Source: a virus (Duplodnaviria; Caudoviricetes). Taken from it: a DNA stretch of 64,000 nt. A program made the translations under genes and the position numbers. The stretch lies in the IMG/VR virus record IMGVR_UViG_3300036713_000599. The stretch is one strand, 5' to 3'. The first letter of the stretch is position 1, and the number at the start of each line of letters is the position of its first letter. Of this stretch, positions 1-64,000 are shown one piece after another. A model generated the notes under the pieces. The model was not told the origin of the DNA. It saw only the letters and a list, made by a program, of their open reading frames with translations, and did not search any database.

Positions 1-555
1 AATTTCAGGGATGTTTTGCCCAACACTGTTGGGCAAGTTCCCAACACTCTTCTTTGATTTGTAGCTTTTGCCGTCAGAACCAACCCGAGGAGTGTTGGGA
101 ACTTGCCCAACACTCTCTCTGACTTTTTTGACAGTATGGTGGGACACTCCACACCGGCGAGCAACTTCACGGTCGGCGAACTTCGCTAGTTCTGGTTGTT
201 CGAGTACCTTTTGGACGAGAGCCCTTTTGTCGGCGGGGGTCATGTTCTTTCCCCGATTGTACTTCGCGGCTTCTAGAAGTACATCTGCGACCGTACCTTC
301 TTGGACTATGGCTTGAATCGTCTCATAGTCGGGGTTATCGGGATGCTTTTCCTGGAGCTTTAGACGGGCGAGGGTGCGATGCCATCCTTCGACGGGCCAG
401 ATAGACACCCCGTTTGTGATGACGCGAATATCGGGGAAGGAGTCGCCCTTCTCCATGGCTTTTGCGTAACGCTCTACAAGTCCCTCATCGACTTCTGCCC
501 GAGCATGAAGAGTAAGATCTAGGGTGATATCACTGAGGCTAATTTTCTTAAACAT
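1..555 (-). CDS. ParB/Srx-like N-terminal domain plus HTH protein (partial, runs off left edge)
   Basis: Manual translation from ATG 555, open to base 1: MFKKISLSDITLDLTLHARAEVDEGLVERYAKAMEKGDSFPDI...WPVEGWHRTLAR (ParB GxHR motif), then ...FADREVARRCGVSHHTVKKVR (HTH). Absent from the ORF track because no stop lies in the window. Confidence 0.75.
   Translation of the reverse strand, partial: MFKKISLSDITLDLTLHARAEVDEGLVERYAKAMEKGDSFPDIRVITNGVSIWPVEGWHRTLARLKLQEKHPDNPDYETIQAIVQEGTVADVLLEAAKYNRGKNMTPADKRALVQKVLEQPELAKFADREVARRCGVSHHTVKKVRESVGQVPNTPRVGSDGKSYKSKKSVGNLPNSVGQNIPEI
16..112. repeat. Five TGTTGGG(C/A)AA half-sites in alternating orientation inside the ParB-like gene
   Basis: Half-sites at 16-25, 27-36, 38-47, 92-101, 103-112; 27-49 and 90-112 form a perfect 23-bp inverted repeat. 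Confidence 0.85.
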
Positions 556-743
556 GGTCCCACCATACACCGACAGAGCGGGTTAGGTAATTCTTTTGTT
601 TGCGGGGGAGGATAGGTCCGCAGCGACGTTCAGAAATTCTTGGAAGGGCCGCCCACCGCCCTTTGGGTCGTGGTTACTGATGAAGTCCCCAGAGCATGGG
701 CAACATCGGTCAGTGACGTGGGTTTGTCGCCCAACCTCGACGC

Positions 744-992
744 TTAGGTGTCGGGGTTGTTTTTTGGCGAGAAGTGTTGAACAACCGAGACGAGAGCCTT
801 CGACGGGAACACGGTTGACATGACGAGCAATCTGTTGCTGTTGAACCCGCAGACTTCACACCATCGTTTGAAAACGGGGTCGTCTAGGACAATCTCGCCC
901 TTCGTGACCACTCTCGCGGCTAGATCGACTAGCTTCGTGATATCATCGATGGAGAGTTCCGTGAACAGCATCGTGGTTGGGTCGTATCTCAC
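744..992 (-). CDS. hypothetical protein
   Basis: 82-aa ORF; GTG start exactly 5 nt after the class I motif at 998-1026. Confidence 0.7.
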   Translation of the reverse strand: MRYDPTTMLFTELSIDDITKLVDLAARVVTKGEIVLDDPVFKRWCEVCGFNSNRLLVMSTVFPSKALVSVVQHFSPKNNPDT

Positions 993-997
993 GCCCG

Positions 998-1026
998 TAC
1001 TACGTATTTTTGGGACGGGAGTTCGG
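998..1026 (-). promoter_or_regulatory. class I promoter-like motif CCGAAC-N16-CGTAGTA (representative of 18 copies)
   Basis: Minus strand reads TTCCGAAC-tcccgtcccaaaaata-CGTAGTA-cgggc-GTG; all copies listed in findings. Confidence 0.75.
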
Positions 1027-1063
1027 AACTTTCTTCGTCTTCGAGCCTTTGGTGGTCAGTGTC

Positions 1064-1312
1064 TTAGGCCTTGAGAGATTTGGGATTTGGAAGGCCTTCA
1101 AGCTCAAGGAGATAACATGTGATGTTCAAGTGCTCCCGGGCTCCTTTAAGCTCCGCTTTGAGGCCAAGGATCTCTGCTTCAAGGCGAGCGACCTTTGCTT
1201 CCAGGCCCTTGATGACCATTTTTTGGCTGACCTCACGAACCGTCGGTCGGTCCATCGAGGGGCTTCTTAACTGCGGGCATGTCGGGTCTCGGTCGGAGTT
1301 TTTCTTGCTCAT
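1064..1312 (-). CDS. hypothetical coiled-coil protein
   Basis: ATG 1312 with AGGAG RBS; heptad-like LEAKVARLEAEILGLKAEL; class I variant promoter at 1372-1400. Confidence 0.6.
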   Translation of the reverse strand: MSKKNSDRDPTCPQLRSPSMDRPTVREVSQKMVIKGLEAKVARLEAEILGLKAELKGAREHLNITCYLLELEGLPNPKSLKA

Positions 1313-1411
1313 GTTGTCTCCTATTTGACTCCATCTTTCACGTACCACGGGAGTGGTCGAATCCTCCCCCGTGGTACGCTCCGAGTTAGGAATTGTTCGG
1401 AATTTTTTCAC

Positions 1412-1562
1412 TCAAAAAGCAGCCCGAAGTTGGGCGACGTTGAGGGACTTGTTTTTGCGAGCAAGTTTCTTAGCAATCTTGAGAAGTCGGGGAACTTCCT
1501 TCGCATCGTAGAGGCAAACTTCGTCCGCCACCATGAAGGCTATGTCCAAGGGGAGCTTACGG
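1412..1562 (-). pseudogene. 3' half of a 99-aa gene interrupted by the TnpB element
   Basis: Frame TRKLPLDIAFMVADEVCLYDAKEVPRLLKIAKKLARKNKSLNVAQLRAAF* joins in frame to the 2767-2915 fragment when 1565-2768 is removed. Confidence 0.65.
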
Positions 1563-1564
1563 GT

Positions 1565-2768
1565 TCATGAGTAGTTAGTGAGAACTTACCCAAACTTTTC
1601 TGTTTCTGTTTTAGTTTGAGGTTAACCGGTGTAAACCTAAGACAATGAGGTTGATTCGATCCACCAAAGTCTCCTTGAAAGAGACAAATCCAAGGAAGTT
1701 GAAAATCCTGGAAGAAGTATTCCAGGAATACGGTCGGATTGTAAACCTCTTCATCGAACTATTCTGGGAAAATCCCGTCAAAAAGTCAAAGCTTCTAAAG
1801 CCAATCGTCGACTCGGTTCTCCCTACTTGGCTTTCCGCTCGGCTTCGAAAGGTTGCCGCCCGGGAAGCCCTTGATGTGATCAAGGCAGCCAAGGAATCAG
1901 CAAAATCCCTTGGGAGAACTCCGAAAAAGCCAACTCACAGAGGGAGTCGAATGTGCCTTTCTAGTACCATCGCTTCCCTTGACTTGGCTGGAAAAGCCAC
2001 ATCCTATGATCGCTGGCTCCACCTTCATTCCATCGGGCATCATCCCGAATTTGGAAGAGTTATCCTAGATCTCCCGATCAAATTACACAAGCATTACAAT
2101 GAGTTAGCTTCTATTGGAAGACGACAAGAATCCTACATTCTAACCTCCCGTTACGTTCAGCTCAGCTTCGAAATCGTCACCGAGGAAAAGCTCCCTTCTG
2201 ACCGATGTATCGGAATCGATAGTGGAATCAAGGCTTTAGCTTCGACTTCTACTCGACATCAATTCGGGAAAGACATAGAAAAAGGGATTGAGCGGATAAA
2301 ACGTTGTAAACACGGTTCAAAGGGGCAAAAGAGGGCTAGAAGGGCTCTTCGCCAGAGGATGAATGAGGTGGTGAAGGAACTCTTTGGCACCTTAAATCCC
2401 ACTTTGATCGTGGTCGAAAAGCTTCGTTCCTTGAATAAAAGGACAAGAGTCAAACGCCGCTTGACTCGAAATATGCGGCGCTCTATCGGTAGCTGGACCT
2501 ATCGTTATTGGTTGGAAAGACTAGAAAGAGAGTGTGAAATGAGACGTTCTCGTTTTCGCTCGGTCAATCCATACAAAACTAGTCAACGATGTTCAGTCTG
2601 TGGTCATATCGATAGGAGAAATCGGCGAGGAGAGGTATTCAAATGTCAGAGTTGTGGTCACACTGACAATGCGGACACTAACGCCGCTTTGAATATCTTG
2701 GATCGATTTCTTACCGGACCTTACGGTGCCGGTTGCAAACCTTTAACCTTGGTTGGAGCTACATGAGT
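1565..2768 (+). mobile_element. non-autonomous TnpB-only insertion element (IS607-like or IS200/IS605-like)
   Basis: GT dinucleotide on both sides (1563-1564, 2767-2768); terminal TCATG/CATGA inverted pentamers; removal restores an ORF; no tnpA in the element or the window. Confidence 0.7.
1645..2766 (+). CDS. tnpB: TnpB RNA-guided RuvC endonuclease
   Basis: 373 aa; RuvC-I GIDSG, RuvC-II VVEKL, zinc finger CSVC..CQSC, RuvC-III NADTNAALNI. Confidence 0.92.
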   Translation: MRLIRSTKVSLKETNPRKLKILEEVFQEYGRIVNLFIELFWENPVKKSKLLKPIVDSVLPTWLSARLRKVAAREALDVIKAAKESAKSLGRTPKKPTHRGSRMCLSSTIASLDLAGKATSYDRWLHLHSIGHHPEFGRVILDLPIKLHKHYNELASIGRRQESYILTSRYVQLSFEIVTEEKLPSDRCIGIDSGIKALASTSTRHQFGKDIEKGIERIKRCKHGSKGQKRARRALRQRMNEVVKELFGTLNPTLIVVEKLRSLNKRTRVKRRLTRNMRRSIGSWTYRYWLERLERECEMRRSRFRSVNPYKTSQRCSVCGHIDRRNRRGEVFKCQSCGHTDNADTNAALNILDRFLTGPYGAGCKPLTLVGAT

Positions 2769-2915
2769 AGCTTTGAACAAGTTTGCAGGAACGGTTCCTT
2801 GCCAGTAGATTCCGAAACCTCCCGTGACAATCCCGTCACTCCAAACGCAGAAGGTTTTCTCATCGAAAGTTCTGCGGGTGGCGATGACGGTGGGCTTGTT
2901 CTCGGTGGTGTTCAT
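2767..2915 (-). pseudogene. 5' half of the interrupted gene (MNTTENKPTV...NLFKAT)
   Basis: ATG 2915 lies 5 nt after class I motif 2921-2950; the frame now reads on into antisense tnpB and stops at 2721. Confidence 0.65.
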
Positions 2916-3102
2916 ACCCGTGCTACGATTGGTCGGGAAGAGAAGTTCGGAGAAAAATGAGTGTTGGAAACGTTTCCAACACTCATTCTCAAACCCCTTG
3001 TTTTGCAGGCTTTCAAAAATAAGGCAAAAGAGGGTAGTTGTGTCGATCCCGAGAACCCCTATTTTTGTAGGGGGTTTGAGCGTCCAATCTCAGTAGAATC
3101 TT

Positions 3103-3720
3103 TCAATGAGGATGTAAGGCTAGGAGTTTTCTTTCGAGTTCTCTATTTTGGCTCTCCCTGGTAACCTTCATGGCACTGTCCCAGGTAGCGTACCAGGCAG
3201 CATCCCTGGCGGCGGTCCAGGCAGCCTCCTTGGCAGCACACCAGGCAGCCTCCCAGGCATCGTACCAGGCAGCATTCCTGGCAGCCTCCTGGGCAGCCTC
3301 TAGTTCTTCATTAGTGGCCTTCCCATCGATCCACAACTTTTTGATCTCGATGGCCCTCAAACTTTTCGGGTCAGGGTTCCCGGCCTTTCTCAACGCTTCT
3401 TCAGCACACCAAATAGCAAATTCATGGAGAACCCTTGAAGCATCTTTGACCCAAAGAACTCTCCTCCTGGAACACACCAGTTTATCGTCACCGTGGATCA
3501 TATCGCCGCTACATTCAACCCTACAAACCACAGGCCCTGGGGCATATTTAAGGGCATCAAGAGGTGTTATGCTTGCATGAAGTCCTTTTTCGCAAAGCTT
3601 CAAAGGGCCTCGATGTCTCAAGATCTGTCCTTTGTGGACCTTGAGGGGTCTTTTCATTGAATCCGTGAGGATTGTGGAATCATCACGGATGAAGTGCCAC
3701 GCTTGGATCGGACTTGTCAT
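3103..3720 (-). CDS. phage protein with Ala/Trp tetrapeptide repeats, paralog 1
   Basis: Start moved to ATG 3720 (MTSPIQAWHF) by homology to the adjacent paralog; C-terminal AAW/AAR repeats. Confidence 0.8.
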   Translation of the reverse strand: MTSPIQAWHFIRDDSTILTDSMKRPLKVHKGQILRHRGPLKLCEKGLHASITPLDALKYAPGPVVCRVECSGDMIHGDDKLVCSRRRVLWVKDASRVLHEFAIWCAEEALRKAGNPDPKSLRAIEIKKLWIDGKATNEELEAAQEAARNAAWYDAWEAAWCAAKEAAWTAARDAAWYATWDSAMKVTRESQNRELERKLLALHPH

Positions 3721-3775
3721 GTTCGTGTTACGATTCCTCGTGTGGACATGTTCGGAACAAATTGGGTACCTGGTT

Positions 3776-4453
3776 TCAATGAGGTTGTAGAGCCAAGAGG
3801 CTTCTCTCAAGTTCTTCGTTTTGACTTTCCCTAGTAGCCGCGTTCCTGGCAGCACCCCAGATAACGTGCCTGGCCGCGTCCCAGGCCGCGTTCCTGGCAG
3901 CGTACCTGGCGTCGTCCCAGGCCGCGTTCCTGGCAGCGTACCTGGCGGCCTCTTTGGTAGCGTTCCAGGCCGCGTTCTCGGGAGGTTGCCTGGCAACCTC
4001 ACTGGCCGCGTTCCAGGCAGCCTCCCAGGCAGCCTTTAACTCTTCATCAGTGGCTTTCCCATTGAGCCACAACTTTTTAACCTCGACAGCCTTTAGGCTT
4101 CTTGGGTCAGGGTTTCTGACCTTTCCCAATGCTTCTTCAGCACACCAGATCGCAAATTCATGGAGAACCCGTGAAGCATCGACCATCCAAAGAACCTTCC
4201 TCCTGGAACAGACCAGTTTGCCGTCACCATGGATCACACCGCCGCTACACTCGACCCTGCAAGCCACAGACCCTGGAGCATATTCGAGGGCATCAAGAGG
4301 CCTCACACTTGCATGAAGTCCTTTTTTGCAAAGCTTCAGAGGGCCTCGATGCCTCAATGTTTGCCCTTGGTGGACCTTGAGGGGTCTTTTCATTGAATCC
4401 GTGAGAATTGTGGAATCATCACGGATGAAGTGCCAGGCTTGGATCGGTTTCAT
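3776..4453 (-). CDS. phage protein with Ala/Trp tetrapeptide repeats, paralog 2
   Basis: MKPIQAWHFIRDDST...CKKGLHAS...DALEYAPG; 12-nt tandem units at about 3840-4030. Confidence 0.8.
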   Translation of the reverse strand: MKPIQAWHFIRDDSTILTDSMKRPLKVHQGQTLRHRGPLKLCKKGLHASVRPLDALEYAPGSVACRVECSGGVIHGDGKLVCSRRKVLWMVDASRVLHEFAIWCAEEALGKVRNPDPRSLKAVEVKKLWLNGKATDEELKAAWEAAWNAASEVARQPPENAAWNATKEAARYAARNAAWDDARYAARNAAWDAARHVIWGAARNAATRESQNEELERSLLALQPH

Positions 4454-4463
4454 AGTTCTACTT

Positions 4464-4640
4464 CTAGTTGACGTCGTTGTCTTCGACTCGCCCAGGAATC
4501 CATTCGTAGTTGCCCTTTCGGAGGGCTTGTTTGTTGTTGTGGCGTTCGCGGCGGCGGGCCGCTGTCTTAAGCCCTCGGAGAGTGGTTGCCCCGTCAGTGG
4601 TGCGGCGGGTAGCCCTTCGGGCAGCTCGGGTTGTGGTCAT
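4464..4640 (-). CDS. small Arg-rich hypothetical protein
   Basis: MTTTRAARRATRR...; downstream of class I motif 4655-4683. Confidence 0.5.
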   Translation of the reverse strand: MTTTRAARRATRRTTDGATTLRGLKTAARRRERHNNKQALRKGNYEWIPGRVEDNDVN

Positions 4641-4725
4641 TTTTGCGATGTTCATACTACGTTCCTCATGAAAAGGAGTTCGGAAAAATCAGTGACACCG
4701 GGTACTTTTAGTCGTAGTGTCCTCA

Positions 4726-5034
4726 CTACATATCGAATTCATCAAAGGCACAAGAGCCACAGTAGCCTCCCATTGCCCGATGGTGGGGAGCATTCACGAG
4801 CGGTCCACCACATCCACGACAGCGACCAGAAAAACTCGGCTCGTGACGACGAGAAGCCACCGAAACCCCCTTCTCCGCCAGGCATGTCCCGTCTTTTCCC
4901 GTCCAAAGAACTCTCCCTACCGTAAGGGTGAGGGTCTGACCACTCTTTTTGGTCACTGTGACTGTGTCACCCTCTGCCAAATTCTTCCCTCTGAGGCCCC
5001 AGCCACCGTTTCGTAGTTTCGTAAACGTTGTCAT
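4726..5034 (-). CDS. hypothetical protein with C-terminal CxxC..CxxC
   Basis: ATG 5034 is 5 nt after class I motif 5040-5068; CRGC and CGSC. Confidence 0.7.
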   Translation of the reverse strand: MTTFTKLRNGGWGLRGKNLAEGDTVTVTKKSGQTLTLTVGRVLWTGKDGTCLAEKGVSVASRRHEPSFSGRCRGCGGPLVNAPHHRAMGGYCGSCAFDEFDM

Positions 5035-5235
5035 ACCCCTACTACGCCCCCTGCTCGCAAGAGTTCGGAAAAATAACCCGAAAGTGTGTCTCATTCGTTG
5101 GCAGAATCCCAAAACCACCGGATTTCAACAAGTTATGAACCAAATTGAAAGTAATTGTCAATTCGACCTCCTGTAATAAAGAAAGAGCGGTGGTGACTTT
5201 TCCGAACCTTTTCTCATGGGAGACGTAGTACGGGC

Positions 5236-5373
5236 ATGAACACCGAAAAGAAAAAGCCTTCCGATAAAAAACCCTCCCCCGATAAACTCATCTCCGAAGA
5301 CTTCGTTTTCGACGTCTCCAACCTGTCCCTAGAGGACCTCCAAAACCTCGCCGCTATGACAGCAGGAGAATAA
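5236..5373 (+). CDS. 45-aa hypothetical protein (not in ORF track)
   Basis: ATG 5 nt after class I motif 5202-5230; MNTEKKKPSDKKPSPDKLISEDFVFDVSNLSLEDLQNLAAMTAGE*. Confidence 0.6.
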   Translation: MNTEKKKPSDKKPSPDKLISEDFVFDVSNLSLEDLQNLAAMTAGE

Positions 5374-5374
5374 C

Positions 5375-5602
5375 ATGAGCACCTACACTGTATGGCAATA
5401 TCCTAGCCCCGACATCCGTCGCTACTTCGAAATCTTGAACGATCCCGATGTCAAAGACATTGAAGATCTAGACAAAATGGCGTCCCTCGTTGTCATGCGG
5501 GAGGGGTGCTACGGTACTCCCACGTCCATGTCTGGTTGGGAGCCACAAGCAAGATTTTTGCTCCAAGACGGCGTCCTAACGCCCCACCCGGTTGGAAAAT
5601 AA
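5375..5602 (+). CDS. hypothetical protein
   Basis: 75 aa, AGGAG RBS, starts 1 nt after the previous stop. Confidence 0.65.
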   Translation: MSTYTVWQYPSPDIRRYFEILNDPDVKDIEDLDKMASLVVMREGCYGTPTSMSGWEPQARFLLQDGVLTPHPVGK

Positions 5603-5784
5603 CCCGCATAGGGACACCAAAAAACAAAAAACACCTTCTCACCCACCAAAACCCACCTATATGCACAAAAACCCTACACGTAGAGGGCTTTCGTGCATTT
5701 CACCTTCCTTCTCCGACTCGGTTCCCGCCTAGGGGCTCGTGTAGGTCCGACTATCCTTATATGGGTCCCTCCCACCACACCCAA

Positions 5785-5866
5785 TACTACGTCCCGACGG
5801 CCCTTGGAGTTCGGGAAAATCTTTTTGAACTTTCTTCCGAACTCTGGACCCCGGCCGACCGTAGTA
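5785..5866. promoter_or_regulatory. back-to-back class I promoter pair
   Basis: Minus motif 5785-5814 and plus motif 5837-5866; related cassettes at 7131-7200 and 7663-7733. Confidence 0.7.
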
Positions 5867-5871
5867 CGGGT

Positions 5872-6297
5872 GTGAATACGACAATCGAAAGCCTCACGGC
5901 CGACATCAACTTTTTCAGCTCCAAGGAATACCACGAGCTGGTTCTCACAGGAAGAGTGACCTACCCCGAAGTTTCGTGGGATTGTACGGTGAGGAATCTG
6001 AAGAACGCCATCCGGGAGCGAGCTAACTCAGATAATGCCCAATGGCTGCAATATAAGGGCCATTGGGACGGCCCCGAATGGGTCCTCGTCAAGGTGACCC
6101 GTCGGGTCAAGACGAAGATGGGCGTGGCCTTTGAGAAGGGCGAGATTGCCCTGGCCCGTAAAACCCCCCAGGAGCCCGATTCAGCGAATCTGTCCCCTGC
6201 AACCCGTGCGGAAATCAACAAGCCCTCTTGGACGGTATATAGCGTCAGGAACCGTGTCGACACAAAGGTGTCCATCCGTACCTGCAAGGAGCTGTGA
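5872..6297 (+). CDS. hypothetical protein
   Basis: Start moved to GTG 5872, 5 nt after the class I motif. Confidence 0.7.
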   Translation: MNTTIESLTADINFFSSKEYHELVLTGRVTYPEVSWDCTVRNLKNAIRERANSDNAQWLQYKGHWDGPEWVLVKVTRRVKTKMGVAFEKGEIALARKTPQEPDSANLSPATRAEINKPSWTVYSVRNRVDTKVSIRTCKEL

Positions 6298-6361
6298 CGG
6301 TACCATTGAAGTCTGACAACATACCGAAAATGACTGACATATAACGAGAAAAGATCTAACG

Positions 6362-6562
6362 ATGAGAAATCCTTGCCAAGAAATTCAACTGGGAGTGAAC
6401 TTTGATGTCCGACACCGAGCGGCTAAAGCCCTAGGATGGTCCATCAAGGACACCAGAGGCCTGTCCCTGGCGAGCTTACGCGAACTAATTCGCGACAAGG
6501 ACCCAGAACTTGCAGAGGAGATGTCCTGTATCATCCGGAACGGGACCCACATTTCCTACTAA
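6362..6562 (+). CDS. hypothetical protein
   Basis: 66-aa ORF in a co-directional run. Confidence 0.55.
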   Translation: MRNPCQEIQLGVNFDVRHRAAKALGWSIKDTRGLSLASLRELIRDKDPELAEEMSCIIRNGTHISY

Positions 6563-6576
6563 ATAGGCCGCAACCA

Positions 6577-6789
6577 ATGAACGTTGAGCAAATAGAAGAC
6601 ATGTTCGGAGAGCCCCTCGACGCCCTCCAAGGACGTAAGGTGTCTGTCGAAGCAGGCAACACCTTTTACACAACAGAGCTTGTAGGGTTCACCTTCGATA
6701 CCCGCCTGCAACTATCTGCATGTGTGCGAGACTCTGCCGATACATGGCACCTCCTCCAAGTACATCCATCCAAAATAAAGCTTGTGTAG
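6577..6789 (+). CDS. hypothetical protein
   Basis: ATG 6577 (MNVEQIEDMF) chosen to avoid overlap with the upstream gene. Confidence 0.55.
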   Translation: MNVEQIEDMFGEPLDALQGRKVSVEAGNTFYTTELVGFTFDTRLQLSACVRDSADTWHLLQVHPSKIKLV

Positions 6790-6814
6790 GACAGGAACAC
6801 CATGAAGTGGACAA

Positions 6815-7015
6815 ATGGAAATGGCAGGATGGTACACCTACGCCAAAGAAGGACAGAACGGTAGCCTTGCCGCCGTTGTCCTCGAACTGATCAAAGGCAA
6901 GACTATGTGGTGTGCCCACATTCACGAGGGCATGCCACCAGGGGATGCCCAGTTCAGGAAGCTCAAAGACGCAAAGGCGTGGGTTGAGCAGAAGTGCCCC
7001 TCTAAGGGCTCCTAA
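6815..7015 (+). CDS. hypothetical protein
   Basis: 66 aa; a degenerate copy of its 3' end and trailer lies at about 7270-7390. Confidence 0.55.
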   Translation: MEMAGWYTYAKEGQNGSLAAVVLELIKGKTMWCAHIHEGMPPGDAQFRKLKDAKAWVEQKCPSKGS

Positions 7016-7404
7016 CCCACCCTACCTCCTAGGCCCCTTCTAAGAACAAAAAGGGCTAGAAGGCCCCCTAGGGTCCTCCAGAGGGCGAATTCTGAATTGG
7101 TCGATGGTGGGTCCCACCCACCTCACCCAGTACTACGTTCTCGCCCTGCTCGAAGTTCGGGGAAAATCTTTTCGAACTTTCTTCCGAACTCTTCTCGCTC
7201 ACACGGCCCAATCATGTGGTCCTGGAACGGAAAGGACTACTTTTGTGGGTAAATGGGGCACCTAGAGGGGCCCTGTGGGTTGAGCAGAAGTACTTCTCTA
7301 AGGGTCCCTAACCCGCCCTGCCCTCTAGGGACCACACAAGGACAGAAAATAACAGGAAGGGCCCTCAGGGCCTCACAGAGGGTGGCAAGGACTCGGCACC
7401 CTAA

Positions 7405-7656
7405 TCACTCCCCGGTTAAGAGCCAGCGAAGGTTTCGGAATTCCGCCTCTGCTGCCGTACCTCGCAACTCACCAGCGTCAAGTCGACGAAACGCTTCCTC
7501 ACGACTCACACCAAGGATGGCTAGCGCCTGGCGATCAGCCAGTGCTTCTATCTCGTGTTGAGTGTGCTCAACTACCACAGGGTCTTTGGTGCTTCGCATG
7601 TGCATATCATGTGCTCGGCAAGCCGACAGGTCAAGAGACCGAGCCCCGCCCACCAC
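7405..7656 (-). CDS. hypothetical protein
   Basis: Follows class I motif 7663-7692; exact start uncertain. Confidence 0.55.
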   Translation of the reverse strand: MVGGARSLDLSACRAHDMHMRSTKDPVVVEHTQHEIEALADRQALAILGVSREEAFRRLDAGELRGTAAEAEFRNLRWLLTGE

Positions 7657-7738
7657 ACCCAGTACTACGAGGATAGGACCATGGAGGTTCGGGGGATCTT
7701 TTTTCCGAACTCTACTCGCTCACGCTCGTAGTACTGGC

Positions 7739-8014
7739 ATGACTACCAAGAAGCTCAACCATCACGGTGTAAACGTTGACATGGCCCACTCAGATACCCG
7801 CTGTGTCCGCTACACTCACCCCATCATAGGGGAGAGCCTGTCGACCACCCAAGTGTGGTCATGGGAGGGCGGGGACGCCATCGTCGTCGTAACAGGGAGA
7901 GGTGACGCGTGGACGGTCATCCGTCACGAAGACCTGATCACAGCTGTCCCTGCGTCCCTACACGACGCCATGCGGGCGGTGGGTGTGGACCCAGAGGAGT
8001 ATCAGGTTGTGTAG
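7739..8014 (+). CDS. hypothetical protein
   Basis: ATG 7739 is 5 nt after class I motif 7705-7733. Confidence 0.7.
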   Translation: MTTKKLNHHGVNVDMAHSDTRCVRYTHPIIGESLSTTQVWSWEGGDAIVVVTGRGDAWTVIRHEDLITAVPASLHDAMRAVGVDPEEYQVV

Positions 8015-8109
8015 GCTGGTGTGCCCAAACCGCTTCATTAAATTTTAAAAAATTGTATGGAGGGGTGGGGGGCGTATCTAGCCTACGTATGCCACTCTAT
8101 GGTTAAAAC

Positions 8110-8289
8110 CCCGATTTTTCAAAATTTGGTATGGTGGAAATTTTTGGGCAAAAAACACCCCTCGCCTCACCCTACCCTTGAGGTGCCGTTGCCATTTGGA
8201 GCACCCGCCCTGCCCGTCTTCGCCTTGCCTCTCCCGATTTTTCAAAATTTGGTATGGTGGAAATTTTTGGGCAAAAAACACCCCTCGCC
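8110..8289. repeat. perfect 57-bp AT-rich direct repeat (8110-8166 and 8233-8289)
   Basis: cccgatttttcaaaatttggtatggtggaaatttttgggcaaaaaacacccctcgcc twice; partial third copy near 8041-8065. Confidence 0.9.
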
Positions 8290-8392
8290 CTGCCCTCGCC
8301 ACCACCTTACCATCGCCTTGCCATTGGGGTGCCATTTGGAGCCTTCTCCCTACCGGTCCTTGCCGTGTCCTCCCTATCCTTTTGTCTCCTCG

Positions 8393-9074
8393 GTCTCCTC
8401 GTAAGGAGCCATCATTGAGTTTTCCGGCTCCCGTGGGTGTGGCGGCCAGGCCACCTACCTTGCCTGTCTCCTCGTAAGGAGCCATCATTGAGTCTTCCGG
8501 CTAAAACCGATAGTGTATGTCAACGCTCACTCTCACGTCTCCTCGTAAGGAGCCATCATTGAGTCTTCCTGCGCGTATCCTTCGGCCAGGACCATGCCTA
8601 GCCAGAGAGTCTCCTCGTAAGGAGCCATCATTGAGTCTTCCAGCACTTATGCCCCGCCCATAGCATGCGAAACGGTCTCCTCGTAAGGAGCCATCATTGA
8701 GTCTTCCAGCCCGTAGAGCAACACCGAGTTGACCGACATGTAGTCCGGTCTCCTCGTAAGGAGCCATCATTGAGTCTTCCGGCTCCATTCGAGCCAGTCC
8801 AGTTCGTCTCTTATTCGTTCGTCTCCTCGTAAGAAGCCATCATTGTCTTCCAGCTGCGGTTCCTCTCGGTAACCAAACCCCTTGTCCACTGGTCTCCTCG
8901 TAAGGAGCCATCATTGAGTCTTCCAGCCGACGGCGAACACGTTCCTCCGCCTCAACACTTCGGGAGTCTCCTCGTAAGGAGCCATCATTGAGTCTTCCAG
9001 CGTACAAAAAGATGGTTTGAAGTAAGCAAGATTTGCAAGTCTCCTCGTAAGGAGCCATCATTGAGTCTTCCAGC
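8393..9074 (-). CRISPR. CRISPR array, 10 repeats of 36 nt and 9 spacers (30-38 nt), CasPhi-type repeat
   Basis: Repeats start at 8393, 8466, 8537, 8609, 8675, 8748, 8821 (34 nt), 8892, 8966, 9039. Minus-strand consensus GCTGGAAGACTCAATGATGGCTCCTTACGAGGAGAC with 3' hairpin CTCCT-TACG-AGGAG and terminal GAC. Confidence 0.98.
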
Positions 9075-9090
9075 TGGCCTCGGAATAAGT

Positions 9091-11400
9091 TCATGTTCCT
9101 GTAGGCTTATACACCGGATTGCGAACGGTCTCGTCATCTTTCTCAAAAAAGGCTATAATATCCTCAACTTCTTGGGTAGTCGGGGGCACATTAACTGTCT
9201 CTTTCCCCTTATTTTTCCCTTTGATTTGTTTTTTGCGAGTGGTTCCCGTCTTTTTCTGGCCACTGGGTTTCTTGCTATCAGGGTTTGTGATGCCTTTGCC
9301 TAGGACGGCTACGAGAGCGAGGTTCCACGTAGCCACTTCGCTGTCTGCGTGGAACAGTGCTTCACATTTGAGGCATTTGAAATGGTCGCCGTTACGGTTA
9401 CTCTTGTGGATGAAGCCGCACGCGGGGCATCTTTGGCTTGTCCAGTAGGGTGCTAGCCCGAGGACGTATTTTCCCTTGTCGTGTGCTCGATTTTGTATAG
9501 CCTTTTTCAGGGTATCGATCACCCATCGATTTTCAAATTTTTGCCGAAAGAACCCCTGCCAAGTTTCTTGGAACTTACCTTTCCCTCTCTTCGGGGGTAG
9601 GCTTAGATCCTCAATACCTACGACCACTGTATCGCACAGAGTGAGTCTTTTGGCTTCTTTTTCGATCCAGTTGGCGATTTCCCTACACAGTTGGTTGACG
9701 CGTTTGGCTAATTTGGGGAATTTCTCGTGTCCTGTGTATATCTCCCATTTAGCTTTTTCGAAGGCTTTTCGAGCATCTTCGGGCATTTTCGGTCGTATTT
9801 CTGGCAGGCGAGATATACTAGCATCGGTCCTTTTGGTGGGCTTGCGAGGTTTTTTGCTTTTACTGTCCTTCTTGAGAGGGCGAGTGAAGAAGACTTTGGA
9901 GGGGTCGCCGCCGCGTTCTAGGTATAGGTTGGCGATGTAGTGTGTGTTAGAGGTCATATCATCCCAGGGCAGGTCTGGGTCGTGTGTCCCGAAGAAGTGC
10001 TTTAGGACGAGGTTTTTCGCCTTTTCTGGGGTGAGTGCTTCGTATTGCTGTACTTGTTCTTGGTGTTCTGGGCAGAGGGAGGTGAATGCTTCGTCCCTGA
10101 CCTCTTGCCGGAAGGCGTCATAGGCGTCTCGATACCTTTTGAGTTCGTTGAGGTAGCGGTCTGGCAGCAAGCGACGGCTTACGGGTTGGATGTCTTTTTC
10201 TGAGAGTTCCTCTTTTCTGGACAGGCGAGAGATCATAATTGCCGCGGGGTTTCGTTGTCCGAGGTCGACGGTGACGAGAGCGATCGTGTTATTCTCGCTT
10301 GTCAGGGACGTCAGGAGTGTCCTTGTCTCTCCTTTGGTGTAAATTTTGCGTGCGTGCAGGGCGCCTTCGGACCTGAGCTTGTAGCAGAAGGTGAATTCGC
10401 CGGTCCTGGTGTTGAGGACGGGGCATCCGGTGAAGGTATCGAGGAGGTCTTTGGCGGAGATTTGGCCTGGGGTGGCGGCTTCCCTCATGTACACGCTGCG
10501 TAGGAGGCCTCTCATATCGAACAGGACCCAGTCCTTGCCAATTTGGAGGACGGCTAGGATAGAGGCCAGGGCTTTAGTCTTTGGAGGGGTGCGGCGATAG
10601 AGCCGTACCCTTCCTTTCTTTTTGAGATTTTTCCTTTGGTGTTCGGGAACGTACCCTGGTTGACCTTTAGGGATATCGAGGCGACTAGGGCCTTTTTCGA
10701 TAATGTCGTCGGGTTTACGTGAGTAGCCTTCGTATTGCTTTGGCAGGATAACGTCACCGGGGTTATCTGGATCGAACACGAAGGGGGTTACCGCCTGGTA
10801 GCCATAGATATTGGGGTTGATGCCAGGGGGTTGGGCTAGGAGGCCATTTTCGTTGAAGGCCGAGTCTGGTTTGAATTCTAGGATTTCAAGACCTTCTTCG
10901 ATCTTCAGTTGGTTCTTTTTTGACAGTTTTTTCAGTCTCTTTTTGTTCCTGTTCTCGACCTTTTTGATCACCCCGCTATACCTGGAGAACGCGTGGCTCA
11001 GGATGGTGTTGAGACCTTGGGCGCCGATCCCTTGATCTGAGATATTATTGGTTTTGAACCAGAAGTCGCGAGACTTGGAGCTTATGTCTCCACTGAAGAG
11101 GGCTTCCTTGGAGGCATTGAACTCTTCTTCTGTGTAGGCGAAGACGCGTTCTTGGACGGCTTGGGATACTTGGTATATGGGCCATTGGTCGAAGGGTCTA
11201 CTTTGTGCGACGATGGTTGTCTTGGCGGGGGGCTTGAAGTTTGGGGGGTCCTCTTCGTCTTTGCCCATGAGGAAGTCGATGGCGGCTTCTTCGCCATCTT
11301 TCTCGTAGATTTTCCCCGCCTTCGTCAGGACGTCTTTCCCAAAACAGAGTCCTTCGAAGTGCTCTTCTCTGATCCTTCGGATGTTGTTCGGTTTTTTCAT
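9091..11400 (-). CDS. cas12j: type V CRISPR effector Cas12j (CasPhi), 769 aa
   Basis: RuvC-I VTVDLGQRN, RuvC-II VVGIEDL, CPAC..CLKC zinc finger, RuvC-III HADSEVATWNL; CasPhi-like blocks FKPPAKT, SRPFDQWPIY, QGLNTI, PPGINPNIYGYQ, KGQPGYVPEHQR, ENRW; stop 16 nt from the first repeat; start moved to ATG 11400. Confidence 0.95.
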   Translation of the reverse strand: MKKPNNIRRIREEHFEGLCFGKDVLTKAGKIYEKDGEEAAIDFLMGKDEEDPPNFKPPAKTTIVAQSRPFDQWPIYQVSQAVQERVFAYTEEEFNASKEALFSGDISSKSRDFWFKTNNISDQGIGAQGLNTILSHAFSRYSGVIKKVENRNKKRLKKLSKKNQLKIEEGLEILEFKPDSAFNENGLLAQPPGINPNIYGYQAVTPFVFDPDNPGDVILPKQYEGYSRKPDDIIEKGPSRLDIPKGQPGYVPEHQRKNLKKKGRVRLYRRTPPKTKALASILAVLQIGKDWVLFDMRGLLRSVYMREAATPGQISAKDLLDTFTGCPVLNTRTGEFTFCYKLRSEGALHARKIYTKGETRTLLTSLTSENNTIALVTVDLGQRNPAAIMISRLSRKEELSEKDIQPVSRRLLPDRYLNELKRYRDAYDAFRQEVRDEAFTSLCPEHQEQVQQYEALTPEKAKNLVLKHFFGTHDPDLPWDDMTSNTHYIANLYLERGGDPSKVFFTRPLKKDSKSKKPRKPTKRTDASISRLPEIRPKMPEDARKAFEKAKWEIYTGHEKFPKLAKRVNQLCREIANWIEKEAKRLTLCDTVVVGIEDLSLPPKRGKGKFQETWQGFFRQKFENRWVIDTLKKAIQNRAHDKGKYVLGLAPYWTSQRCPACGFIHKSNRNGDHFKCLKCEALFHADSEVATWNLALVAVLGKGITNPDSKKPSGQKKTGTTRKKQIKGKNKGKETVNVPPTTQEVEDIIAFFEKDDETVRNPVYKPTGT

Positions 11401-11410
11401 GTCAGGGTTG

Positions 11411-11427
11411 TACACCGAAGGGGGCGA
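11411..11427 (-). promoter_or_regulatory. class II promoter-like motif (C-rich)-GGTGTA-N10-ATG in front of cas12j (representative of 15 or more copies)
   Basis: Minus strand cgcccccttcGGTGTAcaaccctgacATG. Confidence 0.7.
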
Positions 11428-11442
11428 GGCTCTAGGTTGCTT

Positions 11443-11715
11443 TCAGTCTCTTTTTACCTCGTCCGAAGGCATGTCCATTGGTTTGGCGAGTTCTCTTTCT
11501 TCGATCAACACCCACACACCATCTTGGAGATGAGGTAGTGGGAGACTGGTATTTGGTGCAACACGTAATGAGACGTAGAAACCAAGCTCTTTGGTGTACA
11601 TGACACCGATGCCTCGGAACCAATCCTCGTGACCATACTTAGCTTCAAGATTCTCGGCCACTTTTTCAACTTTGTCCATGTTGTCCTCGGGGTTGACGCA
11701 GGGCAGGGCCTTCAC
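11443..11715 (-). CDS. hypothetical protein
   Basis: 90-aa ORF directly upstream of cas12j. Confidence 0.6.
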   Translation of the reverse strand: MKALPCVNPEDNMDKVEKVAENLEAKYGHEDWFRGIGVMYTKELGFYVSLRVAPNTSLPLPHLQDGVWVLIEERELAKPMDMPSDEVKRD

Positions 11716-11896
11716 GGTAGTCGTCTTCTGGCAGCAGTATGTTGGTGAGCATTATATCGGCCCTCCTCCACATGTTTCTCCAGTGTGCGGCATCTTGCCT
11801 GTAGTAGTTGACCAGACGTCTCGACATACCGGCTCCTATCAACCACCCAAGAGCAATTCCTCCGACACCTGCCACATATATACCCCAGTCTGGCAT
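11666..11896 (-). CDS. small membrane protein
   Basis: N-terminal hydrophobic stretch WGIYVAGVGGIALGWLIGAG. Confidence 0.5.
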   Translation of the reverse strand: MPDWGIYVAGVGGIALGWLIGAGMSRRLVNYYRQDAAHWRNMWRRADIMLTNILLPEDDYREGPALRQPRGQHGQS

Positions 11897-11978
11897 TTTT
11901 ACCTACATTTCTTCTTGCTGGTTACCGTTTGCTCGGGAAAATCAATCAAACTGAGAGCGTTTGCCGTAGCCTTGACCA

Positions 11979-12029
11979 TCACCCAGCCCCACATGGCCCT
12001 GACCGTCGGGGCCATGTGGGGCTGGGTGA
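11979..12029. repeat. perfect 21-bp inverted repeat with 9-nt loop
   Basis: tcacccagccccacatggccc (11979-11999) and gggccatgtggggctgggtga (12009-12029). Confidence 0.9.
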
Positions 12030-12217
12030 GCAGTATCCCAGTCGATTTCCGTAGCTGCTTGCTGAACCTCGTACTGCGTATTGTAATCTCCCCAGTCGAT
12101 GTCGCGAGCAATTCTTTTCGAAGTCCGAGACGATTGTATCTGAATTTATAGGCTCAAGGGCTTCAGGCTTGTGAATTTTCACATACCACCTCCGGTGGTT
12201 GAGGTATCTGAGGAGTT

Positions 12218-12556
12218 TTACCTTTTGAATCTACGTAGTAGCGGTTCGACTTTATGAGGAGCCGTCTTCTCCAGGTACACCTCAAATCGGGTAACGAAGT
12301 CATCAAAGTGTGCTAATTTCGATCGATCTGCGTTCAGGATTGTCAGAATCCCCACGGACAGGGTTCGAGGGAGTCTTGTTGGGTCGGCTTTTTCCAGAAC
12401 GGTGTCGCAAAATTCGACCGTGGGAGGTTCAGGGTCGATGAAGTCAAGTGTGTCGAACACCCACGTCAGCACCTTTCGGTAGCCCAGCACCTCTGTTTGG
12501 TCGGGAGCTAAGCTCACCAGGGTAGTGCCGGTGAAGCACGTAGTGCATTTGTGCAA
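12218..12556 (-). CDS. hypothetical protein
   Basis: 112-aa ORF; start uncertain. Confidence 0.5.
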   Translation of the reverse strand: MHKCTTCFTGTTLVSLAPDQTEVLGYRKVLTWVFDTLDFIDPEPPTVEFCDTVLEKADPTRLPRTLSVGILTILNADRSKLAHFDDFVTRFEVYLEKTAPHKVEPLLRRFKR

Positions 12557-12627
12557 ATATCTTTTCTACAAGTACTTCCACGTTGTCTGGATGGGTGCCC
12601 ATGCAGGTCGCTACAGTGCGTTTGACG

Positions 12628-13065
12628 TCAGGAGGTGTTGTTTCTTGAGAGGGTGAGCAACTTGTCTTCCACTTCAAATGCACCTGCGAGTGCCCCAACC
12701 CAAGCCAGAGTCACTGTGGTTGTCTCTAGGTTCTCAATCCACGTGATGTAGTAGTTTCCGTACTCAGTGTCGTACTCGTACCCACAATCCGTCCAGTATT
12801 TTACACCGCGTGGTGCTTCGAACCGTACTGTAAATTCCTGGCCTGGTGCGATGCCGTGTTCGATCAGCCACCGAGTCCAGTCATCGGTACCGAAGAAGTC
12901 GGCCAGCTCTTGATCCTCCCAGTGCCACCAATCGACGTCCTTTGGCTCTACGTCGATTGGCTCCGGACCGTCCTCTAGGCTCAACACAACGAAGGTGGCG
13001 TACACGTGTGTGCAGTAGCGACGTTGTGGGGAAGACCTCTGGTCCCACTCGATCAGCATCATCAA
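12628..13065 (-). CDS. hypothetical acidic protein
   Basis: 145 aa, abuts the upstream gene. Confidence 0.6.
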   Translation of the reverse strand: MMMLIEWDQRSSPQRRYCTHVYATFVVLSLEDGPEPIDVEPKDVDWWHWEDQELADFFGTDDWTRWLIEHGIAPGQEFTVRFEAPRGVKYWTDCGYEYDTEYGNYYITWIENLETTTVTLAWVGALAGAFEVEDKLLTLSRNNTS

Positions 13066-13482
13066 TCACCGTTCATCTTTCGGCCCAAGTGGTATATATG
13101 CCCAATAATTTGGAGCTGCGACAGACAATCCGCCTGGGTAGTCTCGCCACCCGGTACAGTGGGCGTGTACAACACCGAGGTAATAAGCGAGGCGTGTTTC
13201 GGAGGGCCAGGATACGAGGACAGTCCTGTACTTTTCAGGCAGTACTTCACTCGTCTTGTTCCAAAACTTGTAGTTCTCAGCTTCCTTTATGAGCTTCAAG
13301 AGGCCACAATCTTCTTTGTGTTCGGGTATAGAGTTGTCTCCGTTGGTGGCCCCGCAGTGGACACACGAGACAACCTCGGCATCACTAAAGTCCCAGGCAC
13401 GTTCCTCGGCCAGTTCGATGAAGTCAGACAAAACGTCGGCGACGTCCCTCATGTGTTCCTCTCGTTTGGCGGGTCCGAGCAC
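13066..13482 (-). CDS. phage protein with DUF551-like C-terminus
   Basis: WNKTSEVLPEKYRTVLV...PNYWAYIP pattern; CVHC. Confidence 0.55.
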   Translation of the reverse strand: MLGPAKREEHMRDVADVLSDFIELAEERAWDFSDAEVVSCVHCGATNGDNSIPEHKEDCGLLKLIKEAENYKFWNKTSEVLPEKYRTVLVSWPSETRLAYYLGVVHAHCTGWRDYPGGLSVAAPNYWAYIPLGPKDER

Positions 13483-13845
13483 GCCGTATCAAACAGGGTT
13501 TTCGAAGATATAAGATTACACCGGAGGTCCTATTTTTGTGCCAGGTTTTCGAATGTCTTGTAGGATCGACAGAAGACACGACCCGCTGCCTGGGCTTTGG
13601 TGGTTGGTGTGGTCACAAAGGCTACACAGCCACCAGGCAGTATCCGGAACCATAGGCGAAGTCTGTCATGCCGAGTTGAGAACGGTTTTATCATTTTTCA
13701 AAGGGGAGATCCCATGGAGCCCGTACAAATATAGCCTGGTCGGAAGTTGTGTCGAAGCCAGGTTCCAAGATCACCATGACTGTCTACCACCTCACAGCTG
13801 AGGCTGCGAAGCAGCTGGAGATTCATGGAGAGATCCCACCTGTGC

Positions 13846-14295
13846 TCACAGACCCAAATACCGACTGATCACTTTGCCAACCTTCTGTGTCTCCAGGTCT
13901 GATTCCATTTTTTCCAGTTCATCGTAGTACCTGGGGGACTCCGCAAGATGATCTAGTACTATTTTCTCAGCGATTCTAGGATCCCTTGTATGTTCGAGTT
14001 CAACTTTGATACCTTTGTCGAGGACTTCTTTGGGGAAGTCCTTGCTAGTTATTCCTTTTTCTTCTGCTCTGCCTCCTGGGTTGACCTTCGCCTTTTCGTT
14101 TAAAGCCCACATGGACGCAAAGGCGTAGATTTCGCTTTCAAGGTCGTGTGCCTCCAAACCGAGTTCTTGGGCCAGATTGTGGATTTTGGAGTCGTCAATG
14201 GGCTCACCTTTGGCAGAAGCCAGGAGGTCGATGACTTGCTTACGGGCATCAGGGGCTAGTTTGGAAGTTCGGTTCATGCTTAACGTGAAAGACAA
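13846..14295 (-). CDS. DUF5661-like phage protein
   Basis: GIKVELEHT.D...AEKIVLDHLAESPRYY..L.KME signature recalled from that family. Confidence 0.6.
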   Translation of the reverse strand: MSFTLSMNRTSKLAPDARKQVIDLLASAKGEPIDDSKIHNLAQELGLEAHDLESEIYAFASMWALNEKAKVNPGGRAEEKGITSKDFPKEVLDKGIKVELEHTRDPRIAEKIVLDHLAESPRYYDELEKMESDLETQKVGKVISRYLGL

Positions 14296-14425
14296 AAGAC
14301 TTGTGAACCTCTCCTTGGTAAACTACCGGATGTTCTGGTTTCGGCAACACGACCAGACACTTGAACGACAGATCTGATTGTTTGGGGACAACAGGGCGAT
14401 CGTTTTCAGATGTCGACGACTCTGC

Positions 14426-14692
14426 TCACTCAGAGCAGGCCGGGAAGCCGGCACTACCACAACCACTGAGTTTATCCAGCGCTTCCTTTTCGAAAGCTTT
14501 GTCATCTTCGATGGACGAATCGTCGGACAAGTCCCAATCGAGATCGCGGACAACTTTGCCAAGGACTTGAGCCAGGTCAACCAGTCGGGCAGCTAGGTCG
14601 GGAAACCGCTTTCGAATGTCAGGATCGTGCCCCACATCGTACAAACACGACTCCATCTGGTATTGGCTGTAGTCCCATCTTCCGCCGGACAT
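14426..14692 (-). CDS. hypothetical phage protein
   Basis: MSGGRWDY start, AGGAG RBS. Confidence 0.65.
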   Translation of the reverse strand: MSGGRWDYSQYQMESCLYDVGHDPDIRKRFPDLAARLVDLAQVLGKVVRDLDWDLSDDSSIEDDKAFEKEALDKLSGCGSAGFPACSE

Positions 14693-14754
14693 ATCACGCT
14701 CCTATTGTACAGGTAAAGGTATCCACCAGTCCTCTGGTGATTTGTAATCTGTGG

Positions 14755-15105
14755 TTACAATCTCACTCCTAGGATTTCGAGGTCTTCGGGCGACAGTTGG
14801 CGTAAAAGCTCCTCCCGTCGTTTCGCTCTTGGATCGTCCGAAATTCTGTAAAATTTGCCCAAAAGGTTTCGATCAACGGCCCAGGCTTTGTTGTTTTCGT
14901 CTTCAATAACAACACCATTGATCGGCTCTACTGGGCAATCCGAACCCATTACGTACTTTCCTCTACCTAAATCTTTAGCCAGGGCCATTGTTTCAGCGTA
15001 CGCCAACCGAACATCCATGCCCCGCCCTTCTGTCAGGTCTGTGTTCGTGAGTACGACATAGACAGTCTGGATCTTGACTCGAAATAGGCTGGTGTCTTTA
15101 CTCAT
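14755..15105 (-). CDS. hypothetical protein
   Basis: 116-aa ORF with GAAGGA RBS. Confidence 0.6.
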   Translation of the reverse strand: MSKDTSLFRVKIQTVYVVLTNTDLTEGRGMDVRLAYAETMALAKDLGRGKYVMGSDCPVEPINGVVIEDENNKAWAVDRNLLGKFYRISDDPRAKRREELLRQLSPEDLEILGVRL

Positions 15106-15186
15106 ACCAATTTTCCTTCAACCAGCACCTTTTGGGTATTTTCACGATAGTGCTACGGATTCTGTAGCAGGAAGTTCGGAACTTTC

Positions 15187-15411
15187 TCAGTCGATGAAAC
15201 CATCCCTTACGAGACCACGAAGAACGAGCTTAAGGCTCTCTTTTGTGAACGGGTACTTTCGACGTACCCCGTCCTTAATGAGTCTCTTGGAGAGACCGTC
15301 TAGGCTGACACAGGCCTGCCTGTCGATCAGACCGACAATGATTTCTTCGAACCCGATGCTATCGATGACGGGGTCATTTTTACGAGCGACGTATGTTGGT
15401 AAACGTGCCAT
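15187..15411 (-). CDS. hypothetical protein
   Basis: ATG 10 nt after GGTGTA (15422-15427). Confidence 0.6.
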   Translation of the reverse strand: MARLPTYVARKNDPVIDSIGFEEIIVGLIDRQACVSLDGLSKRLIKDGVRRKYPFTKESLKLVLRGLVRDGFID

Positions 15412-15462
15412 GTCTAGATCGTACACCAGTTTGATGAGAAAAATGACATTTTGTTGAAGTAT

Positions 15463-15726
15463 TTACAGAGACGCTATCTGAGCCAGCATCTCCGTATAGA
15501 TCGAGACAGCTTTCTCGGCCTTATTTTTGGCTTCCTCGATGCTTCGAGCCACTCCTTCGAACTCGGCGGAGTGTTCGCCTGTATATAGGACGGCCCATCC
15601 ATACGAGCCGCCGCCCACCGATTCCCATACTATGAGGTGACACGGTCCATCGTGCCTATGTATTTCCTTCCTTGAGTGGTGGTGCCATTTTCCTGGCCGG
15701 CAGCAGGTGGATTCCAGGGAGTACAT
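15463..15726 (-). CDS. hypothetical protein
   Basis: Start moved to ATG 15726; the longer track ORF overlaps the macrodomain gene out of frame. Confidence 0.5.
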   Translation of the reverse strand: MYSLESTCCRPGKWHHHSRKEIHRHDGPCHLIVWESVGGGSYGWAVLYTGEHSAEFEGVARSIEEAKNKAEKAVSIYTEMLAQIASL

Positions 15727-15797
15727 TTTCAGTTTACTCTTGGGGTTGTTATTGAGTTTTCCGGAGCAGCAAAGGCTTATGTTGAGCCTGAGGCTTC

Positions 15798-16352
15798 TCA
15801 GAATACGTTTTTCGCAGCTTCGGCGTACACTTGAAGGGTTGTCGGGTCGAATAGACAGAACTGGACTTTCTTCAGATGGGTGCCCAGGTTGTCGCGAACG
15901 GTTTGCAGTGCGATAGGGGCAGCCTCCTCGACAGGGTAGCCGTATATGCCCGTGCTGATGCTTGGAAAGGAGACGGAAGGAATCTTCATACCTTCGCATA
16001 AAGACATGGCTTGTTTGTAACAGCTTGCGAGCTTGTCCGCCGCTAGATGGCGGCCGGCCTGTGTGTAGATGGGCCCGACACAGTGGATGACATACTCCGC
16101 CTGAAGATCAAACCCTGGGGTTACCGCGGCTTGGCCCGTTGGCAACAGTTCGCCCGTCAAACGTTTCTTTACACGCATACATGCTTTGAGGAGAGATGGA
16201 CCCGCAGCCCGATGGATGGCCCCGTCCACACCACCTCCACCGAGCAGGACAGTGTTAGCAGCGTTCACAATAGCGACAGTGTTTTGTAGAGTAATGTCGC
16301 CTTGGAATACGAGGAACTCACATTGCTTATAGGTCCACGATTTTGTCATCAT
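15798..16352 (-). CDS. MacroD/YmdB-type macrodomain ADP-ribose hydrolase
   Basis: GDIT, IVNAAN, GGGGVDGAIHRAAGP, VIHCVGP, FPSISTGIYGYP all intact. Confidence 0.92.
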   Translation of the reverse strand: MMTKSWTYKQCEFLVFQGDITLQNTVAIVNAANTVLLGGGGVDGAIHRAAGPSLLKACMRVKKRLTGELLPTGQAAVTPGFDLQAEYVIHCVGPIYTQAGRHLAADKLASCYKQAMSLCEGMKIPSVSFPSISTGIYGYPVEEAAPIALQTVRDNLGTHLKKVQFCLFDPTTLQVYAEAAKNVF

Positions 16353-16645
16353 TTTCTCCTGAGGTGAAACCATCGTCTGGGGTTTAGAATAATTTTTCCG
16401 GGTCTAGACAGGTCAGAGGTTATTCGAGTGTTTCGATCAGCCGCAATCTTTTCAGGTCGGCACACTCGAATTCTTCCTTCCATGTGGCATTTGACAGGGT
16501 CCTTTTTTACATACTTCTTCTTGACGGGGACATCGACCACGATCACGATGGTGTCGAGGACGATTACCTTCGGAGGCTTCGCTTGGGCCGTAGAGATGGC
16601 TGACAAGGCACCGAGAAGGATTCCTACGAGAATTTGTTTTGTCAT
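16349..16645 (-). CDS. secreted hypothetical protein
   Basis: Signal-peptide-like MTKQILVGILLGALSAISTAQA. Confidence 0.55.
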   Translation of the reverse strand: MTKQILVGILLGALSAISTAQAKPPKVIVLDTIVIVVDVPVKKKYVKKDPVKCHMEGRIRVCRPEKIAADRNTRITSDLSRPGKIILNPRRWFHLRRK

Positions 16646-16677
16646 TGCTGTGTCTCCGTGTTCACTGATTCCTCTTC

Positions 16678-16782
16678 TCAGCACCTGACCTCGATCTTTT
16701 CCCAGTTGAGGCTAAGAAGGGAGTCTTCTACCGCAAGTAGCTTCACCTTATAGAGTTGGCTGTCGCCTACTTGTAGCACCAT
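16678..16782 (-). CDS. 34-aa hypothetical protein (not in ORF track)
   Basis: ATG 10 nt after GGTGTA (16793-16798). Confidence 0.45.
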   Translation of the reverse strand: MVLQVGDSQLYKVKLLAVEDSLLSLNWEKIEVRC

Positions 16783-16813
16783 GAACTAGGTATACACCAT
16801 TAACATACTCGCC

Positions 16814-17251
16814 TCAAACACCAGTGGAGCCGAAACCACCTTCCCCGCGATCACTTGAATCAAGGTCCCGGACGACTCCAAAAGTAGCCCGGGTGACTGG
16901 AGCAACGACTATCTGTGCGATACGGTTTCCTGGGTAGACAGTGAATTCTTCTTGCCCAAGGTTGACCAGCAACACTTTGATTTCCCCTCGATAATCGCTG
17001 TCGACGGTTCCAGGGGTATTTAGGACAGTCACTCCGTGCTTGAGGGCCAGGCCAGACCGTGGCCGAATTTGTATCTCATATCCCGGAGGGATGGACATAA
17101 CTAAACCTGACGGAAAGAGTCTCCGTTCTCCTGGACACAATGTCACAGGATTTTCAATAGCAGCCATCAGGTCAGCTCCTGCGGCACCCTTCGTCTTGTA
17201 TGAAGGCAAAGGTACTGGGACATCGCCGACTTTTTGAACGTAGATCAACAT
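16814..17251 (-). CDS. dut: trimeric dUTPase
   Basis: Motifs [35 protein letters not shown]. Confidence 0.97.
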
Positions 17252-17466
17252 TTTTCTTTCCTCGACTCGGCCTCGAAAATGGCCTCTAGAAGGGGCTCAA
17301 CGTTGTCATTGAGCCATTGGGACCAATCGGATCCGTAAGCCGGATGGTCGGCTTGTTGGATAGCTTCACGAAGGGGTGCGGCATAGCCTTCATCTGCGAC
17401 GTCCGTGCGGTTATTCCAGATCCAAGTATCGATGTTGGTGGCTGTATTCATGATGATGTCGCCCAT
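17245..17466 (-). CDS. hypothetical protein
   Basis: Follows class I variant 17490-17518 with AGGAG RBS. Confidence 0.6.
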
Positions 17467-17529
17467 CTCATTTCGTCTCCTGTTACCGGTACTACGGTGA
17501 CAGTTTGCGAGAATTCGGAGAAATTTGAT

Positions 17530-18348
17530 CTAGGCCGCGGATTCTTGTCGCAGGTTCTTCCCTCCAGCGATTTCATTCAGACGCTTCACTAGATCTGGTC
17601 GCTTGAACTCCAGGTGAAGATTGCCATTTTTGCAAGCCCTGAACTTGAAGAACTCCGTCTCGCCTCGACCATTTCCAGACAGAGGGGTATTTCCGATCTC
17701 CATCTGGAGCTTCGACTGCCAGTCCTTGGTCATCTGGCCGCGACCGTCCAAGGCACTGAACACATTTTCCAGTGCAGTCAAATCTTGTTGACTGTGGTAC
17801 TGGACGCTGAAGTTTTTCGACCACCGCGGTTCATCAATGACGTAAGAAAGGATGACTTTTTTCCCAATTTCAAACTGGGAATTCGTCTTGTATTCCTTAT
17901 CCCGTCGTGGGTGAGGGCGGAGCATATCAAACACTTCTTCGATAGCTTCCTCCAAAAGACGAGGAAGATTCTCGATATACGCTTCCGCAAATCCCAGCAC
18001 TTCTTCTACGGTGATTTCCGGAAGATCTCCCTTCTCAAGTTGGTCACTGAGTTGCTTCCTGCTCTTGATCGACAAAGCGCGTTTGATGTCTAAGTGATCA
18101 ATGAGAATCCTCCAGGTATCTTTCTTGAGGTTCTTGAGGACTATATCTGGGTTGTCAAAATGACCTCGAAAGTTCGAAGTATCCCTGATGTACAGCCCAT
18201 GTGAACCTCCGTCCGTCATGTAAACCTCATTGAGGCTTTTCTGAGCGGAACTGATTAGGCTGTAGGCCTTTCGGATGTCTTCCGTGGCTTTCTGGTAGAC
18301 TCGAACTAGTTCCGTGACCGTCGCTCTTTTTGCCAGTGCGTTATCCAT
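17530..18348 (-). CDS. DUF4942-like protein
   Basis: LPEIT, YKTNSQFEIGKKVIL, FFKFRACKNGNLHLEFKRPDLVKRLN recalled as DUF4942-like; ATG 5 nt after class I motif 18354-18382. Confidence 0.7.
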   Translation of the reverse strand: MDNALAKRATVTELVRVYQKATEDIRKAYSLISSAQKSLNEVYMTDGGSHGLYIRDTSNFRGHFDNPDIVLKNLKKDTWRILIDHLDIKRALSIKSRKQLSDQLEKGDLPEITVEEVLGFAEAYIENLPRLLEEAIEEVFDMLRPHPRRDKEYKTNSQFEIGKKVILSYVIDEPRWSKNFSVQYHSQQDLTALENVFSALDGRGQMTKDWQSKLQMEIGNTPLSGNGRGETEFFKFRACKNGNLHLEFKRPDLVKRLNEIAGGKNLRQESAA

Positions 18349-18389
18349 GCCCCTACTACGGCAGGAGCTGACAAGAGTTCGGAGAACTT

Positions 18390-18662
18390 TTAATTTAACT
18401 GGATGGGCGGGATCCCTTCAGGCATTACAATAAAGACGTGATCATCGAGTGAGACAACATCCATGCCAACCAGTCTAGCCTCGGATCGAAATCCGTCCAT
18501 CCACTTATCGCTCACAGCGTCGGCTTGTGTTTGTGGGCAAAACAGAAAGACCTGTTTATGTGGAAAGTCTGGATGGCCTTCACACGAGAACATCCTGAAG
18601 TACTCCCAGATGGTCGTACGGTAAGCCCTGGCCCCTGCTTTTATTCTGTAGTACTCACGCAT
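18390..18662 (-). CDS. hypothetical protein
   Basis: ATG 10 nt after GGTGTA (18673-18678). Confidence 0.6.
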   Translation of the reverse strand: MREYYRIKAGARAYRTTIWEYFRMFSCEGHPDFPHKQVFLFCPQTQADAVSDKWMDGFRSEARLVGMDVVSLDDHVFIVMPEGIPPIQLN

Positions 18663-18742
18663 GTTTTGAGAGTACACCAGGTTTTGGCGCACACGTCAAA
18701 CATATTCTATACGTAGCGATCAAGAGCAAAGGCCTGGGCCAG

Positions 18743-20173
18743 CTACTCATGCACCCACACGGGACAGGACATAGTTTTTCCCCGTTTTTCGTCGAGGATG
18801 TAAAAACTTTGCTTTGGGGGTTCAGGGGTAGCCCCTATCGCGAAGCCATAGGGGCTGGGTCCAACCACTGAACCATTGAACACGATCTGAGGAAGATCGA
18901 AAAGCTGGTGAAAGTGGCCGAAATGGTAGATGTCGCAGTCTCTCCACTTATCCCACCTATGGCAAGCTTTGATTGCAGGGACAGTAACCCCACCTAGGCC
19001 GCCCCGGTACTTAATGTTAAATCCGTGATGGAAAGCGAGGGTCCGGTCGAGTACCGTAACGTACTGCATCTCGTCCCGGGTGGCGTGAATGGTCACTCGG
19101 GGTTCGTCCTTGAAGTCGTGTCCAAGGATTTGATACATAACCCATTCCCACGAATGGCCGTATCCGGTCGTATGCCTAGTCTCTTTTGTCGTCCTTCCGT
19201 GGTTACCGTACGAACAAGGGACTGTTACCGAAATATCAGGCAAATTCTCCAAGACGTAATGGATCCCGGATACGATCCAGTCCCGCACGCTGAGCATTGC
19301 AACTGCGGGAGGCACCTCGGCCGTTTCCAGGAGTTCGTCATGGATATCTCCAGTGATCAAATCACCTCCGAGCCACAGCACTAGCGTTGGGATATTAAAC
19401 GTGTCGTGGGAGACGTGCTTCGTGAGCCAGACGATGCCTTGAAAGAACCGGGATACCCGCCTCTTGGCGATTTCCAAAGAGTACTCATTCCGGACAACCT
19501 CCGTCGGAACAATGCGTTCTTCTGCGTGGACATCGGAAAGCAAAGCTACCGCAACGGCATTTCTTTGTCCTGAGTGAACTACAGTAGGCTGAATTGGTTG
19601 TACGGGTTCCTGTGTGTACTGTTCGTAGGTAGTGACCAAGTGCTTCAGCTCATCTATTCGCTCAAGGGCTCTACGTAAGTCACGACGAGCTGTATTCTTT
19701 TGCCGTCGGTGGCGTTCCAGTTCACCTAGGCGACGAAGCGGTACGGGAGGGGTTTCCTGCTCCGGGGATTGGGGGACAGCACCTTCCTTTTGATCAAGGG
19801 ACGGCACAGGTTGGGTTACCGGGGCTTCTTCTTCGGCCAACGGCTCAACGCTATCCGTGGGTTCAGTCTTTGGAGGTGGAGGTGGAGGTGGAGGTTGGAC
19901 CACAACATGAGAAGACTGGTCCCATTTCGATCCAATGAGGTCGGTGACGGTTACGTCCTCATAGCGCTTGCACCGATCCCTTACCTTGCCTGCTGTAATG
20001 TCGTACCAGCCTGTTGCCTCGCGTATGGAAGGCACCAACTCTCTGACTACAGTACCTGGAGGGGCTGTAGCTAGAATTTCTCGGACTTTCGGCCATATGC
20101 GTTTCCAACGGACCGGCATACTGTTTCTCCAAGCTTGTGTTTTGGGTGTCGATCGTCTTTCCCGTCTCGCCAA
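18743..20173 (-). CDS. calcineurin-like metallophosphoesterase with Pro-rich/coiled-coil N-terminus
   Basis: LSDVH, GGDLITGDIH, GNHGR, HHG, GHFH; start uncertain. Confidence 0.8.
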   Translation of the reverse strand: MARRERRSTPKTQAWRNSMPVRWKRIWPKVREILATAPPGTVVRELVPSIREATGWYDITAGKVRDRCKRYEDVTVTDLIGSKWDQSSHVVVQPPPPPPPPKTEPTDSVEPLAEEEAPVTQPVPSLDQKEGAVPQSPEQETPPVPLRRLGELERHRRQKNTARRDLRRALERIDELKHLVTTYEQYTQEPVQPIQPTVVHSGQRNAVAVALLSDVHAEERIVPTEVVRNEYSLEIAKRRVSRFFQGIVWLTKHVSHDTFNIPTLVLWLGGDLITGDIHDELLETAEVPPAVAMLSVRDWIVSGIHYVLENLPDISVTVPCSYGNHGRTTKETRHTTGYGHSWEWVMYQILGHDFKDEPRVTIHATRDEMQYVTVLDRTLAFHHGFNIKYRGGLGGVTVPAIKACHRWDKWRDCDIYHFGHFHQLFDLPQIVFNGSVVGPSPYGFAIGATPEPPKQSFYILDEKRGKTMSCPVWVHE

Positions 20174-20524
20174 AGCAAAGCTCGCGAGGGACAGATCGAG
20201 GTGAAGCGCTGTCTCGGTAAGAGCTTCTAGGTCTATCGCACGACGTTTTAAGTCTCGGATGACACGGGTTGTGAGACGGTCTCTTGGACACTCGGACCAT
20301 GTAGCTTACGGGACGCAAAAAAACATTCACGGAACAGAACCAAACCTGCTTCACAGCTTTCGCATTCCTAAGTGTACACACATTCGTATAGTCTCGGTCG
20401 ATCTGCAATTTTATGCCAACAGGGATTGACCGGTTCCGTCTCGTGTTTAATTTACCACGTGTTGAGCGAAACTTAGTAAATAAAAGCTACAACAACCAAC
20501 TGACCTGACTACTCGGAGGCACTT

Positions 20525-20908
20525 ATGTTGTGTAGACTCAACGACGTGTGGGACAGTCTCGCCATGAGCGAGGCAGGGTTACTTAACAACGATCTACCTT
20601 GTGTAGACATCCACGACACAGGCGACACCTATACTGTGATTGCCGACGTGCCTGGATTTCCCAAGGACAACATCGAAGTCACGATTGACCACGAGGTTCT
20701 GAAAATCTCGGGTAAGCGGGAAACCGCGGTACCAGAGCCTCATACAGCATGTCGACTTGAGCGCAAGCAAAAGTATTTTCAGCGTTCCTTCTCTTTCCCG
20801 GCACCAATCGACACTGAAAAGGTGCAAGCAAAAGTCGAAGATGGGGTTCTAACGGTTAATCTCACAAAAGCGTCCAGTGCCAAACCTCGGCGTCTCACCA
20901 TTGAGTAG
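20525..20908 (+). CDS. small heat-shock protein Hsp20
   Basis: VDIHDTGDTYTVIADVPG, LKISGKR, FQRSFSFP, AKVEDGVLTVNL; GGAGG RBS. Confidence 0.93.
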   Translation: MLCRLNDVWDSLAMSEAGLLNNDLPCVDIHDTGDTYTVIADVPGFPKDNIEVTIDHEVLKISGKRETAVPEPHTACRLERKQKYFQRSFSFPAPIDTEKVQAKVEDGVLTVNLTKASSAKPRRLTIE

Positions 20909-21230
20909 ACGGGACGCTGATCGTCTTCGAGGACAGATCGGCGTCCCCCCAGACATACACGTCGGTCATCTTCGTCCCGTCGGACTTGTAGATAACCACT
21001 ATGATGTGCGGATGAACCTCTATTCGGTCGATAGGTCTCTCTGCTTCAGCAATGACCTTGTCCACAAAATCCCACGAACAATTTTTCTTGCCTCCCCTTA
21101 GCGGCCAGGTACGGCCCACGGGAAGTGCAGGTGACAACCATAGTTCGTGTCCTCTGTAACAGGTTGTCCGGACAGGGCCACTACCTATGTCTGTCCAGAG
21201 AGTCGCGGTGGTTTTTCCAAAAGGCCTCAT
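20895..21230 (-). CDS. hypothetical protein
   Basis: ATG 11 nt after GGTGTA (21242-21247), divergent from the next gene. Confidence 0.55.
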   Translation of the reverse strand: MRPFGKTTATLWTDIGSGPVRTTCYRGHELWLSPALPVGRTWPLRGGKKNCSWDFVDKVIAEAERPIDRIEVHPHIIVVIYKSDGTKMTDVYVWGDADLSSKTISVPSTQW

Positions 21231-21288
21231 CTGTAGGAGTATACACCGAAAGGGGGGGCTCCGCCTTCCTCTGGTGTATGACAACACC

Positions 21289-21561
21289 ATGGGCTTCGAA
21301 ATAATCAGGAACAGAATTTTAGAAATTACCAACACTTACGAAGACTCATTTCGTAAAGAGGTGCTTGTCGCAAAGAAATTGGAGACCCCACCTTCTTCAG
21401 AGGTAGACGCTATCGCCCACCTGTTGTGGGTGTGCGGGGAAATAAGACAGACGCTTGAGGAGGAAAAGCTTGGGTGCATTGGAGAATGCACGAGGTTGTT
21501 GAGTTTCATCCAAGGAGCTTTGTGGGCGATGGGGAAAAAGCAGCCTACTGACGAACCTTGA
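21289..21561 (+). CDS. hypothetical protein
   Basis: ATG 10 nt after GGTGTA (21273-21278). Confidence 0.6.
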   Translation: MGFEIIRNRILEITNTYEDSFRKEVLVAKKLETPPSSEVDAIAHLLWVCGEIRQTLEEEKLGCIGECTRLLSFIQGALWAMGKKQPTDEP

Positions 21562-22009
21562 ACCGAGATCTTCTTTCTTTCAGAACAGCCTCGATCTGTT
21601 CGTTGGACATCTTCGGGGCACCTTTGACAACACCACTCATAGCGGCGAGAGTGGTTTCGTCAAGTTCTCCTGTGGGCTCTAGCCCAAGTGTTGTCTGCAC
21701 AATGCGATTAAGCTGTCCTGTTGTTTCCACGATACTACCACGGTCCTTTATGATCGCGCACTCGCTACTGTGAACCGCAAGGACAAGATCCGCATGCCAG
21801 TAGAGTGTTGGTGGCATCATGAGACCGCAGTCAGGCGGGCCGACGACAACCAGGCGGTAGAGCCTATCATAGTGGAACCTGTACTTCGGGTACATTTCCC
21901 GAAGGTTCTCAAGAATACTCCGGACCTCTTTAGCAGGAAAGTCTTTGTCCGGAGCGGTGATGGTCCTTAGACGTGAGACGAGTACGGTAGTCCGCTCTTT
22001 TTGATCCAT
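21545..22009 (-). CDS. hypothetical protein
   Basis: 154-aa ORF. Confidence 0.6.
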   Translation of the reverse strand: MDQKERTTVLVSRLRTITAPDKDFPAKEVRSILENLREMYPKYRFHYDRLYRLVVVGPPDCGLMMPPTLYWHADLVLAVHSSECAIIKDRGSIVETTGQLNRIVQTTLGLEPTGELDETTLAAMSGVVKGAPKMSNEQIEAVLKERRSRFKVRQ

Positions 22010-22057
22010 AGGAAGGCCTGTACACTATTGCGGGACCTTTGGTGTATAAATACCACC

Positions 22058-22312
22058 ATGGCACCCTACAAGTACAAAAAAGAGTATGACCTGCCCATAC
22101 GTGTAGGAGACAGGATCCGGTGTAGGGCTAGAGGGCAGGTGTATCAAGTGAAGGATATACGGTTCGCTTCGAGAGGTGTGATTATGGTAGGTTGCGCGGA
22201 CGAAGATCTTGATGGTATTCAAGACGTCTTCTTGGACGGAGACCGGGACGAGAGAAGAATAGCTGCTGCCGTGAACGGTTGTATTATGAGCGTTTACTGG
22301 GAGAGGCTTTGA
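22058..22312 (+). CDS. hypothetical protein
   Basis: ATG 11 nt after GGTGTA (22041-22046). Confidence 0.55.
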   Translation: MAPYKYKKEYDLPIRVGDRIRCRARGQVYQVKDIRFASRGVIMVGCADEDLDGIQDVFLDGDRDERRIAAAVNGCIMSVYWERL

Positions 22313-22623
22313 ATACGATGGGACCGCAACCTTCTCTCAGCTACTCTACACTGGTGAAGGCTCGCGTAGAGAACCTTCGTCGGTTGACAAAGGCACTAGG
22401 CTTGGGCACTTCTGGGTGGATCGAGCGTCCCGACGAGAAGCACTGCCTGGCCCGAGCTATTGTTTTCTGGTACAAACGGAATCCGCAACAGCGTCGGAAG
22501 AGAATTGACCGAGAACGGTGTTTGCACAGGACTTAGGGCCGACACGCGTAATCCTGGACTGTTGTGCTTGAGAAAGGTGTTGTAAGGCTTTTCGGAGGCC
22601 AAGACAACAGGATTTTTCCACGC

Positions 22624-22908
22624 TTATTTCCTTCCCGGAGGCTTCATAGGCAGGGGACCGAAGTCCAGTATCTTGCTGGGTCCTTTGTCTTTGACTTCTA
22701 CCTTTTGTTTGAGGGGGAACGATCGTTTGTCTAGTTTGTTTTCTTTGTAAACACCTTCGGCCCACGCTCTTTGTTTTTTGGACAAAGAGATAGCTTTGCC
22801 GGTAGCCAGACTATCGTACATCGCCTGGAAAACAGGTCTGTTGGTGAGCCTGCCGGGTGGCATGCTAAGGAGGATTCTCAGTAGCTGTAGATCTGTGAGA
22901 TTTTTCAT
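22624..22908 (-). CDS. hypothetical protein
   Basis: 94-aa ORF. Confidence 0.6.
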   Translation of the reverse strand: MKNLTDLQLLRILLSMPPGRLTNRPVFQAMYDSLATGKAISLSKKQRAWAEGVYKENKLDKRSFPLKQKVEVKDKGPSKILDFGPLPMKPPGRK

Positions 22909-23102
22909 GTTTTTAGACCAATGGTAGCAATTTCACCAAGATAGGCGACCGTTCCGCAGGAGCGGACTCGACAGTCTGTGACGCCCACATTAAAGTTGGC
23001 GACGACGATTTATCACACATTCATACACCGATTGGCAAAAATAGCCGGACCAGATCCTTCACTTGGCGTAATGCTAGAAAGTTTTTTTGTCCAAGGAGAT
23101 TT

Positions 23103-23495
23103 ATGAGTGAGCAAGTCGAGCGAGTAATCCGGAAGTACGCCCGGGAGCTGTCCAGCCGTGAGTTCGAAACACTCATGAGATGGCTCGGCCCAAAGGCGTA
23201 CACAGCCCACAAACAGTACCCTGAAGGTCGGCGATATTTTGATACGCGAACACGTGTATTTGCCTTCAATATCTCCCCAGAAGATTACTTGGCGTACGAT
23301 ATTGACACCGCACGTCGAATGATGGACGGTGGAGCAAAGCTCCGGGATGTGGTAAACCCCAGAGCCTACGCCGCAATGCGTGATGTGATCGGGGAGCTGA
23401 AGAAGCGGAATGTCAAATTCCGTCTAGAGAAGCGTGCGTGGACAAAAGGAGGGAGCTTCATCGTCGCCAAGCTCCCTGAGCCTAAGAGCAAGTAG
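23103..23495 (+). CDS. hypothetical protein
   Basis: 130 aa, AAGGAG RBS. Confidence 0.7.
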   Translation: MSEQVERVIRKYARELSSREFETLMRWLGPKAYTAHKQYPEGRRYFDTRTRVFAFNISPEDYLAYDIDTARRMMDGGAKLRDVVNPRAYAAMRDVIGELKKRNVKFRLEKRAWTKGGSFIVAKLPEPKSK

Positions 23496-23690
23496 ATTAC
23501 TTTAGTTGGTAGAAGTAGTAGAGAGCTAGAACACTGCCCGCACCAATCAGGTAACCTAAGGACATATAGAAGATCTTATGTTGCCTGACCTGTCGCCTGT
23601 TCTTGAGAAGGGGCCTGAGGTCCAAGGGCTCGGAGTTGGCGAGAAATTTCCTAATACGAGCTTCAACGTATGTGACAGGTTTTTTCTCCG

Positions 23691-24023
23691 CTACTTGACC
23701 TCACCGATAATTCCAAAAATAGCTAAGGCCATTCCGAAAATGACCAGGACCACAAAGGCGATTTTAGAGGCAAGGGAAAGCCAACCGAGCAAATTTCTCG
23801 CATGTTCAACCGACGGGTCCACCTCACTGTAAAGTCGGTTGAACAAACCTAAAGCAAAATCACTGTTACAGTCTAGGTCGAAAGCACGTTGAAAGTGTCT
23901 CTCCAGACCGAATTTTTTCCACGCAGGAATGTGCCTATCTTGCCACAACCGAATACCTTGCAGGTCTCTGTTTCGAACAAGCTGCCGGCCTTCTTCTAGT
24001 ACAGATTCGTCTAATGTCGCCAT
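23691..24023 (-). CDS. membrane protein with C-terminal TM helix
   Basis: ATG 10 nt after GGTGTA; IAFVVLVIFGMALAIFGII. Confidence 0.65.
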   Translation of the reverse strand: MATLDESVLEEGRQLVRNRDLQGIRLWQDRHIPAWKKFGLERHFQRAFDLDCNSDFALGLFNRLYSEVDPSVEHARNLLGWLSLASKIAFVVLVIFGMALAIFGIIGEVK

Positions 24024-24178
24024 GTGATTAACCTACACCAGTGAGAGAGACAGAGGGCCTCCAGGCCTTCCCAGAAAAACACCAGGCCCTATACAGACTG
24101 GAAATGGAAGGCTCGGTCTACAAGGACCTTAGACTGAGTCTTCCAGGTACCATTAGGAGAACAGGTGGGTCGTTTGAT

Positions 24179-25834
24179 TCAGTAGGTGCAGTTCACTGCG
24201 TCAAACAAACCAGGTGAGGTGTAGATGCATCCGGCAGGGACCACTCCGTTGATCGGCACAATCACGTCTGCGCCAAGCACTGCCCCAGCACCGACGCTGG
24301 AGCCTTGCCGAACGACAGATCTAGTGCCCACGGTCGCGCCAGTGTAAACAGTGACGTACTGGTGCAGCACTGCGTAGGCCTCGATGGTCACAAAGGGGTA
24401 CAGCTTCACCCCTTTGTGTAACGAAGATCCGTCCTGGATGTCACAATCGTTGTCGATATCGAAGTCCTTGTGGATAATACAATCAGCACCAATGTTCGAA
24501 TTGTCTCCAATCGACCCGTCTTTGTGAAGCAAGGATTCCGCACCAACACTGACGTTATTCCCTATGTCTACACTAGGGTCTACCTTCGCCGTAGGGTCTA
24601 CTACTACAGGGATAGTCTGACTGATCTTCATCAGGAAGGCGTCACGTATACCTGACTGTGTTTGACCCGGAAAAGCGCCCTCTGTTCCACCAACGACGTA
24701 GATCGACAGATCACTGGGATTGAACGACGATGCGTAAATAGGTGCTTCATCAGGATTATTCAGAGGGAAGTTCCATACTTCGTTCCCCGCCGGGTCCAAC
24801 TTTACTACCACTCCGCCGTACGCTGGCAAGGACTGACCATTCCAAGTGTCGCCGTTCAAGGCGTAGATCCAGTTACCTCTATCGTCCACTACTCCGCCTG
24901 TGCCGCCGCCCTGGGAACCAGTGGCCCCGCCTACCTGCTTACTCCAAATCTGGTTACCGTCAAGATCATACTTGGTCGCCCAACTCTGTGAGTTGTCCAC
25001 CGTGGTACTTAGGTAGACAAAGCCGTTCACATTATCCACTGCCATACCAGTCCCGATTTCACCGCCACTGGAACCGAACTGGCGTCCCCAGATGACAGTG
25101 CCGTCTGGGCCAACCTTTACCAAAAAGTTGTCGAAATAACCCCCCAAATGTGTCCCGTACAGGTCTCCTGTGGTTTCCCCCAGGACATAGATGTTCCCAC
25201 TTGCGTCAATGGCAGCATCTGTAGTACGATCGTCTCCAGTAGTACCCCACTGCTTACGAAATAGTTCAGTTCCGTTGGGGGCAAACTTGATCAGTGCAAT
25301 ATCCTGACCGCCGGCCCACGTACCGTCAAAATCCCCTTCCACGTACAGAGCAGCGTATACGTTATCGCTGCTGTCCACAACGACACCTTCTGCGGCATCC
25401 CAACCGCTCGTACCTGAACCACCGGCCACGAGAGTTCCGAATTCCTGGCTCCAGACAACGGTCCCGTCGGGGGCAAACTTTGTGACAACACCGTCGTAGT
25501 ACCTGTCGGTCCCTGTTGGGCGTACGGACCCTGCTCCGTAGATGTTTCCCTGGCTATCAAACGCCATTTCCTTGGCGTCCGTCGAGTCGTCCGGGAAAAA
25601 TGATTCCCAGACCAAGCTTCCACTGGGGCTGTACTTGCGAACGTATGTGCTAGGACCGAAGCCGATAAGGTATGCGTTTCCGCCGGGCCCTACGCTTACC
25701 TCAGAGGCGAAGCTGAAGCTGTAGGCATCGGTCCACTGCTGTGTCCATTCCACCTGCTGCGTTTCCGCAGCATAAGAGGTTGCTGCAGATACTGCCGAAA
25801 TCAGTGCCACCAAACCAGTTGTACGTAGTCTCAT
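24179..25834 (-). CDS. secreted SBBP-type beta-propeller fused to a C-terminal left-handed beta-helix
   Basis: Signal peptide; repeated D.SGNIY..G.T.G...G..D.(F/A)LVK...G...W.RQ.G units; hexapeptide repeats from about residue 415. Confidence 0.8.
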   Translation of the reverse strand: MRLRTTGLVALISAVSAATSYAAETQQVEWTQQWTDAYSFSFASEVSVGPGGNAYLIGFGPSTYVRKYSPSGSLVWESFFPDDSTDAKEMAFDSQGNIYGAGSVRPTGTDRYYDGVVTKFAPDGTVVWSQEFGTLVAGGSGTSGWDAAEGVVVDSSDNVYAALYVEGDFDGTWAGGQDIALIKFAPNGTELFRKQWGTTGDDRTTDAAIDASGNIYVLGETTGDLYGTHLGGYFDNFLVKVGPDGTVIWGRQFGSSGGEIGTGMAVDNVNGFVYLSTTVDNSQSWATKYDLDGNQIWSKQVGGATGSQGGGTGGVVDDRGNWIYALNGDTWNGQSLPAYGGVVVKLDPAGNEVWNFPLNNPDEAPIYASSFNPSDLSIYVVGGTEGAFPGQTQSGIRDAFLMKISQTIPVVVDPTAKVDPSVDIGNNVSVGAESLLHKDGSIGDNSNIGADCIIHKDFDIDNDCDIQDGSSLHKGVKLYPFVTIEAYAVLHQYVTVYTGATVGTRSVVRQGSSVGAGAVLGADVIVPINGVVPAGCIYTSPGLFDAVNCTY

Positions 25835-25862
25835 CTTTTCCTTTTCCTTTTCCTTTTCCTTT
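25835..25862 (-). repeat. (GAAAAG)4 microsatellite abutting the start codon
   Basis: Plus strand (CTTTTC)4CTTT at 25835-25862. Confidence 0.9.
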
Positions 25863-25911
25863 ACGATGCGGTTGCTTGTTTACACCACGAAGAAAAGTTT
25901 TGGAGATATTA

Positions 25912-26211
25912 TTAACCTTCTTGCCCGGCAGCGCCGGAAATTTGCTCCCACCCCGAGCCACCGTGCGTGGGGCATGAACCTTTCCCGTACCATCTGTCGT
26001 GGTTATTCGACCTGAATCCGCGGACCTCCTTGTAAGGTTCGCGGGGAACCATTGTCAGCCCGTAGCTTTTTAGCTCACGGATAACATAGACCGGAACTGG
26101 CAATCCGAGAGCTTCGGCCAATTCTACGGCTTCCTCGAAGGTGAAGTAACTACGTTCATCTTCAAGGAGGTGTTCTACGAAGTTTTCTATGGATTGCAGT
26201 TCGGGTCCCAT
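25912..26211 (-). CDS. hypothetical protein
   Basis: ATG 5 nt after class I motif 26217-26245. Confidence 0.7.
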   Translation of the reverse strand: MGPELQSIENFVEHLLEDERSYFTFEEAVELAEALGLPVPVYVIRELKSYGLTMVPREPYKEVRGFRSNNHDRWYGKGSCPTHGGSGWEQISGAAGQEG

Positions 26212-26232
26212 GCCCGTACTACGACTAGACCG

Positions 26233-27234
26233 TCAAAGAGTTCGGACAAATTTTGCCACGACCATCACGGACGACGCGGACTTGTATCCATTGAGAGTGG
26301 AAATTAGCTTGTCGAAATCATCAGGAATGATCCATTGCTCGGGCTTCGGTGTCTTGATCTTGTACTCCGATACCTCGTCAATCGCTGCCTCGATTGCCTC
26401 CAGGATCTTTTCCCCAGGCTTTTGGGCATCGAGATTGAGCTGTTTGAGATCCTTCGCGAACGCGTCAATAGTGGCAAACTTGTCAAAGTAACTGTCATAG
26501 GTCTTGAACGGTACAGTCTCCGTTGTCCCAAGAAGTCCCGAGAGGCGGCTCGCGACCATGCGGAATTCGAGAAACATTTCTCGAAAGGTCTCGCCCCTTT
26601 GCATGAGGGTTTTAAAGTCAGCAAGCTTAGGCTCCTCTTGAAACCGTTTCACACTTTTCAAGAGGAGCTTGTATCTAGACGCAAGCCGACTAGATCTACC
26701 TACAAGGTCGTGGGCAACTTTCCGTGCGTCTTTCCATACGCGTTCGTCTTTTGGTGCCAATGAGCCTTTGAGAGCTTTGTCAGCAGCGTCTTGCAGGTCG
26801 CCTAACTCGTCAACGAAATCATCCGCCAGGTACTCCCTGAGATCCATCTTACCTGGAAGTCGGAGGCCGACGATATAGGCTTTCTGGACATGTTCCATGC
26901 CCAAAACAGCTTTGTCCATGAGGGTGTTCACTCTACGGGCAGATTCGCGGCGCTTGCGGGCCTCTTCTTCTTGGGGCGACGGGCTCACTTTGGTCCGATC
27001 CCGCACCCTCTTTCCTTGAAGGATGTCAGCGGCTACCGAAAGCTCAACCATTTTTCGAGGGTCGCCGCCGAGGTCAGGATGGTGCTCGATAGCTTTGGTT
27101 CTGAGTCTCTTCCGGACTTCCGCGGGAGTAGGATTTGCATGCAGAGGGAAGTCGAGCAATTCCTTGGCTTCTTCCAAGGACATTGCGACGAATAAACGTG
27201 CCCTAAGGTCGGCAGCCTGTCGCTCGGTAAACAT
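26233..27234 (-). CDS. J-domain protein with helical C-terminal region
   Basis: EAKELLDF...EVRKRLRTKAIEHHPDLGGDPRKMVELSVAADIL (HPD motif). Confidence 0.75.
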   Translation of the reverse strand: MFTERQAADLRARLFVAMSLEEAKELLDFPLHANPTPAEVRKRLRTKAIEHHPDLGGDPRKMVELSVAADILQGKRVRDRTKVSPSPQEEEARKRRESARRVNTLMDKAVLGMEHVQKAYIVGLRLPGKMDLREYLADDFVDELGDLQDAADKALKGSLAPKDERVWKDARKVAHDLVGRSSRLASRYKLLLKSVKRFQEEPKLADFKTLMQRGETFREMFLEFRMVASRLSGLLGTTETVPFKTYDSYFDKFATIDAFAKDLKQLNLDAQKPGEKILEAIEAAIDEVSEYKIKTPKPEQWIIPDDFDKLISTLNGYKSASSVMVVAKFVRTL

Positions 27235-27902
27235 ACAAGTGAGGGCTGACGAAAGAATTATTCCTCAAGGAAGAATCCCACCAGCTGGAGAATTTTTCCA
27301 TCCTCAGTGGTCCGAATAGTTGGGTTAGCCACGCCGAAGAAAGAATCGGCGAAGCGAAGAGCCCCGCCGCCAATGGCTGCTGTTGTGATCGTGAAGCTGA
27401 TGACACGGCTCTCGTATTCCTGAGAGCTTACACGGAAGGCGGAATCAGCCGTCACTTTGAACCGGTGAACAACACGTGACCTTCTGACACACCCGTCTTA
27501 GCGATTGTACGGGTGTACACGTATTCTGGGCGTCTGGAGTGGTCGAGCACCGGACGAGGCGTGGTGGTTTGGATGAGCACGGTAAGATAATCCCTCCAGG
27601 GCTTTTGATTTCACTCGGAAGCCGATCAGGGTCAAGTAGCGCGAACTTTGACGAACATTCGTCTTGGAGAGCCTCTTCTAGTTCTCTCACAGAAGCGCCT
27701 GCTATAGACAATCCTAGGGATTTGATCAAAAGACGAGATTGCTCAAGGGTCATAAGCTTGTGTACACCAGGCGTACGAGAAAATGGAAACGCCGGCTACC
27801 ATGTGGGGGAGGGGTAGCCGGCGTTCGCCGTCAAATGTTATGTAGTAAGTAAATACACCACCGAAAGGTTCACGGCCACATAAATCAACCATCACCTAAA
27901 AG

Positions 27903-27935
27903 AAAGAAAGGTCGCCTTCAAAGCGACCTTTCTTT
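27903..27935. terminator. bidirectional intrinsic terminator-like hairpin
   Basis: Perfect 13-bp stem aaagaaaggtcgc/gcgacctttcttt with 7-nt loop. Confidence 0.7.
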
Positions 27936-28101
27936 GGGTCCTCTGGACCTTTGGGGAATGGTTGACCACGTCCTTTCCTTGCAATGACCTCGCGTCCAGA
28001 CACGAGGAGGCGTACACCCACACGTCCTCTACAGTGACCGGCCTACCAACAAAGAACCAAAAGCAGATCCTCTTGTTAACTCGACCATCTACTCAAGAAC
28101 T

Positions 28102-28128
28102 AAAAAAGCCCTGACGAGTGCCAGGGCT
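28102..28128 (-). terminator. intrinsic terminator
   Basis: agccctg-N8-cagggct followed by T6 on the minus strand, downstream of the 28179 gene. Confidence 0.7.
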
Positions 28129-28178
28129 AAGGAAGAAGGAGCCGTTAGAACAGGAGGAATCTAGATCATACACCATCT

Positions 28179-28979
28179 TCACGTCAGATCGAACAAATTC
28201 TCGCCCAAAAGGCGCGACAGGAAGGATCTTCGCTCAGATCGTCGATAGAGTCTGAGAAATTTAGCGTAACACAGGTATTCAGATCCTGTATCAGACACAA
28301 TACTGACACCGCCATTGGCCGTCTCCTGTACCTCTACGAAAGATCCTCCTTTTCGGCTTTCCCATTCCTGCCCTACCTCGCACGGTGGCTCGGGCTGGTC
28401 CTGTGAAAAGTGAGAAGAAAAGTAACCGGAAGGCACGTTACTTACGGCAGATCTGACTTCGCTGGCAAGGACCACCCATGGGTACCCCTCGGATGTGACA
28501 CACACGTCCTGTAACTGAAAAGGTTCGTAGGTGTCTTTCGACCACCACGTGCTACCTATCGAGTACTCGGGCCAGCTTTTGTCACATGATTCGATTCTTC
28601 CTTGCCACACGTTGTCAGACATCTCATAACCATACAAGAATTCTGGGATCCAGACATAGGCTTCTGTGCCCAAAGGGTGCTCCTCGTCTTTCGAGTACAA
28701 AGACTGGGTGTGCGCGGAGAGCCTCTGGCCCAGATCGCTAGTGTGGATACCGACACCCAAAACACGACAAAAGGTTGTATTGTCTGACCACACTGTATCA
28801 CTACGAGGGAGGGTGTGGCCTGTTTCTTCCACAGGGCTCCAGTTTCCGTTTCGACCACGAAATGTGGGCATAGACCCTTCAGGTAGGTGTTCGTAGCATG
28901 ACCAAACTTGCGTACCTAGATCGTCTACCAGGGCCACAGGCGTACGATCACACCTGAATACATGGCATTTGTGGGGCAT
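28179..28979 (-). CDS. hypothetical protein
   Basis: ATG 10 nt after GGTGTA (28990-28995). Confidence 0.7.
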   Translation of the reverse strand: MPHKCHVFRCDRTPVALVDDLGTQVWSCYEHLPEGSMPTFRGRNGNWSPVEETGHTLPRSDTVWSDNTTFCRVLGVGIHTSDLGQRLSAHTQSLYSKDEEHPLGTEAYVWIPEFLYGYEMSDNVWQGRIESCDKSWPEYSIGSTWWSKDTYEPFQLQDVCVTSEGYPWVVLASEVRSAVSNVPSGYFSSHFSQDQPEPPCEVGQEWESRKGGSFVEVQETANGGVSIVSDTGSEYLCYAKFLRLYRRSERRSFLSRLLGENLFDLT

Positions 28980-29070
28980 TGTCGAATAATACACCAAAGA
29001 GGGCGGAAGGTGTTGTCAACACGAGAGATCGGACCATTGGGGCCGGTATCGAGGCTGAGACAGTCACAGG

Positions 29071-29289
29071 CTAATGCTTGTACGGACCTTCTCGATTAAG
29101 GCGAAGAGCCTCTCTCGCCGCCGCTCTGCGTATCTCCGTATCCTCGGATTCTAGCCGTGCCTGAATACTTGCCCATCGTGCACCGTAGGCTCTTTGGATC
29201 TTACGATCTGTCAGCACCTTATCAAGGACAGAAAGAAGGACAGAGTAGGCAAGTATAAATAGGAGAACTGTTGACCATGTAATCCACAT
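29071..29289 (-). CDS. small membrane protein
   Basis: N-terminal TM helix. Confidence 0.55.
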   Translation of the reverse strand: MWITWSTVLLFILAYSVLLSVLDKVLTDRKIQRAYGARWASIQARLESEDTEIRRAAAREALRLNREGPYKH

Positions 29290-29293
29290 ATAA

Positions 29294-29578
29294 TCACCTT
29301 AGTTTTGCCAGCCAGCCCTCGATTAGAGCCACAACATCCTTCTCAATGGCCTCGAATACACAAAGGTCTAAAGATTTGTCACCTGTAATGAAAACATCTG
29401 TGGTCCTTAACGTGTCTCTCTCGAACTTGACACGGAAAGCGTGTTTCCTGTTCTCCGGATACGTTGTGTGACCGTCGATAACTTTTGGCAAGAACATCCG
29501 CCCGTGAGCAACACCAAGAGTTTCCCCAAGGTCAACACGAGTAATACGGAGCTTCACGGGTACCTTTTCAGTTTTCAT
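29294..29578 (-). CDS. hypothetical protein
   Basis: ATG 29578 with GGAGG RBS. Confidence 0.6.
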   Translation of the reverse strand: MKTEKVPVKLRITRVDLGETLGVAHGRMFLPKVIDGHTTYPENRKHAFRVKFERDTLRTTDVFITGDKSLDLCVFEAIEKDVVALIEGWLAKLR

Positions 29579-29664
29579 GAACACCTCCACTGAAAGACAG
29601 AACACAAGCTCACTCGCGATCAAATGGTGGTCTGTGCTTAATCTTATTGTTCCGCACCCAAGAC

Positions 29665-30033
29665 ATGAGCGACCAAACGAAACGTGTGATCAGTCATTTC
29701 CTCACCGCAGGAAAAGACAAATGGTGGGCAACGCAACACAAAAGTGCCGACAAGGCGTTTAAAGGGGCTATAACGAAATTAGGCAAGCCCTTGTCGAACC
29801 TCCACGACGGTATCAAAGCTGTGGAACGACTTATCTCTCCCCTAGACTCAGCCATCGGTGGCACCGGCACAGGCAGTGGTACTGAGTGGGGCAACCTCAT
29901 ACAAGAGGTCACCAAAGAGCTAAGAGAATTCGAGAGGGCGACCACTGAGCTTACGGAACGCCGGTCTTCTATATCGGACAAGCTAAGGAAGCTCAGGGAT
30001 GTTGTAGAAAAGGAAGCTCAAAAGGAAGACTAG
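29665..30033 (+). CDS. coiled-coil hypothetical protein
   Basis: MSDQTKRVISHFLTAG start; helical C-terminus. Confidence 0.65.
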   Translation: MSDQTKRVISHFLTAGKDKWWATQHKSADKAFKGAITKLGKPLSNLHDGIKAVERLISPLDSAIGGTGTGSGTEWGNLIQEVTKELREFERATTELTERRSSISDKLRKLRDVVEKEAQKED

Positions 30034-30266
30034 GTTGAGAAGTAGATGTAGTTGAGAACTTTGGCATATTTGCTAGCTTCTTCGACGGCACCAGCTCCAG
30101 TCTCAGCCGAACCTGTGGCTCTCAGTTCAGGCTTAGGCCCGATTTTTCCAACCACACACTGCCATTGGAAAGCTGCAGTGTTTTGTGAACAGAATGGCTT
30201 AACAGTACAAGAAACCTCGTCTGTTTCCCATACTATATGACCGTCTTCTCTGTAGTGCCGGCTCAT
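30030..30266 (-). CDS. hypothetical protein
   Basis: 78 aa, ATGA-coupled to the macrodomain gene. Confidence 0.6.
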   Translation of the reverse strand: MSRHYREDGHIVWETDEVSCTVKPFCSQNTAAFQWQCVVGKIGPKPELRATGSAETGAGAVEEASKYAKVLNYIYFST

Positions 30267-30754
30267 AGGACGTACACTGTCACAGGAACACCTTTATTTA
30301 TAATCTCGTTCTGGATCATGGTCTTGATGTTCCCCCAGTGACCTCCTGCGAGACCTGCCCCAATACGAGGCGCGTGGACCGTCGCTTTGTGTATTGTGGC
30401 CCAACGATGGACAGCAGACAGTCCTCTACGAAGGGCGTCATAGCGGATAGGTGCCCGGCCCCCTGCTCCCATACCAGCGCCGTGTTGGCCTATAATATTG
30501 GCAACCCACAGCTCGTCGCCAACCTGGACGAGCTGTGCTTCTCCGAGCCCCATGGCACCAGTGACCTCAACACCTGCAGGTGACTCATGGCGAGCATACC
30601 AACCAATGTAGGCATCCTTGACCTTCGGCCACTGTTTAGCCACAGAGAGGGCGAAACCGGATCCAAAACGACCAAGGTCGTTGCAACAGTGCATGATGAT
30701 TTTTGACCCGACGCCCTCCGGCCTTGTGGCGTCGCCTTTTATTTCTACGAACAT
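30263..30754 (-). CDS. Poa1p/TARG1-like macrodomain protein
   Basis: IKGDAT, IIMHCCNDLGRFGSGFA, PRIGAGLAGGHW, VTVY. Confidence 0.85.
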   Translation of the reverse strand: MFVEIKGDATRPEGVGSKIIMHCCNDLGRFGSGFALSVAKQWPKVKDAYIGWYARHESPAGVEVTGAMGLGEAQLVQVGDELWVANIIGQHGAGMGAGGRAPIRYDALRRGLSAVHRWATIHKATVHAPRIGAGLAGGHWGNIKTMIQNEIINKGVPVTVYVL

Positions 30755-30771
30755 GTGTTCTCCTTTGGTCG

Positions 30772-31620
30772 TTAATACACTGAGGGAGCGGTGTCGAGGA
30801 GGCTTGCCTCCAAATCTTGAAGCCTAGTGACACTTTCTAGTCCTGAGGTGTTGGCGATATAATGCCTCACCTGGTTGCTGCCGTAATAGGTTCCGGCAAG
30901 GGCTCCGACTATGGTCGAAATGGTAGCGTTCCTGTCGCTTGCTCTCACGGCTGTTTCTACAGCATCCCCGAAGCTCTCTGTTCCACAGAAAGCTAGAAAT
31001 GCGGCCGGAACGGAATAAGTTACACAGTCGCCAGCACCGAGAAGTTCTAGGTGACGAAGGGTTTCGGCAGGTGTGCCGTAGCTTCTGTTTAACATGTCTA
31101 CAGCCTTGTACATGGCAGCACGTGTCAAAGAAGGTGGTACCCATTCTAATGTTCTATGTAGTACATTGGATCTATCCAGTTTGCCTTGGGCCAAGCCGAC
31201 AACGGCAATAGCGACAGCAGTGGAGCCCACACGGGCTTCATGGCTATTGTGAGTGATACTGGCATCCATTTTGGCAAACGATGCCACAGCATAAACATTG
31301 TTGTGGTGAAATAGACCTAAAGGTGCGATTCTCGCTGCAGCCTTATCGTCGACTGCTTCAGGAACTCCGGAGGTAGCCCACGGGATTGTTCTGAGATTCT
31401 TCATCGCCTTCTCGTTGACATCCCCCAAAACTACACCTCGTAAGAAAAGCGCACGGTACCTCTTTGCCACGTCTGCAGGAGCGTACACCTTGTTTTCAAT
31501 AAGACTCTTAGCGAGGACCATTGCCATCGCTGTGCCTTTTGTGCCTGATCTTGTAGGCTTGGAGAGTGTGTTGAGAGTGTCCCCAATAGCCAGTCCTGTA
31601 AGAGTCGCTGGATTGTTCAT
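30772..31620 (-). CDS. ADP-ribosylglycohydrolase (DraG/ARH) fold protein with degenerate metal motifs
   Basis: GLAIGDTL, AARIAPLGLF, ASITHN, SVPAAFLAF, IVGALAGTYYG; canonical TDDT and GDTDT read TKGT and SDRNAT. Confidence 0.75.
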   Translation of the reverse strand: MNNPATLTGLAIGDTLNTLSKPTRSGTKGTAMAMVLAKSLIENKVYAPADVAKRYRALFLRGVVLGDVNEKAMKNLRTIPWATSGVPEAVDDKAAARIAPLGLFHHNNVYAVASFAKMDASITHNSHEARVGSTAVAIAVVGLAQGKLDRSNVLHRTLEWVPPSLTRAAMYKAVDMLNRSYGTPAETLRHLELLGAGDCVTYSVPAAFLAFCGTESFGDAVETAVRASDRNATISTIVGALAGTYYGSNQVRHYIANTSGLESVTRLQDLEASLLDTAPSVY

Positions 31621-31673
31621 GGTAACATTTTACACCAAAGGAGGGCGAGGCGGCCCCGCCCTTCAGGGAGGGA

Positions 31674-31874
31674 CTATCTATTGATTTCTAGACCACTGCG
31701 GCGAAGATCCGACAATAGTTCGCGAAACGCTCGCGGGCCTGACAGGTTTGATCCTGCGTGGATGACAATATCCCCATAGGGCGGAACGAGACGCCAATGA
31801 CTGTTCCTTGTTCTCGTGATCACCCACCCTTGTTTCCTCGCTACTTTAAAAACTCTTCTCAATTCCTGGTTCAT
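31674..31874 (-). CDS. HicA-like small protein
   Basis: ARKQGWVITRTRNSHWRLVPPYG...SDLRRSG pattern; class I motif 31894-31922. Confidence 0.6.
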   Translation of the reverse strand: MNQELRRVFKVARKQGWVITRTRNSHWRLVPPYGDIVIHAGSNLSGPRAFRELLSDLRRSGLEINR

Positions 31875-31948
31875 GTCGACTTCTCCCTGCCCGTACTACG
31901 ACAGGGGCTTGTTGGAGTTCGGAAACTTTCGATACTTTTTCAGTTACC

Positions 31949-32419
31949 GTGAAGCATCCCACACTAGACGCACACGAGATCGCACACGACCTGTGGCAAG
32001 GCGGAAAGCCGCCTTACGGGACGTCTGTGGCCGAAAGTGGTTTCAGGATCCTCGTCTTGACTGCTCGCGAGTTCCAACCAGAAAGCGTATACTTTCCCGA
32101 CATTAAGGTTATTCACGCCCCTAATGACGACCATCCCAAGTTCGGCTCACTGACTAAGGAAAAACTTCGAGGTGCTGTAGGAGCAGCTCGTCAGGTAACC
32201 GACGCCATCAAAAACGGCCAAAAGGTCCTGGTGACCTGTGCTGCTGGCCTCAATAGATCAGGTCTCGTATCTGGCATAGTCCTACACATGTTGTACGGAT
32301 GGCCCGGGGAAAAGTGTGTACAAGTGGTCAGAGAGAAAAGAGGCCCCGTGGGAGACATGCTTCCTTTGTGTAATGAGGAATTTGTCCAAGTTCTGAAGAA
32401 TCTCAGAGCCCGGGAATAA
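31949..32419 (+). CDS. dual-specificity/PTP-type phosphatase
   Basis: CX5R loop VLVTCAAGLNRSG; PNDD acid loop. Confidence 0.85.
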   Translation: MKHPTLDAHEIAHDLWQGGKPPYGTSVAESGFRILVLTAREFQPESVYFPDIKVIHAPNDDHPKFGSLTKEKLRGAVGAARQVTDAIKNGQKVLVTCAAGLNRSGLVSGIVLHMLYGWPGEKCVQVVREKRGPVGDMLPLCNEEFVQVLKNLRARE

Positions 32420-32590
32420 AATACTGCCGAGGCTGACTTAGAGTCGGAACAGCCTCTCCATTTTTTGTAGGCCGTTTACCTGCACCTTTCAACTTTTTCG
32501 GCTTGCCTTGTTTTATGTCCTCGTACCGGAGACGAGAGCATTCCCAGTGGTAAGGGCCTTCAGACAACCCCACCACAGGGTCAGCTGCGC

Positions 32591-32944
32591 TCACATATAT
32601 GGCTTGTCCACACCAGTAACAGATGCGGACGAACTTAGATCGCTTGACCTCAGTACGCCTAACCGGTCTATCAGCTTGTTCCTTGCCTGATTTTTTAGAC
32701 CGCCGGTCCACGGGACTTCTGCCTCTTCGAGCCACTGCCAGTCTCCATACTCCTCGTCCGGTTTTCGAGACCGATCGTAGAATTTTACTGTCTTGAATTC
32801 CTGATTCAGCGAGCGCCTTCGTTCGTAATGGTAACGATCCAGTAACAAGTATTGCTCTGCGGCCAAGGTGAAAATCCACCGTTGGCGGATAAGGCCGGAA
32901 TCGGACAACTCAGACACTACCACAGGTTTTCGCAGAGGCGACAT
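32591..32944 (-). CDS. hypothetical protein
   Basis: 117-aa ORF, AGGAG upstream. Confidence 0.55.
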   Translation of the reverse strand: MSPLRKPVVVSELSDSGLIRQRWIFTLAAEQYLLLDRYHYERRRSLNQEFKTVKFYDRSRKPDEEYGDWQWLEEAEVPWTGGLKNQARNKLIDRLGVLRSSDLSSSASVTGVDKPYM

Positions 32945-32953
32945 GTCTGCAAC

Positions 32954-33325
32954 TTATTCCTCTTTTGGTAGCGGCTTACCTTCACATACAGTGTGGTCCT
33001 TTTCGCGGTACTCTTCAATCTTATCACATGAAGGGGTTTCGGACACACACCTGGGATTAACGAAGTACATGTGTGATGGATCCTGCAGTTCCCTGCACCA
33101 GTCGGCACATTCTTGGTTGGGTACTCCTTCGGGACCGGGAAGATCGGAGTTGTACACCTTCCGCCCTTCCTCGCAGTTGAGGCCTTCAGGGCCGATCCAG
33201 TGACACATGTTGTCGCACCAATCGGAGTCCGGTGGTGGGTTCGGTGGTGGTGTCCCTGGCTCTGTAGGCTTCGGACACCCTGCCACAAACATAACGAAGA
33301 GGGATAGGGTTGCGATTCGTACCAT
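32954..33325 (-). CDS. Cys-rich lipoprotein
   Basis: Lipobox-like FVAG-C after a hydrophobic leader; six further Cys; ATG 10 nt after GGTGTA. Confidence 0.7.
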   Translation of the reverse strand: MVRIATLSLFVMFVAGCPKPTEPGTPPPNPPPDSDWCDNMCHWIGPEGLNCEEGRKVYNSDLPGPEGVPNQECADWCRELQDPSHMYFVNPRCVSETPSCDKIEEYREKDHTVCEGKPLPKEE

Positions 33326-33403
33326 GTTACGAAGATACACCAAAGGGGCAATAGTTTACCGAAAAATTGAGCAACGCGAATTCTCTTGTCACCTGCACAG
33401 GTT

Positions 33404-34234
33404 ATGGCAAAACGTGTTTTTGACACAGGACCTTTTGGGTACCGTCCTGATCCCCCCAAAGAGACGGGGGAACGGGCAGACTTCAACTTCAAAACCCAGC
33501 TGCAGCCTAAGCTAGCGTCGGTCCACTCTGGCGACGTGGATCTAAGGAAACATACTACATCGTCTAGCCAGTACCGCGCAGGTTCCTGTGCGGGTAACGC
33601 CACGGCAGATTCCATAGAGGTGCTCAATTCTATCGAGGGTAGGCCTCACAGAGAGCTGTCCCGGATGTTCGTCTACACCCTCGCCCGCAATTTCATGGAC
33701 GAGGACATGGACGGTCGGAGCGATATCAACAGGGATGAAGGCACATATCTTCGCCTGTGTTTCGAGGTTTTGAGTAAGTTTGGAATTTGTGAAGAGAGCC
33801 TATGGCCCTACGAATTGGACGCGTTCGGGAAGCCAAAGAATCTATACAAGCTTCCTAGCCTTAAGGCGATGCGGCGGGCGACCGGCCACAAGATCCACAG
33901 CTACTATCGGATTGACGAGAGAGGCAGTGACCGGTTGGATGCGATCCTAGCGGCTCTTCGGGCCAACCATCCGGTGGTTTTCGGGACACTTGTTGACAAG
34001 GACTTCACAAGAATGCGAGATATTGGTCCAGTGGATCACCCCGACGAGTCTCTCACTGTAGGCGGCCATGCAATGATTGTTGTAGGCTACCTCACAGGGC
34101 TCGGATTCATCGTAAAGAATAGCTGGGGGGAACGCTGGGGAGAAGACGGGTTTTGTGCCATGAAGCCGAGCTACCTCGCCTGGAAGAGGACCAGGGATAT
34201 CTGGGTTCCCACGAGAGGGCGATCATTTAAGTGA
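33404..34234 (+). CDS. papain-family (C1A) cysteine protease
   Basis: SQYRAGSCAGNA (Gln, Cys), GGHAMIVVGY (His), IVKNSWGERWGEDG (Asn). Confidence 0.92.
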   Translation: MAKRVFDTGPFGYRPDPPKETGERADFNFKTQLQPKLASVHSGDVDLRKHTTSSSQYRAGSCAGNATADSIEVLNSIEGRPHRELSRMFVYTLARNFMDEDMDGRSDINRDEGTYLRLCFEVLSKFGICEESLWPYELDAFGKPKNLYKLPSLKAMRRATGHKIHSYYRIDERGSDRLDAILAALRANHPVVFGTLVDKDFTRMRDIGPVDHPDESLTVGGHAMIVVGYLTGLGFIVKNSWGERWGEDGFCAMKPSYLAWKRTRDIWVPTRGRSFK

Positions 34235-34313
34235 CGATCCAAAGAGGATCAGGATTTAGAAAGTTGGAAGCAAATTTACCCGAACTCCTTCAGCCAATGG
34301 ACGTAATACTACC

Positions 34314-34946
34314 ATGACAACCGACTCCACAAAAAAAGTTATCGACCTTTTCCTGCGCACCGCTTCCGGCCTCCCTCTCGGGAAGACATAGGAAAACGGC
34401 AAGGTTCGCGTCCACCGGTACAGCAACCACTTCAAAGTACAAGACCTTGCCAACGCCGGCAAGCGGGGCAAGAAGGTTCGAGAAATGGCAATCATGCCGG
34501 CGACAGCCTCCATGGTTGAAGAGGCTGAGCTGATGGATCGCTACAGCAAGCACGTGATGCTCAATGCGGGCGGCGGCTACGACTCGATCAAGAGATTCTT
34601 CGATGACATCGAGGAATTCCAGATCAAGGAGACTTTGAAGCGGGGGATCGATACCCGTCCCGGTAACCTTAGGAAGATCGAACTCCGATGGAAGTCGGGC
34701 GACGGTGAGCTTGACCTGACTGCCACGAATTTGGAGTTCCGTGTCCGCAGCAGTGTTCCTCTCAGGCACCCAGAGTCGGATGAACCTATAGGTAGACAAG
34801 ACACGTCTTATTGGTCTGCTAGCAAGCGGGACGCTGCGAAGTTCTACGGATGGCTCGACGCCAATGAGACAAAGGTCAAGAAAATGGGTATTCGAGAACT
34901 CCGTTCCCTTTGGAACAAGCTCAAGGTCAAGTACGACTACCATTGA
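34314..34946 (+). pseudogene. hypothetical gene with in-frame TAG at 34389-34391
   Basis: ATG 5 nt after class I motif 34280-34308; MTTDSTKKVIDLFLRTASGLPLGKT*ENGKVRVHRY... continues in frame into the 34485 ORF. Confidence 0.6.
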
Positions 34947-34952
34947 GGCGAT

Positions 34953-35324
34953 ATGTACGATTACAACAGAATAGCCCAGTCCCTGAACCTACAGCATAAG
35001 ACGATCTGGGAAGTCAAAGTCCAGTGGGCACACGACATCCTTTCTTCTGTGAGCGAACTTGCGAGACGTCTTCCTGGGACAGGCACAGTGTCCCACAACT
35101 CAGGCAGTGTCGCTTTGCTCGAAGTCAGGGGCTATGACAAGTCCGATCTGGAGTGGACCGCGAAAGTCGAATTGGAGTGGAGCCGTGACACGCTCGTGGC
35201 CGAGGTCCTGTTCGACCATGTCATGAGAGGAAGGTCTTCTGCCAGAGACAGATTCGACGAGACTGCCGAGGCAATGGAAATTGCTGAGTTCTGTCTCAGT
35301 AGTTTGAAAAAATTCATAGGATGA
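34953..35324 (+). CDS. hypothetical protein
   Basis: 123 aa, GAGG RBS. Confidence 0.65.
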   Translation: MYDYNRIAQSLNLQHKTIWEVKVQWAHDILSSVSELARRLPGTGTVSHNSGSVALLEVRGYDKSDLEWTAKVELEWSRDTLVAEVLFDHVMRGRSSARDRFDETAEAMEIAEFCLSSLKKFIG

Positions 35325-35472
35325 AAGAGCCGCCCCGTCATCGCCGGTAAGGCCAAGCGAATTTACCTGAAGTCCGCAAGGCTCTCTGGGGCAGCACTTC
35401 TGGTCACCAAGCTATTTAGCGGTTTCTTGCGGCGAGGTGGCTCCGCCCTCCTTTTTGGTGTAGCACACCAAC

Positions 35473-36165
35473 ATGTCGATTTTAGCAGGCACAAAGATCA
35501 CACAAGAAATTGAAAGGGGTCGCATTTTCGTGGATCCCTTCGAACCAAAACATATCAACCCGGCCTCTCTCGATCTGACCCTTGGGTCGAAGGTATCCGT
35601 CTACAAAAAATGGACTTCCCTTATCGGAGCCGACACGTGGGACAGAGATCTCCTCGGCCCTTATGACGGTTCTACTCTCCAAGTCACGACAATGGATGCG
35701 CTCGATGTGAGGCGTGAGAAACACGAAACGAGAGAATTCGAGATCGATCCCAAGAAGGGTTGGCTGATCAACCCTGGCGTCGGCTACCTTATGCACACTC
35801 ACGAACGTGTTCGAACAGACCATTACGTGCCCATCATCGACGGAAAATCCTCTGTGGGTCGACTTTTTGTCAGCATCCACGAGACAGCTGGCTTTGGTGA
35901 CCCCGGCTTTGACGGACAATACACGTTGGAGGTTACGAGCCGGTTTCCTGTCCGGTTCTACCCGGGTATGCGGATCTGCCAAATACGTTTTCACAAAATT
36001 GAAGGCACCCCTACCTTGTACAACGGGCATTACACAAAGGAGCGGGCAGCGGGACCGGTTTCCTCTGCAATTCGGAGCAGCGCCTTTCCCAAAGAGGCTG
36101 TTCCGTCAGATTTCGATGACAAGGAAGAAGCAAAAACCAACCCCTTCAACGGGGGGAGGCTCTGA
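35473..36165 (+). CDS. dcd: dCTP deaminase
   Basis: INPASLDLTL, DGKSSVGRL, TAGFGDPGFDGQYTLEV, RICQI. Confidence 0.92.
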   Translation: MSILAGTKITQEIERGRIFVDPFEPKHINPASLDLTLGSKVSVYKKWTSLIGADTWDRDLLGPYDGSTLQVTTMDALDVRREKHETREFEIDPKKGWLINPGVGYLMHTHERVRTDHYVPIIDGKSSVGRLFVSIHETAGFGDPGFDGQYTLEVTSRFPVRFYPGMRICQIRFHKIEGTPTLYNGHYTKERAAGPVSSAIRSSAFPKEAVPSDFDDKEEAKTNPFNGGRL

Positions 36166-36189
36166 CCTTCTTCTTGTGGCTCCTCTCTG

Positions 36190-36558
36190 GTGATGGACCG
36201 ATATCTAATTCACCAGATGCAAATGGAGCTAGGCATCACATCCGAACGACTCCAACAAATTCGAGAACTCCCCTTTGCTGCCGCTTGCAAGGCCCTTGAG
36301 CAACTCAAGGAGGATGTCCGCAAATCCTTCCGTAAGCTGGCTCTGAAGTACCACCCTGACCACAATCAAGACGATCCTGCGGCCGAGAGTAAATTCAAAA
36401 TCCTCGTATTGCTCGCGACCAAGGTCAAAAATCTTCGGGTACAAAAACCCACTACCCGTACCTACGTGGTACACGTTACCCACATAGGTATACCTAGGGC
36501 GAACATTCCCCCCAAAAGGGCCTATAACGCCCGTCGGGTAATTTTTATCCGGCCTTAG
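36190..36558 (+). CDS. J-domain protein
   Basis: [28 protein letters not shown]. Confidence 0.85.
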
Positions 36559-36607
36559 TCCCGAACATACTTCCAACGACGACGTAGTACGGGAAAAGGA
36601 GATTCCC

Positions 36608-37069
36608 ATGCAAGGATGCGCTGACCCTACATTTGGATTGCCGTCACAGATCTTGAACCTGTTGAACTTTCTAGGCTCAGTGGAACCGGTGTTCGCGGAC
36701 TGGAACGGTGACACATACGACATATTGGTGGAAACAGAAGCCCATGAGGGGGCGGCGATCGTTCGGATCTATCACCCACAGTGGAAACATCGCTGCCTCC
36801 ACTTCAAACTTTCCGAGAGCTACGAAAGGCAAGAAATCGAGGTCCTCTGTTGGACAGCATCGCACCCAACAGAGGACTGGATCAGCTGTAGCGAAAAGTT
36901 TCCCTCAGAGATGTACAAGTTCGGTGATTTTGGAGCAGTGGTGAACCATTTCACGACAATGGGCTACAAGTACTACAAAAAGCTACGTGAAGACGAAAAG
37001 GAAGCCCAGAGGATGGCCCGTGAGGCGATGAAGCAACCTGAGTTAAGGATGTTTCGGGGAGAGCGGTAG
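36608..37069 (+). CDS. hypothetical protein
   Basis: Class I motif 36561-36589 plus AAGGAG RBS. Confidence 0.7.
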   Translation: MQGCADPTFGLPSQILNLLNFLGSVEPVFADWNGDTYDILVETEAHEGAAIVRIYHPQWKHRCLHFKLSESYERQEIEVLCWTASHPTEDWISCSEKFPSEMYKFGDFGAVVNHFTTMGYKYYKKLREDEKEAQRMAREAMKQPELRMFRGER

Positions 37070-37204
37070 CTCAAGGCTTCTTAAGTCTGAGAGAGTCATC
37101 GAAGCTGAGGACACCTGCCAGGATTAGCTTTTGGACGGCGATCCTGACCTCTTTCTGGGTCATCCCTAGAGGGGGAGACTTTTCAAGCTCTCTCGGTAAA
37201 CAAT

Positions 37205-37247
37205 CCCCGCCCTAAAGGACGGGGCTTCCGCGCCAGAGAACGGTGAA
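37205..37247. repeat. IS200/IS605-end-like hairpin motif, copy 1
   Basis: ccccgccctaaaggacggggcttccgcgccagagaacggtgaa; 37 of 43 nt identical to 47267-47309. Confidence 0.75.
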
Positions 37248-37296
37248 GTCGGAGTTCGTTCCACGACCGAGAGGATTGATTGTTCTTGCTTGGTCA

Positions 37297-37614
37297 TCAC
37301 ACCAACGTCCTTGGAGCCTTCGACGGTGAGAGCCTACGGCCCATAGAAGGCGTTTTCTTGATGGACCTCCACTTGGGTACACTTTCGATTGGTTCAACGC
37401 TCAGAAGGCGTCTGGGAGGGCCGCCAGAGGCATCCATCCCAGTGGCCTTGATCCGGAACCGGCAGTCCACACGGAGTTCTTCGATCCGACCACCATTTGT
37501 CCGGACGATCCTGAACCTCAAAGCCAAAGGGTCTCCGACACGAAGAGAGTCCGGAAGATCTAATTTCACCTGAGGTTGTCCTTTGATTTCAAGAAGTTTC
37601 ACGATGCTCAGCAT
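37297..37614 (-). CDS. hypothetical protein
   Basis: 105-aa ORF. Confidence 0.6.
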   Translation of the reverse strand: MLSIVKLLEIKGQPQVKLDLPDSLRVGDPLALRFRIVRTNGGRIEELRVDCRFRIKATGMDASGGPPRRLLSVEPIESVPKWRSIKKTPSMGRRLSPSKAPRTLV

Positions 37615-37680
37615 TTTACCTCCGAAGAACGGTTAACAAAAACCTACCTACACCGTTCATTATGGTGTATGCTGCGAAAC

Positions 37681-38361
37681 ATGGCTACCAGGACTCGTCA
37701 TTCTTCCCGAAAGGGAAGCCAGAGCACAAAGCTTCAAGGTGTTCTGCGAAAGAAGTCCAACTGTCCAGACCAGAGTTTTTTCTCTGGATGCCGTGCCGAC
37801 GATCTGTACCTCTGTGAAGCCAAGGAGCCAATGGACCGGCAAGCATCATCAGACAAAAAGGGTCCGATGATGACTTCATCCCATGAGGATGGCGGACGAA
37901 GTAAGGGAATGTGGGAGACAGCCCTTTCTGCTCTTCTACTCCAAACACAACTTGGATCTGTTAAACTAGGAACTCTCTTTCTAAGAGAGGGTTTCTTTCA
38001 TGTCTCTGTAAAGAGACATGTTGATCTAAACCTCTTCTCTTTAGGAGAAGAGGTAGTTTGGAAGATCTTTCCGAAGTCTGGAACCCCCAAAATTGATACC
38101 ACTAACCCCATCAACATCAACCTCAACAACACGATCAATATCAAAAATAAAAACAACGATACCAAGAACAAAAACAACGAAAAAAATAGTACGAACGCTA
38201 GTGAGAACGATACGAAAAATACAGATGTGAACAATATGAGAATGAACAACAAAATGAATCAAGATACAGTGAACGAAGTGAACAATCCAACGAACAAGAA
38301 TCTACTGACACATGAAGCTGCTCTTTTGAAAGTTGTGTTGACGAAAAAAGGGCACAAGTGA
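37681..38361 (+). CDS. Asn-rich low-complexity ORF (may be non-coding)
   Basis: ATG 11 nt after GGTGTA; 38100-38300 is strongly A-rich. Confidence 0.35.
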   Translation: MATRTRHSSRKGSQSTKLQGVLRKKSNCPDQSFFSGCRADDLYLCEAKEPMDRQASSDKKGPMMTSSHEDGGRSKGMWETALSALLLQTQLGSVKLGTLFLREGFFHVSVKRHVDLNLFSLGEEVVWKIFPKSGTPKIDTTNPININLNNTINIKNKNNDTKNKNNEKNSTNASENDTKNTDVNNMRMNNKMNQDTVNEVNNPTNKNLLTHEAALLKVVLTKKGHK

Positions 38362-38550
38362 GATGAAGTGTGCCCAAAGGTTACTATTTTCCTCTTGGAG
38401 GAAAAATGACAAACAAGCGAAGGAGTTCTTGACCCTTCCTTGTTTTTCGGGTACAACAAAAAAACTTAGGGTAGGGGAAAGATTCTACCGAACCGTTTCA
38501 AGTCCATGACGTAGTACGAGAAACGGACCCTGAGCGAAAGGTTGTCGTAG

Positions 38551-39486
38551 ATGGCTGTGTACTACGAGTGGGTGGTTCAGTACCAAGGATCTATCCCGTA
38601 TGAGGGAGAATGGCCTCTCGGTGTTCCCTCGAACTTCGAGGAACTTCATAGAGAATACGGTGGCTTTGTTGCCTCAAGGGTTAGGAGATACAACAAGGTA
38701 GAAAGGAACTTCGAAGACCTTCTTCAGGAGGTGTGGGCACATCTGATACATGTTGACCTCTTGGAAAAATTCAAAAAGTCTGGAATGGGGAAGCTTCCGT
38801 TAACGATGACTGCAAACGAAGCCTGCAGCTTTCTGGGTATAACGTTCCCTCAGTGGGTCAGAGTCTTAGAAAATAACGACTTCGTGAGCCACCTCGATGG
38901 GTCACGTTTCAGTGAGGAAGCTGTTTTCCTCACTGAAGACGTAGTGAACCTGGATAACTGCTTTTCTCCAGAATGGGGTGGGAACCAAAGCCCTTGGGTG
39001 AACAGAGGAAAGAGGACCCGTCCTCGTATGACAGCAAAAGGCTTCAAGGCGTATTTAGAGAGAGCGGTTTCGAATGCCTTCAAGAACTTCTGTCGGACAA
39101 AGGATCGCAGGCACAAGGATCATCCGATTTCTCCTTCATCGCATCTTGCCCCGACATCTGCGGGCGAGTATCGCCGCTCGGTTAACTTAGAGAATCAGTC
39201 TTCTTGGGAGGATGGTATTGCTGCCGCTATGACCCTCGACCAAGAAGACGCTATTGATCTGGCTCGCCAAATTCGTAAGGCCAGTATTGACCCTGAGTCC
39301 AACGACGGTGCAGAAATCCTCGACCTTCTTTTGCACCAAGGGCGTTCGCGCCATGACGGCCCTCAACGGAACATCGACACCATAATTCTCTTGGGACAAG
39401 GATACAGCCTCTCAGACGCTGTGAAGAAGGCTCGTGCTAGGTCCAGGGACCGTGTTAAGCGGCAGCAACAGGCCGTACTAGGATGA
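38551..39486 (+). CDS. sigma-70/ECF-like factor 1 with HTH-like insertion
   Basis: FEELHREYGGFV, FEDLLQEVW (region 2.2), FKAYLERAVSNAFKNFCR (region 2.3); insert MTANEACSFLGIT; class I motif 38488-38516. Confidence 0.6.
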   Translation: MAVYYEWVVQYQGSIPYEGEWPLGVPSNFEELHREYGGFVASRVRRYNKVERNFEDLLQEVWAHLIHVDLLEKFKKSGMGKLPLTMTANEACSFLGITFPQWVRVLENNDFVSHLDGSRFSEEAVFLTEDVVNLDNCFSPEWGGNQSPWVNRGKRTRPRMTAKGFKAYLERAVSNAFKNFCRTKDRRHKDHPISPSSHLAPTSAGEYRRSVNLENQSSWEDGIAAAMTLDQEDAIDLARQIRKASIDPESNDGAEILDLLLHQGRSRHDGPQRNIDTIILLGQGYSLSDAVKKARARSRDRVKRQQQAVLG

Positions 39487-39526
39487 TACTCCTTCTATGG
39501 TCTCCTAGGGCTTAGGAGACACCTTC

Positions 39527-40372
39527 ATGCAGAAGCTAGCGACCACCCAAATCAAATTGGCTCACAAGGCTAACATCACGGCCCGTAAGATTTACGCATC
39601 CTTGCCTTTTGGTTACCGGTTCGGTGCGATGATGGAGATCTTCTCTGATTCGTATGCAGGGATGAAGGATATGCTGGCCCGTGTCCTTTATGCGGAATTT
39701 CTGAAGGCTGGTGTTCCAGGGATGGTGGTAGGTGGGGTACCTGGAGAGGAGCTTCGGGACAAGGCGATCGAAATGGGTCGGAACGCTTACCGCCTTATCC
39801 CAAAAGGATACGGTAGTCAATTTGCTCGGAAACTTCTTGGGATGGTTCGGAACAAACTTGCGACCGAGGACTTGACCCAGGAGTTTTTGGGCGAGTTGAT
39901 GCTGATGGTCACCGAAGGCAAGCTTAAGATCAACGGTAGTAGTGCCAAGAGTCTGAAGGGGGCCGAATCTTTCACTCTGACGTTTGTTTCCCGTCGCGTC
40001 ATCGATTTTCTTCGGAGCCGGGGTCCAAGAAACCAGGAAGTTTCCATCAGTCCTGGTGGATCGGACGAAGAGGCCCCTAGATTCGAGATTGAAGATCCTC
40101 GAAGTGTGTCGAATATTCTCAACCGAATAACTCCTGGCGAGGAGAAGAGGTTGATTGCCGACTTAGGCAAGATTGACCGACGAAATCCTGAACGTCCTCT
40201 GCAGTATGTTCAGTTCAAGATGGAAGGTATGACCAACCAGCAGATTGCGGACGAGTGGTGGCCCCACCAGCAGGTCAACAAGGGCTCGATGTCTGATTGG
40301 GTGAAGAGACATCTTCCGGACATAAAGGCCGTCTTCAGTAAATATGTCTGGTCTATGCGTGAGGTGGTGTAA
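39527..40372 (+). CDS. sigma-70/ECF-like factor 2
   Basis: EDLTQEFL, FVSRRVIDFLRS (region 2), FKMEGMTNQQIADE...VNKGSMSDWVKR (region 4 HTH). Confidence 0.65.
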   Translation: MQKLATTQIKLAHKANITARKIYASLPFGYRFGAMMEIFSDSYAGMKDMLARVLYAEFLKAGVPGMVVGGVPGEELRDKAIEMGRNAYRLIPKGYGSQFARKLLGMVRNKLATEDLTQEFLGELMLMVTEGKLKINGSSAKSLKGAESFTLTFVSRRVIDFLRSRGPRNQEVSISPGGSDEEAPRFEIEDPRSVSNILNRITPGEEKRLIADLGKIDRRNPERPLQYVQFKMEGMTNQQIADEWWPHQQVNKGSMSDWVKRHLPDIKAVFSKYVWSMREVV

Positions 40373-40381
40373 GTTCCCTTC

Positions 40382-41947
40382 GTGGAACAACTTAACACCA
40401 TTATCTGTGGCATCACCCTCGAAGTACTAAAAACCCTCCCCGACAATTCTGTCGACGCTGTTGTGACCGACCCCCCTTATGGTCTCGGCCAAAGGAAGAT
40501 TTCGTCGGAACAGCTCGTTGGGTTCCTGCAGGGAGATGGTCTTGACACAGGGGGAGACTTTATGGGGGCTAAATGGGAGATTCCTTCTGTCCTCGTGTGG
40601 AAAGAAGTGTACCGAGTTTTGAAGCCCGGTGGTCACGTTTTGTCGTTTGGGGGAACGCGGACAATAGATCTCATTAGCTTGGGTCTTCGGGCAGCTGGTT
40701 TTGAATTTCGCGATTCGATTTTGAACATGTACGCTTGGTGTTATGGGTCAGGTATGCCAAAATCTGAGAACATTTCCAAGCGGATAGACAAAAGAGCGGG
40801 TGCTAAAAGGGAGGTTGTCGGTAAGAGCCCTTACGCGGCCCGTGCAAATAAGCACCCAAGAGCTATGTCTCCAGGCGACCTTCCCAGGAAGGTTGAAGAC
40901 ACGAGGGAGATCACAGCTCCTGCGACTCCCGAGGCTAAGCTTCACGAGGGTAAGGGTACGGGACTCAAGCCTTCTTTCGAGCCCGTCGTGCTTTTCCGCA
41001 AACCCTGTGAAGGCACCACTACGGACAATGTCTTGAAGTATGGGACAGGTGCTCTCAATATTGATGCGTGTCGAGTTAAGCATTCAAACAAGAAGGATTT
41101 TGAGAACCACAAGTCCCAGGTCGACGCGGTCAGAGCCAAGGGCGGAGTGCGGGACGGATCTTGGAAGAATGCTTCGGACCTTTCTGGGGCTAGTGAGGTG
41201 ACTTCGGCCGGTCGGTGGCCGCCGAACATGACGCTGACGCACCATCTAGATTGTCGGAAGGTTGGGAGTAGGAAGGTGGACGCTCCCGTCATTAATCGGT
41301 TTGATGACGGAGCCAAGCCTTTTGGTGGTGGGGCCGGCCACCAGTACACCTCGACGCAGACGGGTGATGCCGACGGGAAAGAAGACATCATTGTCTGGGA
41401 TTGCGTTGAGGGGTGCCCAGTCAGAGAACTGGATGAACAAAGTGGTGTACTGACTTCTGGTACAGGCGCTGTGAAGAAGGCTTCTGCGAGAGGGGGGAAA
41501 CGTCAAGGGGTTGTTTATGGGAAAGAGACTCGACCAGAAAACACGCCGAATATTGAGTATGTGGGTTCTGGTGGAGCTTCTCGCTTCTACGGCCAGTTCC
41601 AGGACTCCGGGGCACCCTTCCGGTACGTCACCAAACCTTCGGCCAAAGAGTACACCCTCAACGGGCAGATCGAGAATACGCATCCGACCAAAAAACCAAT
41701 AGATTTAATGCGTTGGCTCGTTAGGCTCGTATGTACCAAGGGAGGCACGGTTCTTGATCCTTATTGCGGGTCAGGGTCAACTCTTCACGCAGCCTGCGAG
41801 GAGGGCATGAACTACATCGGTATCGACAAGAACGAGACTGCTTGCAAGATTTCTCGTGATCGGATGAACATTGTCTCAGGTAGGGAGGAGGCACGTCGTG
41901 ACCAAATGGATGTTTTTGACCTTATGATGGGGCTAGACGATGAGTAA
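40382..41947 (+). CDS. beta-class N6-adenine/N4-cytosine DNA methyltransferase
   Basis: VVTDPPYG precedes HPTKKP and VLDPYCGSGST; GTG 10 nt after GGTGTA. Confidence 0.93.
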   Translation: MEQLNTIICGITLEVLKTLPDNSVDAVVTDPPYGLGQRKISSEQLVGFLQGDGLDTGGDFMGAKWEIPSVLVWKEVYRVLKPGGHVLSFGGTRTIDLISLGLRAAGFEFRDSILNMYAWCYGSGMPKSENISKRIDKRAGAKREVVGKSPYAARANKHPRAMSPGDLPRKVEDTREITAPATPEAKLHEGKGTGLKPSFEPVVLFRKPCEGTTTDNVLKYGTGALNIDACRVKHSNKKDFENHKSQVDAVRAKGGVRDGSWKNASDLSGASEVTSAGRWPPNMTLTHHLDCRKVGSRKVDAPVINRFDDGAKPFGGGAGHQYTSTQTGDADGKEDIIVWDCVEGCPVRELDEQSGVLTSGTGAVKKASARGGKRQGVVYGKETRPENTPNIEYVGSGGASRFYGQFQDSGAPFRYVTKPSAKEYTLNGQIENTHPTKKPIDLMRWLVRLVCTKGGTVLDPYCGSGSTLHAACEEGMNYIGIDKNETACKISRDRMNIVSGREEARRDQMDVFDLMMGLDDE

Positions 41948-42560
41948 ATTGGATCTTTCCTCTTTCGCGTACGTACCGATCGACAGTGACGACCCCAACA
42001 AGATCTACAGCAAACCCTTCTCTGTTTTGGATATTGTTGGGAATGTGTGGAACGTTGTGACTAACAGGGAGTGGCTTGTCGCAGTGAAGGGGAAGGCTGT
42101 TTACGGTCGATGGAAAGGCGGAGAGAGTCAACTCAATGCCGTGCTGAAGTTTGTCCAGTCAAACAAGATCAATCCTCGTCGTATAGCTGTCACCAAACTT
42201 CAGGATCTGGTGACAAAGAGTAGGACAGGTGTCTTCAAGTTCCCCCGGGAAGAGAACCAAGAGGGGGATGGTCGAGCTGTTGTTCAGTTAAGTAAGCTCG
42301 CTACCGTCCTTGAGGCATGCACGAAGGAGTACCTTGAGGTGTGGGATGCGTCTACCACGGCCAACTATTTGCCCTGCGTTGGCCTCTCGGAGCCTGGTCG
42401 ACGAATGTTCCTTATGGGGTGGACGGGAAGTCTTTTGACGGCTGAGGATTTTGACGTGGATGGTGAATCTGAGAAGTCCCAGCCCACTGTCCAGGCGGTT
42501 GAACAACAGGAGTTTCCCGAAGGTATGGACGCGTTCGATATCATGATGAGTCTTGAATGA
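41940..42560 (+). CDS. hypothetical protein
   Basis: 206 aa, overlaps the methyltransferase stop. Confidence 0.7.
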   Translation: MSKLDLSSFAYVPIDSDDPNKIYSKPFSVLDIVGNVWNVVTNREWLVAVKGKAVYGRWKGGESQLNAVLKFVQSNKINPRRIAVTKLQDLVTKSRTGVFKFPREENQEGDGRAVVQLSKLATVLEACTKEYLEVWDASTTANYLPCVGLSEPGRRMFLMGWTGSLLTAEDFDVDGESEKSQPTVQAVEQQEFPEGMDAFDIMMSLE

Positions 42561-42798
42561 GCCAAAGTTTTTTCGCACGCGTTAGCTTTTTGATGGCGTG
42601 TTCTCGTCTGAGGGCCTCTCCAAGGCTCTTTTGAGGTTCCCAGTGTACGAGACACCACGGTCCCTGCCCGCGCGTTCTGCGTGCACCTGAGCCGTTGTTG
42701 TGGGCTTTTAGTCTTCGGTCGATGTCGTTGGTTATGCCGGTATACAGGTGGTCGGTTTTTTGACTTCGGAGTATGTAGACTCCCCAGCCGGTTACCAT
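42541..42798 (-). CDS. GIY-YIG nuclease (UPF0213-like)
   Basis: WGVYILRSQKTDHLYTGITNDIDRRLKAHNNG...EALRREHAIK. Confidence 0.9.
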   Translation of the reverse strand: MVTGWGVYILRSQKTDHLYTGITNDIDRRLKAHNNGSGARRTRGQGPWCLVHWEPQKSLGEALRREHAIKKLTRAKKLWLIQDSS

Positions 42799-43421
42799 GT
42801 GAGGTTGCCTTCGTCTTTCCGCATACGGAGTTTGGATAGAATCCAAGGGCCGTGGACGGTGGAACAAAAAAGGCCGCCGGCCCACCTCTTCCGGTCGTAG
42901 TCGGACAAATCTTTCATGGCTCTGTCGCGTCGCATGGCGATGTTGTGTGCTGCCGCCCTGATCATATCGTCTCGGTACCGGCCCCAGTAGGGGGCGTGGG
43001 CCATAACCCAGACAGAATAGTCAACTTGCCCTTCTTCGTAGAATGGATCTCCCTCAGGAAAATCGTTTAGGTTCGCGTGAAGCAGCTCATGGCAGACTTT
43101 TTCGAGAGTCGTCCCTGGCCTGCCCTCAACATAGTCTTTACATAGCCGGATCTGGCCGTTGGATGGCTGGAAACTTGCGTTGGCTCCTGCCGCGTGAAAA
43201 GGGTCTTCGATGGGTAGGATGTTAGGAGAAGGTTCTTTCTGGAACGGTCCCAGGCACTCGTGTATGAAAACATAGCACTTGTAGGCAGACCTTTCGATAA
43301 AACGATCCCAGTTGTTTCCACAGATCTTGCTTTCGAAGAGTGTGGTGAGAGCGGCTGTCCGGGACTTAAGTAGCCGTCTAGAGGTGCTGTTGAGTTGTTC
43401 TTGGACTTCTTTGGGCAGCAT
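42792..43421 (-). CDS. putative zinc metallopeptidase
   Basis: KVCHELLHANL (HExxH) and downstream EEG. Confidence 0.55.
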   Translation of the reverse strand: MLPKEVQEQLNSTSRRLLKSRTAALTTLFESKICGNNWDRFIERSAYKCYVFIHECLGPFQKEPSPNILPIEDPFHAAGANASFQPSNGQIRLCKDYVEGRPGTTLEKVCHELLHANLNDFPEGDPFYEEGQVDYSVWVMAHAPYWGRYRDDMIRAAAHNIAMRRDRAMKDLSDYDRKRWAGGLFCSTVHGPWILSKLRMRKDEGNLTW

Positions 43422-43477
43422 ATCAACTCACATGGGGTACAAGAACTTCTTGTGCCCATCTTTCTATAGGAGATATC

Positions 43478-43720
43478 ATGTACAACTACGATCGTACTGC
43501 CAGTTCAGACGAACAGAAAGCTTCTGACCTTGTCAAGTTGGTTCGAGAGGCCGAGCAGCATCGCCGCAAGGCAGAAATGTCGCTAATAAAGGCCAAACTA
43601 GTGGTCAAGTCCTTGGACCCTGTGTTAGTCAAGGAATACAATAAGACGGTAGATCATCTCTCCAAGGCATCCAAAATGATCGACGATCTGTATCGGAAGG
43701 CGGTGGAGATTAGAGGCTAG
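43478..43720 (+). CDS. helical hypothetical protein
   Basis: AGGAG RBS. Confidence 0.65.
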   Translation: MYNYDRTASSDEQKASDLVKLVREAEQHRRKAEMSLIKAKLVVKSLDPVLVKEYNKTVDHLSKASKMIDDLYRKAVEIRG

Positions 43721-43762
43721 TGGTCTTTAATTTCCGCGATTCCGACTTTGTAGGAGTTTCCT

Positions 43763-44797
43763 ATGCCTAATGAAATGCCAGGGTCTGCCCGTTACGTCCG
43801 CACTAACCTTGCGACTCCTACAACAGGGGTCGGACTTACACCTACCTGGAGAGGACAGGCGATGCTTCCGAACACGTCGGTCCCTCTCTTACCGGGGGCA
43901 AGTTTTGATGCACGAGGTAGAGGTGCTTTCCCTTTGATGGTGCCGGGCAGGTTTCCCCGCGGTCCTCGTATTTCTGGGCAGCGTGGGACCTTTGATTTGT
44001 GGATCCGAACAGGAGCAGACGCCACGGCTCGCACTGTGGCTTATCTTACTGACGATCTTGCTCGGCTTTCGAATTTTATTGCGTTTAAGATCGATACGTC
44101 TAACCGGCCCCTCGTGGAGTTTCAGCAGGAGACAACTCCCCTCTCAGCTGCTACCGGGACTCTCATAGCAGTAGGTGCTCTTACCAACACGGAGACTGTT
44201 GTCGTTGACGGTAAAACCTACACGATCCAGAGCAGTCTTACTGATTCGGACGGGAATGTTTTACAAGGTGCCACAGTAAGCGATACTTTGAACAATCTTG
44301 TGGCGGCTATCACGCTCGGGCCAGGGAAGGGGACTCTGTACGCGGTTTCGACTACTCTACATCCAACTGTACTGGCGGCTCGTGGAGCAGGGGACACCAT
44401 GGTTGTGACTGCGAAGACTCTGGGTACTTCTGGTAACTCGATTACAACTACAGAGACGACTGTGAACGCGAGTTGGGGAGGAGCGACGCTCTCAGGTGGA
44501 GCTGGTACGACGACTACGCAGGCAGCAGTGACGCCAGGTGTCGGTTATCCTGTGGTAGGTGAGAACGTTCTCGTACATACCCAGATGAAGTGGGATACGT
44601 CGAATTTCGTGGATGGTGTGAGACACGTGTCTTTGGTGACAAACGAGGCACGTGTTCCTGATATTGACTGGTCAACAGATCCTACGTCTGCTTGGGCTCA
44701 CTTCGTCCCGACTCACCTGGTACTTGCGGGGCCAGCTCTAGGAGACGCTGAATTTAACGGTAGTGTGGTGGCAGCACAGCTTTCTGAGTCCCTCTAG
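43763..44797 (+). CDS. probable virion structural protein
   Basis: Thr/Gly/Ala-rich segment TVVVDGKTYT...TLNNLVAAI...VTAKTLGTSGNSITTT typical of tail/structural proteins. Confidence 0.55.
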   Translation: MPNEMPGSARYVRTNLATPTTGVGLTPTWRGQAMLPNTSVPLLPGASFDARGRGAFPLMVPGRFPRGPRISGQRGTFDLWIRTGADATARTVAYLTDDLARLSNFIAFKIDTSNRPLVEFQQETTPLSAATGTLIAVGALTNTETVVVDGKTYTIQSSLTDSDGNVLQGATVSDTLNNLVAAITLGPGKGTLYAVSTTLHPTVLAARGAGDTMVVTAKTLGTSGNSITTTETTVNASWGGATLSGGAGTTTTQAAVTPGVGYPVVGENVLVHTQMKWDTSNFVDGVRHVSLVTNEARVPDIDWSTDPTSAWAHFVPTHLVLAGPALGDAEFNGSVVAAQLSESL

Positions 44798-44834
44798 GCA
44801 GCACTGAATCCTCTTATTGATCGTGGTACGTACT

Positions 44835-44945
44835 ATGGCTGAAGAAAAAACCTGCAAGATCTGTAAACGTACTCGCCCAGTCACTGAGTTCGAGACCCGA
44901 AGAGGTCAACGCAAAAGCGTGTGTGTGAAATGCACACCTCCTAAA
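44835..44945 (+). CDS. 36-aa CxxC..CxxC zinc-finger peptide (not in ORF track)
   Basis: MAEEKTCKICKRTRPVTEFETRRGQRKSVCVKCTPP*. Confidence 0.5.
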
Positions 44946-45042
44946 GGTAAGCCTTAGTCCTTGCTGCCAAGGGCTCGTCATTACCTTTTCGTTAACTGGT
45001 CTGGTCAGTGATTAAGTGTCTCAGCGAGATCACTGATTCTAG

Positions 45043-45288
45043 TTAGTGTGTTCTTCTGGCGGCACTGTGGAATATTTTAGCAAGGTCGTCTTCGTTCGGA
45101 TCGTTTTCCGAGTCTTCTCTTAACCTGATGGCGTCAACTGATCGGGCTATTTTACGATCGGTCACTTTGTGGCTAAGGTTGAACGCTTTAGCTACAGCGT
45201 ATGAGAAGTCGCCAAAGTCTTTTATGAATTCTCGGCACCATGGGTAGGGCTTACCTGTGGCCTTGCTCAACTTGCTCGCTCTGTTCAC
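45043..45288 (-). CDS. hypothetical protein
   Basis: GTG 10 nt after GGTGTA (45299-45304). Confidence 0.55.
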   Translation of the reverse strand: MNRASKLSKATGKPYPWCREFIKDFGDFSYAVAKAFNLSHKVTDRKIARSVDAIRLREDSENDPNEDDLAKIFHSAARRTH

Positions 45289-45387
45289 ATTCCAAGTATA
45301 CACCGACGTATGGGTGTATACCACCTTCCCTGGAAGCAGTTTCTGGTTTTTAGTGGAGAAGGTTGTTGGTTTAAGTCCAACTAGGTA

Positions 45388-45759
45388 TTAGTCAATTGCC
45401 CCTGGAGTGCTCCCTTTTTCAGGTTCATCTAGCCTGGCAAGAAGCTTCGCGGGAAGATACCTCTTTTCTGTTTTCTGTCCCAATTCTTGTGCCAGTTTTT
45501 GGGCTTCCGTCATTCCTCCAGAGAACCCTAGATCTGCATAGAAAGCTCGAAGATCAGCAACCCTGGCCCAACAGAACCCAGCCTCCATACCTAGTCTTCG
45601 TTCTTCTGGGACGCGGTCGTCAAGCATCTGGGTGTATATCAGGTGTGATGCGTACGGTGCTTCCCCTCTTCTGAGGCTGTCTAGGCAACAAAGCCTAGTG
45701 TATCTTGTGTTTCGGGCGAAGTCTCCGCTGAGGGGCGATTCAATGATGACTCTCTTCAT
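45388..45759 (-). CDS. nucleoside deoxyribosyltransferase-like (DUF4406-like) phage protein
   Basis: VIIESPLSGD, GEAPYASHLIY, LDD, LGFSGGM; ATG 10 nt after GGTGTA. Confidence 0.65.
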   Translation of the reverse strand: MKRVIIESPLSGDFARNTRYTRLCCLDSLRRGEAPYASHLIYTQMLDDRVPEERRLGMEAGFCWARVADLRAFYADLGFSGGMTEAQKLAQELGQKTEKRYLPAKLLARLDEPEKGSTPGAID

Positions 45760-45996
45760 GTGACTTGTGTACACCAAAGGAGGGCGGGGCGGAATCGCCG
45801 GTTTTGTCCTCTGGTGGTTAGAAGAGCCGGCTTCTAACCAGACAACAGTAAGGTGTGTCCTAAGGCTGGTGGGTCGGTCTCTAGAACTGACTACAGGTGT
45901 CCGATCCGATCTCCTGTTTGGAGTCGTGTAGTGGTCAGGTTTCTTTCATTTGCCTACTGTAGTAGGATACTGTGCGAGTCCGAGTCTCGCTGGTTA

Positions 45997-47181
45997 TCAC
46001 GGAATAGCTCCACCGAGCAGCCCTTGTACGGCGGTCGCTAGTCGATCGATAGCGTCGTTGAGGTCAGTGGGGACAGGAGGGTTCCAGTTTGCTGGGGCTG
46101 TTGTCGTGTAGCCTGCTGTGTTGATGTAGGCCGCACCTGTCCCCGCTGTGGTGCCAGTGATGACATTGGCGTCGAGCCTCAGGGTCCCAGAAGCCCCTAC
46201 ATTGTATGCCTGGGTGCTGTCGAGATAGAGAGTTTTAAGGGAGACCTCTCCACCATTGCACACAATGCCAGCACCTGACCCAGCTCCGATTTCGAGTATG
46301 TGTGCGACATACCCGATGGTTGTCCCGCTGCCGATTCTTGCGATACCTATTCCAGTGCCGGTGATATAAATGTCTTCGGCCATGATATGAGTGTGGCCGT
46401 TCGCGACACTTGCGTCCCCTATAGCGTTACCGTTTTCTACGAAGGTCGAACGAACTTCGTAGATCAGAACACCCCCGGTAGCCAGGTTTGCACAACCTGT
46501 TGAACCCCCTGTGGCGTATACGGCCTGGGCCTCCACTCTCGTTGTCCCTGTCTGCCCAGAGGGCTTCAGGATTCCGTAGGGATTACCGGACGCTTCGACT
46601 GTGCCAATGTCTGTGTAGGTATCATCGGCAACGGTCAGGGTTCCTTGTAGGGTGATGTTGGGGGCGTACAGGTGCACCCAATCACTGAGAGTAATGTCTT
46701 CCGCGTACACGCCAGCATCTAGGCACGTAATCGAGAATTGGTTGGTTGAGCTTGGTGTTGCTGCTACAGCGGCGTCTTTGGCAGATGTTAGGGTGAGCTT
46801 CGCCGTGTCATAGCTCAATCCTGTGTTCGCGTCATTTCCATGTTTACCAACCCAGTACCGTTGGACGCTTGCGGGGAGCGAGCCTCCAGCAGAAGGTAGG
46901 AGAAGCCATCTCCCCTCTCCGGATTTGGTTGCGACGACCGTTGAGCCGTTTGGGGTTGCTGTTGAGGACCTGTCAACGTAGAAAGTCTGGTTTCCTTGTT
47001 TGACTGGTTTTCTAGCATTGTCCAGAAGACTATAATCGTCAACCTCTTCGAGGTCAGGAGGTGTATCTACCGGCTCAATCTGAGCTTCAAGTATATTGAA
47101 AGGGGCGTCCATCCGTCGAGTCAGGTCGGCGGGAACGAACGCTTCTCGGAGAACACGGCTTTTGGGATAGAGGTTCGGCAT
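45997..47181 (-). CDS. probable tail fibre/spike-like beta-helix protein
   Basis: TATPNGSTVVATKSGEGRWLL and YWVGKHGNDANTGLSYDTAKLT, followed by Gly-rich beta repeats. Confidence 0.55.
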   Translation of the reverse strand: MPNLYPKSRVLREAFVPADLTRRMDAPFNILEAQIEPVDTPPDLEEVDDYSLLDNARKPVKQGNQTFYVDRSSTATPNGSTVVATKSGEGRWLLLPSAGGSLPASVQRYWVGKHGNDANTGLSYDTAKLTLTSAKDAAVAATPSSTNQFSITCLDAGVYAEDITLSDWVHLYAPNITLQGTLTVADDTYTDIGTVEASGNPYGILKPSGQTGTTRVEAQAVYATGGSTGCANLATGGVLIYEVRSTFVENGNAIGDASVANGHTHIMAEDIYITGTGIGIARIGSGTTIGYVAHILEIGAGSGAGIVCNGGEVSLKTLYLDSTQAYNVGASGTLRLDANVITGTTAGTGAAYINTAGYTTTAPANWNPPVPTDLNDAIDRLATAVQGLLGGAIP

Positions 47182-47230
47182 GTCTCTTTTGCGAGGTCAC
47201 AAGAGGATTCTGGCGCAGGCGGCTAGACAA

Positions 47231-47309
47231 GTCAACTGCCTCGCCCTGAAGGGCGAGGCAGTTGACCCCCGCCCTGAAGGACGGGGTCTCCGCGCGAGAG
47301 ACCGATGAA
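47231..47309. repeat. perfect 16-bp hairpin plus IS200/IS605-end-like motif, copy 2
   Basis: gtcaactgcctcgccc-tgaa-gggcgaggcagttgac, then ccccgccctgaaggacggggtctcc...gatgaa. Confidence 0.85.
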
Positions 47310-47405
47310 TTTGGTTGGTGTGATGTACGGGAAGAAGGTCGACAAACCTAAGGCTCTTTGAGAATTTGGTCCGATTCGAGGAAGATAGGAGGAGGTCCCT
47401 ACTTG

Positions 47406-47783
47406 CTACTTTAGGGCGCGTCTACCTAGTGTCACGAATTCACCTAAGGACATTCGCAAGGCTTCTTGCCGTTTCTTGATACGATCTGAAACAGCCCTGA
47501 GTTTGGGAAACTCTTTCTTGTAGAAATCGCTGATATTGTAGTCTATGTCAGGCACTGATCTCACATATTTTAGAAATTCTTCGGCTTTCTTTACCTTCTG
47601 TTCGAGCATCTCTTTACCGTCTGAGCTTGCGGTTCGATCAGGATCAAGCCTGTCTGCGAGATCGTGTAGTTTTTCTGCTACGACCTCTCTGCTTGGTCTT
47701 TCGTACGAACTGACGAATTCTAAGACATTCTGGATCTCTGTCTGTAGCTCTTGGGGAGATGCTATCTTTTTCATGTAAGCCAT
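47406..47783 (-). CDS. hypothetical phage protein
   Basis: MAYMKKIASPQELQTEI...DRTASSD. Confidence 0.7.
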   Translation of the reverse strand: MAYMKKIASPQELQTEIQNVLEFVSSYERPSREVVAEKLHDLADRLDPDRTASSDGKEMLEQKVKKAEEFLKYVRSVPDIDYNISDFYKKEFPKLRAVSDRIKKRQEALRMSLGEFVTLGRRALK

Positions 47784-47806
47784 GGGCTAAAAAATGTTTA
47801 TCACGG

Positions 47807-47835
47807 TTGACAACTGTATTTTCTGGCGGTATAGA
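47807..47835 (+). promoter_or_regulatory. sigma70-like promoter
   Basis: TTGACA-17 nt-TATAGA with no convincing plus-strand ORF downstream. Confidence 0.6.
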
Positions 47836-47841
47836 TAGAAT

Positions 47842-48184
47842 TGATAGGAAGTGGAGTCAACGATAACCAAGTTGGCGTCATTTTTCATCACAACCGGTAG
47901 GAAACATATACGGTGTTATTATCTCGGGGTGCCGACAGGCTCCGCCCCCTGCGTAAGCGGCTTGGGCGGAAATAAATCGATAATGGCTTAGGTCGCCCGA
48001 CTAAACCGAAGCCCTCAGCTGGGAAGAGACAAGGTGCTCAATACGGGAGCGAGCCCACACCCAGCACACCCTTGGTTGGTTTTTTCTGGCCTCGTGGTGC
48101 CCGTTGACGGCTCGGAAAGACGAGCACTTGAGCATACTTGGAGTTCCGGTGTGGTTCGATTCCACCTATGCTCTCCTAGAACCA
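47842..48184 (+). ncRNA. candidate structured ncRNA ending in a tRNA-like acceptor/T-arm module
   Basis: Hairpins at 47941-47970 (GTAA tetraloop) and 48110-48125; GAGCATA (48130-48136) pairs TATGCTC (48167-48173) around GTGG-TTCGATT-CCAC. Confidence 0.45.
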
Positions 48185-48227
48185 TTTTACCTCATAGAGA
48201 TAAAATGGTGGATCGGACAACGACTCT

Positions 48228-48503
48228 TTACGAGGAGCTTGTAAAGACACCGCGCACCCATGAAACTACTAGGGCTAGGAGACCTCCTATGAACACGGCG
48301 TTGAGGAACAACAAGCCTCCCATGTCGTGGTGAATGAGTCTCCCGCCCCAATGTAGGAGGCTGGGGAGGCGGCTGACATCTGGCTGGATGGACAACTCCG
48401 TCTCTAGCTGAATTTGAGGATTTGCTAGGAGATCCACGACGGCGTAGACGAGGATACCTATAGTGTTGATTCCCCAGAGGAGCAGGAACTTTTTGACACT
48501 CAC
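48228..48503 (-). CDS. small two-TM membrane protein (holin-like)
   Basis: Two hydrophobic helices in 91 aa. Confidence 0.5.
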   Translation of the reverse strand: MSVKKFLLLWGINTIGILVYAVVDLLANPQIQLETELSIQPDVSRLPSLLHWGGRLIHHDMGGLLFLNAVFIGGLLALVVSWVRGVFTSSS

Positions 48504-48535
48504 GATCTATCTGTTCGATAAGTGGACCACAAGGA

Positions 48536-48916
48536 CTACAGTACAGGTTCATTGTCTTTTACGAGTTGCCCGATCGTTTTGGCGAGATAGTCTGCTACCT
48601 TGGAGGGATGCCCGCTCTTGGCACGAACCTTCTTGGCACCGAATAGGTTGACCAATGCCTTGGCTTTGACCTTTGTGGCGGGATCTTGGTCGAAGTCCAC
48701 CATGAAGACAGCACGGTTGTTCATTGCTTGTGCGCCTGTCGATCCATAGGACTTCGGTAGATTGATAAGAGTGACTGCGACATTTGTTGATCCGAAGCGG
48801 CTGTCCACTTCGACAAACACTTGTCGATCTTCGACATTAAGTTTTCTTTCAAGCTCTTTTTTGAAGTCTTCGGCACTCATGGGTTCGTCGGCAGATGTTT
48901 TGTAATAGTCGTTCAT
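48536..48916 (-). CDS. hypothetical protein
   Basis: 126 aa, GAGG RBS. Confidence 0.7.
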   Translation of the reverse strand: MNDYYKTSADEPMSAEDFKKELERKLNVEDRQVFVEVDSRFGSTNVAVTLINLPKSYGSTGAQAMNNRAVFMVDFDQDPATKVKAKALVNLFGAKKVRAKSGHPSKVADYLAKTIGQLVKDNEPVL

Positions 48917-48976
48917 TTTTTAACCTCTGCGTGTAATACGATCTGAGTTCGCATATGTTCGGTTGTGGTTGTGAAT

Positions 48977-49438
48977 TTATCTGAGCGTGTTCGAGGGCTG
49001 TGTGTCTGGTACAGGTTCTTCGTCCGTGTTCAACCCGTCCGGTAGATCTTCCGAGAACGTGTTCCGCCTTTTTCGTTCGATGGCGAACGCGACGCGTCGG
49101 AAGATCATGGTTGTGTTGGTGAAGTTTTTGACGATGAAGTCCTCTGCTCCGAGTCGGATCATCCGGAGAGCCAGTTGCAGGTCGGTCGTATTGCTGACCA
49201 CTACAATAGGTATCTCCGGGTATGCGTTGTGTAGTGTCAAGAAGGTGTCGATACCGGACGAGTCAGGTAAATGTAGGTCCAGGATGACGCAGTCGAACAC
49301 GCCTCGCTCCAGGTAGTCACGAGCAGACTGTAGGTTACCTACCTCTCGGAACTTGGCCTCAGAGATGTAATGCTCTTGAAGGGCGAACACGAGGAGTTCT
49401 CGGTCAACGGAGCTGTCTTCGACGATCAGGATGTTCAC
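48977..49438 (-). CDS. response-regulator receiver protein
   Basis: ILIVED, VILDLHLPD (phospho-Asp), VVVS, FIVK. Confidence 0.92.
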   Translation of the reverse strand: MNILIVEDSSVDRELLVFALQEHYISEAKFREVGNLQSARDYLERGVFDCVILDLHLPDSSGIDTFLTLHNAYPEIPIVVVSNTTDLQLALRMIRLGAEDFIVKNFTNTTMIFRRVAFAIERKRRNTFSEDLPDGLNTDEEPVPDTQPSNTLR

Positions 49439-49713
49439 ACGGCCTCCTCTATCTTTTTGACAGGAACGTGCCCTTTTGGCCCTTCAATGACACCATCTTC
49501 GATCGGCCACCCTTTTTGTAGCGCCAGTGCGTCGATATCCCGTCCGCGGACAACAGCACTTGCGATGTCTTTGGCTTGGCCACTTGAGAGCCCTGTCTCC
49601 TCACGGATCATTTGAACAAGTCTTTTGACTTTGTTTTCTTTCTTTTCTTTTGGCTGGTATTTAAAGGCTTCTTTAAGGTATCTTTGGACGACACGTGCGG
49701 TAATAGATCCCAT
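49435..49713 (-). CDS. hypothetical protein
   Basis: MGSITARVVQRYLKEA; stop overlaps the receiver start. Confidence 0.65.
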   Translation of the reverse strand: MGSITARVVQRYLKEAFKYQPKEKKENKVKRLVQMIREETGLSSGQAKDIASAVVRGRDIDALALQKGWPIEDGVIEGPKGHVPVKKIEEAV

Positions 49714-49829
49714 GCTTACGTCATACATAGGTAAATTTTCGGCAGTGTCTTAGGTTTGGCCGCAGTTCAGCAGACCGGGGCACTGATTTCTGTGGCCGGG
49801 TGCTGCAGGCTTGAGCTTTACCAGACAGA

Positions 49830-50270
49830 CTAGGAGGGTGTGTAGGGAGGGGGCGTGCTTCTGTGGGGTAGTAAGGTGAACTGTAGCCACAGGTAGTGGA
49901 GTTTTCGGGCTAACCTCAACAGCTTCGGGAAACCTACAGGTTTTCGCACGAAGGCGTTGCATCTGCACTCATATGCTTTCTGTACGTCCTGAGGGTGTTT
50001 GGAATTGGTCAGGATGACAACAGGTATCAGGTTGATGTCGGGGTCGGCGTCTTGTCGGATCTCTTTGAGTACTTCAAGTCCACCTACCTTGGGCATATTT
50101 AGATCAAGTAGGACCAGTTTTGGTTTTTTGGGCATCCCTCTCAGAGTTTTAAGCGCAGCTTCCCCGTCCGTTGCAATCGTTATTGACGGCATGTGTGTAC
50201 AGGCATCCCTGAAAGCTTCTGTGAGAAGCTCGGCATCGGTCGCATTATCCTCAACCAGGAGTATGTCCAT
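49830..50270 (-). CDS. single-domain response regulator (Rcp1-like)
   Basis: ILLVEDNATD, LVLLDLNMPKVGGLEVL, PVVILTNS, NAFVRKPV. Confidence 0.95.
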   Translation of the reverse strand: MDILLVEDNATDAELLTEAFRDACTHMPSITIATDGEAALKTLRGMPKKPKLVLLDLNMPKVGGLEVLKEIRQDADPDINLIPVVILTNSKHPQDVQKAYECRCNAFVRKPVGFPKLLRLARKLHYLWLQFTLLPHRSTPPPYTPS

Positions 50271-51348
50271 TTTCGACCCTAGGTAGTGTGAAATGGAATT
50301 TTGTACCTACCCCTGGTTTCGACCAAGGCCAGATTTTACCTCCGTGTTGCTCTATAACGCGGCGCGCGATGGCGAGACCGATCCCTGTGCCAGGGTACTG
50401 TTCGATCGTATACAGGCGTTGAAAGACACCGAAGATCTTGTTTTTGTGTTGCATGTCAAAACCGATCCCGTTATCGCTTACAGTAATCTTCCACAAAAAC
50501 GGGCCGTACGGTTCCACTTCTATTTTGATGTGAGGCGGTTCGTTTTTCCGTCGGTACTTGATCGCGTTCGAAAATAGATTCTGAATAACTTGGGCGACCA
50601 TACTACGGTCACCATGGATGAGAGGCATGTCGCCCGCTACTTCGATGCGTGCCTTAGATGTGTCTATTTTTCTGACTAGTGACCGTTTTGCTTCCTCAAT
50701 GGCAGCCCCTAACGGGAAAGGCTCGAAGGGTCTTTCTTGGCCTGCCTTCGAAAAGGCCAGAAGATCGTCTAGCTTTTTTTCCATCTGTTGTGAAACGGTC
50801 ACGATCCGGTCTAGAAAATGACACCCTCGTTCGTCTAGGGCGGACTGGTACCTTTTTTGTAGAAGGGTCGCGAATCCTGCAATCCCGGTGAGAGGCTCAC
50901 GGAGGTCGTGTGACACCAGAGACGTGAACTGAGTGAGAGCCTGGTTGACCTCTTGGAGCTTGTGTTGGTGTTCGACGGACTCTGAGATGTCTCTGGTAAT
51001 TACGACGGCAGTATTGTTCGAAGATTTTCCCATATGGGCTTGAAAGTGCTCCAAAGTACCGTTCTTTTTAGGCACAGAGTAAGACAGTATCGCACTCTCT
51101 CCTGTTTCAATGACTTTGCGGACAGCTTCTGTGATCTTGTTCGCGACGTCTTCAGGTAACAGGTCTCTGACATTTTCGCCTATGGGTTTGTTGGTGGAGG
51201 TGAACAGGTACCGCCCTTCTGCGTCGATTTCCGACACAGGATCAGGAAGGGCTTTCATGATACCGTGCAACCTGCCTAGAACTCTCCCTCTCGGGCACTG
51301 GTGTTCGTTCTCACACCTTGGTGGAGTATTTGGGATTATTTGTGTCAT
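50251..51348 (-). CDS. soluble PAS-histidine kinase
   Basis: PAS-like ALPDPVSEIDAEGRYL...VVITRDISE; H-box VSHDLREPL; N-box QNLFSNAIKY; DNGIGF; IFGVFQRL; GTGIGLAI. Confidence 0.95.
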   Translation of the reverse strand: MTQIIPNTPPRCENEHQCPRGRVLGRLHGIMKALPDPVSEIDAEGRYLFTSTNKPIGENVRDLLPEDVANKITEAVRKVIETGESAILSYSVPKKNGTLEHFQAHMGKSSNNTAVVITRDISESVEHQHKLQEVNQALTQFTSLVSHDLREPLTGIAGFATLLQKRYQSALDERGCHFLDRIVTVSQQMEKKLDDLLAFSKAGQERPFEPFPLGAAIEEAKRSLVRKIDTSKARIEVAGDMPLIHGDRSMVAQVIQNLFSNAIKYRRKNEPPHIKIEVEPYGPFLWKITVSDNGIGFDMQHKNKIFGVFQRLYTIEQYPGTGIGLAIARRVIEQHGGKIWPWSKPGVGTKFHFTLPRVENGHTPG

Positions 51349-52289
51349 TGGCTGTTACTTGGTGGTGGTGTGGTCTCGATTGGTGCCGTGATGGTGGTTT
51401 TTTTGTTGGTGTTGGCCGCGAAGTAGGTCGCAGCTGCTGTGGCAAGTACGCCGAACAGAGTTAGGGCGGCGATAACTACCTTTACCCACAGGTCCATCTT
51501 GGTTCGCATTGTCTGGTTGTGTTCCTTGAGCACCGTCATACCTGTCTCAGTCACTTCGTCGTGTAGACCGTCGACGTTGCCTTCGAGAACACTGATCCGG
51601 TGGTCCAGGAGGTCAACCTGGGAACGCATACTTGGGCGATTACTGTGACCTCGCAACAGTTCTTTGTCCAAGAGTGTGACTGTTTTGATTATTTCGTCTT
51701 GCTGTAGCCCTTGTTTGGCGATCTTGAGGCTGATGTCTTGCAGTGCTGAGAAAGTCTTTCGGGACAGATCTGCCACAGCTGAGGTGGTTTCAACTTGCAT
51801 GTCTCGAATAGTGTCGGCACTGGCCCCCCTCTTTTGGGCTTTGTTCATCTTTAACTTTGTGCTAGACACTCGACGAAAACTATCCGCCTCTGTGGGTTCT
51901 AGTCTTACATTTCGTTTGTGTTTTTCGATGGCGAACACGATGCGTCGAAAAATGTCTTCTTCGTCTGTGTACTTTTTTAAAATGAAGTCGGCGGCCCCTG
52001 ATTGGATCATTTCGACTGCGAGGAGCCGATCCTTGTTGTTGGTCATCACAATGAACGGCACATGGGGGTACTGGTCGTATAGTTTTTTGAATGTTTCTTT
52101 GCCGATCGAATCAGGCAGATGAAGGTCGAGTACAACACAGTCGATTGTCTCAGTGTCCAGGATATGAACAGCTGCCGCCAGGGACGGTGCTTCGTACAAA
52201 GTTACCTCTCCTCGGAATTGTTCTTGGAGCAGGTACCGTAGGATTTCTCGGTCCGGGGCTCTGTCTTCTACGAGCAGTATGTGTTGCAT
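51345..52289 (-). CDS. receiver-coiled-coil-transmembrane fusion protein
   Basis: ILLVED, VVLDLHLPD, FILKK; LDHRISVLEGNV coiled coil; C-terminal VKVVIAALTLFGVLATAAATYFAA. Confidence 0.88.
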   Translation of the reverse strand: MQHILLVEDRAPDREILRYLLQEQFRGEVTLYEAPSLAAAVHILDTETIDCVVLDLHLPDSIGKETFKKLYDQYPHVPFIVMTNNKDRLLAVEMIQSGAADFILKKYTDEEDIFRRIVFAIEKHKRNVRLEPTEADSFRRVSSTKLKMNKAQKRGASADTIRDMQVETTSAVADLSRKTFSALQDISLKIAKQGLQQDEIIKTVTLLDKELLRGHSNRPSMRSQVDLLDHRISVLEGNVDGLHDEVTETGMTVLKEHNQTMRTKMDLWVKVVIAALTLFGVLATAAATYFAANTNKKTTITAPIETTPPPSNSQ

Positions 52290-52714
52290 TTCAAGTAATA
52301 TGGGCCACAAATGCATTTGCGACGACCAGAGGAGCAGTAAGAGTTCGGGTCTTTTGTTGCGGCTGGTATACAGTGTAGAGATACCGAGGTAACACGGTTA
52401 CCGGTAGGATCAGATGACGGCTTTCTACGAGAAGGCAGTGTTGGTGTCGGATTTAGTGATTAGGAGGTGTAGCATGGTTTGGAGATTTTCCAGTTTTGTT
52501 GGATTTTTCACTGTCAGGGTCCCAGGGCAAGAGGATCAGAAATATTCTGAGTTCTGTGAGGCTGCGGATGCTGTTATCAGGTCTAAGAAATATACGATGC
52601 TTTTCGATCCGTGCGGTGATCTTATGTTGACCAAAGGATCCCCCTCTTGATTGCTTGTGTGGAGCTGGTTGTTCCGGGGAGACGTACGAGATCTTGTTCT
52701 GGGCTTGATTCCTG

Positions 52715-52960
52715 GTGAAAATAATGTCGAAAAAACTAGAAAGACCGGTTATCCGGGTCACCTCTGAGGAAGGCTTTCCAGGTTCCGGTTCTTGGCGTAC
52801 AGAATGTCAGTGTAATCCGGGTTGTGTTGAATACAGGTGTCTTAGTTGTAGGGAGGTGTGGTGTAGCCGTCCCAGTAAGGGCCCGTGTCCCAAATGCGGA
52901 CACCATAAATTTGTGTGGTGTAATTACACAGAATGGTGTAGATCACATGAAATGACTTAG
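52715..52960 (+). CDS. Cys-rich zinc-finger protein
   Basis: CQCNPGC, CLSC, CPKC. Confidence 0.55.
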   Translation: MKIMSKKLERPVIRVTSEEGFPGSGSWRTECQCNPGCVEYRCLSCREVWCSRPSKGPCPKCGHHKFVWCNYTEWCRSHEMT

Positions 52961-53088
52961 TGGTGACGTGTTGGTAAACTGTCCCTCTGGTCCTAGAGGG
53001 AGTTGAGTGGGGCTCACGCCCTGCTGTTCCTGTTTCACCTCAACGGTCCTGGTCGATGTTTGGCGTCAATGTGCGAGAGGAATGATGT

Positions 53089-55202
<2,114 letters not shown>

Positions 55203-55236
55203 CCTTCGCGTACCTTCTTGTTGGAACGCTTGGTAG

Positions 55237-55629
55237 GTGGATAATCGTCTCTTCAAAGTACACGGTCAGCGGCTACACGGCCTTCGTCGCCAGGATCTTC
55301 CCGAGGTGGCTAGGGCCATTGTGGCTGTTGTTCGTAAACAGGCCCAAGCATCGCGTGAGAGGTACCAGGGCGTCGGCTACGTACGTCTGTCGGGCTCTGG
55401 TATAGACGAGATTGTCCTGGCATCGGACTGGGATCTTGTCACGCCGTTCATAGAGGACGGCACATTTAGCCCCCTCACATACCCAACAGGGTCGTGTTTC
55501 GGGTACCTTGATCCAGACACACACTTCGACGGCGCGACGCTAGATCGAAAGGACTGGTATTTCTATCAGCGTGTTTTGGGTGTTCTTGAGCAAATCTTCA
55601 CTGACAGTTACCCTGTTCCCAACACATAG
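55237..55629 (+). CDS. hypothetical protein
   Basis: 130-aa ORF in the run. Confidence 0.6.
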   Translation: MDNRLFKVHGQRLHGLRRQDLPEVARAIVAVVRKQAQASRERYQGVGYVRLSGSGIDEIVLASDWDLVTPFIEDGTFSPLTYPTGSCFGYLDPDTHFDGATLDRKDWYFYQRVLGVLEQIFTDSYPVPNT

Positions 55630-55638
55630 GAGACTACT

Positions 55639-55866
55639 TTGTCTGACAATAAAAATTCCCACCTCGCCCCTGGACTGAAGCTGCCTCAACCTCCGCCGCG
55701 GGAAGACAACAAAAAGGTTGTTAACATAAAGTGTCGCAATAAGGGCTGTGATTCCATGACTGCGGAAATTCTTGAGATTCCTGGAAATGGCCACCAGAGA
55801 GTATATCGCTGCACGGAGTGTGGTCACCCTATCGCTGTAAATGTGGGCGGAGGGGTTAATTTCTAA
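55639..55866 (+). CDS. zinc-ribbon protein
   Basis: CRNKGC and CTEC. Confidence 0.6.
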   Translation: MSDNKNSHLAPGLKLPQPPPREDNKKVVNIKCRNKGCDSMTAEILEIPGNGHQRVYRCTECGHPIAVNVGGGVNF

Positions 55867-56663
55867 TGAGAGAACTAGATGTCGAGACGTTGAAGGCGTT
55901 CGAGGGATTTGTCGCTAAGCATATCCCTGGGTTTGAGGTAAGGTACAAGGACGAGTCGTACCTAATGGCCATTTTGGGAGTCCTTGCTGCACCTTTCAAC
56001 AGGGACTTTGCGACAAGATACACAACCACTTGGGGCAAGAGGGTGTACTTCCCTAGTAGGGAATTTTATCGTGTCGACCCCTCTCGGAGTTTTCGGATTC
56101 TTGCTCATGAATTCGTACACTTGTGGGATAGCCAGGAGCACTGGTACTTTAAGTTATCTTACATGATGCCACAACTCCTGGTATTGGTGCCTATCTTGGT
56201 GCTCATGTTCTTGCTGGGGACGTGCTCTTGGATCCTGGGAGTTCCGATCATAGGGTATGTCTTAGGCGCTGCCTTACGTTCTGTTCACTTCGCCCTTTTC
56301 TGGTTCGTCTTTGGTGTGTCGGTCATAGGGACGGGTATAATGTTGGTGTTTTTTGGTGGGTGGTTACCCCTTGTGGTAGGGTTAGTTGCTCTCCTCTGTT
56401 TGTGCCCATGGCCTTCCCCTTGGCGCACTAAGTGGGAGCTTAGGGGTTACGGGATGAATGTCGCATTGGCCCGGTGGTTGTACGACACCACTTCTGCAAA
56501 GCACTTTTTCAGCATTGCCCGCCACTTCACTGGTCCGAATTATTTCTACATGTGTCGATCCTTGACTAAGATCCTGGCGGCGTTGGGAGACTACACACCT
56601 AGGGACGGCGTTCCCAGGGACGAGCCATATCAGAGAGTCCGTGCATTCCTCAGAGGTTCTTAG
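55866..56663 (+). CDS. membrane protein with HExxH metalloprotease motif
   Basis: ILAHEFVHLWD, WELRGY, several TM helices. Confidence 0.7.
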   Translation: MRELDVETLKAFEGFVAKHIPGFEVRYKDESYLMAILGVLAAPFNRDFATRYTTTWGKRVYFPSREFYRVDPSRSFRILAHEFVHLWDSQEHWYFKLSYMMPQLLVLVPILVLMFLLGTCSWILGVPIIGYVLGAALRSVHFALFWFVFGVSVIGTGIMLVFFGGWLPLVVGLVALLCLCPWPSPWRTKWELRGYGMNVALARWLYDTTSAKHFFSIARHFTGPNYFYMCRSLTKILAALGDYTPRDGVPRDEPYQRVRAFLRGS

Positions 56664-56665
56664 TA

Positions 56666-56848
56666 ATGTCAGATTCTCTTGGCTTGGTACGATGCCTTCG
56701 GTGTAGAAGCACTTTAGACAGGAGCGGTAAAGAACCCCACCGGCTTGTCTGTTCAGCCTGTGGACAACATTTTTTGGTGGTGTTGCAGCTAGTCCCTGTA
56801 GACGCTCCAAAAGAACCTCTTCTCTTGGAAGATATTGATGCTCAGTGA
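56666..56848 (+). CDS. zinc-finger protein
   Basis: CLRC and CSAC. Confidence 0.55.
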   Translation: MSDSLGLVRCLRCRSTLDRSGKEPHRLVCSACGQHFLVVLQLVPVDAPKEPLLLEDIDAQ

Positions 56849-57776
56849 TGTTCAGGAACAGAGTGAGGGTGTTCGGCTCCTTAGGCGGGTCGTCGATGGG
56901 AGTATTTCCACTCCCTTGCTCCTTGTGGGTGATGAGGGCGTAGGCCGTCGGTTTTCTGTCATCTCGGCAGCGAAAGAGGAGTTTTCCGGCGGGAACGCCG
57001 ATAGCGACCATTGTTTCAGGATTTCCAAAGAGGCTCATCCTGACCTCATTACCGTTCGCTCCGACGACAAAGGCATCGGTGTAGATACTATACGAGATGT
57101 TGTACGGCTGTCGAGTTCGTTTCCTTCAATGGTTCCTGTACGTTACGTTGTCATCGACGGTGCTGACACGATGACAACCTCGGCGTCAAACGCCCTCCTC
57201 AAGACTCTAGAGGACCCTCCGCGTTCCACAAGATTCTTTCTGCTCGCTTCTTCGTTTGAGTCGGTTATCCCAACTATTCGTTCTAGGTGCGGTCTCGTAA
57301 GATACCGATCTTTATCGGAAAAATTTATTCTTAGCTTCTTGGGACGGCACACGGACGACAACACTAAGGCACTTGTCTGCACTCGTCTCTCAGAGGGTTC
57401 GGTTGGTCGAGCCTATCAAATTCTTGCATCAGGTCGACTGTCCCTTCGGACAAAAATGTTTACCCTTTTGGAGCTGGGTTTGGCTGGAGACATATCACCT
57501 CTGTTTTCGACTATAGATGATGTCGAGAATGACCTGGATCAAGGGCTCCGTTTCCTGGGGCAACTCATCCGAGATTTGGTCATCCTCCCTTACGCTCCCG
57601 ATCGAGTTTCCAACTTGGATATTCAAGATCAGCTAGCTCTCTTTCGCGACCGGCTGGACGAAAGGTATCTAAGCAGGTTGGTCGCAGGGTTGAGTCATCT
57701 CCGGAACCAGATGAGGGGGAGTATTCACCTTCCCTTCCATATCAAGACTTACCTAGTCTCTGCCTTTGGAGTGTGA
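56835..57776 (+). CDS. holB: DNA polymerase III delta-prime-like clamp-loader subunit
   Basis: LLLVGDEGVGRR, HPDL, VVIDGADTMT..ASNALLKTLEDPP, IPTIRSRC. Confidence 0.88.
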   Translation: MMLSDVQEQSEGVRLLRRVVDGSISTPLLLVGDEGVGRRFSVISAAKEEFSGGNADSDHCFRISKEAHPDLITVRSDDKGIGVDTIRDVVRLSSSFPSMVPVRYVVIDGADTMTTSASNALLKTLEDPPRSTRFFLLASSFESVIPTIRSRCGLVRYRSLSEKFILSFLGRHTDDNTKALVCTRLSEGSVGRAYQILASGRLSLRTKMFTLLELGLAGDISPLFSTIDDVENDLDQGLRFLGQLIRDLVILPYAPDRVSNLDIQDQLALFRDRLDERYLSRLVAGLSHLRNQMRGSIHLPFHIKTYLVSAFGV

Positions 57777-57779
57777 TTA

Positions 57780-58748
57780 ATGGTCGCTAAGCCTCGACCA
57801 GGGCCTTTTCGTGTCTTTTTTGGGGACGAGGCGTACCTCCTTGATGAGATCTTGGTGAAGGCGAAGAGCCAACAGGATCGAGACGTGACTGTCTTTGACG
57901 GTAAGGATAAGGGTACTACAGGGAAGGACATTGTATCCCTGTGTGAGATGCCCAACTTCGCTGGTCAAGATAAGGGTGTTGTTGTCGATAACGCCCATAA
58001 GTTAAAAAAACCAGAGCCTCTTCTGGACTTTATCAAAGGGTGGGACGTCAATGACGATTCCGTGGTTCTGCTTATCATCGCTCGGGCAAGTAAGATTGGA
58101 TCGTGGATCAAAGCGGCTGCGGATTTAGGTGTTGTTCGGGAATTTCAGCAACCAAAACCGTGGAAGCTTGAGGAGCGTGTTGCTCGAATTAAGAGGCAGG
58201 CTGACAAGGTCGGTGTACGGTTGGATGACGACGTGCCCGAGCTTTTGATCAAGATCTTAGGTTATGACTTACGGATCATTGTTAATGAGCTGAATAAGCT
58301 GCACTACCTGGTGGACGGTGAGACAGCGAATCGAGATCACGTGCGACAACTCGTACCTTTTCTGTTTCCTGTTGAGCCTTACCAGGTAGCAGAGGCGGCT
58401 CTTAGTAAAAAGCCTGACAAGGCTATGACCTTGCTTAGTTTCGTCTACCGCAACCTTGGGGCAAGTGCACATGTTCCTGTAACGTACGCACTTTTGCGGC
58501 TCTTTGAGAGAGTTCTTCTCGTTCGGGACATGTCGGATCGCGGGGACTCTACTAAGGTCATCGCGGAACGGTTAGGGATGCATGAATTCGCCCTAAAGAA
58601 GAACCTTTTGCCTATGGCTCGTCTACACCAGGTGAGCGAGCTGAGGGCTAAGATGCAGACAGTATGTAGATTGGACACACTGGTAAAGGGGCCGGCTCGA
58701 TCTAAACGAACTCAGGTCGAACTGGTCCTTTTTTCTATCGCCTCGTGA
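57780..58748 (+). CDS. holA: DNA polymerase III delta-like clamp-loader subunit
   Basis: VFFGDEAYLL, VVVDNAHKL, DLRIIVNELNKLHY, ELVLF; follows holB. Confidence 0.78.
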   Translation: MVAKPRPGPFRVFFGDEAYLLDEILVKAKSQQDRDVTVFDGKDKGTTGKDIVSLCEMPNFAGQDKGVVVDNAHKLKKPEPLLDFIKGWDVNDDSVVLLIIARASKIGSWIKAAADLGVVREFQQPKPWKLEERVARIKRQADKVGVRLDDDVPELLIKILGYDLRIIVNELNKLHYLVDGETANRDHVRQLVPFLFPVEPYQVAEAALSKKPDKAMTLLSFVYRNLGASAHVPVTYALLRLFERVLLVRDMSDRGDSTKVIAERLGMHEFALKKNLLPMARLHQVSELRAKMQTVCRLDTLVKGPARSKRTQVELVLFSIAS

Positions 58749-58760
58749 GGAAAACCCCCG

Positions 58761-61700
58761 ATGGAGATTGTCAAAACGCGTCAACTGTCTCAGGTCCGAC
58801 TCAGCGAGAATTTTCTCGCCCCTTATCGCCAGAAGGGGGATGTCTTCGAAACGTTGTTGGCAAGGTCAACGTATTTGACCAAGTACTCCAGAGATAAGGA
58901 GGGGCCGTTATCGCACGAGTGTTGGACAGATACAATCAAACGAGTCGTGGAAGGAAATGTTAATCTCGCCCCTGGTGTGAGCGTGGAGGAGGCTCAGTTA
59001 CTATTTCACTTATTCTGGACAGGACAGGCTATGCCTCCAGGCCGTGGCCTGTGGACGGGAGGGGTCGAAGGTATCCCTGCGGACGCTCGTTATAATTGCT
59101 GGTTCACAACTCTGCGGGACATTGATGACTGGTGTTGGACGGCTAACCAGCTTATGCTTGGAGGTGGTGTAGGTGTCGGCCTAACTGAGATCGATTCTCT
59201 GCCGACGGTTTCAGAGGGAAATGCTCGTTTCGCAGTATGGTGTCGGGACAACCACCCCAATCTCGGAGAAGTGGACCCTAACGGTCCTGAGTTCCTTAAT
59301 GGCCAGACTCCTGTATTTAAGTGCGAGGATTCCCGTGAAGGGTGGGTCGCATCTTTTCGGAATGTCTTGGACTCAGCTTTCCGCGGCCAGGACTTGATTG
59401 TCGACGTGTCCGAGGTTCGGCCCAGGGGTGAGCCGATTAAGACATTCGGCGGAACCGCCTGTGGTCCGGGCCCTCTTGTACATCTCCTTCGCTCTTCTTG
59501 GGATTATATCCGGCAGGCGAGAGGCCGCCGATTGTCGTCGGTAGAGGCCCTTGATATCACGAACCACGTTGGTTTGTGCATTAAGGCAGGAAATGTCCGT
59601 CGTTGTCTACCTGGGAACACTTTGGTACACACAGAGACAGGCCTTGTGCCTATTAGGGACGTCAAAGTAGGAGACAAGGTAGCTACTTCTGGGACTAGGA
59701 GTGAGCGTTACATGCCTGTGACAGCCCACATGGATCAGGGGAGGCAGCGGTTGGTGGAGATCGAGAACCAGATGGGTATTTTTCGGTGCACGGGTAACCA
59801 CCTAGTTGCTGTGATGACTGGCATCGGCACGTACGAGTTTAAAAAGGCTTCCGAACTGAAGCCTGGGTCGAGGATGGCTTTTGTTAACCATGACATCCCA
59901 GGAGATGTCACCGAACTCCCGTCTTGGGGGTATGACTGTTCTGAAGATTCAACCGCCTGTGCCGACATCTCGGTTCCAGAATTAACTTCAGAGGTTGCTT
60001 GGTTCTTGGGGTATTTTCTTGGGGGCGGTTACGTTAGAGCTGACCATAAAGAGAACGGGTTCAATGCTGAAGTGGTTATGGCTGTGGCTAACGACGTTGA
60101 TGCTGCGGCCATTGTGGATCGACTGGATTCTGTGTTCTCTGCTTTTGGTGTGAGCACTAGTAAGACTCATCCGAGTAGCTGTGATGACAGCTGGGAGGTT
60201 CGAGCCACGTCCAAACAGTTGGCTCGGTACTTCTGCGAGAACTTCAAACAACCGGAGACAGCCACTAAGGTGCCTGAATGCGTTCTTCGTGGCACTCTTA
60301 GAGTTCGGGCAGCATTTCTCGCGGGTGTCTTGGATTCAGGTGGTCACAACAATAAGCCTGTGGTTTTGTGTGCGTCTGTGTACCCCACTTTCTTGGAGGA
60401 GCTACAGTCTGTTTATGCCAGTATTGGAATCCCTACCAGGCTTAAGTTGAACCGTCCCGAAAAAGACACTTGGCAGCCGATGTGCCATTTAAGCCTCGTG
60501 GGGACAGAGGCCGTGAGCTTCTTCGGGGAAAAAGTCCAGTCTTTTGTTTTTCGTTCGAACAGCAAACAGGCGACAACCCACTTGTTTAGTAGGCTCGGAG
60601 GGGACACAAAGGGACTTTGTCCTATCGAGGTCCTAGAGGTTCGTGATTCTGAGATTTTTTCCGACACTTATGATATTGAGGTTGCCGGAGCTGAGGAGTT
60701 CGTGGCATCCGGTTTGCTCGTACACAATTCCGCTCTCATTACGTTAGGTCATATTTCTGACCAAGAATTCCGTGATGCGAAGAAGGACTCTGCTGCCGTG
60801 ATGAGCCATCGTCACACAAGCAACAACTCTGTAGCTTTCCAGGACTGGGATCAGCTTAATAATTTTGACTGGCGTGGGTTGGTGGCTGATAACATTGATT
60901 TCGGTGAACCAGGGATCTTGAATTTACCCCTTGGTCGTCAGACAGATCCTGGCGTAAAGGGTGTGAATCCGTGTTTCAGTGGGGACACTCGCATTGCTGT
61001 AGCTGATGGCCGTGATTCTGTTACCATCCAAGAACTCGCTGAGGCAGGGGTTGACGTTCCTGTTTATTCTGTGAGTCGCCAGACAGGCAAAGTGGAGATC
61101 AAGATGGGTCGCCATCCTCGCATTACTGGTTTTGGTAAGGAGTTGTTGCGTGTCTGGTTGGACGACGGTGGTTACTTGGACACCACACCTGACCATAGTT
61201 TCCTGCGGCTCGACGGCTCAAAGGTTAGTGCGTGTGACCTGGTACCTGGAGACAGCCTTCCCAGGTTCACTGCCACGGGAGAACATGTCCATTGTGATAC
61301 CCGGGATCCCTCTGTAGAGGCGACACCCAAGAGCCAACTAGTCGTCCCAGTTCTTCAAGAAGACAACGATTCTGCTTCGGTGACTAAAAAGTGTGAGGTG
61401 TGCGGGACCCTGTTCGAGACTCTCCGTGGGTTTAGGGAGAGATCTTTTTGTTCTGATACGTGTGTGAGCGCATACTCTAATCACGAAGACCGGCTCTCTG
61501 CTCCTAAGATCGAATCAGAGCAGGCACGTGTTTGTTCTGGTCTTATGTTTGAGTTAGGTCGAGACCCCAGCCATATCGAATGGTCTCATGCCTGTGCGGT
61601 CGAGGGTGTGGCTTACCACCTAGGCCTGGCTTCCAGTTTCCGACATTTTAGGGAGGTCCTTTCTGCAGGGGCTGCCTACAACCACCGTGTTGTAAAGGTG

Positions 61701-62696
61701 GAGAAACTTCCCGGAGAGCATACGGTCTACAATATAACGGTGGACGACCACCACACCGTGGCTGTGATCACTGAAAGTGCTCTTAAAAAGGACGGGGTTC
61801 ACCACACTGGAGTTTACGTAGCACAGTGTGGTGAACAACTTTTGCATGACCGTGAGGCGTGTAACTTGGCAGAAGTTTTCCCTGCCAAGTTTGGGGCGGG
61901 GACCGACCCTATCACTGTATTCCGGCTTGTGACTCGTTATTGTCTGAGGCAGCGCCTTACTCCACTTTCCGACGAGAGGAGTCATGCTGTAGGTAAACGT
62001 AATATGCGTGTGGGCGTGGGCCTTGGAGGTATTTGCGACTTTGAGTGGACCCCTGAGCTTCTCGCCAGGTGGTTCGGTGCATGTCGTCGTGAAGCTGATT
62101 CGTATGCTGAGGAGCTTGGTGTGAGCAAGCCCATAACAGTGACGACAGTTAAGCCTAGTGGTACCATTTCTTTGGTTAACAGTTCCAGTCCTGGTGTACA
62201 TGCTTCGCACTCTCCTTACTACATCCGTCGCGTTCGGATTGCGAAGAATGATCCAATGTCGGCTGCGATGGCAGAGGCTGGCGTAACCTTCGAAGAGGAC
62301 TTGTGCGACGAGACCCACAACACCTGGGTGTACTCCTTCCCCATGAAGGCGGACAATCCGAAGGTCACTAAGGAAAGTGAGACACTTCGTGATCAATTTG
62401 AGCGCCAGGCGACCATCCAGGAGTGGTGGGCAGACAACGCGGTGTCGAGTACCATAAACTTCGATGCTGAGACCGAAAGGGAGGAGCTTGCAGCATGTTT
62501 CGAGGAGTTCGTCCCTCGCCTTAAGTCTACTGCGGTACTTCCTAAAGGTCATGGGTACGTCCAGGCCCCATACGAAGCTATTGACGAGGCGACGTACAAG
62601 GAGATGGCTCGCGGCATCAATCACGACAGTAAACTTGTGGGCGGTGGGGATATCGAGGTGGAAGAATGTGAGGGAGGCGTGTGCCCAATACGCTGA
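58761..62696 (+). CDS. nrdJ: class II (B12-dependent) ribonucleotide reductase with two inteins
   Basis: MPPGRGLW, YNCW, GGGVG, GNVRR|SALI, NP|CGEQ, EACNLAE, VKPSGTISL, DNAVSSTINF, QAPYEAID. Confidence 0.95.
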   Translation: MEIVKTRQLSQVRLSENFLAPYRQKGDVFETLLARSTYLTKYSRDKEGPLSHECWTDTIKRVVEGNVNLAPGVSVEEAQLLFHLFWTGQAMPPGRGLWTGGVEGIPADARYNCWFTTLRDIDDWCWTANQLMLGGGVGVGLTEIDSLPTVSEGNARFAVWCRDNHPNLGEVDPNGPEFLNGQTPVFKCEDSREGWVASFRNVLDSAFRGQDLIVDVSEVRPRGEPIKTFGGTACGPGPLVHLLRSSWDYIRQARGRRLSSVEALDITNHVGLCIKAGNVRRCLPGNTLVHTETGLVPIRDVKVGDKVATSGTRSERYMPVTAHMDQGRQRLVEIENQMGIFRCTGNHLVAVMTGIGTYEFKKASELKPGSRMAFVNHDIPGDVTELPSWGYDCSEDSTACADISVPELTSEVAWFLGYFLGGGYVRADHKENGFNAEVVMAVANDVDAAAIVDRLDSVFSAFGVSTSKTHPSSCDDSWEVRATSKQLARYFCENFKQPETATKVPECVLRGTLRVRAAFLAGVLDSGGHNNKPVVLCASVYPTFLEELQSVYASIGIPTRLKLNRPEKDTWQPMCHLSLVGTEAVSFFGEKVQSFVFRSNSKQATTHLFSRLGGDTKGLCPIEVLEVRDSEIFSDTYDIEVAGAEEFVASGLLVHNSALITLGHISDQEFRDAKKDSAAVMSHRHTSNNSVAFQDWDQLNNFDWRGLVADNIDFGEPGILNLPLGRQTDPGVKGVNPCFSGDTRIAVADGRDSVTIQELAEAGVDVPVYSVSRQTGKVEIKMGRHPRITGFGKELLRVWLDDGGYLDTTPDHSFLRLDGSKVSACDLVPGDSLPRFTATGEHVHCDTRDPSVEATPKSQLVVPVLQEDNDSASVTKKCEVCGTLFETLRGFRERSFCSDTCVSAYSNHEDRLSAPKIESEQARVCSGLMFELGRDPSHIEWSHACAVEGVAYHLGLASSFRHFREVLSAGAAYNHRVVKVEKLPGEHTVYNITVDDHHTVAVITESALKKDGVHHTGVYVAQCGEQLLHDREACNLAEVFPAKFGAGTDPITVFRLVTRYCLRQRLTPLSDERSHAVGKRNMRVGVGLGGICDFEWTPELLARWFGACRREADSYAEELGVSKPITVTTVKPSGTISLVNSSSPGVHASHSPYYIRRVRIAKNDPMSAAMAEAGVTFEEDLCDETHNTWVYSFPMKADNPKVTKESETLRDQFERQATIQEWWADNAVSSTINFDAETEREELAACFEEFVPRLKSTAVLPKGHGYVQAPYEAIDEATYKEMARGINHDSKLVGGGDIEVEECEGGVCPIR
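59604..60728 (+). other. intein 1 (375 aa) with degenerate LAGLIDADG endonuclease
   Basis: Starts CLPGNTLV, ends LLVHN before Ser; motifs LGYFLGGG and LAGVLDSGG. Confidence 0.9.
60972..61826 (+). other. intein 2 (285 aa) ending in Gln, at the NP|CGE catalytic motif
   Basis: Starts CFSGDTRI, block B TTPDH, block F VYNITVDDHH, ends VYVAQ before Cys. Confidence 0.88.
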
Positions 62697-62823
62697 AGTG
62701 GTTGTCCCAGGCGACCGCATCCTTCGGTCCGTGACGCAGAGACCGAAGCGATCCCAGAATTCCAAGGCGCATCAAAGCACCAAATAACACACAACCTGGC
62801 CCCTCTTGGTGTAATTAGAGGGG

Positions 62824-64000
62824 ATGGACCTATTCGATCAGCTCGACCAAGAACGAATCGACGAGCTTGGGGCCAACATCTCCCAGGCTCGCCACGACTA
62901 CTACAATAATCAGCCTAGCGTCCCTGATGAGTTGTACGATGCTTGGGTTGACGAACTGGCTGAACTCAAAGAGAACCATCCGGTTGTTGCTGCAGTGGGT
63001 GCCCCTCCGGTGTCGGACTGGCCCAAGGTCAACCATACTGTGCCTATGGGTTCCTTGTCGAAGGTGCAGACCATGGACGAGATGACCTCTTGGATACAGA
63101 AAGTCAGCAGAGAGAAAGGTACTGCGTCATACGAGAAACTGCTGGTCGCTGAGAAGCTGGACGGTATCAGTGTGTCTCTCAGGTACGAGAAGGGGAGGTT
63201 TGTTCAAGGGCTTACGCGGGGTGACGGTGAGACCGGTGAGGACATCACCCCCAACGTGGCTCGTATGAAGAACGTGCCGGCAAGACTCCACGAACCTGTT
63301 TCCGCCACCTTCCGTGGCGAAATACTTTTGTACAAGGATGACTTCGTTAAATACTTTCCTGGTATGCAGAATCCCCGTAACGCTGCTAGTGGAACAGCTA
63401 AGCGGCTCGACGGCTCCGGCTCAGAACACCTTACCGTGCTCGTGTACCAGGTACTAGAGGGCCCTGACTTAGAGACAGAGGAAAAACAGTTCGAGTTCAT
63501 TAAAAAGGTGGGACTGAAAAACCCCCAGTATTACATCACGGCTATGGCTCCAGGTATGCGAACCCCTCACGATATATGGGTGGATTACCAGCAGTCTGTC
63601 CGTGAGGCGCTCCCTTACGAGATCGATGGGCTTGTGGTTCGTGTTAATGATATGCCCCATCAGCTGAGTTTGGGTGAAAAGAACAACCGTCCTATTGGCG
63701 CGGTTGCTTTCAAATTCAGTATGATTACAAGGGAGACGGTGTCAGTTGCTCGGATTGATCAGGTTGGAGGTACTGGCATTATCACACCGGTGGCTGAGTT
63801 TCGCCCTATCCGCCTTCTTGGTGCCGAAGTTTCTCGGGCTTCTCTCTATAACCAGAAATACGTCGAACAGATTGGATTCGACGTAGGTTGTCGCATCCTT
63901 GTCGGCAGATCAAATGACGTGATCCCGAGAGTTGCCTCTGTTGTCCGTAGAACAGGAGCAGTGTCCCAACCTCCGACTCATTGTCCTGAGTGCGGTACCC
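62824..64000 (+). CDS. ligA: NAD-dependent DNA ligase (partial, runs off right edge)
   Basis: Manual translation: RHDYYN, DAWVDEL, HTVPMGSLSK, AEKLDG, LTRGDGETGEDIT, RGE, NPRNAASG, EIDGLVV, QVGGTG..TPVA; ATG 10 nt after GGTGTA. Confidence 0.95.
   Translation, partial: MDLFDQLDQERIDELGANISQARHDYYNNQPSVPDELYDAWVDELAELKENHPVVAAVGAPPVSDWPKVNHTVPMGSLSKVQTMDEMTSWIQKVSREKGTASYEKLLVAEKLDGISVSLRYEKGRFVQGLTRGDGETGEDITPNVARMKNVPARLHEPVSATFRGEILLYKDDFVKYFPGMQNPRNAASGTAKRLDGSGSEHLTVLVYQVLEGPDLETEEKQFEFIKKVGLKNPQYYITAMAPGMRTPHDIWVDYQQSVREALPYEIDGLVVRVNDMPHQLSLGEKNNRPIGAVAFKFSMITRETVSVARIDQVGGTGIITPVAEFRPIRLLGAEVSRASLYNQKYVEQIGFDVGCRILVGRSNDVIPRVASVVRRTGAVSQPPTHCPECGT

Follow-up and report, generated by a model that had tools for sequence, protein, structure and literature searches.

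A probable transposase-less IS607-type TnpB element within a small conserved gene of a Cas12j-bearing huge phage

RESULTS

The tnpB gene, its neighborhood, and its second copy

The window analyzed here, a 64,000-nt stretch of a 241-kb huge phage record (IMGVR_UViG_3300036713_000599), carries an intact tnpB gene of 373 aa on the plus strand (positions 1645 to 2766), which lies between two short open reading frames (ORFs) on the minus strand. The encoded protein matches Pfam PF07282 (Cas12f1-like_TNB; E = 1.4e-18; 67.3 bits against a cut-off of 26.3), NCBIfam NF040570 (guided_TnpB; 103.3 bits against a cut-off of 100), and PHROG 506. It retains an intact RuvC triad (D192/E258/D344) and an intact CCCC zinc finger (C316/C319/C334/C337), all seven residues of which fall in invariant columns of a 25-sequence alignment. 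A promoter-like motif, CGGTGTAAA, stands at 1627 to 1635, 9 nt ahead of the tnpB ATG, in keeping with the original prediction that the gene has such a motif of its own; it occurs 6 times against 1.29 expected, mostly 7 to 9 nt before a start codon. About 6 kb from the element, at the distance first proposed, are a Cas12j gene (9091 to 11415, minus strand), which matches Cas12j-SF05 (8IEW) at E = 8.5e-143 and 7LYS at E = 5.3e-137 (residues 11 to 739), and beside it a CRISPR array of ten 37-nt repeats (8393 to 9075), the spacers of which match nothing elsewhere in the genome.

The same genome contains a second tnpB gene (G000:C1:239664-240787), 94% identical to the first; we refer to the copy in the window as copy A and to the second as copy B. 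Similarity between them spans the ATG to position 2796, with loose ends at 1645 and 2796; the context of copy B is unrelated to that of copy A, and the phage-type promoter-like motif stands before both genes. An exact look-up of P0002, the 94% TnpB cluster, returned no entry. The dN/dS ratio between the copies is 0.21 at a dS of 0.17, a comparison from which we read that both have evolved under purifying selection. The last 114 nt contain only 2 differences, and the divergence has a mosaic pattern that hints at intragenomic gene conversion between the two. The 80 nt at the left end have diverged far beyond synonymous sites.

The interrupted gene

The minus-strand ORFs comprise an N-terminal half of 40 codons (MNTTEN...IYWQG; 2796 to 2915) and a C-terminal half of 50 codons plus a stop (TRKLPLD...LRAAF; 1412 to 1564; 71% identity to the homologue P0001, E = 9e-11). 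Both are open and undecayed, and the N-terminal ORF as it now stands continues into the element to a stop at 2721. A family search found ~78 uninterrupted homologues, and relatives encode the gene as a single unbroken ORF of ~90 to 97 aa rather than as separate genes for the two fragments. By tblastn, residues 5 to 37 of P0001 (uninterrupted, 93 aa) match window positions 2891 to 2793 and residues 37 to 84 match 1564 to 1418, so that the halves abut at 1564 and 2793. In the two closest homologues, P0001 and P0122, the sequence runs continuously over the junction (...WQG/TRKLP...), and the alignment there is free of gaps solely when 1565 to 2795 is removed (69% identity, E = 9e-38). These alignments show that both fragments on the minus strand derive from a single genuine gene of ~90 aa, and they bear out the claim of a phage gene split by a TnpB-only element. 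The split gene and its homologues belong to no Pfam or PHROGs family; very long TIG-repeat proteins also appeared among the family matches and were judged spurious.

The uninterrupted homologues are distant, with 5 to 6 mismatches to the guide predicted below. The genes neighboring two of them, L003 and L028, have no matches in the phage genome, so no sister phage carrying the empty site came to light. A megablast search of window positions 1 to 8000 against the phage database gave no match, and when IMG/VR was scanned with TnpB and with the C-terminal fragment of the gene, no confirmed relatives emerged. Three public sediment-metagenome runs, possibly the source of this DNA, contain the region, and no RNA run is listed with it. 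When contigs of the three runs were compared with window positions 1000 to 3400, no joint skipping the element appeared, a result that is uninformative on the empty allele because contigs drop rare variants.

Extent and ends of the element

The inserted element spans 1565 to 2795 on the plus strand (1231 bp), as delimited by the abutment of P0001, by identity with copy B, and by a shared terminal motif. Beyond the tnpB stop codon, copies A and B still share 30 nt (2767 to 2796), which end in AACGGT, a hexamer that lies 24 to 29 nt past the stop and ends at 2795. Of 15 related tnpB loci, 13 have AACGGT in the interval from −17 to +60 nt relative to the stop, with unrelated sequence beyond it; chance would place the hexamer in ~2% of such windows. 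Nine codons at 2769 to 2795, encoding TVPANLFKA, are missing from P0001 and P0122. Because these residues are missing from the closest homologues, 2767 to 2796 is shared with copy B, and AACGGT is conserved across the clade, we place the right end at ~2795 and not at the stop codon, where the original prediction had put it; the right end, the guide, and the target all lie 27 bases away from their earlier placement.

The junctions read CGGG/TTCATG (left) and AACGG/TTCC (right) in copy A and GGGG/TTTGAG and AACGG/TTTTCG in copy B. A 5-bp repeat, GGTTC (1562 to 1566 and 2793 to 2797), leaves the exact ends ambiguous, and since GGTTC (copy A) or GGTTT (copy B) recurs at both junctions, the crossover core could be GG, GT, or TT. 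An IS607-style GG core, if assumed, would occupy 1562 to 1563 and 2793 to 2794. Two of the 5 bp are then the expected core, and the other three could reflect a preference of target, coincidence, or a short duplication. Insertion took place at GGG(T), apparently without target duplication beyond the shared core; the element thus has GG at each terminus and a (G)GG target, as described for IS607 (PMC6188088). The circle junction of an excised element is predicted to read ...GGAACGG/TTCATGAG.

The first 20 nt, read directly against the final 20 nt in reverse complement, show no inverted repeat. The inverted TCATG/CATGA ends once proposed dissolve into a self-palindromic hexamer on the left and, on the right, part of an RNA hairpin (its loop and 3′ arm). 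A 9-bp direct repeat, CATGAGTAG, at 1566 to 1574 and 2762 to 2770 was considered as a junction or target site duplication and rejected: a premature stop would result, and one copy lies within the conserved hairpin. The true junction is neither this one nor the GT junction first envisaged but a third.

The left-end noncoding region (1565 to 1644, plus strand) is poorly conserved. Identity to copy B is ~57% across the first 23 nt. Aligned globally, the left ends of the two copies are no more similar than shuffled sequence, 71 of 1,000 shuffles having scored as well. Because the left end is so diverged between the copies, the element may no longer be recognizable by a transposase.

Predicted omegaRNA, guide, and target

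RNAalifold, the fold z-score, and the copy B hairpin together delimit a predicted omegaRNA scaffold at 2616 to 2795 (plus strand). It comprises conserved helices inside the coding sequence (2616 to 2733), a terminal hairpin that spans the tnpB stop codon (2740 to 2789), and a single-stranded tail, AACGGU (2790 to 2795). The consensus contains compensatory changes in 13 of 36 pairs, and the region folds with a z-score of −3.4; copy B has exactly the same terminal hairpin, and neither of the two differences between the copies disturbs the structure. The predicted scaffold takes in the final 150 nt of the coding sequence and runs 29 nt beyond the stop, rather than lying wholly within the coding sequence as had been supposed. 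An Rfam search of both copies at E ≤ 1 returned a chance-level ALIL match only, with no RAGATH-18, group I intron, or IS605-orfB motif.

The sequence following AACGGT is the first to differ between the two copies and among relatives. The predicted guide-encoding right flank, TCCTTGCCAGTAGATTCCGA (2796 to 2815, plus strand), is also sequence of the split gene. From this comparison, the guide is predicted to start at ~2796 (TCCTTGCCAGTAG..., ±1 nt). The RNA bound by TnpB is predicted to be ~180 to 200 nt long, with the scaffold ending ...GGAACGG(U) at 2794/2795 and 16 to 20 nt following from (U)UCCUUGCC. Each of the two predicted TnpB guides matches its own flank and nothing else in the genome. 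The guide formerly proposed, AGCTTTGAACAAGTTTG, belongs to the scaffold, since it is kept in copy B and forms the 3′ arm of the terminal hairpin.

The left flank, CGGGT (1560 to 1564, plus strand), is the predicted TAM and IS607 target (GGG, then T). Copy B has GGGGT at the equivalent position, complete IS607 relatives appear to have GGGT ahead of their presumed left ends (boundaries drawn by eye), and the uninterrupted alleles L003 and L028 retain CGGGT. These comparisons support a TAM of ~GGG(T) and agree with the earlier designation of ...ACGGGT as the likely TAM region. The predicted empty-site joint, CTTACGGGT/TCCTTGCCAG, unites the left flank up to 1564 with the right flank from 2796. 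For the intact allele, the evidence yields the empty site CTTACGGGTTCCTTGCCAG and a protein of 90 aa, in place of the empty site CTTACGGGTAGCTTTGAAC predicted previously. With the earlier guide and target, an experiment at the bench would have failed.

Affiliation with IS607

The TnpA of IS607 elements is a serine recombinase with a MerR-type HTH and a resolvase domain. In 6 of 14 relatives, tnpB is immediately preceded by a gene for such an IS607 serine transposase, and one of these transposases scores 174 bits against NCBIfam transpos_IS607 (cut-off, 110). The TnpB itself scores 34 bits with IS607_TnpB and 39.3 bits with IS200_TnpB, far below the cut-offs (425 and 350 bits for the two models), and the IS607 assignment rests for that reason on the gene neighborhood of relatives and on the end sequences. 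IS607 elements have a GG core, insert at (G)GG, and lack terminal inverted repeats and target site duplications (PMC6188088, PMC13565253). The GGG target, the AACGG end, and the serine transposase of relatives uphold the lineage originally named. Complete relatives carry subterminal GAAC(N)GT-like repeats at both ends; this motif is degenerate in both phage copies.

Only 80 nt precede tnpB in copy A, and the element encodes no TnpA, as anticipated. No match to the serine transposase family (PF00239) was found in the 241-kb record. Because serine TnpA is missing here and present in relatives, we regard copy A as a non-autonomous IS607 derivative; the record is only ~50% complete (CheckV), so a transposase could lie elsewhere.

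DISCUSSION

We conclude, with a probability of roughly 85%, that positions 1565 to 2795 are a non-autonomous, TnpB-only derivative of the IS607 family, inserted antisense in a small conserved gene of a Cas12j-bearing huge phage. The element is an ordinary member of its kind and reveals no new mechanism. It is, however, a clean natural case of a TnpB-only IS607 element in which the site, target motif, scaffold end, and guide are legible from comparative data: a homologue without the insertion, the second copy, and an end motif common to the clade. With GGG(T) as a defined TAM candidate and a defined position for the start of the guide, the nuclease is directly testable. That such elements occur in huge phages near Cas12j is of some relevance to the idea of guide-RNA nucleases behaving as homing endonucleases in phage populations.

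Several other explanations deserve consideration. The model from which this work departed held that the element spans 1565 to 2768 with a GT core, ends at the stop codon, carries the hairpin-arm guide discussed above, and interrupts a gene for a 99-aa protein, the intact allele encoding ...WQGTVPANLFKATRK.... Its deletion does leave an open 99-aa frame, and more distant members of the gene family have a loop of variable length at the junction position. The open frame cannot separate the two deletions, because their lengths are equal modulo 3; the 99-aa product itself gives way to one of 90 aa, the nine extra residues being those missing in P0001 and P0122. With 2767 to 2796 common to copy B in an unrelated context, the conserved end of the clade 24 to 29 nt further on, and a guide that is one arm of a conserved hairpin, we find this model scarcely credible. 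An IStron-like element, spliced from the host mRNA so that the gene stays functional, would account for the open and undecayed halves, and IStrons do carry IS607-type TnpB. Here, though, tnpB is antisense to the host gene, and no group I intron or other Rfam match was found on either strand of window positions 65 to 4268, which leaves this idea a vanishingly small probability. We also consider it very unlikely that the element is of the IS200/IS605 type, with a Y1 transposase. The IS200_TnpB score is slightly the higher of the two, and many homologues are labelled "IS605 OrfB family transposase" in their sources; both scores are nevertheless far under their cut-offs, and the 6 of 14 relatives with a serine recombinase abutting tnpB have no Y1 transposase. 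The G-rich GGG target and ...CGG end, moreover, are those of IS607, and the target is not of the AT-rich TTAC/TTGAT type (PMC13565253).

A more serious contender is that tnpB is immobile and domesticated: the phage would keep two TnpBs for a function of its own, be it RNA-guided exclusion of competitors or regulation, and the gene would no longer belong to a transposon or homing unit. The lack of a transposase gene in the 241-kb record, left ends diverged far past dS, purifying selection on both copies, a phage-type promoter-like motif ahead of each, and the hint of intragenomic gene conversion are all points in its favor. The catalytic triad is intact, unlike that of the known domesticated TldR-type TnpBs, which lack an intact triad. 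Each guide matches its own flank only, which is the arrangement of transposon maintenance, and with the record only ~50% complete by the CheckV estimate, a transposase could reside elsewhere. We judge domestication possible but unlikely.

If the element is indeed a TnpB-only IS607 derivative, its activity can be sketched by analogy with the TnpBs of IS607/IStron and IS605 elements. Transcription of tnpB would begin at the phage-type, probably leaderless, promoter motif; the 3′ part of the transcript (~2616 to 2795) would be processed into the omegaRNA; and the guide would be read from the right flank, from ~2796 onward. The TnpB-RNA complex would then cut alleles in which ...CGGGT is joined directly to the right flank, that is, the uninterrupted gene, and repair templated by the occupied genome would reinstate the element. 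We propose that the occupied allele is spared because ACGGT, not GGGT, precedes the guide, which parallels TCGG versus TGGG in the CboIStron. Transposition would require a serine transposase in trans. In a phage setting, the genomes cut would be co-infecting ones in which the gene is still whole, and the element may in this way home into sister phages. A bolder and quite tentative proposal, which we think doubtful, is that the two transposase-less TnpBs, under purifying selection and behind a leaderless-type phage promoter, act as RNA-guided homing or "marker-exclusion" nucleases that cut and convert uninterrupted sister phages at co-infection. If true, they would be a guide-RNA counterpart of the T-even homing endonucleases, beside the phage's own CRISPR nuclease of shared ancestry. 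T-even phages have comparable selfish nuclease genes, the homing endonuclease genes that are either free-standing or borne by introns (SegF, Mob, I-TevI), which could convert co-infecting genomes that lack them; recognition there is by protein, whereas here it would be RNA guided and part of a presumptive homing cycle.

A close parallel is CboTnpB of the Clostridium botulinum IStron, an IS607-type TnpB with a TAM of TGGG and a scaffold ending in UCGG (Zedaveinyte et al., 10.1101/2023.11.20.567912). The two share the serine-recombinase lineage, a G-rich target and a TAM with GGG at its end (TGGG in CboTnpB, C/GGGG(T) in the phage), a scaffold ending in ...CGG, replacement of the TAM by (T/A)CGG in the occupied allele, a guide from the right flank (TAM, scaffold, and guide being predictions for the phage element), and the persistence of TnpB-only copies without TnpA. 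The phage element differs in having no group I intron, in lying antisense to the gene that it splits, in its phage genome, and in an extra conserved T after GG; the proteins are only distantly related. Like IS607 and IS1535 of Helicobacter pylori and Mycobacterium tuberculosis (PMC6188088), the element has GG termini, lies at a (G)GG target, and appears to lack terminal inverted repeats and a target duplication, and the subterminal GAAC(N)GT-like repeats of those elements resemble those at both ends of our complete relatives. Unlike them, copy A has lost tnpA entirely and kept an 80-nt left end, with a degenerate subterminal motif. The ISFba1-type IS607 TnpBs (PMC11061315) are also IS607-associated RuvC nucleases of ~370 to 390 aa with a 3′ guide RNA. 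Their RAGATH-18 reRNA lies wholly outside the coding sequence and their TAM is AGGAG or GAGGG, whereas here the predicted scaffold overlaps the coding sequence, the predicted TAM is GGG(T)-like, and no RAGATH-18 match was found. ISDra2 TnpB of the IS200/IS605 family (PDB 8EXA/8H1J) differs in its Y1 transposase and TTGAT TAM and matches weakly in sequence (E = 4.7e-5). Its domain order and triad (D191/E278/D361, against D192/E258/D344 here) are nonetheless the same, its omegaRNA overlaps the 3′ end of the gene, and the logic of restorative homing is shared.

A well-delimited insertion in a phage gene

The window carries a real and well-delimited TnpB-only insertion of the IS607 type in a phage gene, an insertion of a kind already known. 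The N-terminal part of the interrupted gene starts at 2915 (minus strand) on one side of tnpB, and the open frame of its C-terminal part ends at 1412 (minus strand) on the other. When the 50-aa C-terminal fragment was used as a query, it retrieved P0001 (71% identity; E = 9e-11), an uninterrupted protein of 93 aa encoded on a Logan metagenome contig, and this protein covers the N-terminal fragment as well: in tblastn, residues 5-37 of P0001 align with window 2891-2793 and residues 37-84 with 1564-1418. Because one homologue matches both fragments, they are not separate genes, and the predicted split stands. An exhaustive phmmer search with P0001 as query recovered a family of 78 members, most of them single-domain proteins of 90-105 aa that align end to end; the nearest to the split gene are P0001 and P0122 (97 aa, from a 441-kb contig). 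No Pfam or PHROG assignment was found for the family.

The original prediction placed the element at 1565-2768, with its right end at the tnpB stop codon, and we reproduced the 99-aa ORF that this deletion yields. That right end is nevertheless contradicted by the closest homologues, by a second tnpB copy, and by an end motif. Across the junction P0001 and P0122 read ...WQG|TRKLP..., and nine residues of the 99-aa version, TVPANLFKA, align to them as an insertion; with 1565-2795 taken out instead, the product has 90 aa and shows no gap over the junction (69% identity; E = 9e-38). The 99-aa version is also in frame because its deletion of 1204 bp and the alternative of 1231 bp are equal modulo 3. 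The second copy (copy B; the window's own is copy A) has a tnpB 94% identical in the CDS (G000:C1:239664-240787) and lies in an unrelated context of the same 240,951-bp virus record, where its TnpB-only element occupies G000:C1:239646-240813, equivalent to L002:1483-2651. Similarity between the copies starts at the tnpB ATG, apart from a weaker match, CGGYGTARA, 10-18 nt before it, and extends 30 nt beyond the stop codon to window 2796, where it ends abruptly; source-metagenome contigs have loose ends at 1645 and 2796, matching these break points. The end motif, AACGGT, occurs near the tnpB stop (-17 to +60 nt) in 13 of 15 related loci drawn from genomes and metagenomes and is followed by unrelated sequence, the chance of a given hexamer in such a stretch being ~2%; in copy A it lies at 2790-2795 (plus strand). 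These three independent and concordant lines of sequence evidence place the element at about 1565-2795 (1231 bp), and the predicted empty site is corrected along with the right end, the guide, and the length of the host protein. GGTTC stands at both junctions of copy A (1562-1566 and 2793-2797), so that sequence does not place the crossover point more exactly. CATGAGTAG (9 bp) occurs twice as an exact direct repeat, once at the extreme left end of the element (1566-1574) and once in the loop and 3' arm of the terminal RNA hairpin (2762-2770). The repeat is weaker in copy B, is expected by chance roughly 0.02 times, and could be either coincidental or what remains of a transposase-binding repeat.

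Relationship to the IS607 family

Copy A lacks tnpA, and the virus record, which is ~50% complete by CheckV, showed no resolvase domain. Among 14 full-length tnpB relatives, however, six carry an ORF that extends up to the tnpB start codon and in which Pfam recognizes the catalytic domain of a resolvase (E = 1e-17 to 1e-20); no Y1 transposase was seen. One of these six ORFs, run against NCBIfam, gave a MerR-type HTH and transpos_IS607 at 174 bits (cut-off, 110). IS607 elements lack TIRs and TSDs and target (G)GG, recombining at a GG core (PMC6188088; PMC13565253). The junctions fit this target and core: on the left, copy A has CGGG|TT and copy B GGGG|TT; on the right, both have AACGG|TT. In five complete relatives inspected by eye, GGGT apparently precedes the left end, which begins with TTCTGAAC or a like sequence, and both ends share a GAAC(N)GT motif. 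The IS607-type CboIStron has the TAM (target-adjacent motif) TGGG and the scaffold end UCGG, and a G at position -3 tells its empty from its occupied allele (10.1101/2023.11.20.567912); the (C/G)GGG(T) and ACGG(T) of our element are a close parallel. The serine-type transposase of the relatives, the GG junctions, and this parallel bear out the IS607 assignment, and the G-rich left junctions and the CboIStron TAM likewise favor the TAM originally guessed, ...ACGGGT. GG is the documented core; since T follows GG at every junction examined, the GT core first proposed would also be compatible with them.

The tnpB gene and its second copy

The tnpB ORF (1645-2766, plus strand; 373 aa) was identified by Pfam (Cas12f1-like_TNB; E = 1.4e-18), PHROG (506, 'transposase'; E = 1.3e-31), and NCBIfam (guided_TnpB; 103.3 bits, cut-off 100). 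Aligned with 24 homologues, TnpB shows no variation at the RuvC triad (D192, E258, and D344) or at any of the four cysteines of its zinc finger. A dN/dS of 0.21 between copies A and B argues that both TnpB proteins have been maintained as functional. Divergence along the CDS is a mosaic, about 1 nt in 3 (~33%) over codons 78-107 and ~1% over codons 108-247, a pattern suggestive of gene conversion between elements that had diverged. The 80-nt left ends are far more diverged than the synonymous sites: their first 23 nt are ~57% identical, no better than shuffles. Copy B also has its own left flank, in which a terminator-like hairpin precedes GGGGT; its right flank, the predicted guide, reads TTTCGCGTCCTGG....

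The motif CGGYGTARA stands 9 nt upstream of the ATG in both copies. It has six occurrences in the window (1627, 7765, 12800 on the minus strand, 48440, 56699, and 57077; expected, 1.29), and genome-wide it usually lies 7-9 nt ahead of a start codon that has no Shine-Dalgarno sequence, which suggests a candidate phage promoter for leaderless transcripts.

Run X4, a public crustacean-associated metagenome, yields many short contigs that match tnpB at 85-95% identity and are restricted to 1645-2793, from the ATG to shortly before the element end; they point to close relatives of the element in another habitat. In place of a transposase, two TnpB relatives have a short ORF of ribbon-helix-helix-like type (...KGISIAEFVRRIL...) directly 5' of tnpB (L006:2380-2520 and L007:142-306). 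It is reminiscent of the Arc proteins that were recently reported from IS605 elements.

Predicted omegaRNA and guide, and possible homing

A predicted hairpin at 2740-2789 spans the tnpB stop codon (-19 kcal/mol; z = -3.2), with the loop AUGA and the 3' arm GUAGCUUUGAACAAG. Copy B keeps the same fold, its two differences there being one G-C to G-U change and one change in a bulge. RNAalifold of 14 sequences gave helices at 2616-2733 in which 13 of 36 pairs are kept through two-sided changes despite protein coding there. Taken as a whole, the 200-nt stretch is more stably folded than its shuffled versions (z = -3.4). The last 114 nt hold only 2 differences between the copies against a whole-gene dS of 0.17. 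An Rfam search returned no matching family. Together, the hairpin, the compensatory pairs, the shuffle score, and the conservation between copies predict an omegaRNA (TnpB guide RNA) scaffold at ~2616-2795 (plus strand). The scaffold is not wholly inside tnpB as first proposed: it takes in the final 150 nt of the coding sequence and runs 29 nt beyond. GUAGCUUUGAACAAG, once taken for the guide, thus belongs to the scaffold, and the guide would begin at ~2796 with TCCTTGCCAGTAGATTCCGA.

By analogy with IS605 and IS607 TnpB, the TnpB-RNA complex should cut the uninterrupted allele CTTACGGGT|TCCTTGCCAG...; if the break were then repaired off an occupied genome, the element would be restored or spread, and in a phage, cutting and repair could take place between co-infecting genomes. 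Contigs of three sediment-metagenome runs, possibly the source of this DNA, showed no joint skipping the element. Uninterrupted alleles from distant phages (L003 and L028) retain CGGGT, have 5-6 mismatches to the predicted guide in its first 18 positions, and share no neighboring genes with the window genome. Splicing of the element from the host mRNA is unlikely, given that tnpB and the host gene lie on opposite strands and that no intron was detected.

Genomic neighborhood

The Cas12j predicted near the element is confirmed at 9091-11415 (minus strand; 774 aa; E = 8.5e-143 to Cas12j-SF05 and 5.3e-137 to CasPhi-2). Directly beside it, at 8393-9075, is a CRISPR array of ten 37-nt repeats and nine spacers, none of which matched TnpB elements or the rest of the 241-kb record. 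A 64-nt direct repeat lies immediately outside the array (8110-8173 and 8233-8296). Tandem 12-, 24-, and 36-nt repeats of the CCAGGCAGC type occur within minus-strand ORFs at 3179-3300 and 3840-4035; because joints in source-run contigs skip 76 or 117 nt at 3167-3293, repeat number appears variable in the population. Shortly 5' of the interrupted gene's start, between convergent/divergent ORFs, a perfect inverted repeat, AATGAGTGTTGGAAACGTTTCCAACACTCATT (2945-2976), is probably a bidirectional terminator.

Follow-up and report, generated by a model that had tools for sequence, protein, structure and literature searches.

In our view, a tailed huge phage from sediment carries here a complete and functional type V-J CRISPR-Cas12j (CasPhi) system, the effector of which is the published ortholog Cas12j-13; we put the probability of this reading at roughly 0.93. 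The locus lies in the window, the whole 64,000-nt stretch of DNA that was analysed, which is part of a 240,951-bp contig. The original prediction, made from the letters alone, had already proposed type V-J CasPhi, and this was supported by the sequence, the predicted fold, the repeat structure, the huge-phage context and the lack of adaptation genes in the contig. The coordinates of the features are collected in Table 1.

The protein and the repeat are already known (2025, as Cas12j-13), and the main finding is not new. Under that name, the supplement of a preprint (bioRxiv 10.1101/2025.09.16.676532) gives the exact 36-nt repeat, together with the N-terminus of the protein and six further peptides, internal or terminal. 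The verbatim peptides include the C-terminus and active-site segments, the length (769 aa) is the same, the source contig is IMGVR_UViG_3300036713_000599, and the molecule does not differ. According to the same source, Cas12j-13 was obtained by mining IMG/VR, has a CRISPR array no more than 1 kb away, is active with crRNA alone, and, when purified and combined with the 36-nt repeat, cleaves dsDNA in vitro beside a TTG PAM. It is also reported to edit human cells at a TTC-PAM target and was made into a base editor, and 36-nt and 26-nt handles were compared. The focus of the preprint, as far as its accessible parts go, is on editing tools, and the native spacers, targets, leader and phage are not described in them.

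Table 1. Features of the cas12j locus, with positions in the window.
Feature	Position	Strand	Remarks
GGTGTA hexamer	11411..11416	-	exactly 10 nt 5' of the cas12j ATG; candidate promoter or initiation element
cas12j (769 aa, published as Cas12j-13)	9091..11400	-	RuvC D379/E597/D686; CxxC...CxxC zinc ribbon 658-679
Conserved leader block (ACCgTTCGCAATCCGGTGTATAAGCC)	9103..9128	-	-54 to -29 from the first repeat; inside the last cas12j codons, encodes RNPVYKP
Gap, stop codon (9091) to first repeat (9074)	9075..9090	-	exactly 16 nt
CRISPR array	8393..9074	-	10 repeats (R1-R10) and 9 spacers (S1-S9, 30-38 nt)
Repeats R1-R5	R1 9074-9039; R2 9001-8966; R3 8927-8892; R4 8854-8821; R5 8783-8748	-	R4 34 nt
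Repeats R6-R10	R6 8710-8675; R7 8644-8609; R8 8572-8537; R9 8501-8466; R10 8428-8393	-	
Spacer S1, nearest the leader	9002..9038	-	37 nt; 37/37 match inside a 10,271-bp contig, same sediment runs
Spacer S2	8928..8965	-	38 nt; 36/38 match within contigs of 5,967 bp (run X2) and 1,355 bp (run X3)
Trailer CGAGGAGACAA	8382..8392	-	directly 3' of the last repeat

The open reading frame at 11415-9091 of the window (minus strand) encodes 774 aa if read from a GTG codon and 769 aa if translation begins at the ATG (11400). We fixed the start codon at this ATG because it is preceded by the GGTGTA hexamer in the arrangement GGTGTA-N10-ATG, the commonest gene-start signal of the phage. A database protein (P0001) consists of the same 769 aa (100% identity), and the predicted size of the effector held. 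The residues D379, E597 and D686, together with C658, C661, C676 and C679, were invariant across 29 homologs, in agreement with the three catalytic acidic residues and the zinc finger that had been proposed. The AF2 model of the protein (pLDDT 83) has the Cas12j fold, in which the PAM-interacting and RNA-handle domains make up the N-terminal half and the RuvC domain, C-terminal to them, is split by a stop domain with an insertion; residues 709-769 were predicted to be disordered. The length falls inside the 700-800-residue size of type V-J Cas12j, and the close database relatives are all 700-830 aa.

The suggested comparison with known Cas12j proteins placed the effector firmly among them, with phmmer E values of 1e-143 to 1e-130 against three solved structures, each aligned over nearly the full length. 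The best match was Cas12j-SF05 (also Cas005 or 'Cas12-1'; PDB 8iew, 8wrp and others; E 8.5e-143, residues 15-739 aligned), followed by CasPhi-2 (Cas12j-2; PDB 7lys/7lyt/7m5o; E 5.3e-137) and CasPhi-3 (Cas12j-3; PDB 7odf; E 2.9e-130). Cas12j-SF05 has the same domain order, RuvC triad and zinc ribbon as Cas12j-13, but it is a different ortholog with another C-terminal tail and ~32-37% identity in the structural alignment. CasPhi-2 and CasPhi-3, each ~750 aa, work with crRNA only and require a T-rich PAM; identity to Cas12j-13 is ~35%, and Cas12j-13 differs in its C-terminal tail, the coding sequence of which overlaps the array leader. A Foldseek search with the AF2 model returned Cas12j proteins in all of the top 15 places (E 1e-56 to 1e-39, 32-37% identity, TM up to 0.69/0.79; CasPhi-2 at 1e-56 and CasPhi-3 at 7e-53), with Cas12f following at 1e-8.

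We weighed these matches against the possibility that the protein is an ordinary TnpB, or belongs to another type V subtype, and lies beside an unrelated repeat array by chance, a grouping that the original prediction had named as counting against it. Pfam detects only a Cas12f1-like TNB domain in the 769-aa protein, and a true TnpB gene is located 6 kb away (window 1645-2766). However, this neighbor has only a 57-residue zinc ribbon in common with Cas12j-13, and the full-length Cas12j matches reached an E value of ~1e-140 compared to 1e-6 for Cas12f and TnpB. The next phmmer matches against the PDB after Cas12j, those to Cas12f at ~1e-6, covered 60-75 residues of the zinc ribbon only. TnpB and Cas12f resemble Cas12j-13 in their RuvC fold and zinc-ribbon TNB domain, but they are half the size, act as dimers or need omegaRNA or tracrRNA, lack the N-terminal PAM-interacting and RNA-handle domains, and have a TM-score to Cas12j-13 of ~0.3. 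In addition, the repeat type and the leader go together with the cas12j gene in 12 loci, and Cas12j-13 is reported to work with the 36-nt repeat of this very array (bioRxiv 10.1101/2025.09.16.676532). The protein groups with Cas12j; phmmer, Foldseek and the published repeat and peptide identity refute a TnpB or other-subtype identity, to which we leave next to no probability.

The array had been predicted to comprise ten repeats 16 nt from the gene, with a 3' hairpin in a repeat ending GAC, and both features were confirmed to the base, with the array located 3' of cas12j. Nine of the repeats are 36 nt in length, while R4 has lost 2 nt by deletion and carries a C>U substitution with which a G.U pair is retained; point changes concentrate in R5 and R8-R10, at the gene-distal end. 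The 3' end of the repeat folds into a hairpin of 5 bp (CUCCU/AGGAG) with the loop UACG; AC comes next, and the repeat therefore ends in GAC. The hairpin covaries across eight Cas12j repeats: 100% of cells pair, three of the five pairs show compensatory changes, and the observed score was reached by none of 500 shuffles. The 11-nt trailer is also found after the last repeat in the array of the closest relative (L004, 8581-8591), where all of the spacers are different, suggesting spacer turnover. We assigned the leader to the gene side of the array because the degenerate repeats are gene-distal, L004 has the same trailer despite its different spacers, and it is next to the gene that the leader block is conserved. 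Relatives carry a solo repeat 5' of cas12j, but none was found in the window. Terminator and sigma-70 promoter scans of the minus strand gave nothing convincing at the leader or after the array, and no Rfam family or tRNA was detected in the window.

The lack of cas1, cas2, cas4 and a tracrRNA anti-repeat, originally noticed in 64 kb, extends to the whole contig, which is ~50% complete by CheckV, and these absences apply to the sequenced half of the genome. Pfam models of Cas1, Cas2 and Cas4 had no match in the 240,951 bp, although control genomes gave matches, and the 241-kb contig contains no anti-repeat or other repeat copy of at least 13 nt. Since the contig is only about half complete, the absence of adaptation genes is not proven. 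The same contig encodes a terminase, portal, head protease and tail fibre by PHROG scan; the terminase had no match to Pfam PF03237 before the PHROG scan found it, and it is 59-64% identical to those of two Cas12j-bearing huge phages (529 kb and 323 kb). The neighbors of cas12j had no Pfam or PHROG matches. A conserved accessory gene beside cas12j was rejected, as the upstream genes of the window, L004 and two further relatives (L007 and L008) are unrelated.

The leader block contains a second GGTGTA (9115-9110, minus strand). In 12 of 12 Cas12j loci the motif CTCG(C/A)AA, part of a conserved block of ~24 nt, occupies precisely -51 to -45 relative to the first repeat. The element is non-coding in six loci; in the clade of the window it is embedded in the coding sequence of the nuclease's disordered C-terminal tail. 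A literature search found no description of a family-wide Cas12j leader element. We tentatively propose, at slightly less than even odds, that Cas12j arrays share a family-wide leader that serves as the array promoter and/or as a docking signal for an integrase supplied in trans, and that the array would then be live in nature, in keeping with the exact matches between its two newest spacers (S1 and S2) and co-occurring DNA. A pairing of the leader block with the GAUUGC segment of the repeat was considered and dropped, as the repeats of the window, L004 and L007 have GAUGGC, which breaks the pairing with no compensating change.

Matches were found for two of the nine spacers only, both leader-proximal, and both coincide exactly with the spacer boundaries. 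The natural flanks differ: the S2 protospacer is preceded by GTTC, that is, by the TTC PAM at which Cas12j-13 is reported to have edited in cells, compared to ...AAGCA (GCA) at S1, which is not T-rich. The S1 target, in spite of its perfect match, is therefore perhaps not cleavable. The two S2 mismatches fall at positions 1 and 38, where the pairs would be the wobbles rU.dG and rG.dT, respectively. In the other collections, each of which was searched with some of the spacers, no match was obtained for 24-nt prefixes of S1-S5 and S9 in IMG/VR, for S7 and S8 in JGI metagenome contigs, or for S6 and S9 in GTDB genomes. With the whole array, blastn gave only chance matches (E 0.7) in GenBank phages and none in PLSDB plasmids.

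Such results, obtained with every spacer in some of the collections, speak for a frozen relic, in which the nuclease is intact but spacer acquisition has ceased and the array lacks present-day targets; the deletion in R4 and the lack of adaptation genes in 241 kb point the same way. Nevertheless, the matches of both leader-adjacent spacers to co-occurring DNA start and stop precisely where the spacers do, the closest relative has the same trailer and none of the spacers, implying turnover, and the full handle is kept in 9 of the 10 repeats. We consider a relic very improbable.

A separate question is what the array is aimed at. The original guess, competing elements or host genes, is partly borne out, in that S1 and S2 match other contigs of the same samples. 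The word depth of the target contigs was within ~10% of that of the phage contig in two runs (19.6 vs 21.5 in X2 and 30.3 vs 32.9 in X3), although a single depth figure per contig says little in either direction. Given depths so near to the phage's own, the target contigs could belong to the half of this phage genome that was not sequenced, and not to a competitor. The system might then serve self-regulation or host control, with protospacers in the unsequenced half of the phage or in the host chromosome, and, for want of a PAM or through a seed wobble, targeting would not be lethal, or else it would be directed against host genes. The S1 protospacer without a T-rich flank and the S2 difference at guide position 1 are consistent with this, and huge-phage spacers directed at host genes have been reported (PMC7162821). 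On the other hand, the spacers matched nothing in the 241 kb of the phage except the array itself, and translated fragments of the S1 and S2 target contigs had no homolog in the window phage or in four related Cas12j phage records. The nuclease is also catalytically intact and, as reported for Cas12j-13, cleaves DNA. We therefore regard self-regulation or host control as unlikely, and a system directed against other genetic elements remains our preferred reading.

If the locus works as we propose, expression of cas12j would depend on GGTGTA-N10-ATG, the start signal of the phage itself, and the array would be transcribed away from the gene, out of the conserved leader in the last ~20 cas12j codons. 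The RuvC site would cut the pre-crRNA upstream of the hairpin, by analogy with Cas12j-1 and Cas12j-2, in which the RuvC site also processes pre-crRNA (PMC8298400), and the processed crRNA would keep a ~26-nt handle and the spacer. During infection, the complex would then cleave co-occurring genetic elements at TTN-flanked sites in their DNA. The gene-proximal end is where new spacers would join, presumably added by an integrase acting in trans or encoded in the unsequenced half of the genome, as the contig lacks Cas1 and Cas2.

A leader that is conserved in both sequence and distance bears on how the array is transcribed and on how spacers are gained by a phage in which no integrase gene was found. 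The disordered Cas12j tail, presumably conserved only for the leader DNA that underlies it, warns against reading the conservation of C-terminal motifs as protein function, and engineered versions of the nuclease might do with a shorter tail. What a Cas12j phage fights, and which PAM it uses in vivo, could be learned from natural protospacers in the same sediment.

In a Pfam search, the window protein showed only a Cas12f1-like zinc-ribbon domain. A phmmer search of the PDB aligned it near full length with Cas12j-SF05 (8.5e-143), CasPhi-2 (5.3e-137) and CasPhi-3 (2.9e-130), whereas Cas12f and TnpB reached only about 1e-6, confined to the zinc ribbon, and an ordinary TnpB or Cas12f identity was rejected on these values. 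We modeled the protein with AlphaFold2 on 29 homologs (pLDDT 83), and the top matches in a structure search were all Cas12j (E 1e-56 to 1e-39, 32-37% identity), with Cas12f far behind (1e-8, TM about 0.3). D379, E597 and D686, together with cysteines C658, C661, C676 and C679, are invariant in the 29-sequence alignment, and the nearest other protein in a large database is 69% identical. These full-length matches by sequence and predicted fold support the original prediction of a Cas12j/CasPhi nuclease. The phage also carries two TnpB-like (IS605 OrfB) genes, one of 373 aa and one within a 374-aa open frame; the copy near cas12j has only a 57-residue zinc-ribbon stretch in common with it.

The window locus is a known, tested Cas12j ortholog, and its nuclease is not new. 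A 2025 bioRxiv preprint (10.1101/2025.09.16.676532) mined IMG/VR v4.1 for Cas12j HMM matches of 700-800 aa with an array within 1 kb, and named eight of the mined proteins Cas12j-11 to -18. In its supplement, the Cas12j-13 entry starts with MKKPNNIRRIREEHF and lists IMGVR_UViG_3300036713_000599 as the source contig; 6/6 further peptides of the window protein (the three catalytic segments and the C-terminus among them) occur in that entry, and its repeat, also given as a 26-nt "mature" version, is letter-identical to the window repeat. Going by the repeats listed there, the related-phage loci L009, L010 and L011 are Cas12j-11, Cas12j-14 and Cas12j-16, respectively. Its authors state that all eight orthologues cleaved dsDNA in vitro at a TTG PAM, that indels at a TTC-PAM target in HEK293T cells reached 2% with Cas12j-13 and about 18% with its fusion to T5 exonuclease, that Cas12j-13 was the top adenine base editor of the set, and that a TAC spacer start was needed for strong human-cell editing. 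None of the nine natural spacers of the window array starts with TAC.

The window spans positions 8097-72096 of one IMG/VR virus record of 240,951 bp (genome C1; CheckV completeness about 50%), which encodes a large terminase, portal, head protease and tail fibre. The earlier failure to notice cas1, cas2, cas4 or a tracrRNA anti-repeat in the window extends to this entire record of about half a genome: Cas1, Cas2 and Cas4 gave no match, with control genomes positive, and the CRISPR repeat has no second copy and no anti-repeat elsewhere in it. The original coordinates, repeat and spacer counts and 16-nt gene-array gap were all correct on recomputation. In terminase sequence, the phage shows 59-64% identity to two other phages that carry Cas12j (529 kb and 323 kb) and 40-47% to a third (363 kb). 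An insertion of about 435 residues (84-519) in this terminase, which two related phages lack in theirs, is probably another intein, in addition to that of the ribonucleotide reductase. The window also encodes GroEL, a DNA methylase, an exonuclease, NAD ligase and a histidine kinase. At least seven copies of a repeat of about 145 nt (81-93% identical) were observed, five of them upstream of the window at a spacing of about 570-685 nt, a layout suggestive of small gene cassettes arranged in tandem. Imperfect tandem repeats of 12/24/36-nt period, with a CCAGGCAGC-like unit, sit within long ORFs on both strands.

Coordinates of features in the window, in the whole virus contig (C1) and in Cas12j loci of related phages (L numbers)
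Feature	Sequence	Coordinates	Strand	Remark
cas12j open frame	window	11415-9091	-	774 aa from GTG; 769 aa from ATG at 11400
Repeat-spacer array	window	9074-8393	-	begins 16 nt past cas12j stop codon
GGTGTA before cas12j ATG	window	11416-11411		
GGTGTA in last cas12j codons	window	9115-9110		
Tandem duplication	window	8110-8296		just past array trailer
TnpB-like gene, near copy	window	1645-2766	+	6 kb from cas12j
TnpB-like gene, second copy	C1	~239.6-240.7 kb		far contig end
Ribonucleotide reductase with intein	window	58761-62696	+	LAGLIDADG domain
Terminase	C1	96882-100052		1056 aa
GroEL-type chaperonin	window	53535-55202		
PAS histidine kinase	window	50251-51348		
N6/N4 DNA methylase	window	40382-41947		split or insert-bearing
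~145-nt repeats	window	4308-4447		
~145-nt repeats	C1	4849-7593, 11668-11807		
Imperfect tandem repeats	window	3179-3300, 3840-4033		
Single repeat after leader	L014	~4417-4452		
Single repeat after leader	L015	~4224-4259		
Single repeat after leader	L016	~4333-4368		
Solo/half repeats	L004	5956-5991, 8756-8791		
Solo/half repeats	L007	~4958-4978		
Solo/half repeats	L011	3674-3912		
Solo/half repeats	L016	99, 1081; 5149, 5242, 5310		hairpin ends near 99 and 1081

We ranked the hexamers of this genome by how often they precede the first ATG of a long ORF by no more than 30 nt, and GGTGTA came first (26 of its 138 occurrences), with Shine-Dalgarno-like words ranking lower. Of these 26 copies, 17 lie exactly 10 nt from the ATG and 21 lie 9-11 nt from it. 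The motif precedes the internal cas12j ATG, which settles the start and gives a protein of 769 aa; a second copy lies within the last codons of the gene. The start motif is often preceded by CCCTCCTTT, with a Shine-Dalgarno sequence absent in between. GGTGTA-N10-ATG may be a signal for translation, or a promoter specific to this phage that drives leaderless mRNAs.

The array consists of 10 direct repeats (crRNA-sense consensus GCTGGAAGACTCAATGATGGCTCCTTACGAGGAGAC) and nine spacers of 30-38 nt. All nine repeats other than R4 have 36 nt; R4 (34 nt) lacks 2 nt where the mature handle has its 5' edge, and a C>U substitution in it retains pairing as G.U. Toward the gene-distal end, R5 and R8-R10 carry point changes. 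In the folded repeat, a 5-bp hairpin precedes a terminal AC. Since its energy is ordinary for its composition (z -0.19), the structure is supported by covariation and not by energy: among eight Cas12j repeats, 40/40 cells pair, both sides have changed in three of the five pairs, and no shuffle or slide reached the observed score. The duplication past the trailer (123 nt; two 64-nt copies, 95% identical) is the sole one of its kind within C1, and in two runs the depth of the adjoining 3,764-bp contig is roughly double that of the contig with cas12j.

In the locus of the closest relative, L004 (crustacean-associated metagenome; 69% protein identity), the 3' half of the repeat and the 11-nt trailer after the last repeat are those of the window array, but there are four repeats and the spacers are wholly different. 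Judged from sequence, a common trailer with different spacers, degenerate repeats at the far end and a leader on the gene side together indicate that new spacers would join at the gene-proximal end and that turnover has occurred since the two phages split. No integrase gene was found near either locus. Solo or half repeats were observed in related Cas12j phages, with the hairpin maintained via compensatory or wobble changes, and most lie about 10-70 nt before a protein-gene start, that of cas12j included; none was found in the window's phage. Within mRNAs they might serve Cas12j as sites of binding or processing; alternatively, they could be solitary repeat units.

The spacers gave no significant database match, each having been run against some collections only. 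Three sediment-metagenome runs, belonging to two studies, contain the phage DNA, and we compared the contigs of these runs with the locus. The leader-proximal spacer S1 has a full-length match (37/37), ending exactly at both spacer boundaries, midway along a 10,271-bp contig (runs X2 and X3), and the next spacer, S2, matched 36/38 in a 5,967-bp contig (X2) and a 1,355-bp variant (X3). Their flanks bear no relation to the repeat, which marks these sites as protospacers rather than pieces of the array. Read in crRNA sense, the S2 protospacer is preceded by GTTC, a TTC PAM, at which Cas12j-13 edited human cells according to the preprint (10.1101/2025.09.16.676532); guide position 1 on this target would be an rU.dG wobble. 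The corresponding S1 flank is AGCA and is not T-rich. Between the two S2 target variants there are two differences in a single open frame, one synonymous and one conservative, and the target therefore lies within a protein-coding gene. Translated target fragments had no match in the window's phage or four related phages. The word depths of the target contigs are close to those of the phage; on this basis the contigs may, with low probability, come from the missing half of the phage genome or from a host tightly linked to it.

From each of 12 Cas12j loci we took the 80 nt preceding the first repeat and stacked these sequences without alignment. CTCG(C/A)AA occupies positions -51 to -45 in 12/12 loci, the window differing by a T at -51, and is embedded in the block aCCnCTCGcAAtCCGgtnTAtAAcC; the core TCGCAATCCGG occurs once in 241 kb. 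The block is coding in five loci (window, L004, L007, L008 and L009), where it yields the peptide R(N/D)PVY(K/N)P within a predicted disordered tail (AlphaFold, pLDDT <50 from residue 709). It is non-coding in six others (L010-L015) and overlaps the stop codon in L016. Conservation therefore resides in DNA or RNA, not in protein. We infer that the block would be the array leader, serving as a promoter, an adaptation signal or both. A literature search found no description of this element, which is weak evidence of novelty. L014, L015 and L016 have one-guide 'arrays', in which the leader is followed by a single repeat with no second repeat directly after. The remaining interest of the locus lies in its native biology, namely the co-occurring protospacers and a putative family-wide leader overprinted on the nuclease tail.

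Follow-up and report, generated by a model that had tools for sequence, protein, structure and literature searches.

Within the 64,000-nt window (the whole stretch of phage DNA analysed here), positions 47911 to 48129 on the plus strand apparently encode a conserved, uncatalogued noncoding RNA of about 220 nt whose known distribution is narrow. The homolog of this structured core in the nearest relative, G001, lies inside a tRNA island (263795-263990), and in the window the core is followed by a 45-nt tRNA acceptor/T-arm stub (48130-48174, plus strand). We consider it probable that the core is an island-derived stable RNA and that RNase P forms its 3' end by cutting at the stub.

The conserved core and its genomic setting

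The window belongs to G000, a 240,951-bp phage fragment that is about 50% complete. Relatives were collected using the phage's SNF2 helicase as bait, the nearest being G001 (372 kb, 85% identity); loci retrieved with GroEL as bait were not relatives of the clade. The G001 island holds about 49 tRNA/tmRNA genes interleaved with protein genes, and islands of like kind are found in relatives G004, L153, L157/L163, and L161. ANDN-type tmRNA tags in the relatives are compatible with many bacteria as host. The protein genes at 40-55 kb of the window are those interleaved with tRNAs in G001 (40-84% identity): between window positions 40000-55200 and G001 245-280 kb, the flanking protein genes are kept and about 49 tRNA/tmRNA genes are missing, the stub being the only tRNA remnant in the phage's syntenic interval. 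EF-Tu, thymidine kinase, and a ThiF cluster are likewise present in that part of G001 and missing from the window interval. Default ARAGORN returned neither tRNA nor tmRNA over the whole 240,951-bp record, and since this is only about 50% complete, the rest of the genome may still hold tRNAs. On the minus strand lie a divergent 125-aa ORF (47406-47783), whose N terminus is homologous to a gene within the G001 tRNA island, and a convergent 126-aa ORF (48536-48916) with a 50% ortholog within the same island. A two-component cluster at 48977-52316 (a PAS histidine kinase and three receivers) is conserved inside the tRNA island in relatives. The same locus arrangement is found in a contig from an independent assembly, which may stem from the same sample.

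Compared with G001, the core is the sole conserved noncoding block within 39-57 kb. It aligns with an E value of 5e-25 and 144 of 193 columns identical (75%); as a neutral yardstick, the four-fold degenerate sites in five orthologs are 34% identical (214/625). On this measure, the roughly 220 nt upstream of the stub are conserved far beyond the neutral level. Substitutions are spread evenly over codon positions (13/13/12) and no start codon is held in common, which speaks against a small protein-coding ORF. In G001, the core follows directly on the CCA with which a tRNA-Ser(GGA)-like gene ends, and it stops where a degenerate tRNA-Ser(TGA) (Rfam 31 bits) has its first base. Two further partial homologs occur in contigs of a sediment run, each a single contig of low depth (2.4 and 3.5) in which errors are possible. 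Full-length core contigs from this run possibly represent the source of the phage DNA and hence are not independent, so that only two full-length independent sequences, phage and G001, are available.

A model of the core (R1), run against 50 records of viruses and 11 loci of relatives, matched in G001 only; the family gave no match in the islands of five other relatives or in the 49 other viral records searched, and L163 has the terminal hairpin in common with the core but not the rest. Exact-pattern scans of viral contigs returned G001 plus chance matches. Those of metagenomes came back empty and those of genomes gave chance matches, and they are weak because G001 itself was not returned and one homolog varies within the patterns. 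GenBank phages gave no match by blastn or tblastn. In agreement with the initial annotation, which had taken the RNA to be undescribed, the window matches no Rfam family: at gathering and E-value thresholds (E<=10), it and the G001 locus yield T-arm fragments only, and no description of the ~220-nt RNA was found in an incomplete coverage of the literature. That annotation had also called the RNA tRNA-like, which does not hold for the conserved 220 nt.

A 40-pair model of the core has both sides changed in seven pairs between phage and G001, with 79 of 80 cells able to pair; because it was drawn from the same two sequences, these counts are supportive rather than proof. Five compensated pairs fall in stems built wholly of Watson-Crick pairs (null p 0.002-0.012), and the indels amount to one whole hairpin (47941-47970) and one loop extension. 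Folding of the whole 351 nt exceeds that of shuffles to a modest degree only (z -1.57).

All elements of the model lie on the plus strand. Helix P1 (47919-47923 with 47979-47983, domain 47919-47983) is known in three different paired versions from three sequences and encloses a small 3-bp hairpin (47931-47940). The 30-nt insertion at 47941-47970 is a hairpin with a GTAA (GNRA) loop found in this phage only; of the hairpins reported initially, which are present, the GNRA one is absent from two homologs. One partial contig homolog supplies the third P1 pairing version; it has the terminal hairpin but not the insertion. Helix P3 (47985-47989 with 48009-48013, spanning 47985-48013) has a variable interior; it is invariant in three sequences, has one mismatch in G001, and is kept in both partial contig homologs. 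The most conserved domain (48018-48065) contains helix 48018-48023/48060-48065, with one compensation, and two invariant 3-bp hairpins. A possible pseudoknot (47927-47930 with 48068-48071) is likewise invariant, without covariation and with alternatives, and invariance leaves it and the central hairpins unproven. A G.U-rich hairpin of variable loop length is modelled at 48074-48091. The 3' terminal module (48105-48129) consists of TGAC, a 5-bp stem, a GANAGA loop, and a 4-nt spacer, has two compensations, and recurs in relatives' tRNA islands. A GANAGA terminal-hairpin module also lies within a relative's tmRNA (L157:3270-3300, minus strand).

Pairing of the invariant CGAGCCC with the universal T loop is predicted in both genomes, but we rejected it since the G001 duplex energy is nonsignificant (320 of 500 shuffles) and a third homolog alters the CGAGCCC loop. 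A motif scan of the core found no hammerhead, group I, T-box, SRP, HDV, or RNase P motifs.

Other structured RNAs occur in the relatives' islands. L161 carries a bacterial type A RNase P RNA (16384-16581, minus strand; RF00010, 134.7 bits), its 5' part lost at the contig end and stub-like T-arm units coming after it; an RF00010 search found no RNase P RNA encoded in G000 or G001. Noncoding repeats of a tRNA-like module extend over 1-2 kb in L144:4900-6800 (G001 264.9-266.8 kb), L163:4850-6006, and L146:5400-6500; in the module, a T arm comes after a valine-anticodon-like loop and a normal acceptor is missing, and GANAGA hairpins are also present. These stretches adjoin a ThiF/JAB-like gene cluster, score nothing above weak tRNA/mascRNA values in Rfam, and are possibly a larger ornate RNA or a tRNA-Val decoy array. 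A mini-tRNA at L163:5062-5113 has a 7-bp acceptor, a single hairpin, a T arm, and an encoded CCA.

The acceptor/T-arm stub and the flanks

The stub consists of an acceptor 5' strand (48130-48136), a 13-nt linker, a T arm (48150-48166), and an acceptor 3' strand (48167-48173), followed by T as residue 73 and then C, C, and T. The 7-bp acceptor and the linker are as initially described, whereas the T stem has four Watson-Crick pairs instead of five, the remaining position being a U.C mismatch or, alternatively, a bulged U. The stub has U-1/G+1, G1-C72, a canonical T loop, and G-C as pair 3-70. Three T-arm-like motifs occur in the 241-kb record, and only the one at 48150-48166 has a 7-pair acceptor partner; the chance of a perfect 7-pair partner within 40 nt is about 0.004. 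Its G+1 lies 4 nt past the terminal hairpin, the identical spacing to that of tRNA +1 in G001 and in L163, where the terminal-hairpin module stands before a tRNA-Leu. Energy models favour, by about 8 kcal/mol, alternative folds that pair the T loop.

No ortholog of the stub was found. G001 has in its place a full, degenerate tRNA-Ser of unrelated acceptor sequence, so that the stub acts like a boundary element open to exchange. The initial annotation had seen the tRNA half as the functional end of the RNA; that view is not supported, since the conserved, covarying part is the upstream 220 nt and the stub is swapped for tRNA-Ser in G001. A tRNA or tRNA pseudogene was rejected on the lack of a D or anticodon arm (the linker has only 13 nt) and of any traceable parent among 156 clade tRNA/tmRNA genes, the best of which agrees at 21 of 32 positions. 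An attachment-site remnant was rejected as well, given the stub's own 7-bp partner, no second copy in the genome, and no integrase among the neighbours.

A pattern scan found 13 acceptor/T-arm stubs of like build in unrelated viral contigs (L007, L011, L012, L014, L015, L018, L019, L008, L016, L009, L010, L013, and L017); six acceptor pairs were fixed by the pattern (start GAGCAT), and the T stems covary. GAGCAT stubs often come after a short hairpin, and those of L009 and L010 lie directly behind a permuted tmRNA.

On the 5' side, the candidate sigma70-like promoter (47807-47835, plus strand) was read correctly, with TTGACA, a perfect -35 element, at 47807-47812, a 17-nt spacer, and TATAGA at 47830-47835; a consensus scan misses it because the -10 element lacks the final T. 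It is unlike the phage's common promoter motif, GGTGTA. Among hexamers upstream of window ORFs, GGTGTA shows the strongest enrichment, 10-20 nt before the start, with sites that include 16798, 24039, 29019, 31636, 56700, and 62808, and it is probably the phage promoter core. The candidate is followed by a lineage-specific 49-nt leader hairpin (47842-47890, plus strand), not found in G001, and together they occupy the position of a tRNA in G001.

A second copy of the segment 47808-47893 (plus strand) lies at G000 228335-228250 (minus strand; 84% over 76 nt, E 4e-18). The second copy has neither promoter hexamer and runs directly into a match to 48174-48188 (12/15, p about 0.008). Since it joins the leader to this flank, the 280 nt from 47894 to 48173, core plus stub, look inserted or deleted; insertion into a small promoter-hairpin unit would account for the RNA having a promoter again. 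The second leader hairpin copy (L001:4250-4340, equal to G000 228250-228340, minus strand) stands head-to-head with the SNF2 helicase promoter and is absent at that place in six relatives. An IS605-end origin of the duplicated leader was rejected, because the leader does not resemble the repeated elements of the genome. Short GC-rich hairpins that resemble IS200/IS605 ends and share a GCCCT-AAGGACGGGG motif occur at window positions 47231-47309 and 37220-37250.

On the 3' side, the ACCA of the initial annotation is present at 48181-48184; it sits 7 nt past the discriminator and opens a 9-bp inverted repeat (48181-48209, neither strand assigned, no U tract), so that no CCA is encoded in register. 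The repeat is likely a transcript end or barrier.

Proposed maturation and competing explanations

We propose that the core encodes a stable, multihelix noncoding RNA belonging to a small family from huge-phage tRNA islands. In G001, it would be cotranscribed with tRNAs, its 5' end produced by 3' maturation of the upstream tRNA-Ser and its 3' end by the RNase P cut of the downstream tRNA. The phage has lost the tRNAs and tmRNA of the interval and kept the core, which here has a promoter-like site and a leader hairpin of its own in front. A cut by RNase P ahead of G48130 would place the core 3' end 4 nt past the terminal hairpin, with the 45-nt stub as a by-product. RNase P contacts the acceptor and T stems and can do without the rest of the tRNA; it also cleaves truncated substrates, at lower affinity (PMC11221534). 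Moreover, a tRNA-like module sets the 3' end of the upstream RNA in MALAT1 (PMC8457004), as do tRNA-like elements for upstream RNAs in plant mitochondria (PMC1920247). We infer that the core is transcribed. RNase P cleavage at 48129/48130 is predicted, since U-1, G1-C72, and a canonical T loop are present and acceptor plus T arm suffice. Against an RNase P handle stand the imperfect T stem, the missing CCA, and the competing folds that bury the T loop. A missing CCA slows bacterial RNase P.

These flaws also suit a reading in which the core is real and the stub is what decay has left of a tRNA after deletion of the island, with no processing role and with the RNA end set by the terminal hairpin or the inverted repeat. 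The massive tRNA loss in the interval fits such decay, as does the degeneracy of the tRNA-Ser at the same place in G001 (Rfam 31 bits). However, the other tRNAs are gone without trace, whereas in the stub all seven acceptor pairs are still Watson-Crick, the T loop is perfect, and the register is exact. The stub is similar to none of the 156 clade genes, and unrelated phages have stubs of like build whose T stems covary. We therefore regard simple decay as unlikely. The initial annotation had suggested a possible decoy for anticodon nucleases or uncharged-tRNA sensors, which we find improbable for the whole 340-nt RNA and for a released, CCA-added stub alike: there is no anticodon loop to bait nucleases, the ACCA is out of register, and G001 replaces the stub by an unrelated tRNA while the non-tRNA-like core stays conserved. 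In its favour, U73 and G1-C72 are compatible with CCA addition, a family of like stubs exists, and released mascRNA-like stubs can receive CCA.

Two further readings concern the RNA as a whole. That the conserved block acts as DNA, as a protein-binding site or origin, or reflects recent transfer rather than RNA selection, seems quite improbable to us. Long invariant runs, a narrow distribution, and the insert-like appearance of 47894-48173 relative to the second leader copy speak for it; against it stand compensations that include G.U-compatible changes, hairpin-sized indels, core ends that abut tRNA processing sites, and four diverged versions that solve the same helices differently. A degenerate or noncanonical tmRNA is hardly credible. 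Like tmRNA (RF00023), the locus has an acceptor/T-arm module near a pseudoknot-capable RNA, with a similar total length, a 3'-terminal T arm, and a sub-threshold ARAGORN call; relaxed ARAGORN, however, makes 543 calls in the phage genome, which is noise. The tmRNA acceptor joins the 5' and 3' ends of the RNA and has G3.U70 and A73, whereas the stub acceptor is local, with G-C and U73 and lacking a CCA. As the initial annotation had recognized in setting the RNA apart from standard tmRNA, no tag is recognisable. Rfam at E<=10 matches only the 15-nt T arm (9.7 bits), and the core aligns neither to the clade tmRNAs nor to the separate, intact tmRNA of G001.

Returning to the island-derived RNA matured at the stub, the mature product would serve as a folded scaffold whose invariant single strands bind a protein of the host or the phage, independently of tRNA supply. 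A bound partner is suggested by the long invariant single-stranded runs, and independence of tRNA supply by the survival of the core without tRNAs. A scaffold role during infection is the weakest step of the proposal and, to our minds, doubtful.

Relation to known RNAs and significance

The closest parallels lie among RNAs that border tRNA-like modules. In mascRNA/menRNA of MALAT1/NEAT1 (RF01684; PMC8457004), a reduced tRNA-like module likewise lies directly 3' of a structured noncoding RNA, without an encoded CCA and placed for RNase P to make the upstream 3' end; the phage stub stands immediately 3' of its RNA in the register of tRNA +1 in G001 and L163. The phage locus differs in its phage/bacterial setting, in having no triple helix or A-rich tract, and in that its cleavage is predicted, and RF01684 gives no match to the window at E<=10. 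Plant mitochondrial t-elements (PMC1920247) are likewise noncanonical and tRNA-like, with a T-arm motif, and mark ends for RNase P/Z. They delimit organellar mRNAs, whereas the cargo of the phage stub is a noncoding RNA and the stub replaces a real tRNA of a relative.

The location of the G001 homolog between two tRNA-Ser genes recalls GOLLD (RF02032) and ROOL (PMC12286853, PMC5737381), which are likewise multihelix phage noncoding RNAs in tRNA islands, probably cotranscribed, but of 400-800+ nt against 220 nt for the core. The GOLLD model RF02032 has no match in G000 or G001, core motifs were not seen among the GOLLD/ROOL alignment rows listed, and the GANAGA hairpin, considered as a GOLLD motif, was not seen among those rows either. 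T4 RNAC and RNAD sit in a tRNA cluster. They, too, are small phage RNAs of unassigned function (PMC9697503); they are set apart from the core by size and architecture, and the core matched none of the T4-like records in the phage collection. RNase P RNA, including reduced phage forms, was rejected for want of a CR-I/CR-V P4 and an RF00010 match, and YrlA/Y RNA for want of an RF02553 match at E<=10 and a D arm. With respect to theta/HDV-like ribozymes, the G001 core starts at a tRNA 3' end, and a simple motif scan and Rfam were negative.

Phage tRNA islands hold ornate RNAs, such as GOLLD, ROOL, and T4 RNAC/D, that may be partners of tRNAs or merely be matured by tRNA processing. The locus described here is a natural deletion experiment on this question, with the tRNAs gone and the RNA and one cleavage handle left. 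In its boldest form, which we offer as speculation and rather doubt, a pseudoknotted RNA outlived about 50 tRNA genes and the tmRNA by virtue of an important function, and the 45-nt handle is a prokaryotic counterpart of mascRNA serving solely to mature it, the RNA being an RNP scaffold or ribozyme of a new class active during infection. If confirmed, the locus would favour maturation by tRNA processing over working with tRNAs, would bring mascRNA-type 3' end formation to prokaryotic viruses, and would provide a small (220-nt), tractable RNA for structure determination and partner hunting.

Follow-up and report, generated by a model that had tools for sequence, protein, structure and literature searches.

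In the 64,000-nucleotide stretch analysed here (the window), part of a 241-kb contig of a tailed phage (IMG/VR record IMGVR_UViG_3300036713_000599), a compact group of genes encodes a PAS histidine kinase and three receivers. The genes probably form a self-contained two-component system of a lineage of huge tailed phages, long inherited together with the phage backbone, in which the receiver protein RR1 would provide a membrane effector branch. On the minus strand, the order is RR1, the kinase, RR2, a small open reading frame (orf97) and RR3 (Table 1). An initial annotation, made from the sequence alone, had described two translationally coupled runs, from RR1 through the kinase to RR2 and from orf97 to RR3. 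The overlaps confirm this: the RR1 stop and the kinase start share 4 nt (ATGA), the kinase and RR2 share 20 nt, and the orf97 stop and the RR3 start share 4 nt (GTGA). For RR1, the ATG at 52289 that had been chosen in that annotation is an alternative start, which gives a protein of 314 residues beginning MQHILLVED.

Table 1. Features of the signalling cluster, in window coordinates
Feature	Position	Strand	Basis and remarks
RR1: receiver, coiled coil and C-terminal membrane anchor	51345-52316	-	323 aa from ATG 52316; Pfam Response_reg 13-121
RR1 receiver domain	51954-52280	-	Pfam and alignment; phospho-Asp D64 (323-aa numbering)
RR1 output-module signature loop LDKELLRGHSNRPSMRSQVDLL	51606-51671	-	alignments A1 and A3; best-conserved stretch of RR1
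RR1 C-terminal transmembrane helix	51414-51491	-	hydropathy, AF2 model; tail of about 25 residues behind
PAS-HisKA-HATPase_c kinase, soluble	50251-51348	-	ORF of 365 aa; Pfam, alignment, AF2 model
Kinase PAS_4 sensor domain	50974-51252	-	Pfam residues 33-125; core residues conserved in alignment A6
Kinase HisKA (DHp), phospho-acceptor H147 (codon 50908-50910)	50737-50937	-	Pfam residues 138-204
Kinase HATPase_c with N, G1, F and G2 boxes	50278-50613	-	Pfam residues 246-357
RR2, single-domain Rcp1-type receiver	49830-50270	-	ORF of 146 aa; Pfam, PDB search, alignment A4
orf97, no family, N-terminal ITARVVQRYL tag	49435-49728	-	ORF of 97 aa; alternative start 49713
RR3, single-domain receiver	48977-49438	-	ORF of 153 aa; GTG start preceded by GGAGG

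In the whole 241-kb contig, these three receivers are the only ones, and the kinase carries the only HATPase_c domain. The proteins of the cluster are small, and soluble except for one helix. The scan for sigma-70 promoters and intrinsic terminators gave no signal beyond chance level, and the search for the motif GGAGGTGTA yielded nothing interpretable for the present operon. No RNA dataset is listed among the public runs that contain the contig.

The kinase has the hallmarks of the class I HisKA enzymes, namely the H-box histidine together with the N, G1, F and G2 boxes in a predicted DHp-CA fold. All three Pfam domains score above the curated cut-offs (PAS_4, E 4e-6; HisKA, 3e-14; HATPase_c, 2e-26). 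The boxes read SHDLREPL at residue 146 (with H147), QNLFSNAIKY at 256, DNGIGF at 292, IFGVFQRL at 305 and GTGIGL at 320. There is no variation among 22 relatives at H147, N261, D292/G294/G296, F306/F309 or G320/G322/G324, and the best 19-residue hydropathy score, 0.60, does not indicate a membrane helix, so that the earlier description of a kinase with intact boxes and no transmembrane segment holds. The AF2 model (pLDDT 82.3) matches PAS-kinase structures over its full length (4GCZ, 8A6X, 4I5S and 3A0R), and the long start of the gene is backed by its first 30 residues, which are conserved in the related proteins P0002-P0005. A cysteine pair ahead of the PAS domain (C-x5-C-P) was considered as a redox or metal sensor, and was rejected as too narrow, being found in the five nearest relatives only.

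The three receivers likewise retain what a functional receiver needs. Pfam Response_reg matches are above the curated cut-offs (E 7e-19 for RR1, 3e-20 for RR2 and 2e-20 for RR3), and the acidic pair (E-D), the phospho-accepting aspartate (D64 in RR1, D56 in RR2 and D54 in RR3), the Thr or Ser and the Lys are present in each. In the alignment of 25 RR1 sequences (A1), the E, D, D, T and K residues are invariant. The alignments thus bear out the acidic pair, aspartate and lysine that had been read from the single sequence. RR2 is closest to 5te9 (1e-24), a Deinococcus response regulator (6xvu, 9e-22), Rcp1 (1i3c, 4e-20) and RcpA (5e-19). No DNA-binding domain was found in RR1, RR2 or RR3, as the initial annotation had stated; what it had missed is that RR1 carries an output region, made of a coiled coil and a membrane helix.

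By sequence comparison, RR3 is a recent duplicate of the RR1 receiver. The two are 47% identical, repeats at the DNA level link them (49076-49105 with 51924-51953, and 49371-49434 with 52219-52282), and RR3 is present only here and in the nearest relative (L005). The cluster of one kinase and three receivers originally proposed is therefore conserved as RR1, kinase and RR2, but not with respect to RR3. The small orf97 is coupled to RR3, but is found without it elsewhere, and probably lies outside the signalling core.

That the cluster belongs to the phage is secure. The same contig encodes a terminase large subunit (E 4e-29), a portal protein (3e-27), a head protease and tail fibres. Positions 47280-58000 of the window are covered with zero differences by a 132,515-bp Logan contig present in two runs and, in a third run, by a contig of 52,073 bp; these contigs continue into the structural region, so that the link between the cluster and the structural genes is seen in separate assemblies and the contig is not chimeric. 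The order RR1-kinase-RR2 recurs in L005, L006, L007/L012, L008 and L109, and in a divergent form in L009; altogether, at least six further phage contigs, with lengths of 155-452 kb, carry the syntenic trio. In five of the syntenic records the terminase is 60-83% identical to that of this phage, and one of the five, of 437 kb, has terminal repeats and represents a complete genome. The trio adjoins the phage GroEL gene and is a stable feature of the syntenic core.

The idea that the genes are host contamination, a product of chimeric assembly, or decaying cargo with no role in signalling could draw on the fact that the contig is a linear fragment, estimated by CheckV to be about 50% complete, and on the many GenBank "phage" records with a matching kinase that are evidently host fragments. 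It is nevertheless very improbable, in view of the assemblies that connect the cluster with structural genes, the synteny in related phages from other samples, the catalytic residues that are invariant across the clade, and a best cellular kinase match of at most 45% identity. The initial annotation had named host contamination, misassembly, and inactive or unconserved genes as the ways in which it could fail; all three were examined and none applies, and a phage-borne, intact and conserved cluster is what remains.

Phylogeny places the kinase in the same phage context. The window kinase, five kinases from phage contigs and all 40 sampled metagenome matches form one clade (SH-aLRT 97); those of the 40 that lie on short contigs lack an assignable origin. 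The comparison set consisted of the best 80 cellular matches from 185,579 species genomes, all of which fall outside the clade. These 80 homologues are at most 45% identical, mostly across the kinase core only. The kinases of L009 and L011 group among the cellular ones, and therefore the phage copies are not all of one origin. In about 50 of the 80 cellular loci, the kinase is followed by an RR2-like receiver, and often then by a receiver-PAS-kinase hybrid; the layout of the cluster thus appears to be of cellular ancestry. A nucleotide search with the cluster against GenBank phages found no match. At the protein level, the kinase matches 148 GenBank phage records. Those listed, apart from a Microcoleus phage discussed below, are unannotated short pieces or records with ordinary bacterial genes (for example glnL and rcsC), and were set aside.

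The cellular relatives raise the question whether the phage proteins act on the signalling network of the host, with RR2 and RR3 draining host kinases, or with the phage kinase phosphorylating Rcp1-like receivers of the host and so re-programming it. RR2 is 35-44% identical to stand-alone receivers encoded directly behind cellular kinases of the same family in many phyla, its closest solved relatives are phytochrome-associated receivers, and the kinase family is very abundant in cells, with at least 594 confirmed matches. We nevertheless consider such interference unlikely. In the tree, a clear distance separates the clade of phage kinases from the cellular kinases, and no host partner can be named. 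Moreover, the kinase has been inherited together with the receivers, their genes are translationally coupled, and one relative has a fusion, as is typical of cognate partners. The fusion occurs in L093, a 323-kb contig with phage-like neighbours, where an RR1-type receiver is joined to the PAS kinase and an RR2-type gene follows; because of this fusion, the RR1 receiver can be functionally linked to the kinase. Gene order, coupling and fusions together suggest that the kinase and the receivers of the phage are each other's partners.

A previously undescribed part of the system is the output of RR1, about 190 residues of coiled coil that end in a single membrane helix. The helix has a hydropathy of 2.14 at residues 278-296, spans residues 267-294 in the AF2 model (pLDDT 77.6), and is retained in all orthologues. 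Relatives of the module are rare (22 in a set of 5.8e9 proteins, 48 in a set of 1.84e9 representatives), and occur in two forms, one fused to a receiver (about 300 aa) and one stand-alone (120-190 aa). The alignments of the two forms match in hhalign with a probability of 99.0% (E 4e-18, 115 columns), the signature loop of RR1 aligning with the L..GNGxPS loop of the stand-alone relatives, and a library-wide hmmsearch retrieves P0173-P0190 at E 2e-6 to 8e-4. By its profile similarity and its order of elements (helix, G-x-G/S-x-P-S loop, helix, C-terminal membrane helix), RR1 thus belongs with an unnamed family, which we define as tail-anchored coiled-coil proteins with an L..G(N/H)GxPS loop. 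In the metagenome contig L099, the stand-alone form is encoded directly 3' of a receiver gene, with a 4-nt overlap, and in Microcoleus phage My-WqHQDG the gene of a tail-anchored coiled-coil protein immediately follows that of a receiver. Most of the stand-alone relatives found on short contigs have no receiver neighbour, and the match between the RR1 tail profile and the single Microcoleus protein is not significant in hhalign, becoming so only via the family alignment. Profile comparison establishes the RR1 output as homologous to stand-alone membrane proteins, some of them encoded beside receiver genes. The module is conserved, membrane-anchored, and elsewhere a separate gene beside receivers, and the most likely end point of the signal is therefore the inner membrane, not DNA.

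Attempts to place the RR1 tail in a known family led to coiled-coil noise. In Pfam and PHROGs, the module has weak coiled-coil matches only, and the Pfam and PDB candidates (DUF1664 in 15 of 21 members, DUF1515 in 9 of 21, the P22 tail needle gp26 at E 0.02) were rejected. DUF7201 was also dismissed, since its ESM Atlas score of 0.83 is under the meaningful level and its profile has no match in the contig. A search of the RR1 model against the AlphaFold DB clusters returned matches to the receiver domain alone, and none to the tail; a prediction with two copies of RR1 gave a score of 0.02, which speaks neither for nor against a homodimer. Holin-type identity was discarded as well, as the XhlA profile (PF10779) does not match the contig even at E 10. 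One stand-alone relative matched phrog_937 ("hemolysin"), at E 0.003 only, and PHROGs searches with the stand-alone relatives and their neighbours revealed no consistent family and no lysis gene. No lysis genes were found near the cluster, and no linkage to an endolysin. The roles offered in the initial annotation, namely timing lysis or assembly or draining host phosphorelays, are speculative. L009 has a PspA/IM30 gene at a distance of 3.5 kb from its trio; there is none in the present contig, and the connection was dropped.

From these data we infer the following course of events. The soluble kinase would use its one PAS domain to sense a cytoplasmic cue, and would autophosphorylate on H147; the phosphoryl group would pass to the aspartates of the receivers. 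RR1, composed of the receiver and a hairpin-like helical coiled coil with the GHSNRPSM loop, tail-anchored in the inner membrane, would be the effector branch; phosphorylation of its receiver may switch the conformation or the partner binding of the membrane-proximal module. The output would then be an event at the protein level at the inner membrane of the host, and not transcription. RR2, and here also RR3, could be a parallel branch or phosphate sinks that set a threshold, like DtcB in the Detocs defence system. This lineage of huge sediment phages would thus probably read an intracellular host signal and act at the inner membrane, not on genes. More tentatively, RR1 may be a phosphorylation-switched, tail-anchored effector. 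A phage His-Asp relay would then read the state of the host through PAS, for instance its energy or redox status or the level of a metabolite, and translate it directly into an event at the inner membrane; envelope disruption might be timed in this way, rival phages excluded or the membrane remodelled. The fused and split forms would then represent a new class of output for two-component signalling.

Detocs also suggests another role. It consists of the kinase DtcA, the lone receiver DtcB, which is a proposed buffer, and the receiver-effector DtcC, the effector being in some cases a transmembrane protein (bioRxiv 10.1101/2023.01.24.525353). The phage cluster has the same architecture, with a kinase, a lone receiver and a receiver joined to an effector that does not bind DNA in one operon. 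By analogy, it could be a conflict system, in which the kinase senses a competitor phage or a failing infection, RR2 and RR3 buffer a leaky signal, and RR1 is an effector of superinfection exclusion or suicide. The location in an accessory part of the genome, together with a Cas12-like gene and TnpB elements, would fit. However, the trio is stable and syntenic beside the phage GroEL gene, unlike typical mobile defence islands. Its sensor, a PAS domain, differs from that of Detocs, no killing domain can be recognised in the RR1 tail, which is unrelated to the Detocs effector, and the system is encoded by a phage rather than being a bacterial defence against phages. PADLOC v2.0.0, a release that may lack Detocs models, found neither Detocs nor another defence system, except for weak generic receiver matches (PDC-M60 candidates). 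A role in conflict hence seems quite unlikely, and a self-contained two-component system remains our preferred reading.

Bacteria have two-component systems as their main sensory device, and to our knowledge the characterised outputs of these systems are almost all transcriptional or enzymatic. Phages are known to take decisions by means of arbitrium peptides and captured quorum-sensing receptors. The phage His-Asp relay, if confirmed, would join these routes, and would mean that very large phages use a sensor of their own to follow the physiological state of the cell they infect, and intervene at its membrane. Receivers would also gain a newly defined output domain, amenable to study on its own. 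A complete and intact system as a stable, lineage-specific possession of huge phages of lytic type, with an uncharacterised membrane module as its output, appears to be new. The same holds for the homology, shown by profile alignment, between the RR1 output and rare tail-anchored coiled-coil proteins that stand alone. We found no published description of such a phage system; the huge-phage survey (PMC7162821) and the jumbo-phage comparative study (PMC7824862) do not describe one, and phrase searches of the literature retrieved no paper on kinases or two-component systems encoded by phages.

Among cellular systems, Cph1/Rcp1, the likeness that the initial annotation had suggested, and the bacteriophytochrome/response-regulator pairs (Rcp1 1I3C/1JLK, RcpA 1K68, Deinococcus BphP-RR 8AVV, the RpBphP2 kinase domain 8F71) come close, and the PDB searches support the resemblance for the kinase core and for RR2. 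The HisKA core with its SHDLREPL-type H-box is shared, and so is the Rcp1-class receiver with a C-terminal FW...LP helix, encoded directly after the kinase, as RR2 is. In contrast to the PAS-GAF-PHY phytochromes, the phage kinase has one PAS_4 domain only according to Pfam, and lacks GAF, PHY and the bilin site. The phage-borne system also adds an upstream, membrane-anchored receiver. ThkA/TrrA and HK853/RR468 of Thermotoga maritima (3A0R, 3DGE) and YF1 (4GCZ) resemble it in that a soluble class I kinase signals to a stand-alone receiver. ThkA and YF1 in addition join one PAS domain to the DHp helix, as does the phage kinase, the model of which aligns with them over its full length. However, these are cellular or engineered two-protein systems, none of which fuses a receiver to a membrane coiled coil.

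The cassette of Microcoleus phage My-WqHQDG (GenBank OR578706, 88856-91946) is annotated as hypothetical proteins and one "response regulator receiver domain protein", and is not mentioned in the paper on this phage. It combines a kinase 30% identical to the present one, an RR2-type receiver, an RR1/3-type receiver and, at its end, a tail-anchored coiled-coil protein that belongs to the family of the RR1 output. It differs in that a longer kinase (545 aa) comes first, receiver and membrane module are encoded by two genes instead of one, and the phage is a smaller cyanophage (163 kb).

Five closely packed genes occupy positions 48977-52316 on the minus strand of the window according to ORF analysis (see table). 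The RR1 and kinase genes share an ATGA, the kinase and RR2 genes overlap by 20 nt, and orf97 and RR3 share a GTGA, with a GGAGG upstream of the GTG start of RR3. These junctions agree with the initial annotation, and its description of the proteins also holds: the kinase boxes and the active-site residues of all receivers are complete and invariant among relatives, and no membrane helix was found in the kinase. RR1 has exactly one membrane helix, at its C-terminus. No further receivers or kinases were found in the 241-kb contig. Gene calls in public collections start the kinase at Met31 (335 aa, metagenome protein P0001). We argue for the longer form, because the first 30 residues are conserved, including a C-x5-C-P pair, and because of the ATGA overlap. 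The kinase structure model gives full-length matches to PAS kinases, e.g. YF1 and ThkA, which do not indicate a ligand.

Genes of the signalling cluster, in window coordinates
Gene	Position	Strand	Domains
RR1	51345-52316	minus	receiver domain at residues 13-121
kinase	50251-51348	minus	PAS_4 + HisKA + HATPase_c
RR2	49830-50270	minus	receiver domain alone
orf97	49435-49728	minus	no family match
RR3	48977-49438	minus	receiver domain alone

The cluster is genuinely phage DNA. The window is one part of a 240,951-bp IMG/VR record with an estimated completeness of about 50%. Genes for a terminase large subunit, a portal, a head protease and tail fibres lie on this contig as well, and there is a weak match to an HK97-type capsid. 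Logan assemblies of three sediment runs, drawn from two studies, include one contig of 132,515 bp shared by two of the runs and one of 52,073 bp in the third. Both span positions 47280-58000 with zero differences and extend well past this interval, thereby linking the cluster with the structural genes. As these runs are possibly the source samples, they check the assembly rather than the occurrence of the cluster. The final gene of the minus-strand run is followed by a double hairpin (47215-47300, minus strand; -56.3 kcal/mol, z -6.1) that includes a perfect inverted repeat of 17 nt. This is the exact point at which three independent assembly graphs branch, at a 43-mer of roughly double depth; the hairpin could represent a repeated element or act as a terminator. 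The terminase large subunit (1105 aa) lies outside the window, at G000:C1:96735-100052 (L095:735-4052). Three related phages have terminases that lack residues 133-567, and two others have them; the segment looks like a mobile insertion, e.g. an intein or homing element.

Relatives of the kinase are found on eight viral contigs. According to tblastn, the order RR1-kinase-RR2 is kept in L005 (372 kb), L006 (452 kb), L008 (182 kb), L109 (155 kb) and L007/L012 (108 and 437 kb); a diverged version of it is seen in L009/L010 (402 kb). The terminases of five syntenic records, one of them a complete genome of 437 kb bounded by terminal repeats, are 60-83% identical to that of the window phage. The contigs therefore represent one phage lineage, with which the cassette has travelled. 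Among metagenome proteins, the longest contig is equally long for eleven RR1-type and kinase hits, and such hit tables suggest that the two genes are adjacent on many more metagenome contigs. The initial annotation had proposed this synteny survey and had considered that the region might be host contamination, chimeric or not conserved; the structural genes, the bridging Logan contigs and the shared gene order speak against all three.

In L005, L006 and L008, the divergent neighbours are a phage GroEL gene and a small gene ahead of it. In the window, the latter (53089-53520) encodes a 143-aa protein without family, always ahead of GroEL (53535-55202) in related phages and a candidate phage co-chaperonin. 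Between the divergently oriented RR1 and GroEL genes lies a small zinc-ribbon-like ORF (52715-52960) with four CxxC-type pairs and 65% identity in L005. In the 402-kb phage, a PspA/IM30 membrane-stress protein (L009:12601-13389, E 3e-11) is encoded 3.5 kb downstream of the divergent trio; the contig of the window phage has none.

Scanning one genome for each prokaryote species confirmed at least 594 cellular kinase relatives, of which the best 80, from many phyla, share 30-45% identity, mostly in the kinase core only. For the proposed comparison with bacterial homologs, a maximum-likelihood tree of the kinase core combined these 80 with the window kinase, the phage-contig kinases and 40 sampled metagenome hits. 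The window kinase groups with five phage-contig kinases and all 40 metagenome hits in a single clade (SH-aLRT 97) that contains none of the 80 cellular sequences; the L009 and L011 kinases are placed among the latter. In about 50 of the 80 cellular loci, an RR2-like lone receiver lies directly 3' of the kinase. The gene after it often begins with an RR1/RR3-like receiver, and is a receiver-PAS-kinase hybrid in both loci checked. This arrangement makes the phage cassette look like a slimmed-down derivative of a multi-kinase layout that is widespread in bacteria. One relative, at 6001-7948 on L093, a 323-kb contig from an NCBI assembly, still has an RR1-type receiver and a PAS kinase fused in one protein of 492 aa. 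An RR2-type gene comes next; the neighbours include HNH and endonuclease VII genes, with no membrane module nearby.

The suggested likeness to Cph1/Rcp1 applies in part. By sequence, RR2 falls into the Rcp1 class of phytochrome-associated receivers, and the closest matches of the kinase core are bacteriophytochrome and HK853-type kinases. No GAF or PHY module was found in the kinase, and a light sensor of the Cph1 kind is therefore rejected. RR3 is 47% identical to the RR1 receiver, with residual DNA similarity, and is present only in the window phage and L005. On these sequence grounds, it is a recent duplicate of the RR1 receiver that lost, or never had, the tail. Since orf97 occurs without RR3 in L008 and L012, it is not counted in the signalling core. 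Its N-terminus reads ITARVVQRYL, and orthologues begin IVARIVQRYL, VARRVAKRF and IAQRVAFRY.

Behind its receiver, RR1 is modelled as about 190 helical residues terminating in the membrane helix (pLDDT 77.6). In alignments, LDKELLRGHSNRPSMRSQVDLL is the most conserved stretch of the entire protein. A word-based search of 5.8 billion proteins returned 22 relatives of this output, each receiver-fused and about 300 aa long. When 1.84 billion representatives were searched exhaustively with a profile, 48 matches resulted, among them stand-alone proteins (120-190 aa) built in the same way: helix, L..G(N/H)GxPS loop, helix, C-terminal membrane helix. The fused and stand-alone sets match in profile-profile comparison (probability 99.0%, E 4e-18). 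On contig L099, a stand-alone member lies directly 3' of a receiver gene, with a 4-nt overlap. Microcoleus phage My-WqHQDG has the order kinase, RR2-type receiver, RR1/3-type receiver, stand-alone membrane protein, the last being linked to the family through the family alignment only, as alone it did not join. Other stand-alone members are on short contigs with no visible receiver. When two modules are fused in one lineage and neighbours in others, this is a classical sign of joint function, and we therefore read the membrane module as the putative output of the RR1 receiver. Family, fold and neighbour-gene searches gave no lead to its role, and there is no lysis gene near the cluster. Among the public runs listed as containing the sequence, none was an RNA run.

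Neither a huge-phage survey (PMC7162821) nor a jumbo-phage comparative paper (PMC7824862) mentions such a system, nor does the paper on the Microcoleus phage mention the My-WqHQDG cassette. Phrase searches of the literature found no description of phage-encoded kinases or two-component systems; pelagiphage kinases adjoining curli genes have been reported without receivers. The phosphorelay chemistry is ordinary, and what is new is its owner, a phage, and its output, the membrane module. In the best-supported reading, the PAS kinase would sense some cytoplasmic cue and phosphorylate RR1 and the lone receivers, RR1 is predicted to switch a protein-level activity at the inner membrane, and RR2 and RR3 would form a sink or a side branch. 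This scheme parallels the logic of the defensive Detocs system, where the lone receiver is proposed as a buffer for the kinase and a membrane protein can serve as the effector (bioRxiv 10.1101/2023.01.24.525353). The cluster in the window gave no Detocs match in a PADLOC search.
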